Source: Hydrolagus colliei (lineage: Eukaryota). Taken from it: a stretch of DNA of 64,000 bases. Made by a program: the position numbers and the translations under genes. Where the stretch lies: assembly GCA_035084275.1 (NCBI GenBank), contig CM068763.1:7874001-7938000 (forward strand). Reading direction: 5' to 3'. Under the pieces are notes generated by a model. That model ran no database searches and had not been told where the DNA came from. It saw only the letters and a program-made list of their open reading frames with translations. Below are positions 1 to 64,000 of the stretch, piece after piece; the first letter of the stretch is position 1, and each line of letters opens with the position of its first letter.

Positions 1-854
1 AACGCGGCAGCCAATTGTGCACAAGAGGCGTTCCACAAACAGTCCTGGATCAAACAGGCCTGCCTTCAAATAAACAGTCACTACACTTTACAGCAATCGC
101 TTTGAGACTATTAATTAAATAGGCGCTGCTTCGAATGCAAGTATTATTATCTGTTTATTTTAGACGGGCAGTCTGGCAGAAACTCATGGTGTGATCTGAG
201 ATGTAATAGATGAGCTGGAGGACAAACGTACAAAACAATGCAGCCACATTTTAGTAAGAGATTTTTTTTTTGGCAAGCAAATCATTTATTCCAAACTTAG
301 AAACTCCAGCATCCAATTCATGTTATTTCCTTTAGTTGTTGAAAGCGCCTTTCTCTCTTCCAGCTCCTGTCCACAAACACAACAGCCCATAATTACAATG
401 CTCCTCAGTTAAAACTTGACTTCACATGAACTTTCGTCCCCACCCAAAGTGCTTTGTGTCCATTACAGAGAGTTATAAATCTGATTTAGTTTATTTTACT
501 GTCACTACCTCATTCCTTCTTCCTTCAGTTTTTCCTAGCATAGGCTAAACTTTTCTCATCCGTACCCATTTATCTAGATTTCACCTAGATTTTACAGTAA
601 ACACCTGATAACAAGTCACTCCAAGGGAAAAGGGCTCAGTTATCCAGAATTATCCAGAGTGACAAGTTTGGCACATGTGTCAATACATAAATAAATGTGG
701 CTGAGATACTGACAGCATGACTTACGTGGTAATGACAATTTAACAATACCAACAAATTGCCTTTATATACTGTGGAGCCTTTCGCGTTGGGGTGACGTAG
801 CAGAGAAGTTAAGACAGGGTCAAGTTATCAAGAGTTTACTGCAACCACTTTGGA

Positions 855-1235
855 ATAATAATAATCCTTGCATTTGATATATCACTTAATGACATCGTTG
901 AGGCATCTCAAAGCGCTTCACAGAATATAATAATAATATTCCTTGCATTTGATATAGCACTTTTCACGACTTCTCAATGTCTCAAAGCGCTTCACAGAAT
1001 ATACGGTAAAGTGAATTGACTGTATATTTGTGGGGGAAAAGCAGCAGCCAACTGCACACAGCAGTATCCCACAAACAGTTGTCGATTGAAATGACCAATT
1101 TTTTTGGGGAGGGATTATTATCAGGCATGTGGGGTAAGGAAACTTGCCCAAGGTTTTGCCCTGACCTGCCGGGAATTGAACCCAGGTCTCTCGCTTGCAA
1201 GGCGAGTGTTCTAACCTCTGAGCTACAGGAGTCTA
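855..1235 (-). mobile_element. tRNA-derived SINE (full copy about 926-1235, plus an extra 3' tail about 855-925)
   Basis: Minus strand has a tRNA-like head (GTAGCTCAGAGGTTAGAAC...GGTTCAATTCC; A/B boxes), a central CTGTTTGTGGGA..CTGCTGTGTGCAGTTGGCTGC block, an L2-type 3' hairpin and a (TTA)n tail; the same sequence recurs across the window. Confidence 0.9.
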
Positions 1236-3762
1236 CTGTAAAGTGGATTGACGGTTGTACTTTTTGGGGGCCGAAGCTTTAACCTAAATTGCTGCCGCTC
1301 TCACTCTCTGGGCTCACACCTGGGGAATGCTCACCTGTGGAGGGAGGTGCCTGTGGAACCCCCTTGAGCACCAGGCAGCGCCTTCAGGAAAGGGAGCCAA
1401 AGTTTGCGACTGCGAGTCCACCCAGCCATTAGCCACGAGAATGTCGATCTAAATAAGATAATGCCAAATGATTTCACCGGCCGGCCTGCGATCAGAAAGT
1501 TCAACAAACATCGTCCATCTGCTCCGGGTGTGAAAGAAAAAGACCGTTAATCCTGGGAGCGGTGGCAGTATGTAACAGCTACCAGTCACAGGCTATCACA
1601 GAGATCTCTCGCTCTCACACACACACACATATACATACATACAAGCTGCAACTAATCAGAGAGGAGGCAGCAGCCTGGGGGTGAAAGGGCAGACATGAGC
1701 CAGCGAAATCAGCAGGATCCGATTTATGGATCTGTCTCCCAATGTGAAACTGGTTCAGATTACACACCCATAAATCTGATTTTTGGGAATAATTTCAGTT
1801 CACGTCTCTCAGGACATTTATCCAAACAGCGTGGCCGGAGCCTGGGACCCACCCGACTTAGGTGTGGGAATGGAATCAGGCTTTGTATGATCACTTTACA
1901 ATATAATTCACTTGACCGTATATTCTGTGAACTGCTTTGAGACCCCCCCAAACAGGTGATAAGCCGCTATATCAAATACAAGGATTATTATTATTATTAT
2001 TATTATTATTGATGTAATCTGGGGAGTAACATCAAATACTTTGTTAGATTTGTTCCACAAATCTGTCTTCCCAGCACAAGACAAGGGCCATCAGAGGTCA
2101 CTGTGGAAGAAGTGTGTGGAATAAGAAAGGGAAAGAGGTTGGGGATTAGCCAGGGGCAGGTCAGGGGGGGTGGTGGGGACGGGCTATATGACTTAACCCT
2201 GAAAGGTAAGAGTGCGATACGCCTTGTTCCACAACTCAACAATCACTTATTGTCCCCCACCCAACCCGTCCCTCCCCCACCCCCACCCTCCACCCTCCAC
2301 TCTCCACACACAGTGTTAATGTGATCGTTTTCAACTTGCATCTTGGTATAAACGAGATTTTGTTTGGTCAGCTGTGTGTCTGACACACGCCTGAACCCAT
2401 TCAACCCATTTCTTAAGAATAAGCAAACCCGACTAATAGTTGCACAAATGCATGCGGACCACACACACACACGGAAACCTCCCCCAGTGAGATGGTTTTG
2501 GGACCAGCGCCCTGGGTGATGGCAGGTGTCCTGCGAACAGTTTGTGTAAAACTGGCCAGTTTTCACATGATCGCAAAAGAGGTCGGGTGATTTCAAGTGA
2601 CTTAAGAATACTCATCCAACTGTCCTCTCTTGACATTGTTAAGGTTTTTCTCAGCCTCCTGCCTGGTCTTAACAATGCCTTTGGGCAAACCATTCCAGTC
2701 GTTCATTACCCTCTGTGTAAATAATTACTTCCTTGGCCAGTGGAACCCACGACTTCTTGTTTAGTTGCCTTCGGTAGGTTAGCTTGGGAGTTGGAACTTG
2801 TGTCAGCCTGACTCAGTGGCAGCGCTCTCTCTCTCTCTCCTCCCGAGTCAGGTTGTGGGTAAAAGTGGCCTTAACGTTAATGTTAAACATGTTTCGCTTT
2901 TGTAAAGGTTTGATTTAATGAGTTTAAAGAGTTAAGAGAATTTGCAGCGTCTGGTTTCTGCCAGATGGCTGGCGCGAGACGTGGAAATGTCAGACCAGAG
3001 GGAGGAACGGCAAGAGAGCTTTGCTCTGCCTCTAACCCGGGCTCCACTGGAGCCTTTGATATCAAACCCTGTTTCCAAAAAAACACAGCTAAAGAAAACT
3101 TGTAGCACTTGGCTTTCCTTGCCTCCCCTCCCCCGCTCCAACGCCACTTCCCACGGCGCAGGTGGGAGATGTGATTTTTGAACTCTTTTAAGATTGACAG
3201 CGTTTCAGAGAATCCCGAATTTTGGCAAAATTCTCCACTGAGCCTCAATTGTGAAGTTGTTTTTCAGTAAGTTTCTTTTGAGCACTGTAGGCAATCACGG
3301 AGTTCACGATTAAGACCGAATTTAGCAATTGCCACATCAATAAGAGTGTATTTAAGAAGGGTAAGGGCCTTCTTGAACAAAGCAAATCCATGTCAGGAAA
3401 TACTTTCACATTTTCAAATTTTATCCATATAATAATCACTTCGTTTTACAGTATATTCTGTGACTCGCTTTGAGACATCTGAACGATGTGATGAGACTCT
3501 ATAACAAATGCAAGCATTATTATTATTATTATTATTAGGCAATCAGTGGCTGTGCTCACACAGCTAAACAACAATGACCTGCAGTTATATAGTGCCCCTC
3601 ACGCCAGGTAGCAACTCAGAGCACTTTTTCGGAAAAGTTTCTGGTCAGACGCAATTTGCCTGCGGGAGACAGTGACGGGGTCAGATTTTATCACCATTTA
3701 TTTGCTCCTCACCAATTCCCCCACCGCACATTCTCCCACTCGTCCAGAACTTGGATAAAACT

Positions 3763-3768
3763 TTTATT
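3763..3768 (-). promoter_or_regulatory. Candidate polyadenylation signal (AATAAA) for FAM110D
   Basis: tttatt on + strand, about 550 bp downstream of the FAM110D stop codon. Confidence 0.45.
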
Positions 3769-4313
3769 AAACTTTGCATTCCAGTTACAAAAATGTCAAA
3801 CCTTTGTATCAAATACAGAAACATACATTCCAACGCCACCGGGTTTCGGAAACAAAGTTAAGTGGCTGGCGACCGGTTGTGTGAATTATAAATATAATGC
3901 ACATTTAATACTTAACAGTTGACAGCTAAACGCATGCCTGGAGTCACAGAGAGTGCGTGCAAGTGTGTGTGTGTGTGTGTTTACACTTGTATGTAAGCGT
4001 GTGCACATGCGTGCACCAAAACGTCTATGTGATTGCCGGATGCAGTGTGTATACACCGAGCTCTCATGGAGCAAATGACGGGTGGCGTGGGTGGGTGGGT
4101 GGTTGGAGTTGTGGGGGGGTTAACCCAGCTTATTACACTCTCAAAATAAAATATTACACCTTAAATATAAGCCTCATGAGTAAATTCTGAAGGCTGAGCT
4201 CGGCTCTGCTCCTCCCAGACAGAGCCTTGGTCTACGTGACTGTCTTGTCTGCCCACAATTCATTCAATGGTCAGGTTGCCTGCCCCTCCCTCCCTCTCGC
4301 TCTCTCTCTCTCT

Positions 4314-5336
4314 CTACACGGTAGATTCCCTCGGCCCTTCCTTGGCCTTTTTACAGCCATACAGCCATTTGATGACCCGTGCGTTGCGTTCGATGACGGA
4401 CACCTCAGCGGGGACCTGTCTGTTCATTTCCTCTTCGAAAATTCCCTCCCTGTCCGCGCTGTGCGCGCCCGGCTCGCTGCTGTGTGAGGTGGCCGTGCCG
4501 CTGGGCTGGGGTCTGGCCGAGGCCAGGTGCCGAACAACCTCCGGGTCCAGCCCACAGTCGTTGAAGAAACGTTCAGCCTCTGAGAGAGCCACGGACGAGC
4601 GCTGGTCAGGGTCAGAGTTCACACTCCGCACAGCGGCCTCGCTCACCCTCGCCGACCTTTGAAGCCGGGCGCGACAGGCGGCCGGAGAGGTGGCGCCGTT
4701 TGCGTGCGGGTACAGGAACACGTAATCGTTCTTGGCGTCCGGCGCTGAGTTACCGGAGGCATTGACGTGCCGGGCTCTCCCGCCGTCCCTCACGCGGTCC
4801 AGGGAGGCCGTCTGTTTCTCTCTCACCGACCCCCGGAACAGCCGGCGGATGAAGCCGTAGCTTCGGCCGCTCTCCGGGGCTCGGCCTTTGCCGTCCCACT
4901 TCTGCCGGTACATGATCAGGGAGTCGGGCCTCGGCATTCTCCTGGCGTTGGCCCGCCGGGCGGTGGGCAGGTCCTGGGAAGCCCCGTCCAGCAGAACATT
5001 CTGCACGTTCTTCAGCAGCTCGAGGTTGGTGTTCTCCTTGGTGGTGTGGCCTGCGCCGGGCTGGAGGCGGCTGAGATCGGCCGCGCTTGGCTGACCCTGG
5101 TATCCGCGGGAGTGACCGGGCGGCGCCGACGTGGCTCGGGACGGAGAGGCCGGATCCTGCCGGCTGCTCACGGCCGGCTGGCTCTTGACGTACTTGGCCT
5201 TGTCGGCTTCCAGCCGTTCGACGGCGCTACGCACGGGGCTCCTGTCCTCGCTTTGCATTTGCCGCCGTAGATACTCCGGGCCTCTGTTGAGCAGCCGCAG
5301 AGGGGACGGCGAGCTCACCGGGGTCCCAGGCTTCAT
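4314..5336 (-). CDS. FAM110D: Protein FAM110D (single coding exon, 340 aa)
   Basis: FAM110 N-terminal motifs PLRLLNRGPEYLRRQ and SAVERLEADKAKYVKS; C-terminal ERFFNDCGLD and SVIERNARVIKWLYGC..RESTV; GC/CpG-rich coding composition; lies downstream of PDIK1L in the same orientation, as in human. Confidence 0.9.
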   Translation of the reverse strand: MKPGTPVSSPSPLRLLNRGPEYLRRQMQSEDRSPVRSAVERLEADKAKYVKSQPAVSSRQDPASPSRATSAPPGHSRGYQGQPSAADLSRLQPGAGHTTKENTNLELLKNVQNVLLDGASQDLPTARRANARRMPRPDSLIMYRQKWDGKGRAPESGRSYGFIRRLFRGSVREKQTASLDRVRDGGRARHVNASGNSAPDAKNDYVFLYPHANGATSPAACRARLQRSARVSEAAVRSVNSDPDQRSSVALSEAERFFNDCGLDPEVVRHLASARPQPSGTATSHSSEPGAHSADREGIFEEEMNRQVPAEVSVIERNARVIKWLYGCKKAKEGPRESTV

Positions 5337-6307
5337 TGTGCAGAGATTAATGGTAGGCCGGGGCCATCCACAAATCTAGAGCACGAGATGACATCCAGAT
5401 TCTCTCACATGTCCAACAGCTGAAGTCAGGTTACCTGGTGATGTGAATCAACCAATGTCTCTATCAGACACTCAGCGCCCAAGTTCACACAGCTGATCTT
5501 TGGGCGTCCGCCTGAAAATAATGAAAGCGACAATTATCAAACTATTTCCTGACTCCGAGGTACTCATCCTCGCTCTAATCACGTCCAGCCTCGGGCACGG
5601 GATGGTGTCCACGCGTGTCTTGTTACCTGGTGTGAACTCTCCGCGTCTGGAAACTTTTTCCAGGGGAAAGTTGGGAAGCACGTCCGGGAGAAGTTATCCG
5701 GCATCTCCTCACCCCCGTCAACGGGGAGCCACGACGAGCGCTCAAACAGCACGAGTGATTCTGGGAAAATAGAGAAAGTAATCCATCATCTGAATTCATG
5801 AAGCGTACGGGGCTGAGAATCGATGTGAAGTGAATCAAATCAGCTGCTGACGTTTAGTATTGGATCATCTGCCAACGTGGATTTGACAGAAACTAACAAA
5901 AAAAATTCGGTCAGCTGGGCGTCTGACACATCACGCAGAAACTCATCACCATGCTTGAGTGTATCCAAACCAAACTGAGATGTCCACACATCTCAACTAT
6001 GCATGGAAATCCCGGAGATAGACTGTTGGAATGGGACGAGCATCCTGTCTCTGGAGGGAGAGAGAGGGAAGCCATTCACTGCGATGAATCCATTTGGTCA
6101 AATCTCCTGGCTTCCCGGAATCGATTTCTCAATATGTCTCAATATTTCTCAATCTAGTTTCTCCCTGTCTGAGGAAAGTTGCGATTGGGATGGATTGCAT
6201 CTTGAAGGAGCAGAAACGGCCAAACGAAAAAAATTGGGCCAAATGATTTTCAACTGAGTGGTAGATTTATACAGTTATGTGGATTGGAACAGCGCAGGGG
6301 GACAGGA

Positions 6308-6670
6308 TTAATAATAATAATAGTAATAATAATCCTTGCATTTGATATAGCGCTTTTCACATCTTATTGACGTCTCAAAGCGCTTCACAGAATATACTGT
6401 CAAGTGAATTGAATGTGTATTTGTGGGCAAAACGTGGCAGCCAATTGCGCACAGCAGCGTCCCATAAAAAGTCGTGGATGGAAAATGACCAAGTTTTATT
6501 GTGTTTTTTTTCAGGGAGGTATTATTATTAGGTGTATTATTATAAGGAAACTTGCCCAAGGTTTCGCCCTGACTTAGTTTTGCAGTTTCGCCCTGACCTG
6601 CCTGGATTCGAACCACAGGTCTCATGCTTGTAAAGCGAGTGCTCTAATCACTGAGCTACAGGAACTCCAT
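6308..6670 (-). mobile_element. tRNA-derived SINE, full length
   Basis: Same head, body, hairpin and (TTA)n tail as other copies; small internal duplication of gtttcgccctgac. Confidence 0.9.
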
Positions 6671-6976
6671 AATTAGAGAGTAGAGAACGTCACTGGAGAA
6701 GCTTTTCAGGGCACTGAATAGCCCTCTCGTGTCACTTAATTTCAATGACTCTGTCCTGGGAACACAGTGGAGAGGACAGTGTAAATCACAGAGCGTCAAA
6801 AGGTCTCGCACCTCCAGGAGGTAGAGCTAGAGTTGGGAATGCTTACCCATTTAGGGCTTAGTTTTGCTCAGTTGTCTTGGGGGGCCATTCGTCAACAACA
6901 ACAGATTACATTTATATAGCGGCTTTCACGCCGTGCAGTCCCTGCGCACACTCCGAGGGACCTGAGTTTGATTAGT

Positions 6977-7078
6977 CTGATCGGCAGGGCTGATCGGCAG
7001 GGCTGGCAGGGCTGATCGGCAGGGCTGATCGGCAGGGCTGGCAGGGCTGATCGGCAGGGCTGATCGGCAGGGCTGATC
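6977..7078. repeat. GC-rich minisatellite (CTGATCGGCAGGG 13-mer and CTGGCAGGG 9-mer)
   Basis: Unit order 13,13,9,13,13,9,13,13 plus partial, read directly. Confidence 0.95.
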
Positions 7079-7734
7079 TGTTGGGAGCTGGGCCTGTATC
7101 CCTCCCTGTACCGCACACCGCTAATCACAGCTGCACAACACACTGACTGAGAGCTAGCTTTGATCTTAACACACCGTTGAGGCTTTCATGTTAGCTGCAG
7201 GCAGTAGAAATATTACACGTTTGCCTTTTATTCAGTGGATGAAAGGGCTGGAGTTTGCAGAGAAGGAGACCAGTATTAAGTTTTAGACCTCTATTCTCAA
7301 GTAAAATGGGAAACATGCGCAAATCCTTTGTAAACTCTTTGTGTGTGTGTGTGTGCGTGTGTATAAAAAGGGTGACAGAATTGTGTGTGTGCATTGTCGC
7401 TAGTTATTGCTGAAGAAGGCCAGTGTGTTGTTGGGTGGGAGAGGGGGGGGTGGGGGTGGTGTTGGGGGCAGTGGAAATCCGCCAAGTACAGTCTAATCTG
7501 CATGAGTCAATGGCAATGGGAGGAATGGGGTCAAGATGGTTTGGGGCTGAGCTCAATGATGAACCTGGGGCTCACTGTTCACAGCTGGCCAGAGACGGGT
7601 GTACGATGAGAGCGAAATGTATCCACCCAGTCTTAGTCTGCAGGACTAGTTCAATTTATAATTTTAGGTTTTGCTGAATTGTCAAAAATTAATACAGTGT
7701 TTTACAATAACAACAAAATGCATATGTATTCCGC

Positions 7735-8656
7735 CTTTCATGTCCGACATCGAATCGTGGACGAGGGACAACTTTTTGCAATTGAACGTGAATAAGACCG
7801 AGGCCCTCCTGATTGGCTCAAGCCAGCGCCTCCGCACATCGGGCGCTGCCAGCCTCAACATCCAAGGCTGCACTCTCCACCTCACAAAGCCAATCAGGAA
7901 CCTCGGCATCATGTTCGATCAAAAACTTTCCTTCCTCCTCCACATCCGCGCCTTGACCGGCACCGCCTATTTCCATCTGCGCAACATTGCCAGGCTCCGC
8001 AACTATCTTACCCCCCGCGCTGCCGAAACACTCGTGCATGCATACATTACCTCATGGCTGGATTACGGAAATTCTCTCCTAGTCGGCCTCCCCAGTTCCT
8101 CCATTCATAGGCTGCAGGCCATCCAAAACTCTGCAGCCCGTGTACTATCCTGCACCCGCCTCCGTGACCACATAACCCCCACCCTCTCCCGTCTCCACTG
8201 GCTCCCCATCCTCCAGAGGATCGAATTTAAGATCCTCGTCCTCACCTATAAGGCCTTACACGGCCTTGCCCCATCCTACCTAGCCAATCTCTCCCCCTAC
8301 ATGCCCACCCGGACCCTCCGTTCAACAGGACTTGGCCTGCTCCAAGCCCCCCGCCCGAACCGCCCCACCATCGGAGGCCGGGCCTTCAGTTTCTCCGCTC
8401 CCACCTTATGGAATGCCATCCCTCAATCCCTCCTTTTCGCCTCATCCCTTTCCTCTTTCAAGGCCGATTTGAAGACTTTCCTCTTCGATCGTGCCTTTTG
8501 TTCCACCCCGAACTCTTTTACCTCCCCTTCGTGTTTCACCCCTTCCCAAACACTCCCCTCCCAGCTCGGGTCACACGCCTCTTGTTTAGCGCCTTGGGAC
8601 GTCCTCCCGACGTGAAAGGCGCTATATAAATGTAAATTGTTGTTGTTGTTGTTGTT
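7735..8656 (+). mobile_element. L2-clade LINE, 5'-truncated; ORF2 C-terminal part still open
   Basis: ORF 7671-8615 (SDIESWTRDNFLQLNVNKTEALLIG...HITPTLSRLHWLP..RIEFKIL) typical of L2 ORF2; ends in a 3' hairpin and (TTG)n tail; same family as 39660-41270. Confidence 0.92.
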
Positions 8657-8749
8657 CATGTCAGGAAGACATCCAGTTTTACAAAGAATGTGCAACACAG
8701 ACACAGGTCGTTCAGCGCACCCCGTCTGTGCCGGTCGCGGTTTGTAATT

Positions 8750-9060
8750 TGGAGCCCCGTAGCTCAGTGATTAGAGCACTCGCCTTTACAAGCGAGAGAC
8801 CTGGGTTCAATTCCAGACAGGGCGAAACTTTGGGCAAGTTTCCTAACTCCACACGCTTAATAATAATCCTTTTTTAAAAAGTTGTTCATTTCAATCCACA
8901 TCTGGGGACACTGCTGTGCGAAATTGGCTGCCGCGTTTCACCCACAAACATACAGTCAATTCACTTTACAGTATATTCTGTGAAGCGCTTTGAGTCGTCG
9001 AGAAGACGTGAAAAGTGCTAGATCAAATGCAAGGATTACCATTATTACTGCATTAGTATT
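8750..9060 (+). mobile_element. tRNA-derived SINE, full length
   Basis: GTAGCTCAGTGATTAGAGCACTCGCCTTTACAAGCGAGAGACCTGGGTTCAATTCC head, conserved body and tail. Confidence 0.9.
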
Positions 9061-9489
9061 ATATAATTTAGAAGTCGATTTTCTCTTCTTAACAACTTCA
9101 GAAAAACAGCTTTGAATTAGCCTGAATTTAAGAATTGTCCACGAGCTGATGTGAAGGGCCGAGGCCTGCTGTGATTCTCTGTCTCTCTGGCTGAGTCTGC
9201 CACGAATCGGTGACAATGAAGACATTTGCTCAGAGGGAAGGGGAATTATCCGGACATGTCATCCACTGGCACAATTGTCCAGCCAGGCAACGTGGGGTAG
9301 ATTTATTGGCTCTGACCTTTTCAACTCAGTGACACTGGCTGAAGGCCCGCAGTGTTGTGGTGAGAGGTTTAGAAGCTTTTCATCTCTCTGACCTAATGGT
9401 GTGAGGAGAATAACCCTCATTGACTACAGGTGGTCACTGCATTTTATAACCCCCAATAAAGGAAGTGCCTCAAACAGACAGCATTTGCT

Positions 9490-10650
9490 GTGTCACATTA
9501 CTCGCCTCTGACCATTACCTCACCCCCACCCCCCCCCTCCTACCCCCACCCCCCACAACGCAGCTGAAATCCTCATCTACACCTTTGCTACCTTCTGTCT
9601 CGGTTACTCCAATGCCCTCCTAACCGGTCTCCCCAGCTCCGCCACCCACAAACTACAATTGATTATTATTATTATGATTAGTGATTCAGTTGCCCGTATT
9701 CGCACCCTCCCCCCCCCACCCCCACACACTAAACTTTGTATCTCCATCACCCCAGTCCTCAACAGGCATCACTCGTTCCTTGTCACAGACTAACAACAAA
9801 CAAAAAATTACAAGTGTACAGCGCCATTCACGTCAGGAGGACGTCCCAAGGCACTGGACAATCATTGTTTCAGACCCGAGCTGAGGTCGGGGAGGGTGGA
9901 GGGAAAGGGGGGGATTTGGGGTGATCGATGGGACCGTCAAAGAGGCAGGTCTTGAAGGAGGCCGGGAGGGGGCAAGACAGATGGATTTGGGGATGGAGTT
10001 CCAGAGGTTGGGGGGAGAGTAGCTGGAGGCTTGTCCGCTGAGGGTGGGGCAGATGGGTCAGGGGATGTAGAGGAGGTCGGAACCTGCTGAGCAGAGGGGG
10101 CGGGCAGGTTGGTAGAGAGTAGGATGTCACAGATATAGGGTGGGGCGAGGCAGTGGAGGGCTTTGAATGTGAAAAGCCTGACTTCAAGATCCTCCCACTC
10201 ATCTACAAATGCCTTCACACCCTTGTACCTCCCTACCCAGATAATTATTTGGGAAGGACGTTTGCAGGGCTATGGGGATAGTGCGGGGATTGGGATTGAG
10301 TTTGACAACTCTTTTCAAAGTGCCATCAATGACACAATGGGCCTAATGGCCTCGTTCTGTGCTGTATAATTCAATGAGTCTATATCTCTCTGACCTGCTT
10401 ACCCTACTCTACTGCCACCATTGGCAGACAAGCCTTTAGTCACTCTGCCCCCAACCTCTGGAACTCCATCCCGCAGCCTCTACCTCACCCCATCCCGGCC
10501 TCCTTCAAGTCCTGCCTCAAGTCCCTCCTCTTTGACGGTCCCATCGGTCACTCCAAATCCCCCGCTTTCCCTCCACCCTGTCTGTCAAGAGCCTTGGGAT
10601 GTCCACCCGACGTGAATGGCACTAATGAAGTGTAATTTTGTTGTTGTTTA
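9490..10650. mobile_element. Nested cluster: old + strand L2, a - strand L2 3' end (about 9795-10190) and a CR1 3' end (about 10240-10385)
   Basis: L2 ORF2/3'UTR motifs on both strands with (TTG)n tails at about 9795 and 10645; CR1-like 3' end gggctatgggga...gggcctaatggcc...ctgtgctgt. Confidence 0.75.
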
Positions 10651-10721
10651 CTTGGCTGGCTCCTGCTTCCTGCTCACCCCTCGTCCCCTCCGCTCCACCA
10701 TCGGCCTCCGCGCTTTCAGAC

Positions 10722-11299
10722 NNNNNNNNNNNNNNNNNNNNNNNNNNNNNNNNNNNNNNNNNNNNNNNNNNNNNNNNNNNNNNNNNNNNNNNNNNNNNNN
10801 NNNNNNNNNNNNNNNNNNNNNNNNNNNNNNNNNNNNNNNNNNNNNNNNNNNNNNNNNNNNNNNNNNNNNNNNNNNNNNNNNNNNNNNNNNNNNNNNNNNN
10901 NNNNNNNNNNNNNNNNNNNNNNNNNNNNNNNNNNNNNNNNNNNNNNNNNNNNNNNNNNNNNNNNNNNNNNNNNNNNNNNNNNNNNNNNNNNNNNNNNNNN
11001 NNNNNNNNNNNNNNNNNNNNNNNNNNNNNNNNNNNNNNNNNNNNNNNNNNNNNNNNNNNNNNNNNNNNNNNNNNNNNNNNNNNNNNNNNNNNNNNNNNNN
11101 NNNNNNNNNNNNNNNNNNNNNNNNNNNNNNNNNNNNNNNNNNNNNNNNNNNNNNNNNNNNNNNNNNNNNNNNNNNNNNNNNNNNNNNNNNNNNNNNNNNN
11201 NNNNNNNNNNNNNNNNNNNNNNNNNNNNNNNNNNNNNNNNNNNNNNNNNNNNNNNNNNNNNNNNNNNNNNNNNNNNNNNNNNNNNNNNNNNNNNNNNNN
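10722..11299. other. Assembly gap (578 N)
   Basis: Run of N; both flanks are L2 3'-region sequence. Confidence 1.
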
Positions 11300-13028
11300 G
11301 CTCTCTCCTTCCCCTCTTTTAGATCACATCTGAAGACCCTCCTCTTCGACCACACTGATGGTCACCTCCTCCCTCCCCGCGGCTCGGCACCCTGACGCTT
11401 CCCAGAGTTAAGTGCTCTGTGTGAAGGGCACTGTATAAATGCAAGTTGTTGTTGTTGTTGAATCCTCCACTTCCCCACCACCCACCCCACTTTCACATGT
11501 GCCTGCGGCTTCACTCAAACCTGCCATTCTGGGAGGAAAAGGACAAAATCTTGCATTTTCCAGCAGCTCCGTGGAATGTGTGAAAGCGTTTCACACATTC
11601 TGTGAAGTGCCAGTACAGAGAGCGCAGGTTTGCGTCAGCAACAATTCAACCCACAAGTCAACAAGTCAATGACAGATTGGAGGAGGAGAGAGGGAACTGG
11701 AAATAAATATTCAGTTTGTTGGGTCTCAAATTTCAAAAAAGAAAAAAAAAACGTGGAAGGAAACCAGCCACGGGAGGGAGAGACGAGGGGGAGACTTCAC
11801 AGTGAAGCCATTCAGCGTGATAAAGTTCACGCTGCATTGCATTATCCTCCTCGCCTGGAGGTGCTAACTCGCGCTGCAGGACGCCCCGCACGTCTCGGTT
11901 GAGGCGTTACTGCCGGCTGAGCTCAGCCAGTTCAGGTGGACGTGAAAGATGTGGTGTTGTTACGATGGGTGCGGAGTGACGGGTTACAGACCTCGCTGCA
12001 CTAATGGATCGGGATAAAATTTATACCAAACAGTTACAATTGCTCTCCGCCTTGCCAGCACCGAGATAGACATTCCTGTGGAATCAGCAGAGTGGCTTAG
12101 ATTGGTCACAAGCTGCCCGTTTGCTCCCCAGCTCATCTGATATCCCATCACTCTGGAGCTTAATAGCTGGGGAAAGGCTTTACCAAAGCCAGCGCCCGAG
12201 ATGGCTTTTCCATATGTCCCCAAACTGCCTCTCGGCCTCCCTGCCTCTGCCACAGTTCCTGGGACAGACACACCAGCTGTCCTATTGAGAGCATTAAATC
12301 TCTGGGAGAGGAGAATTCGGAGACAAGGAAGTTGTATAACACACTCAGTGATATTTTGATTTGTTCCGAGCTGGGAGTGGAGGAGGAAACTGCTGCTTTA
12401 GTGCACCTACTCACAGAGAGAGAGAGAGTTTAACAGCTTAAATAGTGCAGAAGTGTGAAATTCCACCTTGTCTCACCCCGTGGGATCATTTTGTCTTACA
12501 ATTTAAAGATTGTGCAGAATTGTGGCAAAATTTCTCAGTTTAATCTTAATCTTGACACCGGTTCTTTTTCTGTGAAGGCTTTTGAAACGTCTTAATGATG
12601 TGATAAGGCGCTATATCAAATGCAAAGATGATTAATATTATTATCAATAACAAGAATTGAACAAAAGCAGCTTTAAAATTTAGATTTTTTCCCCAGATTC
12701 TGTATCATCTTAAATTTTAAGGCATTAACTGGCTGACTTTCCCTCTCACCGCTTAAGAGTTACCTAGGACAGTAATTCGCCAATGTAGTTTAGTAAGGAT
12801 GTAGCTGTAAACAAACCGAGATCAAGTAACTCAGGGTAGAAGCTGGAAAAGTGACTTGAGTCAGAGGCTGGAAGAAAGTGTAAAGTAGCTATGAGATGCT
12901 GACACTCAGGTCATTCAGTCAGGGCCACAGACATCTGGCTTTTGTTAAATGGTCAGCAAAGTGAATGATAAGAAATGGAGAGGCTGGAACCGGGCCTCCA
13001 CTGAGCTGTTTGTGGAATTTGATTCCAC

Positions 13029-13059
<31 letters not shown>

Positions 13060-13809
13060 ACTCTCAATTACCCAAGACAAGCTGAAGACGTTTCTCAATG
13101 TTCCTCGCTAAGGTTATACAACTCTTGTGAACTCCATGCGAGCTACACTGACACTGGGACAAGCCTTACTGTCGCCATTGTAGACATTGCAACCCAACCA
13201 CACCATTGTGGTAATTCTCAGGCTGTTCCCGGAGGTGTAGTGCATAACTCCCTTCTCTCTCTGCCCACCCACCCACCCACTCCCTCCTCCCTGCCCCCTC
13301 CCCACCCCAGCGGGAGGCCTCTGGAGGGTGGTTAGAGCTGCTACTGTGAAGGGAGGAGTGCTGGACCCACCAATGACATTGTACCGAAGCAACTTGCGTT
13401 CGTAAACAATGCATTTGCCAAGTGCTTGTTCTCAGGAGGTCTTTAACTGAGCGATGGTTAAGACGAGACATTTTTGTTGTGGCCCTCGAGTTTTTCTCAA
13501 GCTCACAAGAGAACGTTGGGATTAACGAAGGTCCTTTGGCCCATTTGATTCCATCATTCCAGAATACCTATTGAGAAGACACGAACCCTTAAATACAATT
13601 CCAACCACATTTATAGGAGACACACAAACGTATATTATAGCATCAGTGATATTCTCTGAAGGGCTATCACTTAATTCTCACTCCCTTTCCCCCTGAACTT
13701 TCTGTATTTTCCTTTACACCTTTTTCTTTCGTTCTCTTTTAAAAAGACATTATGATGGACTCTTGCTTCTCTCTGAACCTTTAGTAGGGCATTCCCCATG
13801 TACTGTTTT

Positions 13810-14072
13810 TGAATCCAGGCATGTCAGGGCGAAACCTTGGGCAAGTTTCCTTACTCCACACGCCTAATAATAATCCATCCAAAAAAAAAACAATAATAAA
13901 TTGGTCATTTCAATCCACGACTGTATGTGGGGGACGTTGCTGTGCGCAATTGGCTGCCGTGTTTCGCCCACAAATATACAGTCAATTCACTTTACAGTAT
14001 ATTCTGTGAAGAGCTTTGAGACGTTGATAAGATGTGCAAAGCGCTGTATCAAATGCAAAGATTATTATTATT
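13810..14072 (+). mobile_element. tRNA-derived SINE, 5'-truncated, next to a CR1 3' remnant (about 13505-13805, minus strand)
   Basis: Matches the SINE body and tail. Confidence 0.85.
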
Positions 14073-15444
14073 ATGACTGATAACGTGCTGCATCAAGACA
14101 ATCCTTTCTCTCTCCCATTCTATTTGTGTATTATCCAACACGTCCCACCTTAACGGCAACTATTGCCTGGGCCAGTAAGCTGGGAATGCCAGGAAGCCAT
14201 CGCTCATTGCGTTGGGTCCCTTGTGCAGAGAGACAGCTGTCCCGCTCACACTGTGCCTGGCCCCTTCAACATATCAAACATCAATATCACTGGCGACTAA
14301 CTGTAACCTTACACCCACTAACAGTGTGAAACTAATGGGGAATTCACATTGTACACACACAAGGGTATGTACGCTAACCTGCTGAACTCTGCGATACATA
14401 TCATCGTCCGTCCGTCTACCCCCCCCACCCTCCAAATACTGACCCAGGCTGGGACAAGGACATAGATCATCTCTGTACTCAGGCCAAATGGCAAACCTAG
14501 ATGGCGATGAATGGACTTCTCCCCCTTTCTGGCTCTCTCACCCCCACACCGCAGTCTGCAAACACCTGTAATGATGTTTCAGCGCCTTGAGATGTCCCCC
14601 CGTTGTGAAAGGCGCTATACAATTGTGTTGTTGTTGTTGTTGTTGTTGTCATCCTTCCACTTTTCCTCAGAAATTACAAATGAGTCACTCCGCTCAGTAA
14701 CACACACGGAGCAGGCAATATAACACGGCGTTCATGATTTACTTTCTCCTCAATCGCAGGTCCATTTTACTGAAGCAAGCCGGCTCCAGGGAGGGTTTGG
14801 TTTGTTCATCACTGAGAGGGAGAGAGGGCGTCTTTCAAGTCTGCAGGTGTAACATACACACAGTCACCCAATACTGGCACAGCGTCGCAGCGTTCAGGCT
14901 ATAATGTTCCAAATCCCTCTGATTAAATATTAAGTGAGAAATGACTAGAATGAACATTAGTGGCCAACAAGGATTGGACTCAAATCAAATGGTCTGTGGA
15001 GAACATGGGTTACTGCAGATAAACCTCATCGCCACATAAAACAACAAGAAATCACTTGTACATACAACGCCTTTCACATCAAGGTGATGAACAGTCAGGG
15101 ATTTAGATCCGAGCCGGGCATCGGGTTCAGGGGGGTGGAGGGCAGGGAGGGTAAGGGGCAGGAGGGTGACCAAAGGCGCAGTCGATAGAGAAATTACTAG
15201 GGTTTCTTTCACCTCTTCGGGGGTTAATGAGTGACACTGATTCTTAAACCACAGAATGTCACCACATTTAACTCCAGGATCTCAAGAGAAATGCATCAGT
15301 CAGTCAGTCAGTCAGTCAGTCACTCACCTGCATGTGGCTGAGGATCCCTCAGGCAGTCTGTCCCTCTCCCTGCCCAGCACCATGGCAACACCAGCAATAA
15401 AATGTCCCAAAGCTCAGAATTGGGGCTGCATCTTTACATAATCG

Positions 15445-15745
15445 CTTGTGTGTGTCTGTACCTGTGTGTGTGTACCTGTGTGTGTACCTGTGTGTGTGCC
15501 TGCCTGTGTCTCTGTATGTCTGTCTGTATTTGTGTCTGTCTAAATCTATGTGTGTGTGTGTCTGTCTCTCTGTGAAACAGTGTGAATGTGTGTCTCTACC
15601 TAATTGTGTGTGTGTCTCTCTCTACCTGTTTCTACATATGTCTGTATATCCGTCTGTTTCTGTCTGCATCTATCTCTGCGTCTGTCCATATGTATATATC
15701 TGTGTGTGTGTCTCTCTCTCTGTGTTGTGTGTTGGATGTCTGTAC
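15445..15745. repeat. Degenerate TG/TC low-complexity tract
   Basis: Imperfect (TG)n/(TC)n; source of the spurious Cys/Val-rich ORF 15446-15877. Confidence 0.85.
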
Positions 15746-16334
15746 AGAGTGAGGCTGAGTGAATCTCCTCCCACCTCTAACAGGATTGCTCCATGTGCCT
15801 GGAGAGAGAGCTCCTCCCAAGCCTCCCTGAGTCTCTCACGGATTATACAGACCTACATTAACCCTCATTCGAAATAATTCCAATTATTACACATTTTGCA
15901 TCTGATTTTTGTCAATACAAAATGACACCGACATTCATCAAACAATGTACAGTACCAGGATCCCATCTTCTTCTCTCTCTCCCTCCCTCCACTACATTTC
16001 TCCTTCTGCTTCTCTCTCTCTCTCTCTCTCTCCTGTTTAATGCTAATTCTGGGTATGGGAATTGGGAAGAAAAAAAATACTGTTCTCGGTGTCAACATCC
16101 TGCACATTGCGACGCACAAAAATAACACAAGAAAATCACCTTAAAAGTTATCTTTGGCTCCGCGGTTGTCAATAAAATCGCGCAGTGAGCGGATGTGGTG
16201 GGTTTATGGCTCTGACTAAGGGATCCATTCCGTGGACAAAAATCTCTGTGGAAAATTACAGGTGGTTTCTCTTAGCCAGGCTTAGCCATCGCTGCTTTAT
16301 TTGAAAACAGGAGTCACTGGGAACACGCCTCACA

Positions 16335-16875
16335 AGTCAGGCAGCATCTATGGAGAGAGGAAAGTCAGTTTCACTTTTCAGACCGATGACCTTCCGTCAG
16401 AATTGTTCAGGCTCGAATAATAATAATATAATAATAATCCTTGCATTTGATATGGTGCTTTTCACATCTTATCGACGTCTCAAAGCGCTTCACAGAATAT
16501 ACTATAAAGTGAATTGACTGTATATTTGTGGGTGAAACGCGGCAGCCAATTGCACACATCAGCGTCCCACAAACAGTCGTGTATTGAAATGACCAAGTTA
16601 TTAATTTTGTTTGATAGATTATTATGCGGCGTGAGTGTGGAGTAAGGAAAGTTGCCCAAGATTTCACCACATCTGCCTGGATTCGAACACAGGTCTTGCG
16701 CTTGTAAGGCGAGCGCTCTAACCACTGAGCTCCTTCTGCGCTGTAATATTCCGTGACCTGAAATGTTAACTCGCTTTTCTCTCTCCATAGATGCTGCCTG
16801 ATCTGCTGAACGTTCCCAGCGACTTCTGTTTTCTGTTTCAATATTCTCGGCGTCTGCAGTACTTTGCCTTTTGTT
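16335..16875. mobile_element. Palindromic Penelope-like non-autonomous element split by a SINE (SINE about 16414-16735, minus strand)
   Basis: Left arm tcaggcagcatctatggagagag is the reverse complement of right arm ctctctccatagatgctgcctga; same family as 34769-34950; the Penelope assignment is from recalled similarity to shark repeats. Confidence 0.6.
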
Positions 16876-19800
16876 GCTTTATTTTGAGTTCGGACTGTGG
16901 CCTGGAAAATGCGAGTCTGTGGCCAAATCGGGGGATGGAGCAATGTTACTCAGACAGAACACCTGGGTCTGAGAGACATTTGTTAGTGAAACTTTAAACC
17001 CAGAACTTGGGGGTGTGTACCGTCTTTACACTGAGTGCTGTACAGTCCCTGCCACCCCCCCACCCCGTACTCCGTTTTCACTGCCCTGACCTCAAAAATA
17101 TTTTTCCCGAATTCAATAATTGTTCTTAAATACTGTATTCCCTTAAAAAATTATAAGGATTGGTTTGTGGGATAAACCAATCCTTGGTCTGTGCGTAATT
17201 GGCTGCCAAATTTCACCCAAAAAATAAGAGATATTTCATTTGACAGTTTATTTAGCGCTTTGTGACATCTCAATGGCGTAATCGGGAGTTATATCAAATG
17301 CAAGGATTACTATTATTATTATGAATAAATTGGGACTAAAATCCCTGAGCGGTGGCGGTGGGGGGGGAGTGGGGGGGCTGAGTGACTGATGTCCTCGCCC
17401 CCACCACAACAGGCAGCATCAACCCATGTATGGAAAGGCAGCAAACAGAACACTCCACGTACACCACTGAACGCAAAACTGTCAGAAGCGAAACCCACTT
17501 GGAAAGCTTCAAACATCAGGCTGAGCTGCCGTGAGCTGAGTTATGCTTTTGTTCTGCTATTTTCTTCCCTCGTTCTCACCAGCCACTGCCACATCTGCTC
17601 CACGTTACACACAAAATTAGCCTGAAACTTGCATCACAGCAGCATGGCATTTCCTCATGTGTTAGAAGCTGTGTTGAGTTCGATCCGAATCCTCGCTCGT
17701 CCTTTTCCAAGCGAGGGACACTCAACGTGTCCGCGTGCCTTCAATTTATCCTGGGTTTCACCCGCAAATGTGCAATCAATTCACTTTACAGTATATTCTG
17801 TGAAGTGCTTCGAAGCGTCTCGTGGACGTGATGAGGCGCTATATCAAATGTAAGGATTATTATTTTTATTAGTATTATTATTATGCTTGCCTGTAACTCA
17901 CTCCCGCGGGCTGGAGTTCCAGAGGATGTGGGCAGGTGAAGCACATGAAGTAGGCTGGGGCCTGCTGAGCGAAGGGAGCGGGCAGGTTTAGGAAGTTTCA
18001 GAGCTAGTGGGGGAGTGAGGCTCTGTGTCATGGAAAGCCAAAGTATGCGGTTGAGAGAGTCACAGAGCCTAGTGGGGTAGAGGACATGGGCCGCAGACCA
18101 GGATGATCTGCAGCCTGTGGAGGGAGGAGTTGGGGAGGCCGACGAGTAAAGGGTTTGCACAGCTAAGGGTTTCGGCAGCCTGTGGTGTGAGAAGGTGATA
18201 GAACCGGGCAATGTTGCAGGGAAGGAAGAGCAGTCATGACATGAATGTGGGGAGAAAGGATAGTTGAGGCTCAAAAAAGGCCAAGTTTCTGGACGAGCTT
18301 AGAAAGGTGGAATGTGCAGCCAAGGATGGTAATGCTGTCAGCACCTGAGGTGTGGAGATGCTGATGGAAGCCAAACAAGGGGTGGCTCGGTCTTGTTGGA
18401 AGTTCAACTGAATTAAAAATTAGCTCTCATCCAGGCCTTGATTTCTGATAGGCATTCAAGACAGCAGTGTTTCTGGAGTTAAAGGTTGGGTGTGAGCTGC
18501 GCACATGTTAAAGTTGAATTGTAGTGAAGAGCACGAACATTAAACAATTTTAGTTTAAAAACCAAATACAGTAGTAAATTATTATCCAGTGTTTTTTATT
18601 TAAATGGATGGATTTGCACTGCAGTTCTCATCAAACTAGAACTACAGGTTCTTTCGGTTAACGGCCTTCGATCTCCCTGTCCTGGCTTCTAATCTATAAA
18701 CAAGACACAGACCCAGCAGAGAGCTGGGATGAAGATGTGACTGTAACTGATGTTTGGTGTGAGTGATGCTCATGATGTTTCCCACATCGAGCTCTGTAAC
18801 ACTTTGATGTTCAGACCAATTGTAGGTCAACCTGTGACATTGGCCAGGAAAAGCACAGTAATCGGAGTTTGGCATCAGAGGGAGAAATCTGACATCGAGG
18901 GAAAAATTGGGCACTTTTCAATGTGTGTGGAACAGGAGTAGCTCAGCCCTGAGAGAGGAACCCCCCACACACCACCAGTCCTATTGAGGTTCAGTTTAGC
19001 ACAGCCCTGAGAGAAGGAAGATCTCCAGTCCCAAGATTACTGCAGGCGATGATGGTTCGGTTGAACTCTCAGAGAATTTGCTCCTCCGAGGATGAGTGAA
19101 ATATGAGCACATCTGGACAGCTGTGGATTCCTGTTTCCTGTTAAGTGTGGAAATGTAAAATAATTGGCTATAAATCTTACAGGAGGAGCCGTGGCAACTT
19201 CCTGCTTTGGGCCTCTTCATTTGTTGAACTGCTGAAAATGGAAGGTCAGATCCAGAGTCAAAGGTTTCCATTGGATCTTTAAACCCCAGTTCCTGGTACC
19301 AAGATAATCAGAGATCTGCAGATTTTAAACGTGAAGTAGAGATATGTGTATGTATATATATAGATGGAAGTGTCTGTGACCTGTAATTGTGAAGATGCAT
19401 GTGGAAGAATGTCTGTGTGTGTATCTGTGTTTATGTACCTTGACTCAGTGATTCCTTTGGGTCAAAAGGTTGCTTTAAACCTAAATCCATTGGGATAAGT
19501 TCGGTCTGACACTCCAGAACATTGTTTTGTTGGATGAGTCATCCTTTGGATGAGGCAATAAAACCAAGAACCTATCAGCCTGTGAACATTAAAAATAGCA
19601 CAATGTTGGAAACGGAAAAGATCAACATGCTAACTGCAAAAACACTAGCTCAGCCTTGAGAGGAGCCCACACAGACATACACACACACACGCGCGCGCAT
19701 ACATGCATAGAATCACATACACAGATGAGAGTTGGGCTCCTATAATAAGGATTACTTACAACAGCAGCTGCCCTGGATCAGAAATCAACAGCTGGGAAGT

Positions 19801-21064
19801 CTCCGGAATAGGCCTATCCCAGCTCCATCAGTGGACTGCTGTGGGCTAAGGGAATGCTCCTTCCCACAGCCTCCTGTCAACATCCAGCTAACGAGAGCTT
19901 CATCCCATCAGCAAACACCTGCTAAAGCTTCACTATCAGCTGACTTTAGACTCAGCAAATAACAGTGATGCAGTGAGTCCCACTCCCGCCATATATACAG
20001 TATATATATATATTATATAATATATATGTATACTGTATATATATATACTGTTTACACATACAATCAGGGATTTCACACATGGTCTGTGGATAACCACTGC
20101 AAAGCCAAAGCTTGTAGAAGGACGTGGATATGCTATGACACAGGGATGATGGATTGGTTTTGTGCTGGGCAAACAAGGAACCTCTTGAGAACAGATGATG
20201 AAACACAAGGATTACAGGAACTGTATTTACAGCAGAGCCAACTAACCACCTGCCTCCCTCTGGTGGTGACAGCTGGGATGCTCACCCAGGCAAAGCCACT
20301 TTATGACTTGAGATATAACTACACACACACATTGCTTACTACAGAAAACACATAAACCTTCGTTATCTCACGACAGAATCATTGTCAGATTCACAGTAAT
20401 ATTTCTTTCCCTTTTTTTAAAACCAAAACCAACTGCTGGTAACATGAGGGAGGGGTGGGGGGTGGATGCAGAGAGGGTAATAAATCAGTGTGGGTGTGGA
20501 CAGGATTGGGGTGTAAAAAGCCTGGCAAGAATGTAGGAGAAACTCAAGACAGGCAGGGGGAAAAGAGTTCAACAGTATGGAGGTCAATGGAGCAATGAGT
20601 CTGGAATTCAACCCAGTGTTACATGCAAGTGATGAGATGTTGGGCAGTGAGTGTGTGTGTATGGCTGTGAATGACTGGACCCTGCATGTTGCCAGGTAGC
20701 CAATGTCACAAACCTCCCACTGGCTGATTCGCCCCCTTTGAGGCCATCAGTGTCACAATGAAGTAACTGAGAAACGAGTTTAGAGCCACCTTTAATATTA
20801 ATCCTACCATACGTCCCCTGTTCATTTTCTGGTGTTTATTAAGTTCCATTTATCTGAAGGAATTCACTCTCATTTCTCCTCTATTTTCTTGTGGCTGATT
20901 CTGGTTCTCCCCCTCGTGTCTGGCTTCCTCTCTGCTTCCAACCTGGACAGTGGTCCATCGCCAGCAATCGCTCACCTTGCACACTAGACATGCACCATTA
21001 CATGGCAGGCAGCAGAAACTTCTATGTTGGCTCTTAGCGAGTCTGAGCCATAATATAATCGCAA

Positions 21065-21615
21065 GATTATAATAATTAATGATGTTCCTTGCATTTTGAT
21101 ATAGCGCTTTTCATGTCTTCTAGACGTCTCAAAGCACGTCACAGAAAGCAACAATAAAATTACATTTGTATAGCGCCTTTCACGCCAGGAGGACATCCCA
21201 AGGCACTGGACATTCACTGCTTCAGACCCAAGCTGGGGACGGGGGTGGGGGGAAAAGGAGTTGCCGATGGGTCCATCGAAGAGGAGTCTTGAGGCGAGAC
21301 TTGAAGGAGGCCATGGAGGGGGCATGGCGGAGGGGCTTTGGAATGGAGTTCCAAAGGTTGGGGGCAAAGTGGCTGAAGGCTCGCCCGCCAATGAAAATAC
21401 TGTAAAGTGAACTGACTGTATATTTGTGGGTGAAACGCGGCAGCCAATTGCACACAGCAGTGTCCCACAAACAGTCGTGGATTGAAATGACCAATTTTAT
21501 TATTGTTTTTTTGAGGGATTATTACTTGCCCAAGGTTTTCGCCCTGACCTGCCTAGATTCGAACATAGGTCTCACACTTGTAAGGCGAATGCTGTAACCA
21601 CTGAGTTACAGGGCT
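21065..21615 (-). mobile_element. SINE interrupted by an L2 3' fragment (about 21150-21392)
   Basis: SINE tail, then L2 tail and 3' region, then the SINE body resumes at aatactgtaaagtg and runs to the tRNA head. Confidence 0.85.
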
Positions 21616-23799
21616 CAGTATTAAACTTGTAACTAGTTTACAGCATTCCAGATTCACACGACATGCATTCACAGAAAACCCAACCCACCCACACAGTGAT
21701 GAGTATCCATTTCAAATAAAATTTATTTGTAAGAAATAACAATACTAAATTACAATGAAGTCTCTGCGGCCACAATGGATACAAGTGTATACTTCAGGCA
21801 GTTCATTGGAGTGTGTGAGACGTGTAACATCTAAAGACTTTCCCACAATAACCCGAAGTGTCTTGCAGTCTCTCGTGGATCCAGTGGATTCGGGCTGAAG
21901 CACTGAATTTATATTTAAAAATTCTAAAACATATATTGATCCCAATTATTATTTGGCAAAAGGCTGACAGCAGAATATGTCTGAAGGGCAAAGGGATAAG
22001 CTTGAGAAGGTATCCCACGTTGTCTAGCTGAAATAGAAAAGATTTGAGTTAGAATCCTGTATCAGGCATTTGTAATATCTAGAGGATGTGATAAGGAGTT
22101 ATAACAAATGAAATAATAATAATAATTATTATTAAATACAATTTCCATATCTTAAACATTTTGAAGTGGATGCTATTTAACATTCAAACTTGCTCTGTTT
22201 AAGGACAATGTGCCATTATATGCCATTATAGACTAATAATATCCAAATACAACTCTATTCATTTATGTAATAATAAATAATAATAATTCATCCAAAAAAA
22301 CACAAAAATAAAAATTGGTCATTTCAATTCACGACTGTTTGTGGGACGCTCCTGTGTGCAATTGGCTGCCGCATTTCGCCCATAAAAATACAGTGAATTC
22401 GCTTTATAGTATATTCTATAAGCTCTTTGAGACGTCGATAAGATGTGATAAGTGCTGTATCAAATGCAAGGATTATTATTATCATCATGTATATGTCAAT
22501 AATAATGAGTCCTATTACATGTAGCAATTGCAGGTCATCGATCCTTGGCAGACAAGGCAATTTCCAATGCCTTGTTTATTACTAACCCCAAGATCTTAAG
22601 ATTTTGAAACTGACTGGCTCCTTCTGATTTTTCTATCAAACATTTACCCTTCCTTGCGTCAATGCCATTAGTTCACCCCAGTGAGCGCTAATTTGATTGA
22701 TAACTATCAGCAGATTGTGCAAGTATACAGGCTTCAAATTTTCACGTCTATTCACTTTAGTGCCAGGTTAGAACACACACTTTGCACTTTGGTTGCAGAT
22801 TAATTACATTTTGCTACAACAAGCTAGACAAAATCCCATTTCAGTTGAACATTTGTGTTTGTGTTTCATTGGAAGTAATCCCATTAGATGACCCATAACA
22901 AGAGAGATCACGAAGGCCCTCGAACAAACAAGTAATGGATGCTGCATTGTGTAGAGGAAATAACTTGTTCTGTGCAGACTGGCTGTATATTTCCATCAGA
23001 GGCAGTCTGGAGGAAATTGCACCTTAAAATCAAGCTTAAAAAAAGTAAATTCTGAAGAGCTGTAAACTGCCAGCTAAACAAATCTGTTCCATGGACCAAA
23101 ATAAGTGTTTTGCTACCATAAAATATCATGCACCTGGCTATTAATACTGATCTATTGTCAGAACAATTTACTGAAAGTGTTAGTCAGACTAGTTAGTGCA
23201 CTGCTTAGCATTGTAATTATCCTGCAATAACAGTAAACTCTCCAAGGATTTACACATCATTGGTTGGGAGGGAGAAATCATTATCCAGGTTTAAATTGAC
23301 AACATTTCTGAGCCTCAAACATTTTGCCCCTTTTGACTAAGGATTACTACCATTTCTGACTCTTTCGCCAGTCAGTGATGGATTAGATCTTGGCAATCAT
23401 CCAACAGCCTAATGTTTAATTCAAGTGCCAGTTCAGGAACATTCTGCTTCAGAGCTGAGGAATAATTATTCGGTAGAGGAAAAACTGTCACATCTGGTGC
23501 CTCTATAATCTGGCCAACAAGATTAATCACCAAATTCTGAGGATGTTTCATAAACGTTCAGATGCCTAAGGATATTAAAGGGATCTGGGGAATCATGAAA
23601 TTCCATTGGGTAAAAGGGCTTTTCCCATGATCAGCAATCTTCGAATGAGTGAGGCAGCCTGAGAGCAAATATGGGTACATTAGTATTCCAGAAAGCAAGG
23701 CTTCTGTTGTCAATGTTTATCTTATGAAGTCTGGGTCACATAGAAGGTGACTCGTGGTCAATAGTGGAACAAGTTGGACTGTAAAATGTAATTGCTCAA

Positions 23800-23864
23800 T
23801 TTAGCGCCTTGGGACGTCCTCCCGACGTGAAAGGCGCTATATAAATGTAAATTGTTGTTGTTGT
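23800..23864 (+). mobile_element. Ultra-short L2 3' terminus (hairpin plus (TTG)n only)
   Basis: Reads identical to the terminal ~64 bp of the L2 at about 8585-8648. Confidence 0.9.
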
Positions 23865-25606
23865 GGGTCTAAGCTAGTGCTAATTCTCAGCTGCAGGTGA
23901 GATATGAAGCACATGTAACTGCTAAGGAAAATCCAATTTTAATTTGCAAATTCAATTGCTTTTCATGTCCTGACATGTGAAATATTGAAACAAAACTTTT
24001 ATTGGAACAGACACACCCTTGGAGCAGGCAAGATGGAGATAGTACTGTACCTAGCAGGAGGAAATTGTGAATGCACAAATCGACCACTTAATTTCAACAC
24101 AAGTATTGGCAAGAGCATGGGAGAGAAAAAAGTGACCAACCTCAGTTCCAATTCCAACACAACTGTTTGGGAGAGAAAGGTACATCATTTGAAGAAAGGC
24201 AACAGAGCATGTACACGTCTCCGAGATGGGGACTCTTTATTATTAATAAGAAAATGAGAAGCTAAAAGAATTGTGGTCACAGCTCGCCTTCTGGAACCCT
24301 AGATTACACATCTGTCCACTTCTCTATCTTCTCATTATGCACTGTTTGGGAAACCACTGCCAGAAATCTTGCTCACAGCAGTGTGTACTCAACACAGCAT
24401 TGAAACTTATTATCAAAAGACGCTTCACAGTAGCCAATTGCTTTCAGTTTTTAAGAGAGCTGCGATTAATTGTCGTACGCTATTGGAAGCGACGGACAGA
24501 GAGCGATTTTTAAACCATCAGTTACAGCCTTCACTTATCCATAGGCTTCAGCGTTGCCAAATCGCAAAGTGCTTGTTAATCAATAAGCAGCAAGCGAGCT
24601 ATGGCTTAAGTAGATAACAGCCCATAAAGGATCAAATGTTTCCACCCTCTGGTCTTGGCTTTCAATTGCTCCAGTTTCAGCAATTTTTGATTGAACAGAA
24701 GGGCGGTTCAGAAATTGTTTTTAAACCCAACACCAACAGACTTCGACAACTGGCCTTCAGCACACTTTGCATTAAGAGAAATGAAGGCATATGTTTTCCA
24801 ACAGTTTTATTTTTGAAAATGATAACAAACCTATTTTTTTCAAGCACATTTAAAAGAAATCCATCTTATTTCATTTGGACATTGCTTGGTAGGGTGAGGA
24901 GGTCCAATAATCAAATGTATTATTAATGAAACTATTTTTAAGAGACAAATTAGTGCAGCACCTGTTGGAAACCATTTGCATCAGATTTCATAAAATATAC
25001 CATTGAAGTAATTTTCTAATTCCACAATTTTTCTCTAAAACGTTTTACATAAAATATACAATTGAAGTGTAGTTTCCAGGTCTTTCACAGAGTGGAACAG
25101 ATGATAACAACACTCACCTTTAATGACACTGCCCTTTAGTTCTTCACCTGACTAGCTCCTTGAAGAGACCAATTCCAAGGATGTTGGAGATCAGCCATTA
25201 ATGCCTCTCATATAGACCTATTAAGGCAATTTGTGTAGCAAGATAAGTTAGTGTCATGGTCACTGTGTGATGTGTTTGGTGTGGGCTGATGAAGTGTGAG
25301 GCAGATGCTGCCAATATGATTGGTGTCAGCCTGCAATTAGCAATGGGCCACACACTCAGTACTATAAAAATGCAAGGATTATCACAATGCAAGGAAGTAA
25401 AAGTGAATATTAAATACAGCATTATTTTTCATAGAATTTTATTTATACATATTACATTTGGAATAAATTATACAATCTTACAAATGTCACACAAAAGTTT
25501 ACAATTTAATACAAGTTTATCTCGTTAAAGTAGAAGATAACTCACTTAAAAGTAGTGCCTCGAATTTACTTTCTTTGAATTAACAACTAAATATGCAGCC
25601 AGATGT

Positions 25607-25980
25607 AACAATAATAATAATCCTTGCATTTGATATAGCGCCTTATCATGTCTTCTAGATGTCTTAAAGCGCTTCACAGAATATACTGTAAAGTGAATCA
25701 CTGTATACTTTGTGGGCGAAATGCGCCCGCCAATTCCACATAGCAGTGTCCCACAAATAATTGTGGATTTAGTGACCATTTAAAAAAAAATTTAAATAAA
25801 GAATTATTACCCCAGAAAACCAATCCACCGATCGACTAACAACTGGGTTCCTACTTACTGCTAGGTAAACAGAGGCATATGAAGTAAAGAAACTTGCTCA
25901 ACGTTTCACTCTGCTGGGAATCAAACCCAGGTTTCTCGCTTGCGAGGCAAGTGCTCTAACTACTGAGCTACAGGACTCCA
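25607..25980 (-). mobile_element. tRNA-derived SINE, variant subfamily with an extra central segment
   Basis: Normal head and tail but contains GCCTCTGTTTACCTAGCAGTAAGTAGGAACC (minus strand), also present in the copy at about 37080-37460. Confidence 0.8.
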
Positions 25981-27552
25981 TAATTTGACTTGATGAGGCA
26001 TAGTAATGGGAAATGTAATCCCTAGCTTACTTTTGAATAAAAATTGCATCTACACGGCATAATGCAGTGAGAGCATCAGTTCTCCCAGACTCCAGAGCTT
26101 CTGGAATCTTAAAAAGCAGCAGGAGTAGAATATCGTGCTCCATTGACTAAGATGGATAATACTCTGCTCTTATACAGATCATTTGAATTTCCCTTAAGCA
26201 ACATGCTAAAGGAGTGATTGCCACTGATGTACTCTTTCATCAAACCATTACGTTGTAATTTAATGAAATGATAAACACATCGAGGCAAGTTGAGTTTCCA
26301 ATTTAAGATCCACTCAAGCTGAAGCCAATAAAATATAGCTGACTCTTCGTTTACCAATTGATGAAAATGGCCATTTTTTCTATTTACCAGTCTACCAACA
26401 GTGTTATTTTCTCTAATAATCCTCAAATATGGGGTGAAACATCAGTTCAAAAGTTTCAGTTGTCTGTCTGATAGGAAGGACAGTTGCTTTTGCTACCCCA
26501 TTTGCAACATGAATACAAAGCCCTCATCTTTATTAACCAATGCCACAGAGAGGAAAAAAAAGTAGGGTTTCACATTTGGGATGGACAGAATAAGAAATAG
26601 CTCACTCATTTACAAAGCTCCAAGTAACCAGGAGCATAAGAAAGCAAGTAGGAGTATGGCCATGGATCCCCAAGAGGTCACATTCGTCCTGACACACTTA
26701 CATTTAGAATTTTTTTTTTTTTTAAATAACAACAGCTTATACCAAAATTGCCTTGGTGTCTAGAAAGTAGCTTAATGATGTTTTCCTCCAATACAGCCGA
26801 GTTATTAACTACAAGTCAGTTCAACTGACAAATATGTCTAATGGTGGCAGATTCAGAAGTGAAAAAATCCACAATCCAAACAATTCCAAACCCAACTAAC
26901 ACAGGCTTTGTTTCAGAAAATGGCTATACTTGGAATCCTACGTGCAAAAAGTAGAAAAGAGCTGAATAAAAAAATCTTAGAGGGCATCTACAATCCTTTT
27001 TCACAAGAGTATTGCTGCCAATCTTCCTCGGTTGGTTGTATAAATATATATATATATGTATCCAATTTTATATACATATACATATATATGTATTTGGGGA
27101 AGAAGTATTGAGGGTAAAAGAGAAGTTAACACTTAGATATTTCAGATGATTTGTAACAGTTTTGATCATTTCTCAGCTACAACCTTGGCCTAATAAGTGT
27201 CATTCCATCCCAACCAGACCACACATTTTCCTGCAGCGTCTCATTTCAACATAAAGTGGTTTAACTGCCAACAAATTCACCACGTGATTTGCTAGACAAA
27301 TCAAGGTTCAAATAGTCAGCTGGTATCTGGAGTAGGTAATATGGTGAGTGGAGCTGAATATAGGTCCAAGAAGCACCAGTTTTTGGAAGCTGCAGATCAT
27401 CTGTTGGGCCAGTTAAAGTTTGAATTTACATTTGTTTTTTTGGTGGTAGGATTGGAAGAAAGGAATTGCCTGAAACAAACACTTAAAAACACCTGGCAAA
27501 GCTCAGAAGGATGAGAGACGGCCCTGAACACTTCAGAATTTGATACAGAGAC

Positions 27553-28302
<750 letters not shown>

Positions 28303-29121
28303 TCAAAAAACAAGAGGTTAGTTGCACTTAATTATTAACAGTTATTAATAATTAACAAGTTAATTATTGTTTTTTATAACCTCTATAAATAACAATAATG
28401 TTTCCTCTATCCTGGCCCAAATATACACACATCTCAATTCTGTAACATCAACAATAAAATTGCACATATATAGCACCTTTCACGTCAGGAGGACATCCCA
28501 AAGCGCTGAACAGTCTGGTCAGGACCCAAGCAGGGGTGGGGGGGGGGGGGGGGGGCGGGGGTTGGTGGTAACATTATTATTATTAGTAGTAGTAACATCT
28601 AATACAATCATTTTACTATTTGTTTCAAAGCTTGAAGATAGTAGTAGAACAAGGGGATTCAATGTTACTGATTGTTAATTATATTACAGTATTATGTTTC
28701 TCCATAGACAAGGGCTTCAGCTGACTGGTATAATGTGTGCTGCATCATGGGAGTACATTAGTTAATGTATATTTATAAACACTGTAATATAAATAATATA
28801 TGTATGTATGTATGCGTGAGTACATTTGGTAGACATTTTAGGAAAACAAAATACTTTAACTAGGACAGTATCTGTTAAGTCGAAAGATATTTGACAGATA
28901 CATAATTTCAAATATTGTATTGCCAATCACTTCTACAGTTTGAAGATGTCAGTGTTTTTCTACAGTTAAAGTTTATTAAAGTTTAACTTATTAAACTTGA
29001 ATGAATAATACTCAGCTAACACGTTATCCCTTTACCTGAGGCTCTGGATTAAAATTCAGTACAAAGCATACAATAACTATCGGAATTCACTATCGAAAAG
29101 CAAAGTTAAATGATTATTTTA

Positions 29122-29502
<381 letters not shown>

Positions 29503-29889
29503 TCACATCAGCAAAGTACAATATAAAATCTGTTCCTAATCATTGGAGACACAGCTGCCAATCTTATATTATTGTATTTCAGAAAACACATTGTGAGAGA
29601 AAGCAACTTGCATTCTAGAAGTTTTTTTAAAAAAAAACATACAATAGAATTAAACATCAAGTTTTCAGAATTGCACCAGGTAGGCACTCTGTTACGTTAG
29701 GCATTAACGTAATTGATTAATTGGTTAATTGATTAGGCACCTCAATAGCCATTGAGGTGCCTAATCAATCACCAAGACAGAAAACAAGATTCAATCCTGC
29801 AGCCCTTTGGTCTATACTACCTCATGCTTTACCCACTAAGCCTTTGTGCAATTATTTTTCAGTCAATCAATTAACAAAACCATAATTTT

Positions 29890-30262
29890 CTGCAGCTCAG
29901 TGGTTAGAGCAATCATCTTAGAAGCGAGAGACCTGTGTTCAACTGCAGGCAGGGTGAAACCTTGGGCAAGTTTCCTAACTCCACACATCTAATAATACAC
30001 CCTCAGAAAAAACAATAATAAACTGGTCATTTCATCCCACAAGTGGTTATGGGGAACTCCTGCACGCAATTGGCTGCCGAGTTTCGCCCACATATGTGCA
30101 GTCAATTCACTTTACAGTATATCCTGTGAAGCACTTTGAGCCATCTAGAAAACGTAAAAAATGCCATATCAAATGCAAGATTATCATTATTCTGTGAAGC
30201 GTTTGAGGCACCTAGCAGAGGTAAAAAGTATTAAATCAAATGTAAGGATTATTATTATTATT
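29890..30262 (+). mobile_element. tRNA-derived SINE with duplicated 3' tail
   Basis: Head, body and tail, then a second hairpin and tail at about 30190-30262. Confidence 0.85.
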
Positions 30263-31754
30263 AGAATTATCAATATCAAAAGAGTACTGTAAATATTATA
30301 CTGATTTACAACCATAAATAACGGATTTTTCTCTCAGGAAATTAGTAAATATGTCGCCTCTGTGATTTCCTTGCCTCGGGTTTTAAATGTTTTGTGATTC
30401 CAAAAGCTTGCCAGAATTCTCGCTAATTTAATGACTTTGTAAGAAATATGCTCCACCTCCAATGGCAGGTCACACAAAACCTTGGGCTCTCATCTCTATC
30501 CTCTCTGAGAATGAGGTCAAGGTCTCCTGTGCAGTGTGCAATTTCCAGTTTCCAAACATGCTGAACACAAACAATCTCTCAGGACTCAAAAAGTGAAAAC
30601 AAGGTATTCCATTACAATACCCAACCCACTATTGTATTTGAAGCCACAAATGTGGGGCCAGTCCCCATTAGTACAGAGATCAGTATGTATGTAATCATAC
30701 TGCTTTACTCCATCAAAAGGCAGAAGGGTGAAACCATGGAAGAATCTTACCTTCTTGCATCTTATTATTGTTTAAAACAATAGAATGTGTAAGTATGCTG
30801 CTAAAGTATGTTATAACTGCAGAGCTAAATTTTCCTCTCTAATCAGGCTTAAATTTCAGTGAATATTGTATCTAGACACTGATTTCCTCCAGCTTCAAGA
30901 AGACAAAAGTATGACTAGGCATGCATGATATTTGCAATACCAAATGTGGTGCTGTGTACAGTGCACCATCCCACTTGCATTTCATATCAGTATGACATCA
31001 TTATGATCAACATGGCAGTCAACCTGAAAAAATCAGTGGATACTTACTGCATGCATACATTCTAGCTAATAGCCAATCCAAAAATCTTTATTGCAAGACA
31101 GACTTCAATCTATAATTCTGAAGTTCAGTCAGGTCAATCTAGACTGAGACTACAATAAGAGCTCTCAATTCCAAGCCAATGCATTTCAAGTGACAAAGTA
31201 TATTAGTCTCCCTCTTTCTATAACTGAGAAAACTGAGAAGATCATGGCTGAAGGTGAAGGTTACAAACAGAAAAGGGTCTCTATGAACAGAATGATTTCT
31301 GCAATATTGAAACCACAGGCAACTCATTTGTGGAGAAACAGCTGGTCAGTTAAATAACACTGTTGCAGTGTTTAGTTACCTAGTGCCTTGCATATAACAT
31401 TCTACCTCTGGTTATACCATCTACGTGCTATTAATTGATCTTCCGTGCAATTTATACATTGTCACACTGGTATTGACATTTGCCAGACTTTCCAATGTAG
31501 TTCCTTGTTTAGTTCCTTTCAGATCTTCGCACAATTCTACAGAGCAAAACTAGATTGACAATCTATGGCATGGGTGATTCGCAAAAATAGAGACATGTGA
31601 TGTGCCATCTTTGCCCCAAACCACAAGATTTAATGCAGATAAACCACACACACATGCATACTGCATAAATGCATGCATAGGTAAGGAAGCAAAGCCAATT
31701 TCTGAATTTGTGAAGAACTCAATCTGAACACCTGCCAGAGCTCAATATCGATTT

Positions 31755-32250
31755 GTGGAGCTCCTGTAGCTCAGTAGTTAGAGCACTCGCCTTACAAGCG
31801 TGAGACCTGTATTCGAATCCAGGCAGGATGAAACCTCTGCAAGTTTCCTTACTCCACATGCTTAATAATAATCCCTCAAAAAAACTAAAATACAGTAAAA
31901 GCCAATTTATCCGGCACCCGATCAACTGTAACTTCTGTATAACCGGCATCACAAAAAAAGGTTCGCATTCGATTAACTGGAATTTATCCGGAAAAATGCA
32001 TTTTAAAAATATTATTTTTTTGCGTTTTCCGCCAAATATCTGGCACACGCTTTAACCGGCATTGGTCAGGTCCCAAGGGTGCCGGATAAATGGGCTTTTA
32101 CTGTAAACTGGGTCGACTGTTTGTGGGGCACTGCTGTGTGCAATTGGCTGCCATGTTTCGCCCACAAATAGACAGTCAATTCACTTTCAGTATATTATTT
32201 TGAGACATCTAGAAAACGTGAAAAGCGCTATTTCAAATGCAAGGATTATT
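31755..32250 (+). mobile_element. tRNA-derived SINE interrupted by a MITE
   Basis: Head at about 31755-31830; body resumes after 32105. Confidence 0.88.
31893..32103. mobile_element. MITE, Tc1/mariner-pogo(Tigger)-type, 211 bp
   Basis: 27-bp terminal inverted repeats CAGTAAAAGCC(A/C)ATTTATCCGGCACCC (1 mismatch), flanked by TA at 31891-92 and 32104-05. Confidence 0.9.
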
Positions 32251-34099
32251 TTGTTTTCTCTCCCCTCCTTCTCCAAACTATCAATTGTTAATAGCACTGA
32301 TCACACATCCAAGTGAGATGAATTGAACAGACCTAGACCCCATTTCACTCCAAGATCGTTCCACTTAATAGTTTTATTAAAAAAAACTTTAAATAGCTGT
32401 GAAGTGCTACTTACCATCACAGAATCTTTTGACTGGAGTAATCTAGGATGCAATGCAAATGAATCTTGGGTGCAATGATAATGGGAATAAATTGTGAGTT
32501 TTGCTGCGTACAACTGTATATAAGTGCACAAATCAGTGCACAAACAATCAAGTGGTAGGCTAGCTAAAGGAAAGAGTGAGACACACACAAATGATTGCTA
32601 TATCAATGTTAAGGAAGATTTAGATTTTTCACATACACCAGTCTATGTGAGGCTATTTGTCTTGCTACAATTCATAAATAACTACATTTTGAACATTTGT
32701 GGGCTGGTTTGGAGACTCTTAACGCATGATGCTACTTCCACACCCAGCTGACCAAACAAATCAGTTTATAGCTGGAAGAAATGATGGGTACAGCCAGTAA
32801 TACCTGCATTAATAAATAACTACCAACAACAAAAATCAACAATAAAATTATACCTGTATAGTACCTTTCATGACAGAAGGACTTCCCAAAGTGCTACCAA
32901 CAACCAAGGCCTAATTGCAATGCTATATGATGGATTTTATAGATAATTGCCACACCCATGAATTTGTTTTTAAAAAACAATTCCCATTTGCAGTTTTCCT
33001 TTGTAATGCTTATCATGGTTTCCATTTCGCCAGACTGTGAAGTAGCTACGTGGAGGTGCTTTAAAGACAGGGGAAATCATCTCGCATTCCACTCCAATTA
33101 CAGTATTTAATCTCATCACAACTCTTAATCAATATCCATACATAATTTTTGTACACCAGAACACAATCATGTTCTTAAACCGTTACAGTTCATTTCCCGC
33201 ACAGTTGACCCAAGGGATGTTGCACTTGCACAAACATCATTCCGTTTTAATAAAAATATCCCAATCGGTGTACAATTTTTTCCCCATGAAATGGAACCAT
33301 CCAGTCCTCTCAGCTATCCAGTTCTATGATCTAGCTGTGGTGGATCAAGAGATTGACTAGATACAGACATGGAAGCCAACGAAATTTAAAAAAAAACACA
33401 CCATAAGACTTCCCTAAAATAGTGTGCACCAGATATTTCAGTGAATCCATGGCAGCCACGGCCACGGGGGACTTCAGTCCTCAACACAGCCAAAGTGTGA
33501 CTCACACAGCAGATCCCTGAAATCAATTTGTGAAATGACTGAAACATCAAGAAGTGGGGTTGCCATTGCAGCACATTGCTCCGCCACCACACACGTGACA
33601 GCAACAAAACATTGGGCGACATGTTGCTGAACACAGCATTTCTCTCACTGCCCACCATCGCCACCATCACCACCAACAACAATTACACGTATTTTGAATG
33701 CCAACAAGATTTGTTTTAAAACCAATAACATTAATTTGGTTTTTTTTTCAAAAAATGTAGGCAGATGTATATATTAAAAATTACGCAACACAAAAAAACC
33801 CTGCCAGTGTCATTTACACATCACCAACCTTGCTGATTGGCAACTACATCCTGCAGATACATTAATTAGTCATTCAATTTAACGGCTGTGTGAGGAGGCA
33901 TTGTCAACAGCCAACCGCCTCCATACATATACATATATATATACAGTACACACACAGTCACTACACATGACAGTGATTGCAGGACATGTTGAGTGCTTTG
34001 AGACACTGACCCTATCATTGTCATTTAACTCCTCTTCAGCTGCTGTGTGTGGCCACCGGTCATATATAATGATATGGCCCATATCCGTCTTACCTGCAG

Positions 34100-34745
34100 C
34101 TCTCACCTGAGCTCTGCCCTGAGACCGCGGCCACCTGCAGCCGCTCTCCTTCCCGGCCTATTGACAGCGCAGAGGCCTCCGCCGCTCGCCACATAAACAG
34201 ACATTAGCCGCCCAGAGGCAGCAGCTCGGCTCCCGGGACAACAGCCTGTGCCACACATGGCACCAGCCAGCCAGCGAGAAGCCGGGCCCTTGCCTACCGA
34301 GTGTCCCCTCCTCCTACTGCCACCCACCTCCCACGCCCGCATTCAAACGGCGCCTGCGGCCGGCGGTTACCTGAGCGAACACGGCCCCCGGTTCCCCGGC
34401 CATTGCATCGCTTGCTTCCCGCGCCGCCACCTCCACCCGCCACTGCGCGAGCGCAGCCTTCAAACAGCTGTCAGTCACACACTCAGGCCCCGCCCACTGC
34501 CACTCACGCCCTCTAACCCCGCCCCCCCCAGTCACTCGCGCCCCCGCCCCCCGGGTCACTCACACACACCGGCCCCGCCCCCTATCGCTCACACATTCCG
34601 CCCCCTGTCACTGACGCCCTCCGCCCCCTGTCATCCACTCGGCCACGCCCCCTGCCATTCACTCCCCCGGCCCCGTCTCCTGTCACTCACCCACTCGGCC
34701 CCGCCCACACCACCCGGCCCCGCCCCATTGACCAGGGTCCTCAAA
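34100..34745 (-). promoter_or_regulatory. PDIK1L: CpG island, PDIK1L promoter and non-coding first exon (donor CAG|gtaacc, exon end 34371)
   Basis: Sharp CpG/GC enrichment, many CCCCGCCC GC boxes, and a strong minus-strand donor upstream of the first coding exon. Confidence 0.7.
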
Positions 34746-34768
34746 CGACCCTGATTGTAAATATTAAT

Positions 34769-34950
34769 AGAAGTTGCTGGGGAAGCTCAGCAGGTCAGGC
34801 AGCATCCATGGAGAAAGGAAAAAGAGTCAATGTTTCGGGTTGAGTCACCCTTGACTCTTTTTCCTTTCTCCATGGATGCTGCCTGACCTGCCGAGTTTCC
34901 CCAGCAACTTCTGTTTTTGTTTCAGCTTTCCAGCATCTGTAGTATTTTGT
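34769..34950. mobile_element. Palindromic Penelope-like element (62-bp inverted arms, 20-nt loop)
   Basis: 34769-34830 pairs with 34851-34912 with 2 mismatches; followed by ctgtttttgtttcagctttccagcatctg as in the 16.8-kb copy. Confidence 0.7.
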
Positions 34951-34956
34951 GTTTTG

Positions 34957-35288
34957 AACCTGGGTTCGATTCCAGGTAGGTCAAGTCAAGGCAAAACCTT
35001 GGGCAAGTTTCCTTACGACATACACACGCGCGCGCACACACGCCTGATAATCATCCCTCAAGAAAAAAACCCGAACAATAATAAAATTGGTCATTTCAAT
35101 CGACGACTGTTTGTGGGACTAGCCGCAGTGTGCAATTGGCTGCCGCATTTCACCCACAAATATACAGTCAATTTACTTTACAGCATATATTGTGAAGCGC
35201 CTTTGAGACGTCTAGAAGAGGTGAAAAGGGCTATATCAATTATGATATATGGATTATGATATGTAAGGATTATGATTATTATTATTAG
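34957..35288 (+). mobile_element. tRNA-derived SINE, head partly lost
   Basis: B box GGTTCGATTCC, body and tail. Confidence 0.85.
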
Positions 35289-36179
35289 TATCATTGCTCA
35301 GAATACACTACTCCAAACAGTTTACAAAGTGCGATTGATTTGAAATGTGGCTAAGTAAACAAGGCACCAGCCACAAGGTCCAATGGAAAAGTGACCCTCT
35401 TCTGGAAGTAGTTCTGTGAGGCGGTCAAGACCTTGTAGCAATTGACTTTATTTTATAATTTATTTTATAATAATATTATTATTATATTATTATTATATTC
35501 TTTATTTTCCCTTCAATGAGGGCAGGATATCATGATTCACCAAACCTGGACTTGCCTTAAATATGCTGCGTCCATGGCTATCTAGAACACCTCCACTGAT
35601 TATATAAAGGCACAGCTGTTGCCAATGTTTCTCTAGATCAAGTTTCTCAACATCAGTAATTAGAAATTTCCATCTGTCAGCACACATAATAATAACAATC
35701 GTCCTTGCATTTGATACAGCTCTTTACACACCTTCTAGATGTCTCAAAACACCGCACAGAATATTCTATAAAATGAACTGACTGTGTAATGTGTGGGCGA
35801 AGCTTCCAGAGGGAGGAGAGAGGAAACGCAGAGGGAGAGGGGTGTCTGATTAACTTGATACTGCCCTTGAGACAAGCTCTGTTGATTTGTTGATTTTACG
35901 CAAGAAAGAGAAATGCGACGAACGAATCTCTTCCCGGGGCTTTCCCCTCTTTATTCAATCGTTTAGTTGAATCAAAACAAACATTAGTAATCACAGGTTA
36001 GAACAGGTGTGTTGCTGCCCATTTCTGCTTCTTGTGGAATTAATGTGGTAGGCATCATGTGTTACAATGAAGAAATTCTTTGTGACTAAGTAAAATTGTT
36101 ATACGAGGGTAACATTTTAATCAATTGAATTGTCCATTTTCTCGGTATGTCCCGAGGACTGGGATGTGACTTCCCTTCT

Positions 36180-36690
36180 TCAACAACAACAATAAATTAC
36201 ATTTGTACAACAACAACTTGGATTTATAAAGGGCCCTCTACGCCAGACGGCGTCTCAGAGCGCTTCACAATAGCGGAGGCCAAGACAGGGGAAGGTAACC
36301 GTAAGCCCGGATGAACAGAAAGATCATCAGGCGCAACTTGAAAATGGAAAAGGAGGTGGAGGGATTGAGGGACTTCCAGAGTTTCAGGGTGTAGTGTCTG
36401 AAAGCACGGCTGCCGATGGTGGAGTAGAGGATTTGGGGGACAAGAAGGAGGCCAGACCCAGTAAAGGGGAGGAAGCAGGTACTACTTTGAGGAGAGAAGA
36501 GATGAAGCACCTTTCACTATGGGACGACATGCCAAGACGCTGGACAGTCAAGAATTTGGACCTCAGCGAGGAGGGGGGTTTGGAGTCAGGAGCAGAGAAG
36601 AGAGAGTAGGGATAAGAGAGTGACCAAAGAAGAGTGACGGTCGAAGAGGAGGGCCTTGAGATGTGCCGCAAAGGAGGCAAGGGGAAGTGA
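36180..36690 (-). mobile_element. Degraded L2 3' fragments (at least two, nested)
   Basis: (CAA)n tails on the + strand and L2 3' ORF/UTR motifs. Confidence 0.7.
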
Positions 36691-37986
36691 CTGTGGAATA
36701 TTCTCTTCTCGTACCTTATAATTCTTGACAGTACAGTACTCACCGATCAGTGGCAGATTCAACTCATGGTGGGCGGCACAGTGATTTATTGGGCACAATG
36801 TACAGTCCTTCATGGCATGGGGCGTATTGTGTACTGGTGCAGGTAGTTGCAAGAAAGAGCGGAAACGAAGAAAGAATGTGTTTGGGTGTGAGGTCACAGT
36901 GACATGGTGAAATCACAAAGAGATTTCAACCCATTTTCTAGAACATCGAGTCAGACATCGCAGCTCCACTTGTTGGGGGGTGGGGGTGGGGGGTGGGGGG
37001 TGGGGGGGTGGTGAGGTATCAACGATGATACGCAAAGGATAACACATGGGATATTGCAGCAAAGAGAAACCACCATAAACTAATAATAATCCTTGCCATT
37101 AATAAAAGCGCCTTATCACATCTTCAAGACGTCTCAAAGCGCTTCGCAGAGTATATTGTAAAGTGAATTGACTGATTATTTTGTGAGCAAAAGGCAGCAC
37201 TAGCAATGTCAGTCCAATTGCGCACAGCAGTGTCCCACAAATAGTCATGGATTGAGGGATCCAATTTTTTTTTGAAGGGGTTATTATCTCCAGAAAAGCG
37301 ACCCGCCAATAAACTAACAGCCTAATTCCTACTTTACTGCGAGGTAAACACAGGCACGTAAAGAAGAGGAGGTCTTCCAAATGTTTTGCCCAGCCTGGGA
37401 ATCAATCCTGGGTCCTCTCGCTCACAAGGCAAATGCTCAAATAACTACTTTACAGGACACACATAGTCACTTGGTCACTATAGGTATTCACGCAGGCACT
37501 GATTATTCTCTCACACACTCGGTCTGTGTCAGGACATTTCCAGCATGTTGTTAAACAGTCCCAGAGATAAATAGCACTGACATCACTTATATAGGAACAT
37601 TGGAACAGGATTAGGCCATTCAGCCCCTTAATCCTGTTCTGCTATTAGAATCATTTGATATTATTATTTTAAAAACCTCAATTAGATCACCCCTCAACTT
37701 TACGCAACCAATTCTCATAATTTAACTTGAAGCCCTGGTATCATCCTGATGAAATACTAGCCGGCCTTTCAGTAATCATTTGGAAGCAGTTTTTTTCACC
37801 GTTTCTAAAAAGAAATCAGCTTCCAGTTCAAGAGTTTCCCACAATTCCACACAATCTGAAATTTCAAGAGAAAATGGGATCACCGGCAAAGTAGTATCTT
37901 AGGCCTGAGGTCTTCAGAGTGAGATCAGTTCTGACTATTGAGTTATACAGGTGATGAATTTATTACTCAGGCGGTTTTTAAAATGT

Positions 37987-38300
37987 TAATAATAATCCTT
38001 GAATTTGATGTAGTGCTTTTCATATCTTCTAGACGTCTCAAAGCACAAATTTACTGTGAAGTGAATTGACTGTTTATTGGTTGGTGAATGGAGGCAGCCA
38101 ATTGCGCACAGCAGCGTCCCACAAACAGTCGTGGATTGAAATGACCAATTTTTATTATTGTAGTTTTTGGGGCCGGATTACTATTAGGCGTGTGTGCGGA
38201 GTAAGGAAACTTGCCCAAGGTTTCGCCTGGATTCGAACACAGGTCTCGAACACATCACTCGTTTGTAAGGCGAGTGATCTAACCCCAGAGCTACAGGACT
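37987..38300 (-). mobile_element. tRNA-derived SINE, full length
   Basis: Matches the family head, body and tail. Confidence 0.88.
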
Positions 38301-38382
38301 ATGTTGTCATAGAAATGCCAGACAGACAAGAAGGAGCTGGGCAGATGGAATATATTTCCTCCATATTTCAAAAAAGCTTTGG

Positions 38383-38388
38383 TTTATT
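38383..38388 (-). promoter_or_regulatory. Candidate polyadenylation signal for the PAG1/LIME1-like gene
   Basis: AATAAA on the minus strand in unique AT-rich sequence downstream of the L2 that follows the stop codon. Confidence 0.35.
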
Positions 38389-39072
38389 TAAAAAAATACA
38401 ATTTTCGTAAGGTATTTTCCTACAGCACGCAGAGAGAGGCACAAAAACAAGTCAGATTATGACATTGCAAATAATCAACCACACAACCGCAGGAAACCAG
38501 CAATCAAACACACTGGAGTAGGGGATAATTTGTAACATTTGATAATTATTAGCAACAATAATGTCTGCCTTATGATATTCTACTTAACATTAATATTCTA
38601 CTCAGATGTTCACAGTTAAATGACCACAAGGTGGTGGTGCCCCTCCCATTGAGGTTTCGTTCTGAATGGAGAGAATTATTACTGTACTCGGGTAATTGGC
38701 AGTCAAGTTTACTTTGATGCTTTCAGTTTTATTTCTGGTTGAAAATCTTCTGAACCAGGTGAAGCCCATTCTGTTTCCAAGGCCTTGATTTCCATCCTTG
38801 TGGTCCTTGTGTCATGGTAAATCTAGGTCAGCCACCCAGCCACCACTACCACAACAACAACAACTCACGTGTCGCCATTCATTAGGAGGGACACAACGAC
38901 TCTGTCTGGCGTCTCTCTGCTGTTTGCTGCACAATAATCATCCTCGCTTTTCATATAAATATCAAAAATGTTGCACAAGCATTTCACAGGGAATTGCTGT
39001 CAAATGTAGTGGACTGTGTACTTCTAGGCACATACAACTGTCACTTGGCACACAGTAATTCCCCACGAACAT

Positions 39073-39105
<33 letters not shown>

Positions 39106-39659
39106 CAGTACATACATAGAGAGAACAGCCAATTTTATCTGGGGGAATGTTTGCCAGGATACTGGTCAAAACTATTCTTTTCGTGTAATGTGCCATGGGA
39201 TCATTTAACATCCACCTGAACAGGCAGAGGGGATCTCGGCTTAATACAGGGGTGACCAACCTCGTCAGGAGTGTCCCGCGAGGCCAACAGGAAGCTTCCC
39301 TACGGGTATAGGTAAGTCGTTTGTGTGTTTTCAGTTCTTTTCTTAATTGTAGATTTCTTGATTGATGCCAAAATTAATGAAAGATTCAATCAAGACATTT
39401 TTTTTTGGTGGGGGGGTAGTGGGGCTGGGGGAGGGATGGGGGAAAGGGGGGGAATAAGCAAAGGTTGACCACCACTGGTTTAGCATCTCATTCAACAATA
39501 CGACACTGTCCCCAGGTATCGCTCTGGAGCTTCATCCGAGACTGTGAACTCAAAGTCCCCCTTAAATTGGGGCTCCCGCCCACAATCTTTTGAACCAGCA
39601 GTAAGATTGCAAGCAGCTAGCTAGCTGGCCATACCGTGTTTTGATCGTATGAGTTTGTG

Positions 39660-41270
39660 GGTGACAACAAATTAACAACAACAAATTACACTTATAAAGC
39701 GCCTTTCACGTCGGGAGGACGTCCCAAGGCGCTGCACAGGAGGCGTGTGACCTGAGCTGGGAGGGGAGTGTACGGGAAGGGGTGAAACACGAAGGGGAGG
39801 TCGAAAAATTCGGGGTGGAACAAAAGGCACGGTCGAAGAGGAAAGTCTTCAAACCGGCCTTGAAAGAGGAAAGGGAAGAAACGAGACGGAGGGATTGGGG
39901 GATGGAATTCCATAGGGTCGGAGCGGAGAAACTGAAGGCCCGGCTTCCGATGGTGGGGCGGTTCGGGCGGGGGGCTTGGAGCAGGCCAAGTCCTGCTGAA
40001 TGGAGGGTCCGGGTGGGCTTGTAGGGGGAGAGTAAATTGGTTAAATAGGGCGGGGCAAGGCCATGTAAGGCCTTGAAGGTGAGGACGAGGATCTTGAACT
40101 CGATCCTCTGGAGGATAGGGAGCCAGTGGAGACGGGCGAGGGTGGGGGTTATGTGATCGCGAAGGCGGGTGCGGGATAATACACGGGCTGCAGAGTTTTG
40201 AATGACCTGCAGCCTGTGAATGGAGGAACTGGGGAGGCCGACGAGGAGAGAGTTTCCGTAGTCCAGCCTTGAGGTGATGTATGCGTGCACGAGTGTTTCG
40301 GCAGCGTGGGGGATAAGATAATTGCAGACCCTGGCAATGTTGCGCAGGTGGAAGTAAGCGGTGCCAGTCAAGGCACGGATGTGGGGGAGGAAGGAGAGTT
40401 TTTGGTCGAACGTGATGCCGAGGTTCCTGACTGGCTTTGTGAGGAGGAGAGTGCAGCCTTGGATGTTGAGGCTGGCAGCGCCCGATGTGCGGAAGCGCTG
40501 GCTTGAGCCGATCAGGAGGGCCTCGGTCTTACTCACGTTCAATTGGAGGAAGTTGTCCCTCGTCCAGGACTCAATGTCAGACAGACATGCTGTCAGAACA
40601 TCGATGGTCTGGGGGTTGAGGGATGAGGCAGAAAGGTACAGCTGGGTGTCGTCCGCATACATGTGGAAATTTACCCCGTGTTTGCGGATGACATCGCCCA
40701 GAGGGAGCGTATAAATGGTGAAAAGGAGGGGGCCGAGGACAGAGCCCTGAGGGACACCGTGAGAAACTGTGCGGGGGTTTGAGAAGAAACCGTTGGAAGA
40801 TACAAAGTGTAGGCGGTGGGTCAGGTAGGAATGGAACCAGTCAAGGACTGTGCCTTGAAGGTTGAGGTGGGAGGAAAGACGTTGGAGGAGGATGGTGTGA
40901 TCGACTGTGTCGAACGCAGCAGACAGGTCAAGGAGGACGAGGAGGCAGAGGGAGCCGTGGTCACAGGCAGTTAGGATGTCATTTGTAACCTTAACCAGGG
41001 CAGTTTCTGTGCTGTGAGCAGGGCGGAAACCTGATTGGAGGGGTTCAAGGAGTGAGTGAGTTGAAAGGAAAGAGCGGAGCTGGGAGGCAACCACTCTTTC
41101 AAGGACCTTGGATAAAAACGGGAGGTTGGAGATGGGTCGATAGCTTGATGGTTGCGACGCAACAAGGGAGGGTTTCTTCAGGATAGGGGTGATGGTGGCT
41201 GTTTTAAGGGAGGTAGGGACAGTGCCTGAGGAGAGGGAAAAGAAAGGTTAATGGTGTCAGAAATGAAGTG
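39660..41270 (-). mobile_element. Young L2-clade LINE, 5'-truncated, with intact RT frame (open from about 41245 to 39706)
   Basis: YRPISNLPFLSKVLE, LDLSAAFDTVDH, GVPQGSVLGP, YADDTQLY, HITPTLARLHWLP; 3' hairpin and (TTG)n tail; endonuclease domain absent. Confidence 0.95.
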
Positions 41271-41306
41271 ATTATAGGCCAGAGTACGCTGAGCGCTCGG
41301 CTTCCT

Positions 41307-41638
41307 TCACAATCCTATATTCCCGTCATCTAAATGCTTCTCAGGCACAGGCGGAGGCTCCTCCTCCTCCCCTCTCTGAGCCGCGGCCTGAGGTTCTATC
41401 TGAGCCCCTTTATTTTTCTGCTTCACCACTTTTGCATAAATCGCCATGTTTTCCTGTGGCTTGTTTACTTCCACTGATTCCCCGCTGCCCGGCCTCCCAT
41501 CAGCTGCAGCTGTAAAGCTTTGCGCTGAGCTGGCCTGGCCCGGGCTGGGACCAGGCTGCAGTTCCGGCTCCCACTTGTTCACGTTGACTTCGCTGACGAC
41601 TTCATATAGATCATCCTCAGCTTCCAGCGTCTTGTCCC
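41307..41638 (-). CDS. PAG1/LIME1-like transmembrane adaptor, coding exon 4 (GDKTLEAEDDLYEVV...IYAKV...EEEEPPPVPEKHLDDGNIGL*)
   Basis: Acceptor ttctgttcacacag|GG, phase 1; extends ORF 41307-41582; YEVV and YAKV tyrosine motifs and an acidic PPPVP motif similar to PAG1. Confidence 0.8.
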
Positions 41639-41650
41639 CTGTGTGAACAG

Positions 41651-42050
41651 AAACAACAACAACAACAAAATTACATTTATAGAGCGCCTTTCATGTCGGG
41701 AGGTATGTGCCAAAGTGCTGAACGGTCAAGTTGGGACCCGAGCAAGAGGGAGGGGCAGGATAGGGGGGGAGGGGAGGGAGAGATGGAGGGAATTAGGAAG
41801 AAGTTGGGAGGGCACAATCGAAGAGGAGAGTCTTGAGACTGGCCTTGAAGGAGGCAAGGGAGGGAGTGAAGCAAAGCGACTGTGGGATGGAGTTCCAGAG
41901 TGTGGGGCCAAAAACGCTGGAAGACCGTCCACCGATGGTAGTGTGGGTCAGGCGGGGGATATGGAGCAGACCAGAGCCCGCTGAATGGAGGGGGCGGGCA
42001 GTTTCATGGGGACAGCAGGTCAGAGAGGTAGGAGGGGGCAAGGCCATAAA
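41651..42050 (-). mobile_element. L2 3' fragment filling most of intron 3 of the adaptor gene
   Basis: GLAPSYL..PTLWNSIPQSL-type sequence, hairpin, and a (TTG)n tail ending about 12 nt before the acceptor. Confidence 0.88.
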
Positions 42051-42087
42051 AACAAGGGACATTAAAATATCATCCCATGTACATTAC

Positions 42088-42151
42088 CGTGTAAACGTGG
42101 AAGCTCTCCATTGGGACTTGTGTCTGTGATCGGAGTGGGAAGGCTCTTCTT
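42088..42151 (-). CDS. PAG1/LIME1-like adaptor, coding exon 3 (KKSLPTPITDTSPNGELPRLH)
   Basis: Acceptor ttcttcattccttcatttag|AAG, donor ACG|gtaatg; 64 nt, phase 0 in and phase 1 out, matching both neighbours. Confidence 0.7.
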
Positions 42152-42603
42152 CTAAATGAAGGAATGAAGAATATGTCAGTTTCTCTGTGTTTTAACTGCT
42201 AGTAATCAGTTCACGAGTCACAGGATTAATGGTCTGGTTACAGGCTATGCATCTCCCTGCAACAAACTCAGGTAAAATCCTTACTTGTTTCTGAATATTT
42301 TGTTAACCATTAAGTGAGAGGTATTGGGTCGCTGGGTTAAACCTGCATCAAGTTTGTTTAGCTCATTGGATTTGAGTTACTGGGGTCCCGAAGATTGGTT
42401 TTTTCCAATCTGCGCCAAATACTCTGGAATAAGATAGGAAAGGTCCCTCTAGGGGAAGACTGCGTGCTGAGACAAATTTAAACCAGATATTCCTCTCTGT
42501 GGAACTCTCAGTAATTTGTTTTGGAGACTCTTATGCACGGTGCTAGACCAAAAAAAAATCAAATAACTGAACGATTTAATTTAGCCAACAGTGAGTCACT
42601 CAC

Positions 42604-42652
42604 CACAGACACAAGCTCAGGTCTCCCTCTTCTTCCTTGTTTTCCTATAAGT
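42604..42652 (-). CDS. PAG1/LIME1-like adaptor, coding exon 2 (R-LIGKQGRRGRPELVSV)
   Basis: Acceptor ctctgctcatcag|A, donor GTG|gtgagt; 49 nt, phase 2 in and phase 0 out; basic juxtamembrane stretch. Confidence 0.7.
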
Positions 42653-42679
42653 CTGATGAGCAGAGACAGTACTCGTCAA

Positions 42680-43310
42680 TGTTAGCAATTACATCCTCTC
42701 TGAGATCAGTGCTCCCTCTGCCTCCTTTTATACCTGGACCTGCCTGTTGCATTCAACACACTTGACCATCCTCCTCCACCGCCTCTCCTCATTTATCCAC
42801 CTCAGTAGGACCAAACTTACCTGGTTTGAGTCCTACCTAACTAACCATCTAACTAACTTTGTTCCCAAAAACATTCTTTCCTCCCACCCTGCCTGGTCAC
42901 CTGTGGTTCCGGCTCCACTGGCTTTCCATATAAAATGGATCAACTTCAAGATCCTCACACTCATCTACAAACCCCTTCAAAGGCACGGCACCTCTCTAAC
43001 CTAATTACTCCCCACTCCACCGCCTGCTGCCTCTTCTCGGCTGGCTTCGGCCTCCTGCTTGTCCTCTCCCCTCCACCATCAGCGGCCACACTTTCAGCCA
43101 CTACAACCTGAAGCTTTGAAGTCTTCCCTCAATCCCACCACCTTGCCTGCTCCTTCCCCTTTTTCAGATCATGCCTGAAATCTTTCCTCTTCGACCGCTC
43201 TTACAGTTACCTCTTCCCTCCCTCCTGGCTCAGTGTCAGGCTCCGCCACTGTTAAGCCTATTGTGAAGCACTCCAAGAGGCCGCCCTGTGTAAACGCAAG
43301 TTGTTGTAAC
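42680..43310 (+). mobile_element. Degraded L2 fragment
   Basis: TILLHRLSS..LTWFESYL, INFKILTLIYK and an L2 tail. Confidence 0.75.
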
Positions 43311-43535
43311 AAAGTATTAAGTCAATAAGGTAGTTAGAGGGCTGGCGTTTCAGCCGAGGCAAAGTTACGGTGAAACCAGTTCCAAAAAAGTCTGAACAAG
43401 GTGGGAAAATTCCAATTATGGATCTAATTTGCTAAATGTACTCAGTTTAATGAGCAACTTATTGACAGCTAAACCTCCCTCCAGACCAGGATTAGACACC
43501 AGGGCTTTGCACTGAAATCCCAGGATTTACATTAC

Positions 43536-43663
43536 CTCTTGCAGAAAGAGCAGCCAACTGTGAGCAGAATGAGAAGCAGCAAGATGGAGATGGCGAGCCA
43601 GAGCTGAGGGAGGTGTAACACATCAGGTATGTTCTCCACCCAACTCTCAGCAACAGGAGCCAT
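43536..43663 (-). CDS. PAG1/LIME1-like adaptor, coding exon 1 (MAPVAESWVENIPDVLHLPQLWLAISILLLLILLTVGCSFCK)
   Basis: Acceptor ttgttttccag|G (exon starts at 43699), ATG at 43663, short ectodomain, one hydrophobic helix, CxxC (CSFC) followed by KR; donor AG|gtaatg, phase 2. Confidence 0.82.
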
Positions 43664-43741
43664 GAGGCCAGGCTTGGGAGTGACCAAACAGGTGGAAACC
43701 TGGAAAACAAGATATAGAGTTGGTCTGACGAATAAATCTTT

Positions 43742-44100
43742 TGTGGAGTCCTGTAGGTAGCTCAGTGGTTAGTTAAGAAGCCCTCGGAAAAAAACACTAA
43801 TAAATTGATAATTTCAAAGAACGGCTTTGTAGAACACTGCTATGTGCAATTGGCTACCACATTTCACCCACATATTTACGGTCAATTCACTTTACAGCAT
43901 ATCCAGGGAAGCGCTTTGACACGTCTAGAAGACATGAAAAGCGCTGTATAAAATGCAAGGATTATTATTCTTATTGCTAGCTTAATAATAATAATCCTTG
44001 CATTTGATTACAGCACCTTATCGCGTCTTTGCAATGTCTCAAAGCGCTTCACGGAATATACCTAAAGTGAATGGACACAAAACGTACATTTTGTGAGCGA
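43742..44100. mobile_element. Two SINE copies tail-to-tail (+ 43742-43968; - 43983-44100)
   Basis: Family head, body and tail on +, then a reverse-complement tail. Confidence 0.8.
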
Positions 44101-45103
44101 ATCTTGCGTTTTTGATGGTAAATATCTCAAAGCTCTTCAAAGGTACTGCTGTTAGTGAAGTGTTTACATGTGAGCAAATGCAGCAGCCAAGTTTGCACCT
44201 AGCAACACACAACCTTCAAGCGAGCGACCAATTTATCTGGAGGCTTTGGGAGTCTCCTCTTTTGGGGGAAACTTCCTTGTCTTACCAAGAGAGCTGTAGA
44301 CCTTTTAAACATCCACCTGTCGATTCCTCGGACCACACAGCTCTCCTCAAGCCTTTAGCTGCAGGGTCAGTCAGCCTCCACTGTGAAACGTTTGCGGAGC
44401 GGGATTAGTTCAGCTCTTGGTGCTGTACTTTTGGAGTCTCCCACTGTAATATGTGATTTATAAAGGTGATATGAGATGACTGGACTCACCTCTGTTAACT
44501 TACTCACTGTGCACCGGAGGGAGGGGGGTGGAGGTTACACCCTGTTCGGCAGGTCAGAGTGCAAACACAGTCCAGTAGTTGTGAAGGGTGAGAGAGGTCA
44601 CTCATACCATGGGATGGAGAGAGCAGGGGAAGTGGGATGAGAATAAAGAGTTCCAACAGCGTGCAGCAATTGAGCACCCAGTAACTTTGTGATTTACCGA
44701 AATTTAGTGAGGAAATAACCTTTGTACTGTACTTTGTTACTGACTCCACCCGACGGGAAATTCCTTCAGAGCAGGTGCGGGGGAAGGGAACCCTGCAGAA
44801 GTCGCAGAACAAACAGGACAAATCACAGGCAGACAAATGTAACCTGTGATAATGACAGAGTAAAGGTCTTTCGTGTTTCTGACAAGAGAGAGTGAAAGTT
44901 GCCAGCCCGTGCCTGCCAACTAGCCGCTGTAACTCACAGATAGAGCTGAGAACACTATCTTGCACAGAGATATAATCACAATCATAATCATGGTTAATCA
45001 ATTTCCAAGAAAGGGGGTCAATGATCAGAGCCACTCACAGAGACCCCACTAACCCGGCTGCCCGCCCGGTTGCTGGCGCTATTTTTAACAGCTGTGTACT
45101 CAC

Positions 45104-45200
45104 CTCTGCTGTCTCTCTGCAATGCCAACACACACTGCAGAGCTCACGAAGAATGAGCCAGGTTTGGGGGAGTAGTTTAAGGAAGTGTCGGTGACTGCAC
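45104..45200 (-). other. Candidate non-coding first exon of the adaptor gene (donor GAG|gtgagt at 45103; another at 44489)
   Basis: Consensus donors in unique sequence upstream of the 43699 acceptor; 5' end unknown. Confidence 0.35.
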
Positions 45201-48200
45201 CTTAAGTCAACAATGACTGGAGAAGTTAGCTTGTCAGCAATGTGTCTCTACTTCCTCTGTTCTTTCAGCACTGAGCTACCTGGCTCACAGACCTGACGAG
45301 TATTCAGTGTCAAGCTTTGATGTTGCACAAAGTTTTGAAATGTTAACAGTTTCCTTCCAACAACGACAAAGTTACATTTGTATAGCTCCTTTCACGCCGA
45401 GAGGACGTCCCAAAGACACTGGACTGTCAGTATTTCATACCCGAGGGTTTTGAGATGGGATTTAACGAGGCTAGGGAAGCAGCCAAGTGGAGAGATAGCG
45501 GGGTTGAGGGCTTGAGGGCGGAGTGGCAGAATGTTCGCCCGCTGATAGTGGGGATGTGGGATGGGGGACGTGGAGCAGGCCAGAGCCCACTGAGTGGAGG
45601 GAGCAGGCGTGTTAGTAGAGCGTTAGGAGGTCCCAAAGGTAGAGTGGGGCGACGCTGTGGAGGGCTTTAAAGGCGAAGACCAGGTTCTTGAATTCAATCT
45701 TCTGGATTACCTGCCAGGTGTGCGACCAGATTATCTTCCAGATGTTTTTCTTATGTTCCTGTCACGGCAGACATGCCCGGTGTGTTTGAACAGCCAGAAC
45801 TTGATAATTAGTTCAAGGGTCAAATTATTTGGCAAGCTCAAGATTGTTTGTGAAGGGAACAAATTTCATCAGCTAAATATTTTATTGTTCCTCAATTGTA
45901 CATTGGTGGCTCATTAAAGTGAAGGACTGCAGGGATTGGTTTCTGTAGTCAGCGAGTATCTGCCATATGCGGAAACCAATCACCGAGTTTAAAGTGTATG
46001 CAAACCAAACTGATAGAGTTCCACACATTCCACCCACATATGGAAATTCATGAGATATTTATTGGATTGCAATGTGCACTTCTCTCCCCGGTGGGACATA
46101 CCCTGATTCCAGAGACTATTAGATGCAGTTTCATAAGAGTCAAGGTTAGCGGACACCAGTGTTTGTATAACAGCACAGCAGGAGTCTAACCAGCTAAAGT
46201 CTAACCAACACCCCCACCCTCCACCTCTCCGAGTTGCTGTCCCCCTATGAATCTCCCTGCCCCCTCCTTTCAGTGGGCTCCGGTCTGCTCTATGTTCCCC
46301 GCCCGACCCGCCCTACCATCAACATTCAGGCTTTCGGCCTCTGTGCCCCCACACTCTGGAACGCCATCCTACAGTCCCTTCTCCTCACTCCCTCCCTTGC
46401 TTCCTTCAAGGCCGGTCTCAAGAAGTGTGAAAGGCGCACTTTAAGTTTAATTTTGTTGTTTGTTGCTGTAAAACCACGTAGCTTACCATTGAAGGCACTT
46501 GGATCACCCCCCTTAGGTTAGGGTCTGTTTTATATCATTAACAGGAACTGAGTAAGAAGAGTAAGAAGAGTAAGAAGAGTCTCTGTCTGCCAGGCCTACC
46601 AATGATCCAGCCTGGGATGAGCTGTCATCAGCAGTGCCCTGGAGTAGTGGCTCAGGAATTGGATAGCCAAGACTGCCAGGGAGGATGGGCTCGATTCTAA
46701 CATTCTATTGTCGAACATGGAGCCAGTTCAGCTTCAAGGTGCCTCCCCCGCACCGAGTATAATCACTAGTTGGTCATTTGGCACCTGACAAGCGCTGGTT
46801 TGATCCTTGACTAGATGGATGGTAGGTACCAGGAACTCCCTGTGAGCTTCATTGGGAGCAACACAGCTCAGCGTGAAATGGGTGAGGGCACTGCCACCAT
46901 CTACCTGCCAGCAGCTCTGCCACATGTCCCTTCCCATTCAGCGATGGTTCTGCCAGTTGGACATGCATTATTGAGAAGTACCTGTTTCCCTCTCTGTAAG
47001 CCATTCCAGGTGCTGGACATATGAACACATGTTCATCAACTCAGACTCCAGGTAAATAGCATCCTTCCAGCGCCTTGGGTCATCCTCCTGACGTGAAAGG
47101 CACAAGTGTAATTTTGTTGTTGTTCTAGCCTCAGCATTTCCTTATCAGTTATCTGACGTCAACTGCCTTCAGCATGTGAGAACATTTACTGGATAACTTG
47201 TGAAGTCCAAATCCAAAGGTGTGCACCAGGCTTACTCAGCTCCAGCTACTTAATTTCAAGTCCCTATGCGAAGGGCTTTGGCAAATACTACGCCTACCAT
47301 GGGGCCAATTCTGCCAGGGTGTTCCAGGGTGCTCAGCAATAGGTAATTGAAGGCCGGAACCCTGCACAATGTCATGTTATTGTCACTGAGAATCATCTTC
47401 CAGCTCTACCAGGTCCGATACTGTGGGACTTAGATACACACTAAAGTCTATTGTAAATTAAAGTCGATTGGCGGATCGCTTTTATGGGGGTAATAATTCC
47501 TTAGACTCCAAGTAAATTTAAAAAGTGGTCAGTCAATCCATGATTGTTTGTGGGGATACCTCTGTGCGCAACTGGCTGCCGCGTTTTGTCCCCAAAACAC
47601 AGTCAATTCACTTTACAGTATATTGTGTGAGCTGTTTTAATACGTCCCAAATACATGATAAGATGATATATCAAATGCAAGGATTATTATTATTACTACA
47701 TTGCACTGCACTCTTAAGGCAAGTTCATGGAACTGGATTGATAACAAAATTGGCATTATTGTAAAAAGCAAAGAAATTTGGAGAAGAAAGGGAAAATAAT
47801 TTTTCAGGTTTGACCATTTTTCAGAACTGAAATAACACAATTTTGATTCATGCTGAAACTCACATATTGAGGATTAATTGGACTGGGACTTAGAAGTGAA
47901 AAAGTAATTGCTGTATGTATGTGTTATGAGATTGTGAAAGGCCTGGGCCTCTAGGGTACAGTATAGACACTGTTATAGATCATTGCGCAAGTATTTACCA
48001 GGAAATGTTGTCTTCTGGCTGGTCAATGAGTCTTTGTGTAAAATGTTTTTTCACACGTGGGAATTGAGTCGGAGATGGTTGGGTTGAAGCTGGCACTGGG
48101 TTGAGCAGGAGGCGAGTCGGGTCATTAGACTGTTCGGGTGCTGCGGTTGGGATTGCTGGAGAGGCAGTGCTCCCAGGTTGGTCTTCATTAAAGTTCTAGG

Positions 48201-49851
48201 ATATTAAGCCTACCTCTTGAAAGAAGTTCCGGAGGATAGGGGCAGAGGATCTAAAGGCTGATGCCGCACTTAGGCTGGGGGACATGTCACAAGCTTGAAT
48301 CTGTCAAGTGTAAGAGGTGAGCGAAGGAGTGGGGCAGGAACTATATGGTCAAATGCTCTCTGTACACAACACGAGTGCTTAGCCCTAGCACATAACCATG
48401 CACCTGATCCCACCAAGACAGAACAACAGGACATAGATTCAGAGTTGTGATGGGCAATTTCAGGGCAGATACTGGGAAGTATTAATAGTAGAAGCAGGTA
48501 AACAATCACGGTGACTGAAGCCAGAGCATTGGACTAGCTTAAAAGAACACGGAAGGAGTGAAATCAAGTAGGTTGAAGGATCTTCATTCGAACTGATCTT
48601 GTGTGTCTGAAGTCCCAGGTTAGGTCTGGGCTGACTCACAGGTGAGCCTGTGGAAAGCAACAAATCAAAGCTCTCTCTCCACTTCTCCCCAAGTTGCAAA
48701 TGTTATTAATAGGTAGAGTTTTATTCTGAATTAATTTATATTGCAAATAACAAGCAACATTGAGTGAAGTTTCAATTTCAGCAGATATTTATCCTGGTTT
48801 CTTTCCGGATCAGTCAAAACAAAAGTATGCACACCCAGAGTTCAAGCCAAGAAAAACAGTGATAGGAACCCATCACATGGCCCTCAAATAGCTTGAGATG
48901 ATCGACTGCTTTTTTCTAGCCTCGCTACTGGGACAGACCATGGCCTCTAGGCCATCTAGGCATGACAGGGTGACCAGTTATCTTAGGGAGTCAGGATCTC
49001 TCTCTGAGGGCAGGTCAAAGCTTGCTTCACTCATCCTTCTCCCGTTTGCAAGACACAATCCGGGATGTCCGTGTCTGCGGCATCCAACATCGGGTCAAGT
49101 CAGTGAAACGTGACACGATTTTAGTAAAAACTGAAGGGAATTTTTTAATGGATTACATTGAAATTTGGTGAAAGCCACTTTGTACAGGAATCATTAGAAG
49201 CACATTGTTTTGGGAGAGCCTCAGCTGAGCACAATTAAGACAGGGACATGCAGCATAGACAATTAATACAGTAAGAGAAACAGTGAAAGCATTTATAAAC
49301 AACAGAATGCCAAGAGTTTGCAACAAACTCCAAGCTCCTCCATCATTAGGCCACTAGTTAATGCTATTGATTTCATGTAGCGTGCCACCTTGTGGTACTC
49401 GGGGGTAACTCAGGGGCTCCAAAAGACATGATCTGACGAAATGAGTAGAAAATATATTTTTAAAAATTAAGTTTTAGCTTTTGCCACCAAACAGCAGGAA
49501 GCAATGGTATCATCATGGTCTCAAGTGGAGTGGACAATTGGCAGTGACCCGATCACTAGACAGAGGCTGTGACTTCGAATCTGATCCACAACTGTTGGGA
49601 GGCAGATACTCTGGTGCACAGAACACGAGTGCTTAGCCCTAGCGCATAACCAGTATCTGTCCGTCCCAAGGCACAATGTGGGCATGGAATGTATTGTTTA
49701 AAGAGACACTCTTGTCTCTGCAGTTATTTGTAAGTTGGTCCCAATGGAATGTCTTCTGCCCCCCTCAGTGCTGATATTTGTCAGCATTCAGTGCTGGGAC
49801 CCACAGCACCAATCTTTAAGATTACGCAAGGCAAATTAGTGTCAATAAAGC

Positions 49852-50272
49852 GTTAGCCTGAATTAATTGGTAACCCTCTAGGCTGTGAGTCTGAAGGTTG
49901 TGGGTTCAAACCCCATGCTGACTTTCACATCAGTCTGGGCTGACAATCCAATACAGTGCTTGGGGGGGTGAGGAAGTTGGATTATTGTCAGTTCCAATAA
50001 GATGTGAAGATGAGGTCCCATTTGCCCATTCAGATGGACATTAAATATCCTATGGCAACATTTGAAAAGAGTTGTGAGTTTCTCACTGTGTCCTGGCCAA
50101 CAATCCCCCAGGTAAAATTGGTCATACACTTCATGGCTGTTTGTGGCACATTGCTGTCTGCAAATTGGCAGCTGTGCTCACCTACAAAATACACAGTCAC
50201 TACACTTTACAATAACATTCTATGAAGTGCTTTGGACCATCCACCCGAGATGTATCGAATGCAAGGATTGTA
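49852..50272 (+). mobile_element. Old DeuSINE-type (SacSINE1/AmnSINE1-like) element; relatives at about 58920-59290 (+), 39120-39245 (-), 19440-19615 (+)
   Basis: tRNA-like head (gagtctgaaggttgtgggttcaaacccc), then ttcagatggacattaaatatcctatggcaac...gtgtcctggccaac...ggctgtttgtggcacattgctg..caaattggc and an L2-type tail; family name from recalled consensus. Confidence 0.7.
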
Positions 50273-50877
50273 ATTCATGTGGGCCAAATGAAGGGGATGG
50301 TATGCGGAGTGGCATGACTGACTGGCTTTTTTAGGGTTCAAAGGATTGGGGAACTGGACGTGAATAGATCCTCAGTATTCACAGTATTTGGTGGGAGGCG
50401 AGTCAGTTGGGTGTCTGACACATGTGGAAAGCCATCATCATGTTTAAGAGCATGCAAACTGAGAATTCATACTTCCTACCTAAACATGGAAATTCCAGAT
50501 AGATTGTTGGAATGGAATGTGCAGTCTCTCCCTGGAGGGATTCATCCCACTTACATCAGTCCAGAAATTATTAGGAGCTCATTGGCAAGAGCTAAGGCTT
50601 GGGGAATCCTATTGGTAACTGCTAGAATCTAACCAGCTAAAACCACATAGTTTGACATTGAGAGCATTGTCTGGCAAGCTTTCCTGCTGTACGTACAGCT
50701 AGGGTCAGCATACCCATTAGGTCATTCACTTGACCAGGAATAACAGGAGCTGAGTGGGAGAATTCCCTGCCCGCAGTGACTGATCCACCCTTTCAGGTCC
50801 TGCTGATGAGGCAGGTTGGCTGTGCTGTCATCAGCAATGCCATGGAATATTGTGAACCCAACCTGGCTCAGGAACCT

Positions 50878-50942
50878 GCGCCTTGGGACGTCCTCCCGAC
50901 GTGAAAGGCGCTCTATAAGTGTAATTTGTTGTTGTTGTTGTT
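50878..50942 (+). mobile_element. Ultra-short L2 3' terminus inserted into an older repeat
   Basis: GCGCCTTGGGACGTCCTCCCGACGTGAAAGGCGC plus (TTG)n; possible GAACC target duplication (50872-76 and 50943-47). Confidence 0.88.
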
Positions 50943-51463
50943 GAACCGACCACCGAGACCACCACAGAGGGCTGGCTCAGCTCTGACATTCCGTTGCCAA
51001 ATGTGTCAGAGCCAGCTCAGCTTCAAGGAGACCCCATTTACCCTCCTCCCCACCCCTGGAGGAGGATAGTCAATAGTTTGTTCGATATATGAGAAGTCTG
51101 AGATTGAGTCCCTCACAAGGTGGATGTTGGGTATCTGGAACTCCCTGTGAATATCTGGGACACTACTATGCTAGAGGATTACTATATAAATGTAAGTTAT
51201 TGTTGTTTCTGTACATGGATTGCTGACCAAACCAACGTCCCTGCCAAGAGCTATCGATGCCTCTTGGCAGAGCTGTAAAGACTTCAGGAGTTAAACATTC
51301 ACTTTGCCGGTTACTTTAACACACACACACACACACACACATACATACGGGACAATTTCCAATTTTTCCCACTAGAAACATAGAAGGCATGTTGAGCCTC
51401 TAGATCTCTCCAGTAGAATCTCCCCCCTCCCACCCCCCCACTCCACAAGGAGGAGATCCCTCC

Positions 51464-52522
51464 TCACTTCTCCTTGCGGCTGAGTTTGCGTTTGATTCTG
51501 TTCCGCATATAAATGGCCGTGGTGATGCTGGAGGTGATGATGAAGGTGCAGCCGATGAGCATGGCACAAGTGGTGTGGTGATGCCACGCCTGGTACAGGT
51601 GCCGGCGCCGTGTGTAGTCCAGGTGCACGGCCTCCAGTTGGGCGAGCGTGCAGAAAACCATGAATAGGTGAAAGATCTGATGTCCCTGCAGGAAGATGTC
51701 GCACTTTCCCGGCAGCCACTTCTCCGGGTGTGGGCAGGAGAAGAAGTGAGCGCACACCAGGAAGCAGAGGACCTGGCAACGGTGGTAAGGCACGGCCGGG
51801 TCGGTGCAGCTGCTCGAGTGGCAGCTGTAGATGCGGTGGAGCACGGGGCTGATGTCCAGCAGGTAGGCCAGCCCGGCGGGCACCACCTGGTATAGCTTAC
51901 GTGCCCACGGCTTCAGCACCTGAGCGTTGGACTTGGCGTAGCAGCAGCCGATACAGGACATCCAAGCCAGGAGCGTGGCCACCGGGAGGAAGAAAGAGCT
52001 GACGAAATGGTACCACTCCTCCTGAATGCTGTAGTAATAATGGACCAGGGCGCTGCTGTACTGATAGATAGCGACACCCACATAATCCAGGAAGAAGAAG
52101 GAGTAGTGCGCGAGCTCGGAGCGGGCTTGCAGCAGGTGAGCTAAGGCACTGCAGCTCAGGTAGTTGAAGGAGGCCAGGATCAGGATCAGGAAGGGCCAGG
52201 CGTGGCGATCCGAGAGGAAATCCACCGTCTTGGCGAACTCCTGCAGTTTGATCAGGACCACCAGGGCGGCAATCAGGTGCGACCACACGTTGACCGCCTC
52301 GTTATGCCGCTGGAACAGAGTCAGGAAATAATAGCGCCAGCTGTGGTGAACCGGCCGGTACCCGGAGTGGATGTAAGGCTCCCGGAATATGCGCGGCACC
52401 TCGTGGTCCCGCACCGTGGCCGGCAGGCAGGGGACGCTCTGCTCCAGGAGGCTCGGCAACTGCCGGATCTGCTGGATGTTGATGAAGAGGCGGCTAATCT
52501 GCTCCATCACCACAGTGGCCAT
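51464..52522 (-). CDS. PAQR7: Membrane progestin receptor alpha (PAQR7), single coding exon, 352 aa
   Basis: N-terminus MATVVMEQISRLFIN like fish mPR-alpha; PAQR motifs HNEAVNVWSH, SALAH..FFLDY, PEKWLPGKCD, GHQIFH; multiple hydrophobic helices; acceptor ccccctag| just upstream (exon starts at 52540). Confidence 0.93.
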   Translation of the reverse strand: MATVVMEQISRLFINIQQIRQLPSLLEQSVPCLPATVRDHEVPRIFREPYIHSGYRPVHHSWRYYFLTLFQRHNEAVNVWSHLIAALVVLIKLQEFAKTVDFLSDRHAWPFLILILASFNYLSCSALAHLLQARSELAHYSFFFLDYVGVAIYQYSSALVHYYYSIQEEWYHFVSSFFLPVATLLAWMSCIGCCYAKSNAQVLKPWARKLYQVVPAGLAYLLDISPVLHRIYSCHSSSCTDPAVPYHRCQVLCFLVCAHFFSCPHPEKWLPGKCDIFLQGHQIFHLFMVFCTLAQLEAVHLDYTRRRHLYQAWHHHTTCAMLIGCTFIITSSITTAIYMRNRIKRKLSRKEK

Positions 52523-52937
52523 GGCAACGCAGGGAGGACTCTAGGGGGGAACGGAGAGGAAACCCAGAGAGTATTAACCACGGTGCAATTCCAAAGTTCC
52601 ATTACTCTTCCGTAATAATACCCCCAACAATAATAACGGTAATGGCAATTTCATCGGCATCACTTTAAGCATTTTTATTGGAATGTACAATTTTAGGCTA
52701 ATTTTACAGAATGTTATTTGATAGTTAAAGACATTCTATTATTAAAATTAATTGTTAGATTACTGCTCTCATATTATTTCAATCCTCCTTGAAATAATCC
52801 TCCTTGAGGTTTGAAACAAATACATGTAGCATTGCTTCCTCTGGTAGAAATCTGCTTTTAACATTTCTGGATATGGGATAAAAGTCCCACTTTTGAGTTC
52901 AGTTCCCACCAGTGACTAAACGTCCTTTGGGTGACAT

Positions 52938-53720
52938 CAACAACAACAACAAAATTCCCATTTGTATAGCGCCTTTCAGGTCAGGAGGATGACCAAAAGC
53001 GTTGGACAATCAGTGTCTCAGACCTGAGCTGGGGGTCGGGGAGAGTGGAGGACAGGGGGAAAGAGGGTAATCAAAGGCATGGTCGAAGAGGAGGGTCTGA
53101 AGGTGGAACGTCAAGGAGGGTGAGAGGTGGAGGGACCCTGGGATAGAACTCGAGAGGGTGGGGGCTGAGAGGCCGAAAGCCTGCCCGCCCGCCAAAGGGG
53201 ATGTGAAGGTCGGTTCCCACAGAATGGGGGATGTGGGCAGGTTGGTGAGAAGGTTAGAAGGTTGCAAAGAGGTAGACGGGTGCAATGCTCTGAAGGGCGA
53301 TGATTCCAGGCTGCAATCACTGTCTCCTTTTTCCCACCAGTTTATCTCTGATTTTAAAGTCATGTTCTCTTGTTCCAGATTCCCTTCCAAGAGTGAACAT
53401 ATCTCTTATTTACACAAATATAGTCACAACGTGCACACACACACTACACACACACTCTTTCTTTGCATAACAACATTCAACACCTGAGCACAGATCCCAG
53501 AACTAGATCCACAATCACATTACTTGTCCTTGGAACCTCTGTTCCCCGCTTTCAGCCACTACACCCTGAAACTCTGGAAGGAACATGCTTTCTCTGTCAC
53601 TCAGCCTTGCCCCCACCTTCAGGTCACACCTGAAGACCTTCCTCTTTGACCTGACACACACAAGAACTGTGGAGTGCTCTGGAGACACTTGCCCTCCATA
53701 AAAATGCAAGTTCTTGTTGT
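52938..53720. mobile_element. L2 3' fragments (- strand 52938-53320; + strand 53520-53720)
   Basis: L2 3' motifs with (CAA)n/(TTG)n tails. Confidence 0.75.
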
Positions 53721-55599
53721 TACTTCTGCCGAAATCAAATGATTAATTTAAGAAAAGCTTCTCTTTTAGCGGCTAATTCTCAGAGACAAAGCTGTGTCTC
53801 TGATCTGGAGGGGGGGGGGGGGGGGGGGGTCTGGGGGCTGTGGGGAAATGTACTCGCCGAGGTACAGCAGAAAGAATAAGAAACTCATTCCTAGGGGACC
53901 CACCACATCCTCAGTTAATCTTTAACATCAATTTATTCTGCATCACCGCACCGAGGCTCAAGGCTCAGAGTAAGGCTCTGCCGTGCCGTGCTGGATGGAG
54001 CCACAGGCTTCCTGCCTCCCTTACTTCAGGCCATTTACAACTAGAACTCACCCACCCGCTCATTCACTCACTCCCCTCCGTCTCGGTAGTTGACAAAGGC
54101 AAACATACCATAAAAAGGTTGTATCGCTCATCGCATTTCAGGTCTTAATTGGCTTCCTACTCGGGTGATTTAACAACTGTATCAGGTTGGGGAGTGGGGG
54201 GGGGGGGGGGGGGGGGGCAGGTCATTAGACTCATTTAAAAAGTAGCTGGGTGCCGGGGTCTGTGTGGGGAAGTGGACTGATGGGAGCCTCATTCACACTA
54301 ATCTTGGGCTGAATTCCGGTTGAAAAGAGCAGGATTCTCTCTCTGCCCCATTCACCCACCCACCCACCCACCCACCCACTCACACACACACCTTCGGTTA
54401 CTTCTTACACCCCAGTCACCGCGCCCTGAACCCCACCCTCCCCTATAACCCAAGGCCACACTAATAAACTCTAGGATTTTAAATAAAACACACAATAGCT
54501 CATCCCCGCCTCCAACACGGTCTGAAAAATGCAGTATCTGAAAGCTCAAGGGGTCGTCACTGAATGGTGCCTTGACAAGAGTAGCTTGTGAGAAAAGGGC
54601 GCGGGCACGTAATAGTGAACACACACACACACACTCATTTACACACACACACACACACTCGTATCCTCGCCAGTCAAACTTTCACGTAGCTCAACAAGTC
54701 GGGGTTGAGTTACGTGCCCTGATCAAAAGATTGTTTAGGCGACTGACTAAACTTTGCGGTGTATGTGAAACTCACAGAGAGGAGGGAGGAAGTGGGGCCA
54801 GTGACAGGGAGACAGGGAGGGAGAGAGAGAGAGATAGAGAGAGAGTTCCTTGGAAAAAAACATGAGTCAAGGCTGGAGAGAGGAGATTGTGTAACGAACC
54901 GGAGACGCGACATTGTCTCCCGATTTTAGAGGAAGGTTCAGAGGAGAATGGGATCGGTCGGGACTGTGCTGGGTGGACAGTTGGGGGGTGGAAATGAGGG
55001 AAGTTCTTAAGATGGGAGAGTGCGAGTGAGAGGATGGAGACAGGGGAAGGAAACCACTGATCGGACCGAGTGAGTTGGAGGCGGATGAGCATGTCTAAGA
55101 CTGGACACTTGAGGAATACAGAATTTATTTCAAACATGTCAGCGGAAAGGAATGTTTGGCTGAGTGACCGCTTGTTTCATAACATTCAACCCGCAAAACC
55201 AGTCACTCGGGGTGTGAGCCCCGCCAACCCCTGGCCCCACAAACAGCTAAATAAATGGTACACAGCCCACAAAATAGCCCACGGCTGTACATCTCTCACG
55301 TCGCAGCTCCGGCCAGTCTCTTTCTCTCTCTCAGTGTCTCTGTCTCTATCTCTCCATCTATTATCCCCTTGGAGATGGCAAAACAAACCCGTGCCAGGAA
55401 TTCGGCATCCACTGTCACCGGGAACTCCGCGGGCGGTTGGTCTGACAATGTCACCGACCGACTGACAGCAGATTTCATCCTATTTCTCGCTGATCACGGT
55501 TCATATAAAAACACGGTCACTCACTGACTGACTGACTGACCCGGTTTACGATGCTCCTGAACCGTCACTTTTCCAACAATCACCCCCCCCCCCCCCCCC

Positions 55600-56215
55600 C
55601 CCCCCCACCCTGCCACCCCACCCACCCCTCCCCGCCGCACCCCACCCCGGGCAACAAGTAACGAGTTGGCGGTACCTACCGCCCGCACAGCAACCGCACA
55701 GCAAGCAAGTTTCATTCACTTGAAAGGAAACCACGAGTTTTCAGGCTGGGTGGGAATCACAGCCAGTCCGCCCGCTGCAATAAATAAGAACGGATCAGCC
55801 TTGATGTACTCCGGGATCTGTGTGTGTGTGTGTGTGTGCGCGCGCGTTTCCCAAATATAAGGGTGATGGCGGCTGGACAGGCTCCCGTGCCGGTTGGTTA
55901 GCGGTGGTTAGGCTGCACTTTCTTCTATTTTCCGTGAGTAATAAACATGAGGCTCTGTGCTTAGGGTGGAGCCCTCTCCCTCTCTCACACACACACTGAC
56001 TGATATACAAGCCGAGCCCTGTCAGCTCCGCGCGGTTACATTGTATCTCACAGCGGATACATTGCATTCTAAACCGCCGCCTGTCAATCACAGCGCGTGG
56101 CGTTCCCCCCTCCGCCAATTAGCGTGCCGCTCCACAGAACCACGTGGGACTAACTGTATCCAAATGACAGGAGGGGGCGGGGCCTGGGCGGGGCCTGGCC
56201 GGTGCCAAGCGCGGT
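55600..56215 (-). promoter_or_regulatory. PAQR7: Probable PAQR7 promoter and non-coding first exon (donor GCG|gtaggt at 55679)
   Basis: CpG-enriched; tandem GGGCGGGG boxes at about 56173-56195; CCAAT at about 56115; minus-strand donor. Confidence 0.5.
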
Positions 56216-56262
56216 GTGTGTGTGAGAGACTGCTGTGTGTGTGTATGTGTGTGAGAGACTGA

Positions 56263-56293
<31 letters not shown>

Positions 56294-56462
56294 CTGATGT
56301 GTGTGTGTGTGAGAGAGACTGATGTGTGTGTGAGAGACTGATGTGTGTGTGTGTGTGAGAGACTGATGTGTGTGTGTGTGAGAGAGACTGATGTGTGTGT
56401 GTGTGTGTGAGAGACTGATGTGTGTGTGTGTGTGTGAGAGACTGATGTGTGTCTGTGTGTGT
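56214..56462. repeat. Compound microsatellite [(TG)n(AG)nACTGA]
   Basis: About 9-10 units with variable TG number. Confidence 0.95.
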
Positions 56463-56844
56463 TGGGGGTGGCAGCCGGTGACCGGTACCGCGGTGGTGGG
56501 GGGGCGGGGTGGGGGTGGTAGCTTGTCAATGCTGCCAGTCCCCTCTCTGTACGTGGGGGAGCCATTCACTTCCCAGTCAATGAATCGCACTGACAAGCAC
56601 TTACAGTTGTTTGCACTCAGACCGCCAATAACATTCACAGTGAAACAAACACTGATCAGGATCTGGGCGTTGGGAGACAGCAAAATTGGTTGTTATAGCT
56701 AACGGCAACAGAGTAGGAGGCTTTGGTTCACCTTTACCCAGTAAATTTCAGTCCACAAGTCAGTGAATATAGTCATCGGAAAGTACCATAGTAAAATTCT
56801 GAATAAGATCAGGCAGTTCCATGTAGATGCGGAAGATTGTTAAT

Positions 56845-57147
56845 GATAATAAGCCATGTATTTGAAAAAGCGCTTATCACATCTTCAGGATCTAGATGAC
56901 TGAAAACAGCTATACAGATATACAGATCGTAAAATGAATTGACTGTATATTTGTGGGTGAAACGCTGCAGCCAAGTTGCACACAGCAGCGCTCCACGAGC
57001 ACTCGTGGATTGAAATGATCAAATTATGATTGTGTGTTTTGAGGGATAATTATTAGGCGTTTGGAGTAAAGAAACTTGCACAAGGTATCTCCCTGTCTGG
57101 AATTGAACCCAGGTCTCTCGCTTGCAAGGCGAGTGCTCTAACCACTG
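56845..57147 (-). mobile_element. tRNA-derived SINE
   Basis: Family body and head (anticodon-like loop TTGCAAG). Confidence 0.85.
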
Positions 57148-57299
57148 GACACCACTACTTCATTCATTATTAACTTGAAAAACAGTGACAGAACTCACTC
57201 GCTATGAAAAGGGTGTTTGAAATTTAAAAACAGATCGACTTTATGGTCTTCAAATTTTTACCGCTCTAAATCTCCACATTGGAATTTTACTTATTAATC

Positions 57300-58592
57300 C
57301 CTCTGGTGACATCATCTGTAGACATGGGGTCAACTTCCACATACACCTGGATAGATACCTAACTCTATATCTGTGCCTCCGCCCTCAACCCCACAACTAT
57401 TGGCATCCAACAACAACAACAACAACAACAATAATTTACATTTATAGAGAGCCTTTCACGTCGGGAGGACATCCCAAGGCGGATTGCCTGTCAGGCATCA
57501 AGGTGTAGATGAGAGACAACGTTCTACCATTGAACATCAACAAGACCGAGGCCCTCCTCATTGGCTAATCCCAGCACCTCAGGTACTGGCAGCATTGCAT
57601 CAATATTAATGATAATAATACTTGCATTTGATATAGCGCTCTTCATGTCTTCATGGCAGTACTGTATTTTTGTGGACTGAAAGTGGCAGCCAATTATGCA
57701 CAGCAGTGTCCCACAAACATTTAATATATCCATAGATGCACACTCAACCTCACCAAGCCAGTCAGGAACCTAGGCATCTTGTTCAACCATCCTTTCAGCC
57801 CCACATCTGTGTCGTGACCCTCTCTGCCTTCCCCCACCTGACCAACATTGCCTAACTCTGCCACCACCTCACCCCTCAGGCCACTGAAACCCTCATAAAT
57901 GCCTTGAATATGCCATGTTTGTCAGCCTTTGCAACTCTTCCCTCCATAAGCTGCAAATCATCCAGAACTCTGAAGCTCATGTCCTTTCCCACGCTACTGG
58001 CTCCCCATTCCTCGGAGGATTAAGTTAAAAATTCTTGCCTTCACCTTTAAGGACCTCCAGTACCTGGCCCGCAATTACTTACGGACCCAGCAACCCCTTA
58101 TCAACTGTTCACTCTTTCCACTCTGCAGTCTCTAGCCTGCTCCATTTTCCCCATCCTGCCCACCCCACCATCGGGCGGATGGGCTTTCAGTCAAGATCCA
58201 CTTCCTCACTTTGAAAGTGATGGTCTTGGTCCTCCCTACCTCTGCAACCGACCAAACCCTTAGCGACCCTACCACTCTCTCCGCTCCACAGGCACTGGCG
58301 GGCTCCATGAGCCCTGCCCTGCACCAGGAGCAATCGGGCCTTCATCCTTTCTGTTCCCACCCTCTGGAACTCCATCCTAGAGCTTCTCCTTTCCTGCATC
58401 CATAACCTCATGACAAGACTTCCTGTTTGACCATGCTTTCAGTCATTCTCCAACCTCGACCCCGCTTGCTTTCCACCCCTCTCAATTCCAACCCCCTCCC
58501 CCACCATCTCGGTTGCAAAGCCTCCACTGTTCAGCACCTTGGCAGGCTCTGCTGACATGGAACAGCGCTATCTGAACGCAATTTGTTGTTGT
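57300..58592 (+). mobile_element. Degraded L2 (RT to 3' end) with a nested L2 tail (about 57409-57480) and SINE piece (about 57605-57720)
   Basis: ggggtcaacttccac, aagaccgaggccctcctcattggct and ctctggaactccatcc, colinear with the intact L2 copies. Confidence 0.8.
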
Positions 58593-59555
58593 TCTACACA
58601 TCAAGATTCCTGCCAAACCGGTGCAGATACCATGACAATGTACTCAACACTCCTTGAAAACATTTTCTAACATAAAACAATTCAAGCAGAACCTGTTCTT
58701 CCTTCCTGAATCACAGCAACATCATAATGTTCCTAATACAAAAACAATGAAAATGAGCATTGCCAGAGGCCAAGCAAAGCATTCAGCACAACAGCACAAC
58801 CAGATCCGTGGCTGAAAGATATATGGGAACCGATGTCTGGCTCCACCTAGGAGTTACCACATGAATTTGTCGAACCTTCAAAAGAGCAAATCTATTTCTG
58901 AAACCCTTTATGTTCTATGTGTCAGCTTGGCTCAGTTCCTTTGCACTCTTACCTCCGAATCAGAGCGTTTGGGGCTTGGAAATCTAATCTAAGATAACTC
59001 CATTGCAGTGGGTGAGGTATGCAGTAATGCCGGAGATGTTGAGATCCTGTCGGCCTGTTCAAGCAGATGTTAGTGACCCCCGTGTCAATAATTGAAAAGA
59101 GAAGGGAATTTCTTCTCTGTCTCCTGGCCAACAATCGTCCAATAAAACCAGTCATTCACGATTTGTCTGTTTGTGGAACATTGCTGTGTGGAAATTGGCT
59201 GCCGTGTTTACCTACAAAATGTAGTGAAACCTGGGAAGTGCTTTGAAACAGATGTTTTCCCAAACTGAAAAGTGCTATCCTTATTTATTGTTAGGTTCTT
59301 CTAGACATTTAAAACTGATAGAACCGAGTCTTGGATCTGTTCTAGATTCTGTTACAGGGATTGGAATTTGAATTGGGGCTGTCCAAACATGTTTTATTCT
59401 AAATAGCTGAGAGAAAAGGGAATTTCTGTCTGGATTGATTCAAAGCCAGAAGTGAAAGAACAATGCACTGTTTCACTAACTGCATCACGCACTACCCGCA
59501 TATATATGTGTGGATCTTTGTTTCTCTGTTTTGCATTGTAAAAAATATAATGTTT

Positions 59556-59865
59556 GTGGAGTCCTGTAGCTCAGTGGTTAGAGCACTTGCCTTACAAGCG
59601 GGAGACCTGGGTTCAATTCCAGGCAGGGCGAAACCTTGGGCAAGTCTCCTTACTCCACAAGCCTAATAATAAGCCCTAAAAAAAAGAGCAATAATAAATT
59701 GGTCATTTCAATCTGTGAGTGTTTGTGGGACACAGCGATTGGCTGCTGCGTTTCGCCCATATATGTACAGCCAATTCACTTTACAGTACATTCTGTGAAG
59801 CTTTTTGAGACATCTAGAAGATGTGAAAAGTACTGTATCAAATGCGAGGATTATTATTTACTATT
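59556..59865 (+). mobile_element. tRNA-derived SINE, full length
   Basis: GTAGCTCAGTGGTTAGAGCACTTGCCTTACAAGCGGGAGACCTGGGTTCAATTCC head, body and (TTA)n tail. Confidence 0.9.
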
Positions 59866-62268
59866 ATTTTATTTGACTTATACATAAGCTATCTTGAGAT
59901 ATAGATGTCATTGAACTTCAGCAGGTCTCTAGCACTTAATCTGCTCACTGTATTGTTGACAGTGACACATTCTGAGTGCTTTATTGTCCTGTGTAAATAA
60001 TGCATATTAAATAGCTTGCCTGTTTCATTGGTCTCTTAATAAAATCTGTAGCACATAATACAAGCTAACCAAGTGTGCACTACAGATTTTCCTGGCTACA
60101 GAAAAAAATTGACACTTATCAGGATGTCAATTTAAAGTTGTAACTTGGTCTCAGGATGAGGGCTATAAACTATTTGTTTGTTCCTAATGCAATCTTCACC
60201 AATAGAATATAAACAAAAGCTCATTTTGAAAATTTGTTCGAGAGAATTGTCATTCCAGGCGAGAGGATTAGTACATATCTGAATCATGCAGGATTCCACG
60301 TTACCAGTTACAAACGCTCGCCTTGTGTCAAAGCCTGACTCAGCCACATTTCTTGGCAACTTTACTCCTGTGCTTATCAGGACTGAATTGTGCTATGTTT
60401 CTGGTTTGTGTGTGACTGTGAAGGAAGCAGAAGCAGTGACAAAGGAACCGAAGTTTAACTCTGGAATAATTTAACAGCCGATATTCAGGTTGTTGCTTGT
60501 CCCTTTGCTCTTCTCTCCAACAGCAACATCCAGTCAGTTGGGCTCTGGTCCACTTGTATTTTATATGATGTAAATCTCCGGGAATTGGGCAAAAGGAATA
60601 TTCATAGGGCAATCAGATTACAATCACAGCTAGTGACATCCCTACCAGTTATACTTTAAATTAGTTTTTATTGAGTTTGTGCTTGTTAATATGAGAGATG
60701 TTAAGTGCTGTGCGATGCCTTCTATATCAATCAAACGGTTTGTTGCTATGAACTATATGCAACCTTTGCCCACTACCAAGGTGCCACACATTAGTCGTAG
60801 CAGAGGTTGTTGCAAAGCAGAGGTAGGTAAATCCCTCTAAGTATGAATCTGAATTCAGCCAGAGACATGTCTCCTCCTGTAAAAGTACAACAATATGCAC
60901 TTCGCACACCAACTCACTGGGATCTGTCTTGGGACGTTGCCAATTCAGCAATATTAAGAAATCTTAATGCTGTGGCCAAGTAGGAGCTGGTAGGAGACTG
61001 TCCCAAATACACTGTCCAAACTTGTTTCGCCCACAAAAATACAGTCAATTTTCCTACTCTTTTCCGTCCTGCCTCGACACCTCCCCACCTTGCTCTTGTC
61101 CCTACCTGACTTACAGTGTCCTGAAAGGCGCTATATAAATGTAAGTTTTGATTGATTGACTGATTGTTTCATTCCAACAAAGCGAAGAGATATGGTGATT
61201 TCTGGCTGCATTGGATCAAACTCAGAAGTGAAAGACATTGTACTATTTCACACTGCATCATACATTATCCCTATACACAATATATACAGTATATATAGTA
61301 TAATGTAACTTTGTTTGCTTTGCATTGTAAAGAATAGAATGTCTGACATAGATGCATAATTTATCATGTGGTGCAGATGTCATTGAACTTCAGTAGATTT
61401 ATAGCATCTAATCTACTGTATTGAATTGTCAACAGTAATACATTCTGAGTACTTTACTATCCTGTAGAAGATAATGTAGACTAGATTACCCGATTCATTG
61501 GTTTCTCAATAAAATCTAGAGTACATAACACAACCTAATCAAGCACTACCCTCCAAAAATATGTTCTACCCTTTACCCTCCCTGCTCTTCAGATCCCAAC
61601 GCCCCTGGCTCAGGTCCAAATCCCTGGCTGTCCAGTGCTCAGGAAGTCCTTCTAATGTGGAAGGCACTATAACAATGTAATTTGTTGTGGATATCAAGAT
61701 GCTAATAGTTTGTTAGAAGCAAGATTTTTTCCCCTCAGCAGTTTGTTTGGATTCACACTTGAGATTCAGAATCAAAAAGCCATTTTTGAAACTAAGATAA
61801 AAATGTCAATGGGACACTGTAGTGACTGCTGTGGTATAATTGTACTTCAACAAAAAATTTAATTTGTACAGCACCTTTCACGTCAGGAGCACTTCTCAAG
61901 GCACTCAGACTTTAACAGCAACATGGTAGAGGGACTGTGGAATCTCTTTAGCTAGCAGTTGCTTTTCACTCACCCAAACATTTAGTCACGAAAGGGCAAA
62001 TCATAACGTGACATTAAAAGGCAGATCTGGGATAACAGAAAGAACCTGAAGCTGGGCAATGTTTGCTTCTGCTCTATTGGAATGTTTGGGGGAAATCTTA
62101 AACATTAAAGAGATGGGAAGGAGAGGTGTGCAGGAGGCTAGATAGAGAGGAAAATTCCCTCTGCCCTGTCCTATCCACCATACATATTGCAGGTCAGTTG
62201 CGCAGGTTAGATATTACTTTTGTCCTTTATCTTGTGGTTACCTATTAGGTCTTTTGTGTAATATAATA

Positions 62269-62394
62269 CAGTAAAAGCCCGTTTATCTGGCACCCTCGGA
62301 ACTAAATTCCGGTTAATGGAATGAGGACTTTTTTGAGGTGCCAGTTACATGGAAGTTACAGTTAATCAGGTCATGGATAAATGGGCTTTTACTG
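62269..62394. mobile_element. Second MITE copy (126 bp, internally deleted, opposite orientation)
   Basis: TA|CAGTAAAAGCCCGTTTATC...GGATAAATGGGCTTTTACTG|TA; internal part is the reverse complement of about 31920-31960. Confidence 0.85.
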
Positions 62395-62531
62395 TAATCA
62401 TCTTGCATTTGATACAGCATCTTATCATATTGAAACACCTCAAAGCGTTTCTGATTAACTGTAACTTCCATGTAAATTGAATTGACTTTTGGCAAAATAC
62501 AGCAACCAATTGAGGTGTCCCACAAATAATA

Positions 62532-63716
62532 ATAGATTCATAGATTCATGGAATTTTACGGCACAAAAGGAGGCCATTCGGCCCATCTAGTCTGTGCCGG
62601 CTCTTTGAAAAGAGCGATTCAATCCCACTGCCCTGCCCGCTCCCCATAGCCTAATAGACCTGTTCTCCCTAAATAAAGATCTAATTCCCTTTTAAAAGTT
62701 GTTATCGAATCAGCCTCCACCACCTTTTCAGGCAATGCATTCCAGATTCGAACAACTCGCTGAGTGAAAAAATTTCTCCTCAGCTCCCCTCTACTTGGCC
62801 TTGAAACTATTTTAAATCTGTGACCACGAGTCACAGATTCGCCCACGAGTGGAAATAGTTTTTCTCTATTTGCCCTGTCGAAACCCCTCATGATCTTATA
62901 AACCTCTATTAGGTCTCCTCTCAATCTTCTCTGCTCCAGAGAGAATAACCCTAGCCTATCTAGCCTCTCCTCATAGCTGAAGTCCCTCAATCCTGGCACC
63001 ATCCTGGTAAATCTTCTTTGTACCCTTTCCAATGTCTTCACATCCTTTCTGTAGTGTGGTGACCAGAATTGAACACAGTATTCCAGCTGAGGCCTCACCA
63101 AACTTTTATAGATGTTAGTCAGCACTTCCTGACTTTTGTACTCTATACCCCTATTTATAAAGCCTAGTATCCCATATGCCTTCTTAACAGCCTTGTCTAC
63201 CTGTCCTGCCACCTTCAACGAGTCACTAACACAAATCCCCAGGTCTCTCTGTTCCTTCACACCATTTAAAATTGTACTATCTAGCCTATATTGCCTCCCT
63301 TCATTTCTTCTCCCAAAATGCATCACCTCACACTTCTTTGCATTAAACTTCATCTGCCATGTGTCTGCCCACTTTACCAATTTGTCTATATCCTCTTGCA
63401 GATGGCTACTATCCTCCTCACTATTTACTATTCTCCCTAACTTAGTGTCATCTGCAAACTTGGAAACTGTACTCCGTACACCCAAGTCCAGATCATTGAT
63501 GTAGATTACAAACAGCAATGGTCCCAAAACTGATCCCTGTGGCACACCACTGCTCACTTCCCTCCAGTCTGAAAAACAGCCGCTCACTACAACTCTGTTT
63601 TCTGTCTCGCAGCCAGTTGTGGATTCACGCTGCCACTGTCCCTTTTACGCCATGGGCCTTTAATTTCCTAATAAGTCTCTCATGTGGCACTTTATCAAAT
63701 GCCTTTTGAAAGTCCA
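62532..63716 (-). mobile_element. CR1-clade LINE 3' part with open RT/C-terminal ORF (62619-63587)
   Basis: SGVPQGSVLGPLLFVIYINDLD, KFADDTKLG, LVRPQLEYCVQFWSP, RRLRGDLIEVYKI, FFTQRVVRIWNALP; 3' end with an ATGAATCT-type tandem repeat. Confidence 0.93.
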
Positions 63717-63998
63717 TTTGTATTTGATATAGCACTTTTCACATCTTATTGACATCTCAGAGCTTCATAGAATATACTGTAAAGTGAATTGACTGTATAT
63801 GTGTGGGCAAAACACGGCATCCAACAGCGTCCCCACAAACAATCATGGATTGAAATGACCAATTTTATTATTGTGCTTTTTTTTTGACGGATTATTGGGC
63901 ATGTGGAGTAAGGAAACTTGCCTGATCTGCCTTGATTTGATCGTAGTTTTTCATACTTGTACGGCGCGTGCTCTAACCACTGAACTACAGGAGCTCCA
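63717..63998 (-). mobile_element. tRNA-derived SINE abutting the CR1
   Basis: Family tail, body and head on the minus strand. Confidence 0.85.
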
Positions 63999-64000
63999 GT

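Follow-up and report, generated by a model that had tools for sequence, protein, structure and literature searches.

The minus strand of the window, by which we mean the whole 64-kb stretch of Hydrolagus colliei DNA analysed here, encodes a PAG-like adaptor whose 3' untranslated region (UTR) holds a LINE copy with a cryptic splice acceptor, placed such that exon 3 of the adaptor could be joined in frame, at position 41225, to the reverse transcriptase (RT) of that copy. The reading that we favour, and hold to be quite probable, is that this is an ordinary 3'-UTR LINE copy, that its acceptor is composed of the ORF2 codons of its family and that any use of 41225 would be noise. The first-pass annotation of this DNA had put forward an exonised, membrane-tethered RT isoform, while naming as the simpler explanation an insertion with a chance in-phase acceptor. 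The simpler explanation is now preferred, as the site is made of ORF2 codons and no selection signal was found; the geometry of the proposed isoform stands, but the lack of a selection signal, an RT without its N-terminal extension and the unfused state of the adaptor's orthologues leave the isoform itself without positive support.

The gene model for the adaptor has four exons with GT-AG at every junction and predicts a protein of 190 aa. Exon 1, followed upstream to its acceptor, occupies 43536..43699, with 12 in-frame codons preceding the ATG at 43663; its coding part (43663-43536) ends in phase 2, specifies a transmembrane (TM) helix and a CxxC motif, and aligns with the shark and ray orthologues. 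Exon 2 (42604..42652, 49 nt, running from phase 2 to phase 0) and exon 3 (42088..42151, 64 nt, ending in phase 1 and providing the donor of the would-be splice to 41225) align weakly with the orthologues, which carry ~23 additional residues before the first tyrosine motif. The coding part of exon 4 (41307..41638, including the stop codon at 41309-41307) contains, by orthologue alignment, the only two tyrosines of the protein, together with a conserved proline-rich end, and matches Pfam PAG at E 5e-6. Both tyrosine motifs are kept in all seven shark and ray orthologue proteins, which represent six elasmobranch species, and the CxxC, preceded in the window adaptor by a single TM helix, recurs in six of the seven. 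Relative to the curated cut-off of 27 bits for the PAG profile, exon 4 alone scores 26.2; among five orthologues scanned, one passes at 29.1 and the others reach 15.9-24. Judged by its predicted TM helix, CxxC, tyrosine motifs and borderline Pfam PAG score, the protein is a putative adaptor of the PAG1/LIME1-like transmembrane type. It is like the PAG1/LIME1 adaptors (Pfam PF15347) in its short N-terminus, one TM helix, CxxC and tyrosine motifs in a low-complexity tail, but is much shorter than the 428-position profile, of which ~100 positions match.

The orthologues are 215-246 aa long and annotated as 'uncharacterized', and a literature search for a PAG-like adaptor in cartilaginous fishes found nothing. 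Word-index protein searches with exon 4, over proteins of 65-209 aa and of 192-2000 aa, gave no match; an exhaustive search with the same exon gave four, of which P0001 and P0004 were dropped as low-complexity chance matches. None of the seven orthologue proteins, from a search of proteins of 176-2000 aa, carries an RT fusion; these matches are elasmobranchs throughout, are diverged from the window gene, include no close relative of the species and do not establish a shared insertion. The adaptor stops 6 residues past the conserved end motif and the orthologues 0-13 residues past it, a correspondence on which we rejected the idea that the stop is a late mutation in a formerly fused ORF. PAQR7 and FAM110 proteins are also encoded in the window.

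The LINE copy (39665..41272, minus strand, the 5' edge being approximate) is 5'-truncated and begins ~35 nt past the adaptor stop codon, on the gene's own strand. It contains an open ORF2 remnant of 505 codons (39706..41225) with the RT motifs, including the catalytic aspartates, and the C-terminal region, and this remnant would constitute the alternative last exon. The copy matches Pfam RVT_1 at E 2e-36, and the best match of the RT fragment among solved structures is L1 ORF2p, with the catalytic aspartates aligned; matches in the ESM Atlas were to generic chordate RT clusters only. The element ends in a predicted stem-loop and a short TTG-repeat tail (39665..39760; z -2.45, with 3 of 200 shuffles folding equally well). 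In the L2 clade, elements end in a 3' stem-loop and then a few short tandem repeats instead of poly(A); we presume the copy to belong to this clade on the strength of its first-pass naming and of its motifs. To judge from its RT type, its nature as a high-copy interspersed repeat and its 5' truncation with 3' bias, it is a non-LTR retrotransposon. No target-site duplication of at least 5 nt was found at its edges, and a 4-nt candidate seen there could be chance.

The family is represented elsewhere in the window by a sister copy (7741..8655, plus strand), more strongly 5'-truncated and used here as a control, which is 90.7% identical to the 3'-UTR copy and, as had been noted in the first pass, also open, across 290 compared codons. 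An older L2 3' relic (41658..42047, minus strand; 69% identity, E 6e-36) fills most of intron 3, its tail abutting the exon-4 acceptor, and an older antisense L2 relic (42661..42890, plus strand) ends ~7 nt before the exon-2 acceptor; many further L2 3' relics are scattered through the 64 kb. The 3'-UTR copy resembles the 5'-truncated L2/CR1-group LINE copies of cartilaginous fishes, of which the dominant LINE of the elephant shark (PMC1845163) is an example, in its RT-only 3' fragment, pyrimidine-rich sense strand, short-repeat tail and very high abundance and in the many relics that share its window; it differs from them in lying 35 nt past a stop codon, in its in-phase acceptor and in a private 5-nt insertion. 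Relatives of the copy, at 42-54% identity, extend at least 330 aa further upstream; the endonuclease is missing from the 3'-UTR copy, and one of two relatives scanned gave a weak Exo_endo_phos_2 match (E 8.5e-4, below the cut-off). Metagenome loci numbered 23, of which 12 were translated round the junction; the alignment drew on 8 and the count at the junction on 7, those left out being partial, frameshifted or too distant.

A sequencing-run search over 41100-43800 listed no RNA run and a single run in all, X1, which we treated as DNA because its contigs lie over introns as well as exons. Across the copy, the summed depth is 0.85-6.8 million, rising from 5' to 3', with ~50 in the single-copy flanks, and at 41237 it is 578,094; roughly 10^4 family copies reach the acceptor site, a figure to be taken as an order of magnitude, summed depth being no copy number. 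A polymorphic insertion, which the first-pass annotation had named as evidence against its isoform, was not seen in X1: the contigs that carry the insertion and the 5 nt within it have the depth of single-copy DNA (52.9 and 53.4). The LINE copy is not segregating in X1, which may be the source individual. All of the X1 contig joints among the 15 of 2478 listed lie between repeats, and the low X1 cover over 43320-43721 proves nothing.

The cryptic 3' splice site itself (41226..41253, minus strand) has the elements first described for it, namely a branch-like CATTAAC at 41253-41247 with the branch A at -23, a tract with 19 pyrimidines in 20 and a CAG at 41228-41226. These are written in the ORF2 codons of a conserved I-N-x-S-L-x-x-G stretch: the branch-like motif derives from the Ile-Asn codons, and the AG always falls in phase 1 because a codon ending in A precedes the conserved Gly. 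The sense strand of the copy is 65% pyrimidine, and the acceptor is best read as an incidental outcome of the ORF2 codons on so pyrimidine-rich a strand. Seven distant relatives have an open frame across the junction, with a branch-like motif at -18 in two of the seven and a phase-1 AG at the corresponding position likewise in two. Judged by crude features (pyrimidine count and branch motif), the site is the best YAG among the 58 AGs of the copy, and its pyrimidine count is higher than at any of the four native acceptors (13-16 of 20); at the exon-4 acceptor, its competitor, the count is 14 of 20 and a yUnAy motif is lacking. Locally the site is unusual, YAGs with at least 18 pyrimidines in 20 occurring at 17 sites on both strands of the window, but 7 of the 58 AGs pass a crude filter for acceptors, two of these seven in frame for a phase-1 donor.

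The 5-nt insertion in this site (41237..41241), an imperfect tandem duplication, had been proposed to break the ORF2 frame and to lengthen the pyrimidine tract, and both proposals are borne out. Twenty-nine family contigs of X1, accounting for 41% of the summed depth there, lack the five letters at 41237, and the site without them would still have 17 pyrimidines in 20, with the branch motif at -18 and not at -23. The other 59% of the depth showed no gap, in contigs that could not be inspected, and the locus's own X1 contig spans 41213-41641 without a gap. Among the 40 of 117 differences from the family that were listed, no high-share difference falls at the AG or the branch motif, and the neighbouring positions 41221 and 41162 appear as differences at 97-100%; the only indel listed lies in the ~45 nt that precede the acceptor, which it improves, and leaves the would-be exon untouched.

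Joined to 41225, the phase-1 end of exon 3 would yield a product of 586 aa with no internal stop as far as 39706, and computed translation in this respect confirmed the in-frame geometry that had been claimed. The same splice is predicted to remove both tyrosine motifs of the adaptor; a fusion that would retain them by way of an internal donor in exon 4 was rejected, as none of the seven weak donors there is in phase 1. The description of the RT as intact holds for the RVT_1 domain, of which profile positions 2-204 of 205 are covered, but fails at the N-terminus. The core of active L1 starts at residue 238 (PMC10830420), and the fragment starts near residue 503 of human L1 ORF2p, with the endonuclease, the tower and most of region 0 missing. 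In R2, proteins with alanine mutations in region 0 can still elongate a primer once it is annealed (PMC4117753), so that loss of region 0 need not abolish polymerase activity. Missing before RT motifs 1-7 is the N-terminal extension with its tower/PIP helix and region 0, and also an LD-P-(I/V)-PT-type motif found ~35 aa upstream in all seven well-aligned relatives.

If the element is an ordinary 3'-UTR copy, as we favour, target-primed reverse transcription would have stopped early, as is established for LINEs, and the L2-type copy would have landed in the gene's orientation just past the adaptor stop. It would lie in the 3' UTR and probably within the mRNA, since the first canonical AATAAA downstream of the stop (38728..38733, minus strand) is situated beyond it. 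Normal splicing, to judge from the orthologues, would join exon 3 to exon 4 and produce the 190-aa adaptor; the agreement of phase 1 at exon 3 with 41225 would be roughly a 1-in-3 coincidence, and any use of 41225 would amount to splicing noise without a selected function.

A smaller but appreciable chance attaches to the view that splicing to 41225 really occurs to a measurable extent, the site acting as an alternative 3' splice site that defines a cryptic last exon. The L2 tail in intron 3 would in that case have replaced the branch region and left the exon-4 acceptor beatable, as the strength of the cryptic site relative to the native acceptors might suggest; a canonical poly(A) signal is also absent ahead of the element, and the frame is open. 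The product would be a membrane anchor without signalling tyrosines and with a trailing RT fragment, the mRNA, with its stop in the last exon, would escape nonsense-mediated decay, and the RT sequence would be unselected, any effect being a lower adaptor dose or a decoy. Normal vertebrate transcriptomes commonly contain cryptic last exons that are rich in TEs and poorly conserved (bioRxiv 10.64898/2026.01.30.702498), and these non-conserved, lineage-restricted exons are the closest class for a used 41225; they come from introns, however, and were seen in transcript data, whereas the exon considered here is predicted and would lie inside the UTR of the normal last exon. Against such use, the exon-4 acceptor, 413 nt upstream and rich in U, is the first of the two to be transcribed, and heavy skipping of exon 4, the motifs of which are conserved across cartilaginous fishes, should be costly.

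The dN/dS comparison with the family that the first pass had suggested gave no signal of purifying selection, with omega at 0.61 (CI 0.26-1.41). Values of omega of 0.2 or less are rejected (P<0.01), and values of 0.5-0.7 fit slightly better than 1.0. For the test we took the 22 differences from the family that have the best support, some of which may be polymorphisms or subfamily changes; 11 are synonymous and 11 non-synonymous, the neutral expectation being 8.3 synonymous (P=0.16). Constraint is detectable by the same type of test, since the comparison of the copy with the sister subfamily gave 38 synonymous of 63 differences versus 19.8 expected (P=2e-6). The alignment columns hit by differences do not fall significantly below the average in conservation (0.57 versus 0.61, P=0.30), and D21V and R408H change residues identical in all seven relatives with a letter there, D21 aligning with an Asp of human L1 ORF2p. 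After 22 substitutions, a frame would remain free of stops with a probability of 0.58-0.61, which becomes 0.10-0.36 once indels at assumed rates are included; the open frame is unremarkable, the sister copy being open too. By this test, which is of low power, the copy decays roughly neutrally.

It is very improbable, in our estimation, that domestication is under way and that a selected isoform uses the TM helix and CxxC to hold the L2 RT fragment at the cytosolic membrane face, where it would trap L2 RNA or ORF2p in a dominant-negative manner or provide innate sensors with RNA:DNA hybrids, and that the 5-nt insertion was itself selected for sharpening the acceptor. There is as slight a chance that a regulated acceptor at 41225, sharpened by this insertion, yields the 586-aa product as a predicted palmitoylated anchor joined to an endonuclease-less L2 RT in early domestication (weak constraint, omega ~0.5), and it seems just as doubtful that this product would serve in immune cells as an L2 ribonucleoprotein trap or a source of RNA:DNA hybrids, with adaptor tyrosine signalling switched off. 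The 505 open codons with their catalytic aspartates, the point estimate of omega, the position of the 5-nt insertion and the precedent of NUP42-L1 and USP4-L1, in which LINE-derived last exons are under constraint (PMC12129022), are compatible with such proposals. Strong constraint is nevertheless rejected, residues invariant in relatives are mutated, at least 330 aa of ORF2 are missing (endonuclease, tower and region 0 included), and the copy and its family differ by only ~1.5%, in contrast to the exons of Lyosin and L1-RFX5, where no overlap with annotated repeats is left (PMC12129022). Least credible of all is that exons 2-3 of the gene model are wrong and the phase match an artefact, as their weak alignment and the extra orthologue residues might hint, since the junctions are all GT-AG, the frame runs to exon 4, both ends of the protein align well and exon 4 needs a phase-1 donor, so that any preceding exon would be in phase with 41225.

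In NUP42-L1, USP4-L1 and Lyosin (PMC12129022), host exons are spliced in frame to a LINE ORF that acts as an alternative terminal exon, as was proposed for the adaptor; here, the ORF is ORF2 with its RT, the geometry is predicted from sequence and constraint is undetected. Ruminant BCNTP97 (PMC12129022) likewise fuses a host protein to a LINE enzymatic domain, but that domain is the RTE-1 endonuclease in a duplicated, established gene, whereas the RT case is hypothetical. In CD274-L2A, which specifies soluble PD-L1 (PMC6877088), an L2 element gives the transcript of a membrane immune regulator an alternative end and removes its signalling part; that element is intronic and the TM helix is lost, whereas the fusion predicted here would keep the TM helix, lose the tyrosines and add 505 aa of ORF2.

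A literature search turned up no description of a fusion isoform between a host gene and a LINE RT, and whether ORF2 fusions are conserved has yet to be worked out (PMC12129022). If the fusion were true, the RT case would join a short list of LINE-host fusion proteins, and defence or signalling by an RT tethered to the membrane would come as a surprise. With a ready-made phase-1 acceptor just before the RT in a LINE family of which ~10^4 copies extend that far, in-frame look-alikes are to be expected many times per genome, and the cautionary lesson is that they need evidence from transcripts and from selection. The same family offers a testable set for learning how often LINE RT exons really get spliced.

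A 5'-truncated, putatively L2-type LINE copy (39665..41272, minus strand), carrying a 505-codon ORF2 remnant (39706..41225), lies downstream of the stop codon of a four-exon adaptor gene, and we consider it quite likely to be an ordinary LINE copy behind that gene. The adaptor would normally splice exon 3 to exon 4, and the element, presumably functionless, would ride in the 3' UTR. The geometry that led the first-pass annotation to propose a fusion of adaptor exon 3 to the element's reverse transcriptase (RT) is real and its cause quite likely ordinary, use of the splice site being a prediction from sequence. Exon 3 does end in phase 1, and joining it to 41225, the first base of the would-be exon, yields the claimed 586 amino acids without a stop. 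The cryptic acceptor ahead of 41225 has a branch-like motif at -23, 19/20 pyrimidines and CAG, whereas the four native adaptor acceptors have 13-16/20 pyrimidines and the exon-4 acceptor lacks a yUnAy motif; by these crude features the cryptic site outscores the native ones, which speaks for the proposed fusion. It is also the best YAG among the 58 AGs of the copy, seven of which pass a crude acceptor filter, two of these seven in frame. Neither AATAAA nor ATTAAA occurs from the adaptor stop to 38733, so that the element probably lies within the adaptor pre-mRNA. The 41225 acceptor is a credible site. A stop codon in the last exon does not trigger nonsense-mediated decay; since the stop of the fused transcript would be so placed, we infer that the transcript would escape this process. 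Skipping exon 4 deletes the adaptor tyrosines. Older L2-type relics adjoin two of the native acceptors: the tail of a sense relic (42047-41658, minus strand) abuts that of exon 4, and an antisense relic (42661-42890, plus strand) stops some 7 nt short of the exon-2 AG. The branch regions of both acceptors therefore appear element-derived, and the sense relic may have replaced that of exon 4, a point for the proposed fusion, as is the expected escape from decay.

The features of the cryptic site have a family origin. The stretch corresponds to the conserved I/V-I/V-N-x-S-x-x-x-G region of ORF2 in seven distant relatives (metagenome contigs, 42-54% identity). In two of the seven the branch-like motif stands at -18, and in two an AG occupies the equivalent phase-1 position; the sense strand of the copy is 65% pyrimidine. 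The branch motif, AG and phase are thus by-products of ORF2 codons on this strand, and the sole element of chance left is the match to the upstream intron phase, about 1 in 3. Measurable but unselected splicing to 41225 is in our estimation unlikely, while being the foremost of the alternatives.

The only indel listed in the copy, a 5-nt insertion just upstream of the would-be exon, improves the acceptor and so counts for the fusion. When the site is rescored without these five letters, the pyrimidine count is still 17/20 and a branch motif stands at -18. In one sequencing run (X1), treated as DNA, 29 contigs representing 41% of the depth at 41237 lack the five letters, and the AG and branch motif show no high-share family difference among the 40 of 117 differences listed. 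Polymorphism of the element's insertion, which the first-pass annotation had named as telling against its proposal, gives no sign in X1, the contigs over both element junctions and the 5 nt being at single-copy depth (52.9, 53.4). Over the 3326 letters compared in five single-copy contigs, X1 departs from the window at only 10; the two may come from the same individual. Beyond its stop codon the adaptor frame runs on in register with ORF2 over the first codons of the element (41309-41242, minus strand), and the 5-nt insertion is what interrupts this frame; before it, stop read-through would have yielded a full adaptor-RT protein. A lost fusion gene behind this frame is ruled out by the ancestral position of the adaptor stop, for which reason we regard the frame as a second 1-in-3 coincidence. 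That the insertion removed a read-through product would be an alternative, equally conjectural reading.

A selected adaptor-RT fusion, suggested by the open frame and the sharpened acceptor, is in our judgment very improbable. The 22 best-supported differences listed between the copy and its family in the 505 codons (1.5%) comprise 11 synonymous and 11 non-synonymous changes, where the same mutation classes would predict 8.3 synonymous (P=0.16); CpG decay accounts for eight of the 22, and a sister copy (7741..8655, plus strand) has the family letter at all 14 of the sites it covers. Omega for the copy is 0.61 (CI 0.26-1.41), values of 0.2 or less being rejected, 0.3 marginal (P=0.08) and 0.5-0.7 a slightly better fit than 1. 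As a positive control, 38 of the 63 remaining copy-sister differences are synonymous against 19.8 expected (P=2e-6), an excess that we read as the mark of constraint on active source elements. D21V and R408H alter residues identical in all seven relatives with a letter there, R300C alters a column that is R/K in 7/8 relatives, and the 10 scorable replaced columns are about as conserved as average (0.57 vs 0.61, P=0.30). The probability that the frame stays open is 0.58-0.61 for 22 substitutions, 0.10-0.36 under assumed indel rates of 3-10%, and down to 0.01-0.16 if the true number of differences is 40; the sister frame is also open, over 290 codons. Near-neutral decay of the copy fits these figures, and weak constraint would also be compatible with a test of such low power.

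The description of the RT as intact holds for the domain itself, which spans RVT_1 positions 2-204 of 205 with the catalytic aspartates, but not for its N-terminal extension, which is missing: the fragment begins near residue 503 of human L1 ORF2p. The relatives extend 330 aa or more upstream of the junction and share a conserved motif some 35 aa ahead of it; one apparently reaches the end of an endonuclease domain. R2 alanine mutants in the pre-RT motifs still extend an annealed primer and bind RNA poorly (PMC4117753); the activity of the deeper truncation here is accordingly doubtful. The closest known kinds are the LINE-derived last exons NUP42-L1 and USP4-L1, with Lyosin and BCNTP97 (PMC12129022), CD274-L2A (PMC6877088) and cryptic last exons (bioRxiv 10.64898/2026.01.30.702498). 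The locus is like the LINE-host fusion class in geometry but falls short of the tests that define it, and is filed as a LINE copy on that account. Searches of the open, non-subscription literature listed none that describes an isoform fusing a host protein to a LINE RT.

The adaptor coding exons (43663-43536, 42652-42604, 42151-42088 and 41638-41307, minus strand; all junctions GT-AG) specify 190 aa, namely one transmembrane helix, then a CxxC motif and a tail of low complexity. The tail has exactly two tyrosines, which exon 4 encodes; the Pfam PAG match of that exon (E 5e-6) is slightly below the cut-off. Orthologues came from Narcine and Heterodontus in an exhaustive protein search, from Pristis, Cetorhinus and Mustelus in an N-terminus profile search, and from Carcharodon (two isoforms) in a cluster look-up. 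The relatives detected all come from sharks and rays (7 proteins, 6 species, 215-246 aa), in keeping with a cartilaginous-fish origin of the window; all seven retain the two tyrosine motifs as well as the proline-rich end that exon 4 encodes, and six retain CxxC. None of the seven has an RT, within a search range of 176-2000 aa; the lack of a long form there counts for little, and no protein comes from a close relative of Hydrolagus colliei. A wrong gene model is very improbable. The two aligned orthologues have ~23 more residues between their exon-3 and exon-4 parts; as the intron at 42088-41638 is mostly L2 relic, this gene may have lost a whole exon or a portion of one there. Two exon-4 positions, 41359 and 41560, read differently in X1 and in the window, and each changes an amino acid (E/V, L/P). 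A non-coding first exon may be marked by a consensus-like donor (45103-45098, minus strand) some 1.4 kb ahead of coding exon 1. Protein searches found no bony-vertebrate match, and literature searches no paper on a PAG/LIME-like adaptor of cartilaginous fishes. The gene (window 43699-41307, minus strand) is conserved in sharks and rays, PAG/LIME-like and uncharacterised; given the paralogy between the PAG1 and LIME1 regions, it could be a third ohnologue within that family. On one side of the gene is a protein kinase exon (27.6-28.3 kb), on the other a PAQR-type (HlyIII) gene (51.5-52.5 kb), and a FAM110 gene is at 4.3-5.4 kb, all minus-strand Pfam matches that we take to be PDIK1L, PAQR7 and FAM110D.

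Long open LINE fragments are common in the window, a second one (62619-63644, minus strand) having 341 open codons and an RVT_1 match; at 25% identity to the RT of the 39706..41225 copy it is a different element, presumably CR1-like by its motifs. A short run of tandemly repeated GC-rich units, each of roughly 14 nt (about 6990-7080, plus strand), lies upstream of the sister copy, and an assembly gap (a run of N) within a repeat relic at about 10720-11300. When X1 was compared with 39300-45300 at 85% likeness, contigs were even over introns and exons at a depth of about 50, while over the element the summed depth was 0.85-6.8 million, and 578,094 at 41237, a depth sum and not a copy number. 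Roughly 10^4 family copies, as an order-of-magnitude figure, reach the cryptic site, and with assumed genic fractions it is plausible that each genome holds hundreds of in-gene, in-phase look-alikes of this arrangement.

What the first reader, a model, noticed from the sequence alone, without database searches (positions are those of the whole stretch)
41307..43699. Hidden four-exon gene for a PAG1/LIME1-like palmitoylated transmembrane adaptor between PAQR7 and PDIK1L
Seen: four minus-strand exons (43663-43536, 42652-42604, 42151-42088, 41638-41307) with canonical AG/GT ends and compatible phases (2,0,1) join into one 573-nt frame of 190 aa: MAPVAESWVENIPDVLHLPQ-LWLAISILLLLILLTVG-CSFC-KRLIGKQGRRGR...GELPRLHG...EDDLYEVV...IYAKVVKQK...EEEEPPPVPEKHLDDGNIGL. 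The ORF track shows only part of the last exon. Known: a short ectodomain, one TM helix, juxtamembrane CxxC and cytoplasmic YxxV motifs define raft-targeted adaptors (PAG1/Cbp, LIME1, LAT). As I recall, PAG1 has the same motif order (RELPRIP, LYETV, EYASV, EEEAPPPVPVKLLDE). Inference: human PAG1 (8q21) and LIME1 (20q13) lie in regions paralogous to the 1p36 PDIK1L/FAM110D/STMN1 block, and I know of no human family member at 1p36. This may therefore be a further ohnolog lost in mammals, shortened so that it lacks PAG1's C-terminal Csk-binding region.
Basis: partly seen in the sequence, partly recalled or inferred. Interest (0 to 1): 0.85.

Follow-up and report, generated by a model that had tools for sequence, protein, structure and literature searches.

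The report
PAG-like membrane adaptor gene, cartilaginous fish
This is a real, intact small gene for a membrane-anchored signalling adaptor that resembles the middle of PAG1/Cbp; sharks and rays carry the same gene under the label "uncharacterized protein", so it is a modest new family member, not a major surprise.

Summary
Four minus-strand exons with AG/GT ends join in frame to 190 codons.

- **Exons 1 and 4 are confirmed.** A profile of 15 elasmobranch proteins hit only these two of the window's 3820 six-frame fragments (E 9.1e-8 and 1.8e-19).
- **Exons 2 and 3 are inferred.** They rest on splice and phase logic. They form the best of 2 frame-keeping paths. Similarity to orthologue linkers is nil for exon 2 and marginal for exon 3.
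- **Orthologues exist.** They are annotated as "uncharacterized protein" in 15 named shark and ray species. The gene is hidden only in that this genome, probably a chimaera's, has no proteins in the collection searched.
- **The PAG likeness is supported.** Pfam PAG matches exon 4 alone at 26.2 bits (cut-off 27) and 15 of 15 orthologues at E<=0.01, always on profile positions about 174-275 of 428. The LIME1 model does not match.
- **Conserved features** are one TM helix, a juxtamembrane Cys, LYEVV, IYAKV and PPPxPxK.

The third-ohnolog and lost-in-mammals ideas stay untested. The scan had not noted this family on other DNA.

The parts
43536..43663 (-). Exon 1: start codon, 20-residue acidic ectodomain, TM helix, CSFC
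   Evidence: Sequence and translation. The family profile hits this frame at E 9.1e-8, with profile position 1 on the Met. 4 of 4 family-invariant columns are kept: P, L, S, C.
43541..43597 (-). Hydrophobic stretch (residues 23-41 of the exon 1 piece) that includes the two juxtamembrane cysteines (C38, C41; 43541-43552)
   Evidence: Best 19-residue Kyte-Doolittle window has mean 2.69. The N-flank has 0 K/R and 3 D/E; the C-flank has 5 K/R and 1 D/E. This predicts N-terminus outside and tail inside. Only the first Cys is invariant in the family.
42604..42652 (-). Exon 2 (inferred): basic juxtamembrane stretch
   Evidence: The splice sites ag| and |gtgagt; the donor ranks 2nd of 111 GT sites. 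It is part of the best frame-keeping path. There is no profile hit and 136 of 500 shuffles reach its score, so it rests on splice and phase logic alone.
42088..42151 (-). Exon 3 (inferred): linker with a ..TSPNGELP.. stretch
   Evidence: The acceptor ranks 3rd of 154 AG sites, but the donor gtaatg ranks only 17th of 111. It is part of the best path. It shows marginal likeness to orthologue linkers (19 of 500 shuffles). No Pfam hit and no profile hit.
41307..41638 (-). Exon 4: cytoplasmic tail and stop codon
   Evidence: Family profile E 1.8e-19. Pfam PAG E 5.4e-6. phmmer hits to Narcine and Heterodontus proteins at 42% and 39% identity. 14 of 15 invariant columns are kept.
41595..41615 (-). 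DDLYEVV motif (first invariant tyrosine)
   Evidence: D, L, Y and E are invariant in 15 of 15 orthologues and kept here. It is of the YEEI/V kind that a review calls the typical Src SH2 site in Cbp (passage). Binding is inferred.
41427..41441 (-). IYAKV motif (second invariant tyrosine), followed by VKQKNK
   Evidence: I, Y, A, K and the next K are invariant in 15 of 15 and kept here. Y-small-x-V resembles Cbp's Csk site YSSV (passage). Binding is inferred.
41337..41357 (-). PPPVPEK: PxxPxK motif after an acidic run
   Evidence: PPP, P and K are invariant in 15 of 15 and kept here. Reading it as a class II SH3 ligand is recalled general knowledge and was not tested.
41639..42087 (-). Intron 3, holding a 3' fragment of an L2-type element
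   Evidence: The ORF 41793-42062 resembles the C-terminus of the L2 reverse-transcriptase ORF at 39706-41094. Depth in run X1 reaches about 595,000 there, against about 52 over the exons.

Best explanation
The locus is an intact, single-copy, four-exon gene. It is this genome's orthologue (probably a chimaera's) of a protein family present across sharks and rays and so far labelled only 'uncharacterized protein'.

The product is a small transmembrane adaptor of about 190 aa. It has a 20-residue acidic N-terminus outside the cell, one TM helix, juxtamembrane cysteines (CSFC) that are probably palmitoylated, a basic stop-transfer stretch and a disordered cytoplasmic tail.

The tail carries three motifs that are invariant in the family, in the same order as the middle third of PAG1/Cbp. 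I take the family to share ancestry with that region, as a short paralogue within the PAG/LIME group.

Inferred mechanism:
- A Src-family kinase docks by its SH3 domain on PPPVPEK and phosphorylates the two tyrosines.
- pYEVV then holds Src-family SH2 domains.
- pYAKV recruits a Csk-type or other SH2 protein.
- The protein would thus act as a minimal membrane scaffold that tunes Src-family kinase signalling.

Shown: the gene, its conservation, the motifs and the Pfam PAG match. Inferred: palmitoylation, phosphorylation, binding partners and expression in this species.
For: **Gene reality**
- The family profile hits only the E1 and E4 frames among 3820 window fragments (E 9.1e-8 and 1.8e-19).
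- 18 of the 19 invariant family columns that align to E1 or E4 are kept.
- The exons lie at single-copy depth while the introns hold high-copy repeats.

**Family**
- 14 proteins turned up, plus Narcine and two skates. That makes 15 named elasmobranch species.
- 11 further members of the skate cluster lie on contigs of 1.1-2.3 kb. Nine of them hold the full 230-aa ORF and two hold 150 aa. They look like spliced transcripts.

**PAG likeness**
- Pfam PAG is the only family hit for E4 (E 5.4e-6).
- It matches 15 of 15 orthologues at E<=0.01, always on profile positions about 174-275. The Heterodontus protein scores 29.1 bits, above the 27-bit cut-off.
- The language-model look-alikes of E4 and of the Heterodontus protein are PAG, LIME1, SCIMP, GAPT and LAX clusters, all transmembrane adaptors.
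- The Atlas model of the Heterodontus protein has mean pLDDT 0.46, which fits a disordered tail.

**Topology.** The charge bias across the TM helix predicts the tail inside.

**Cbp features for comparison.** One TM helix, two palmitoyl sites just after it, YEEI/V Src SH2 motifs and a YSSV Csk site (review passage).
Against: - **No expression data.** No RNA run holds this locus, so neither expression nor the three junctions are shown in this species.
- **E2 and E3 lack homology support**. The E3 donor is weak by my rough score, ranking 17th of 111.
- **The Pfam score of the window's piece is just under the cut-off** (26.2 against 27). 12 of 14 orthologues carry no precomputed Pfam domain.
- **The N-terminal TM and Cys part gives no PAG hit**.
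- **No PAG1 or LIME1 protein came up in sequence searches.** The single-sequence search over 1.84 billion representatives and the profile search of 5153 candidates at E<=1 both missed them. The likeness could therefore be convergent short motifs.
- **The second Cys of CxxC is not conserved** in the family.
- **Polymorphism gives no sign of constraint.** Run X1 shows 3 differences in E4, of which 2 change the protein (L26P, E93V) and 1 is silent. The numbers are tiny.
Confidence: 0.7

Rival explanations
1. It is a real adaptor gene, but unrelated to PAG1/LIME1. The likeness would be convergence of short linear motifs (YxxV, PxxPxK, an acidic run) on a disordered tail, as happens among transmembrane adaptors.
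For: - Sequence searches found no PAG1 or LIME1 protein.
- The Pfam scores hover around the cut-off.
- The TM and Cys region gives no PAG hit.
- Language-model neighbours also include the unrelated adaptors SCIMP, GAPT and LAX at similar scores.
Against: - The PAG model matches about 100 residues, with three anchors in the same order, in 16 of 16 sequences (the window's exon 4 and the 15 orthologues). The E-value goes down to 6.9e-7.
- No other adaptor model matches comparably. LST1 matches 1 of 15 at E 0.0079, and LAT gives E 0.07 over the TM helix only.
- The gene sits in a block whose human counterpart (1p36.11, with STMN1) is, by my recollection, paralogous to the blocks holding PAG1 with STMN2 and LIME1 with STMN3. 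Those two co-locations were seen in passages.
Confidence: 0.15
2. It is simply the species' PAG1 or LIME1 orthologue, diverged and shortened.
For: - PAG is the only Pfam family hit.
- I could not show that cartilaginous fishes have separate PAG1 and LIME1 genes.
Against: - The family covers only profile positions about 174-275 of 428 and ends there, in all 15 species.
- The LIME1 model does not match.
- The neighbours are of the FAM110, kinase and PAQR families, in an order that fits the 1p36.11 block. They do not fit the STMN2/PAG1 (8q21) or STMN3/LIME1/TPD52L2/ZBTB46 (20q13.33) neighbourhoods seen in passages.
Confidence: 0.05
3. In this genome the locus is a decaying or unexpressed relic, or the true transcript uses other middle exons than the reader's.
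For: - There is no RNA evidence.
- E2 and E3 have no homology support.
- The linker is about 35 residues shorter than in sharks, and the shark IPSIPLTS and LEYMTP stretches are missing.
- 2 of 3 differences in E4 in run X1 change the protein.
- No AATAAA lies on the gene's strand between the stop codon and 38733.
Against: - The frame is open through all four exons.
- 18 of 19 alignable invariant columns are kept, across the old split from elasmobranchs suggested by 39-42% identity. That needs long purifying selection.
- At site score >=0, no path other than a 3-nt acceptor shift keeps the frame.
Confidence: 0.1

Closest known systems
PAG1 / Cbp (Pfam PF15347)
   Same: - Short ectodomain, one N-terminal TM helix and cysteines just after it.
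- A disordered tail with a YE-V-type tyrosine motif, a Y-small-x-V motif and a proline-rich stretch.
- The Pfam PAG model matches the tail on profile positions 177-268. Cbp's features were taken from a review passage.
   Different: - It is less than half the length, about 190 aa against a 428-position profile.
- Nothing matches profile positions 1-173 or 276-428, so the region with Cbp's own Csk site is absent.
- It has only two conserved tyrosines, against nine in Cbp.
- Its genomic neighbourhood is different.
- The window's piece scores 0.8 bit under Pfam's cut-off.
LIME1 (Pfam PF15332)
   Same: - It is the same kind of protein, a palmitoylated transmembrane adaptor.
- LIME1 clusters appear among the language-model neighbours at 0.79-0.92.
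- Several Atlas clusters carry both PAG and LIME1 Pfam labels, so the two families overlap.
   Different: - The LIME1 model gives no hit to the window's pieces at E<=10.
- It gives no hit to any of the 15 orthologues at E<=0.01.
Elasmobranch 'uncharacterized protein LOC...' family (for example Scyliorhinus canicula LOC119966687, Leucoraja erinacea LOC129709847)
   Same: - Same architecture and same invariant motifs.
- Profile E 1.8e-19 (E4) and 9.1e-8 (E1).
- This is the family that the window's gene belongs to.
   Different: - The window's protein is shorter, 190 aa against 215-264.
- It is only 39-42% identical over exon 4.
- It lacks the IPSIPLTS and LEYMTP stretches.
- It keeps both cysteines of CxxC.
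SCIMP and other small transmembrane adaptors (LST1, GAPT, LAX1, LAT)
   Same: - Small, single-pass proteins with a tyrosine-motif tail and, in some, a proline-rich tail.
- They are language-model neighbours at 0.85-0.93.
- The proposed mode of action is alike: SH3 docking plus SH2 recruitment, including Csk. The biology of SCIMP is recalled.
   Different: - No SCIMP, GAPT or LAX Pfam hit.
- LST1 matches 1 of 15 at E 0.0079, and LAT gives E 0.07 over the TM helix only.

Membership tests
PAG/Cbp family (Pfam PF15347) | Match to the family profile at or above Pfam's gathering score (27 bits) | tested here: inconclusive
Window exon 4 alone scores 26.2 bits, E 5.4e-6. Orthologues score 29.1 bits (Heterodontus), 24.3 (P0008, Chiloscyllium punctatum) and 23.4 (Narcine). 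15 of 15 match at E<=0.01.
PAG/Cbp family (Pfam PF15347) | Short ectodomain, N-terminal TM helix and two juxtamembrane palmitoylated cysteines | tested here: met
   The sequence shows a 20-residue N-terminus, a hydrophobic stretch with mean hydropathy 2.69 and CSFC at its end, with a positive-inside charge bias. Acylation itself is not testable here. The PAG profile does not align to this part.
PAG/Cbp family (Pfam PF15347) | C-terminal region with the Csk SH2 site (YSSV in Cbp) | tested here: not met
   The profile match stops at position 268-275 of 428 and the proteins end within about 5-10 residues of it. A different Y-A-K-V motif exists further upstream.
PAG/Cbp family (Pfam PF15347) | Several YEEI/V-type Src SH2 motifs (four in Cbp) | tested here: inconclusive
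   There is one such motif (LYEVV), invariant in the family. The Cbp count comes from a review passage.
PAG/Cbp family (Pfam PF15347) | Orthologous position beside STMN2 (human 8q21) | tested here: not met
   The neighbours are of the FAM110, kinase and PAQR families. The STMN2/PAG1 co-location comes from a passage.
LIME1 (Pfam PF15332) | Match to the family profile | tested here: not met
   No hit at E<=10 for the window's pieces. No hit at E<=0.01 in 15 orthologues.
Elasmobranch uncharacterized-protein family (alignment A1) | Significant match to the family profile with the invariant motifs kept | tested here: met
   E 1.8e-19 (E4) and 9.1e-8 (E1) among 3820 fragments. 18 of 19 alignable invariant columns are kept. 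The 6 invariant linker columns could not be aligned.
Elasmobranch uncharacterized-protein family (alignment A1) | Same position (synteny) and same exon structure in other species | not testable with these tools
2R ohnolog of PAG1 and LIME1 | A tree placing it as a sister lineage, with separate PAG1 and LIME1 genes in the same genomes, in a paralogous block | not testable with these tools
   No PAG1 or LIME1 sequence could be obtained. Only the human co-locations STMN3/LIME1 and STMN2/PAG1 were seen in passages. The 1p36-8q-20 paralogy is recalled.

The most novel reading that the evidence does not exclude
This family would be a third surviving 2R ohnolog of PAG1 and LIME1, the STMN1-block copy. 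It would be kept in cartilaginous fishes (chimaeras, sharks, rays) and lost, or changed beyond recognition, in bony vertebrates. Reduced to a minimal module of SH3 site, pYEVV and pYAKV, it could recruit Csk through a different tyrosine than PAG1 uses.
Probability: 0.35. Interest if true: 0.55.

Novelty: new member of a known kind. Interest (0 to 1): 0.45.

Why it matters
Transmembrane adaptors such as PAG1/Cbp and LIME1 set the threshold of Src-family kinase signalling in lymphocytes and other cells. Their early evolution is poorly charted because their disordered tails diverge quickly.

A short PAG-like paralogue shared by chimaeras, sharks and rays would add a member to this group at the base of the jawed vertebrates. 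It would give 15 or more "uncharacterized" database entries a testable function. It would also offer a natural minimal version, with two tyrosines and one SH3 site, for asking which parts of PAG1 suffice to scaffold Src-family kinases and Csk.

If instead a bony-vertebrate counterpart exists, the interest drops to ordinary gene annotation.

Tried and rejected
**Searches that gave nothing**
- The search for homologous proteins with exon 4 alone found nothing. Its length band was 60-190 aa and no candidate shared three words.
- A profile search with the 15-member alignment found the same 14 elasmobranch proteins and nothing else at E<=1 among 5153 candidates.
- A search of solved structures with the family profile gave only a TM-composition hit (TMIE, E 0.0097) and ribosomal S17 noise.
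- Only one run, DNA by its colinear contigs, holds the locus, and no RNA run does.
- The window's PAQR and FAM110 proteins are not in the protein collection, so neither the organism nor the exact gene names could be read from it.

**Hits rejected**
- The best hit of the representative search (P0001, 5462 aa, E 2e-15) is a false positive. Ten identical tandem repeats each give 5.8 bits, with none of the motifs aligned.
- P0004 (484 aa, 4 stretches) is likewise a repeat protein.
- The zebrafish-named Atlas cluster si:ch73-204p21.2 (score 0.94, no Pfam) remains an untested lead. Its only paper lists it as a differentially expressed gene in neurons (passages).

**Literature**
- I found no paper on this family. 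The four searches were:
  - 2 papers, neither relevant by listing.
  - 26 papers hold at least 2 of the 3 terms and 20 were listed; none is relevant by title.
  - unhelpful.
  - 1 paper, on trypanosomes.
- The library lacks most subscription journals.
- Supplements are closed. Supplemental Fig. S3C and Data S2 of PMC6886504 on C1orf232 may bear on the lost-in-mammals claim, and I did not see them.

**Steps not taken**
- I did not look for STMN1 in the window. 387 fragments would have needed several scans, and I dropped it as a side issue.
- The 16-aa exon 2 piece is below the 20-residue limit of the Pfam scan and was not sent.
Full report
**1. The observation**

- 43663-43536: ATG ... AAGAG|gtaatg
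- 42652-42604: ag|A CTT ... GTG|gtgagt
- 42151-42088: ag|AAG ... CAC G|gtaatg
- 41638-41307: ag|GG GAC ... TGA

The pieces translate as quoted. The lengths 128, 49, 64 and 332 nt give phases 2, 0 and 1. A frame check in a script gave an open path of 190 codons. The mechanical ORF list shows only a 91-aa ORF inside exon 4 and a 51-aa ORF over exon 1.

**2. Is it a gene?**

A phmmer search of exon 4 alone against 1.84 billion representative proteins gave four hits at E<=0.001.
- Two are true relatives with the same build. One is a 215-aa protein of Narcine bancroftii (E 1.4e-5, 42% identity). The other is a 246-aa protein of Heterodontus francisci (E 5.4e-5, 39% identity). Both are named 'uncharacterized protein' by NCBI.
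- The other two are repeat proteins. The top one owes its E-value to ten identical repeats of 5.8 bits each.

Searching with the Heterodontus protein found 14 proteins, all from sharks and rays and all uncharacterized. One cluster also holds the two skates Leucoraja erinacea and Amblyraja radiata. It has 11 further members on contigs of 1.1-2.3 kb. Nine of these hold the full 230-aa ORF and two hold 150 aa. For a gene with introns, they look like assembled transcripts. In all, 15 named species have it: 11 sharks and 4 batoids.

I aligned 15 of these proteins (A1) and ran their profile against all 3820 six-frame fragments of the window.
- Only two fragments hit: the exon 4 frame (E 1.8e-19, profile positions 120-227) and the exon 1 frame (E 9.1e-8, positions 1-44, Met on Met). 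The next best E was 2.3.
- Of the 25 columns invariant in the 15 proteins, 4 of 4 that fall in exon 1 are kept.
- 14 of the 15 that fall in exon 4 are also kept; the exception is D to E.
- The 6 invariant columns in the linker could not be aligned.
- Contigs of DNA run X1 cover the exons at depth 49-59. Parts of introns 1 and 3 reach thousands to about 595,000. So the exons are unique sequence between repeats.

**3. The weak part of the model**

Exons 2 and 3 have no profile hit.
- In a shuffle test against the linkers of 14 orthologues, exon 2 is no better than chance (136 of 500). Exon 3 is marginal (19 of 500). By eye it shares a ..T-x-x-N-G-x-[IL]-P.. stretch.
- Middle exons are still needed, because exon 1 joined directly to exon 4 would shift the frame.
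The other is a 3-nt acceptor shift. At a laxer threshold there are 13 paths.
- The scores use a rough recalled matrix, by which the exon 3 donor ranks only 17th.
- No RNA run holds the locus, so the junctions are unconfirmed.

**4. What kind of protein is it?**

- **Exon 1** gives a 20-residue acidic N-terminus and a hydrophobic stretch (mean hydropathy 2.69) that ends in CSFC. There are no basic residues before it and five after it, so the tail should be cytoplasmic.
- **Exon 4** carries three family-invariant motifs, DDLYEVV, IYAKVVKQK and EEPPPVPEKHLDD.
- **The Atlas model** of the Heterodontus protein is of low confidence (pLDDT 0.46), as expected for a disordered tail.

**5. Relation to PAG1 and LIME1**

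Pfam PAG is the only family that matches exon 4: E 5.4e-6, 26.2 bits against a cut-off of 27, residues 6-104 on profile positions 177-268 of 428.
- All 15 orthologues match PAG at E<=0.01, on the same profile stretch. The best is 29.1 bits.
- LIME1 does not match.
- The language-model neighbours are PAG and LIME1 clusters for exon 4 (0.87, 0.86, 0.79). For the Heterodontus protein they are PAG, SCIMP, LIME1, GAPT and LAX clusters. All are transmembrane adaptors.
- According to a review passage (PMC3492796), Cbp/PAG1 has one N-terminal TM helix and two palmitoyl sites just after it. It has nine tyrosines, four of them in YEEI/V Src SH2 motifs, and one Csk site, YSSV.
- This family keeps the anchor and one motif of each kind. 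It ends where the PAG profile reaches about position 270, so PAG1's own Csk region has no counterpart.
- I could not obtain any PAG1 or LIME1 sequence.

**6. Neighbourhood and the ohnolog idea**

- The window's other genes are of the FAM110 (4314-5336), protein kinase (27553-29472) and HlyIII/PAQR (51464-52522) families, all on the minus strand. I confirmed families only.
- The order fits a cattle gene list: CNKSR1, FAM110D, ZNF593, C1orf232, PDIK1L, TRIM63, SLC30A2, EXTL1, PAFAH2... STMN1, PAQR7 (passage, PMC12075139).
- Passages place LIME1 with STMN3, TPD52L2 and ZBTB46 on 20q13.33 (PMC7839675). They place PAG1 with STMN2 on 8q21 (PMC8606210).
- From memory, not from a call, the STMN1, STMN2 and STMN3 blocks are 2R paralogues, as are PDIK1L/STK35 and FAM110D/B/A. 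That would make a third PAG/LIME copy beside the STMN1 block plausible.
- It remains untested. I saw no orthologue outside cartilaginous fishes, but my searches were few and limited in reach.
- C1orf232, a gene added by PhyloCSF and expressed in brain and eye (passage, PMC6886504), lies next to PDIK1L in mammals and could not be compared.

**7. Organism and 'hidden'**

That note is unchecked.
- The tight gene spacing and the 39-42% identity to elasmobranch orthologues fit that.
- The window's own PAQR and FAM110 proteins are absent from the protein collection, so the genome has no proteins in that collection.
- No holocephalan member of the family appeared in any search. The family may therefore be unannotated in chimaeras generally, which is a modest annotation gain.

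**8. Polymorphism**

Run X1 differs from the window at 7 single bases in 2601. Three lie in exon 4: L26P, Q73 silent and E93V in the numbering of the exon 4 piece. None touches the invariant motifs. The numbers are too small to say anything about constraint.

**9. Verdict**

- The locus is a real, intact gene.
- It is a new (chimaera) member of an elasmobranch-wide, uncharacterized family.
- The family is best read as a short PAG-like transmembrane adaptor.
- The third-ohnolog, lost-in-mammals reading is possible but unshown.
- Its interest is moderate.

Noticed in passing
window 39706-41094 (-): There is an intact 462-aa ORF for an L2-type reverse-transcriptase C-terminal part. It lies about 200 nt downstream of the adaptor's stop codon on the same strand. 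Further copies or fragments lie at 7671-8615 (+) and in intron 3 (41793-42062).
   Followed up: no
window 41306-38733 (-): No AATAAA lies on the gene's strand between the stop codon and 38728-38733. The only nearby one is inside the coding sequence at 41409-41414. The 3' end of the transcript is therefore unknown and may run into the L2 element or use a variant signal.
   Followed up: partly
window 41359, 41418, 41560: DNA run X1 differs from the window at three places in exon 4, two of which change the protein (E93V, L26P) and one of which is silent. Four single-base differences lie in the 1784 intronic bases.
   Followed up: partly
window 62619-63587 (-): A second, different reverse-transcriptase ORF of 322 aa, probably another LINE family. 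It was not scanned.
   Followed up: no
window about 10700-11300: A run of N shows as X in three ORFs.
   Followed up: no
window 56119-56683 (-): Two overlapping ORFs rich in His-Thr and Ser-Leu repeats arise from a simple repeat. They are probably non-coding.
   Followed up: no
mammalian 1p36.11 block (literature): C1orf232 is a small gene added by PhyloCSF and expressed in brain and eye. It lies between ZNF593 and PDIK1L in the cattle list. Its relation to the family described here is unknown.
   Followed up: partly
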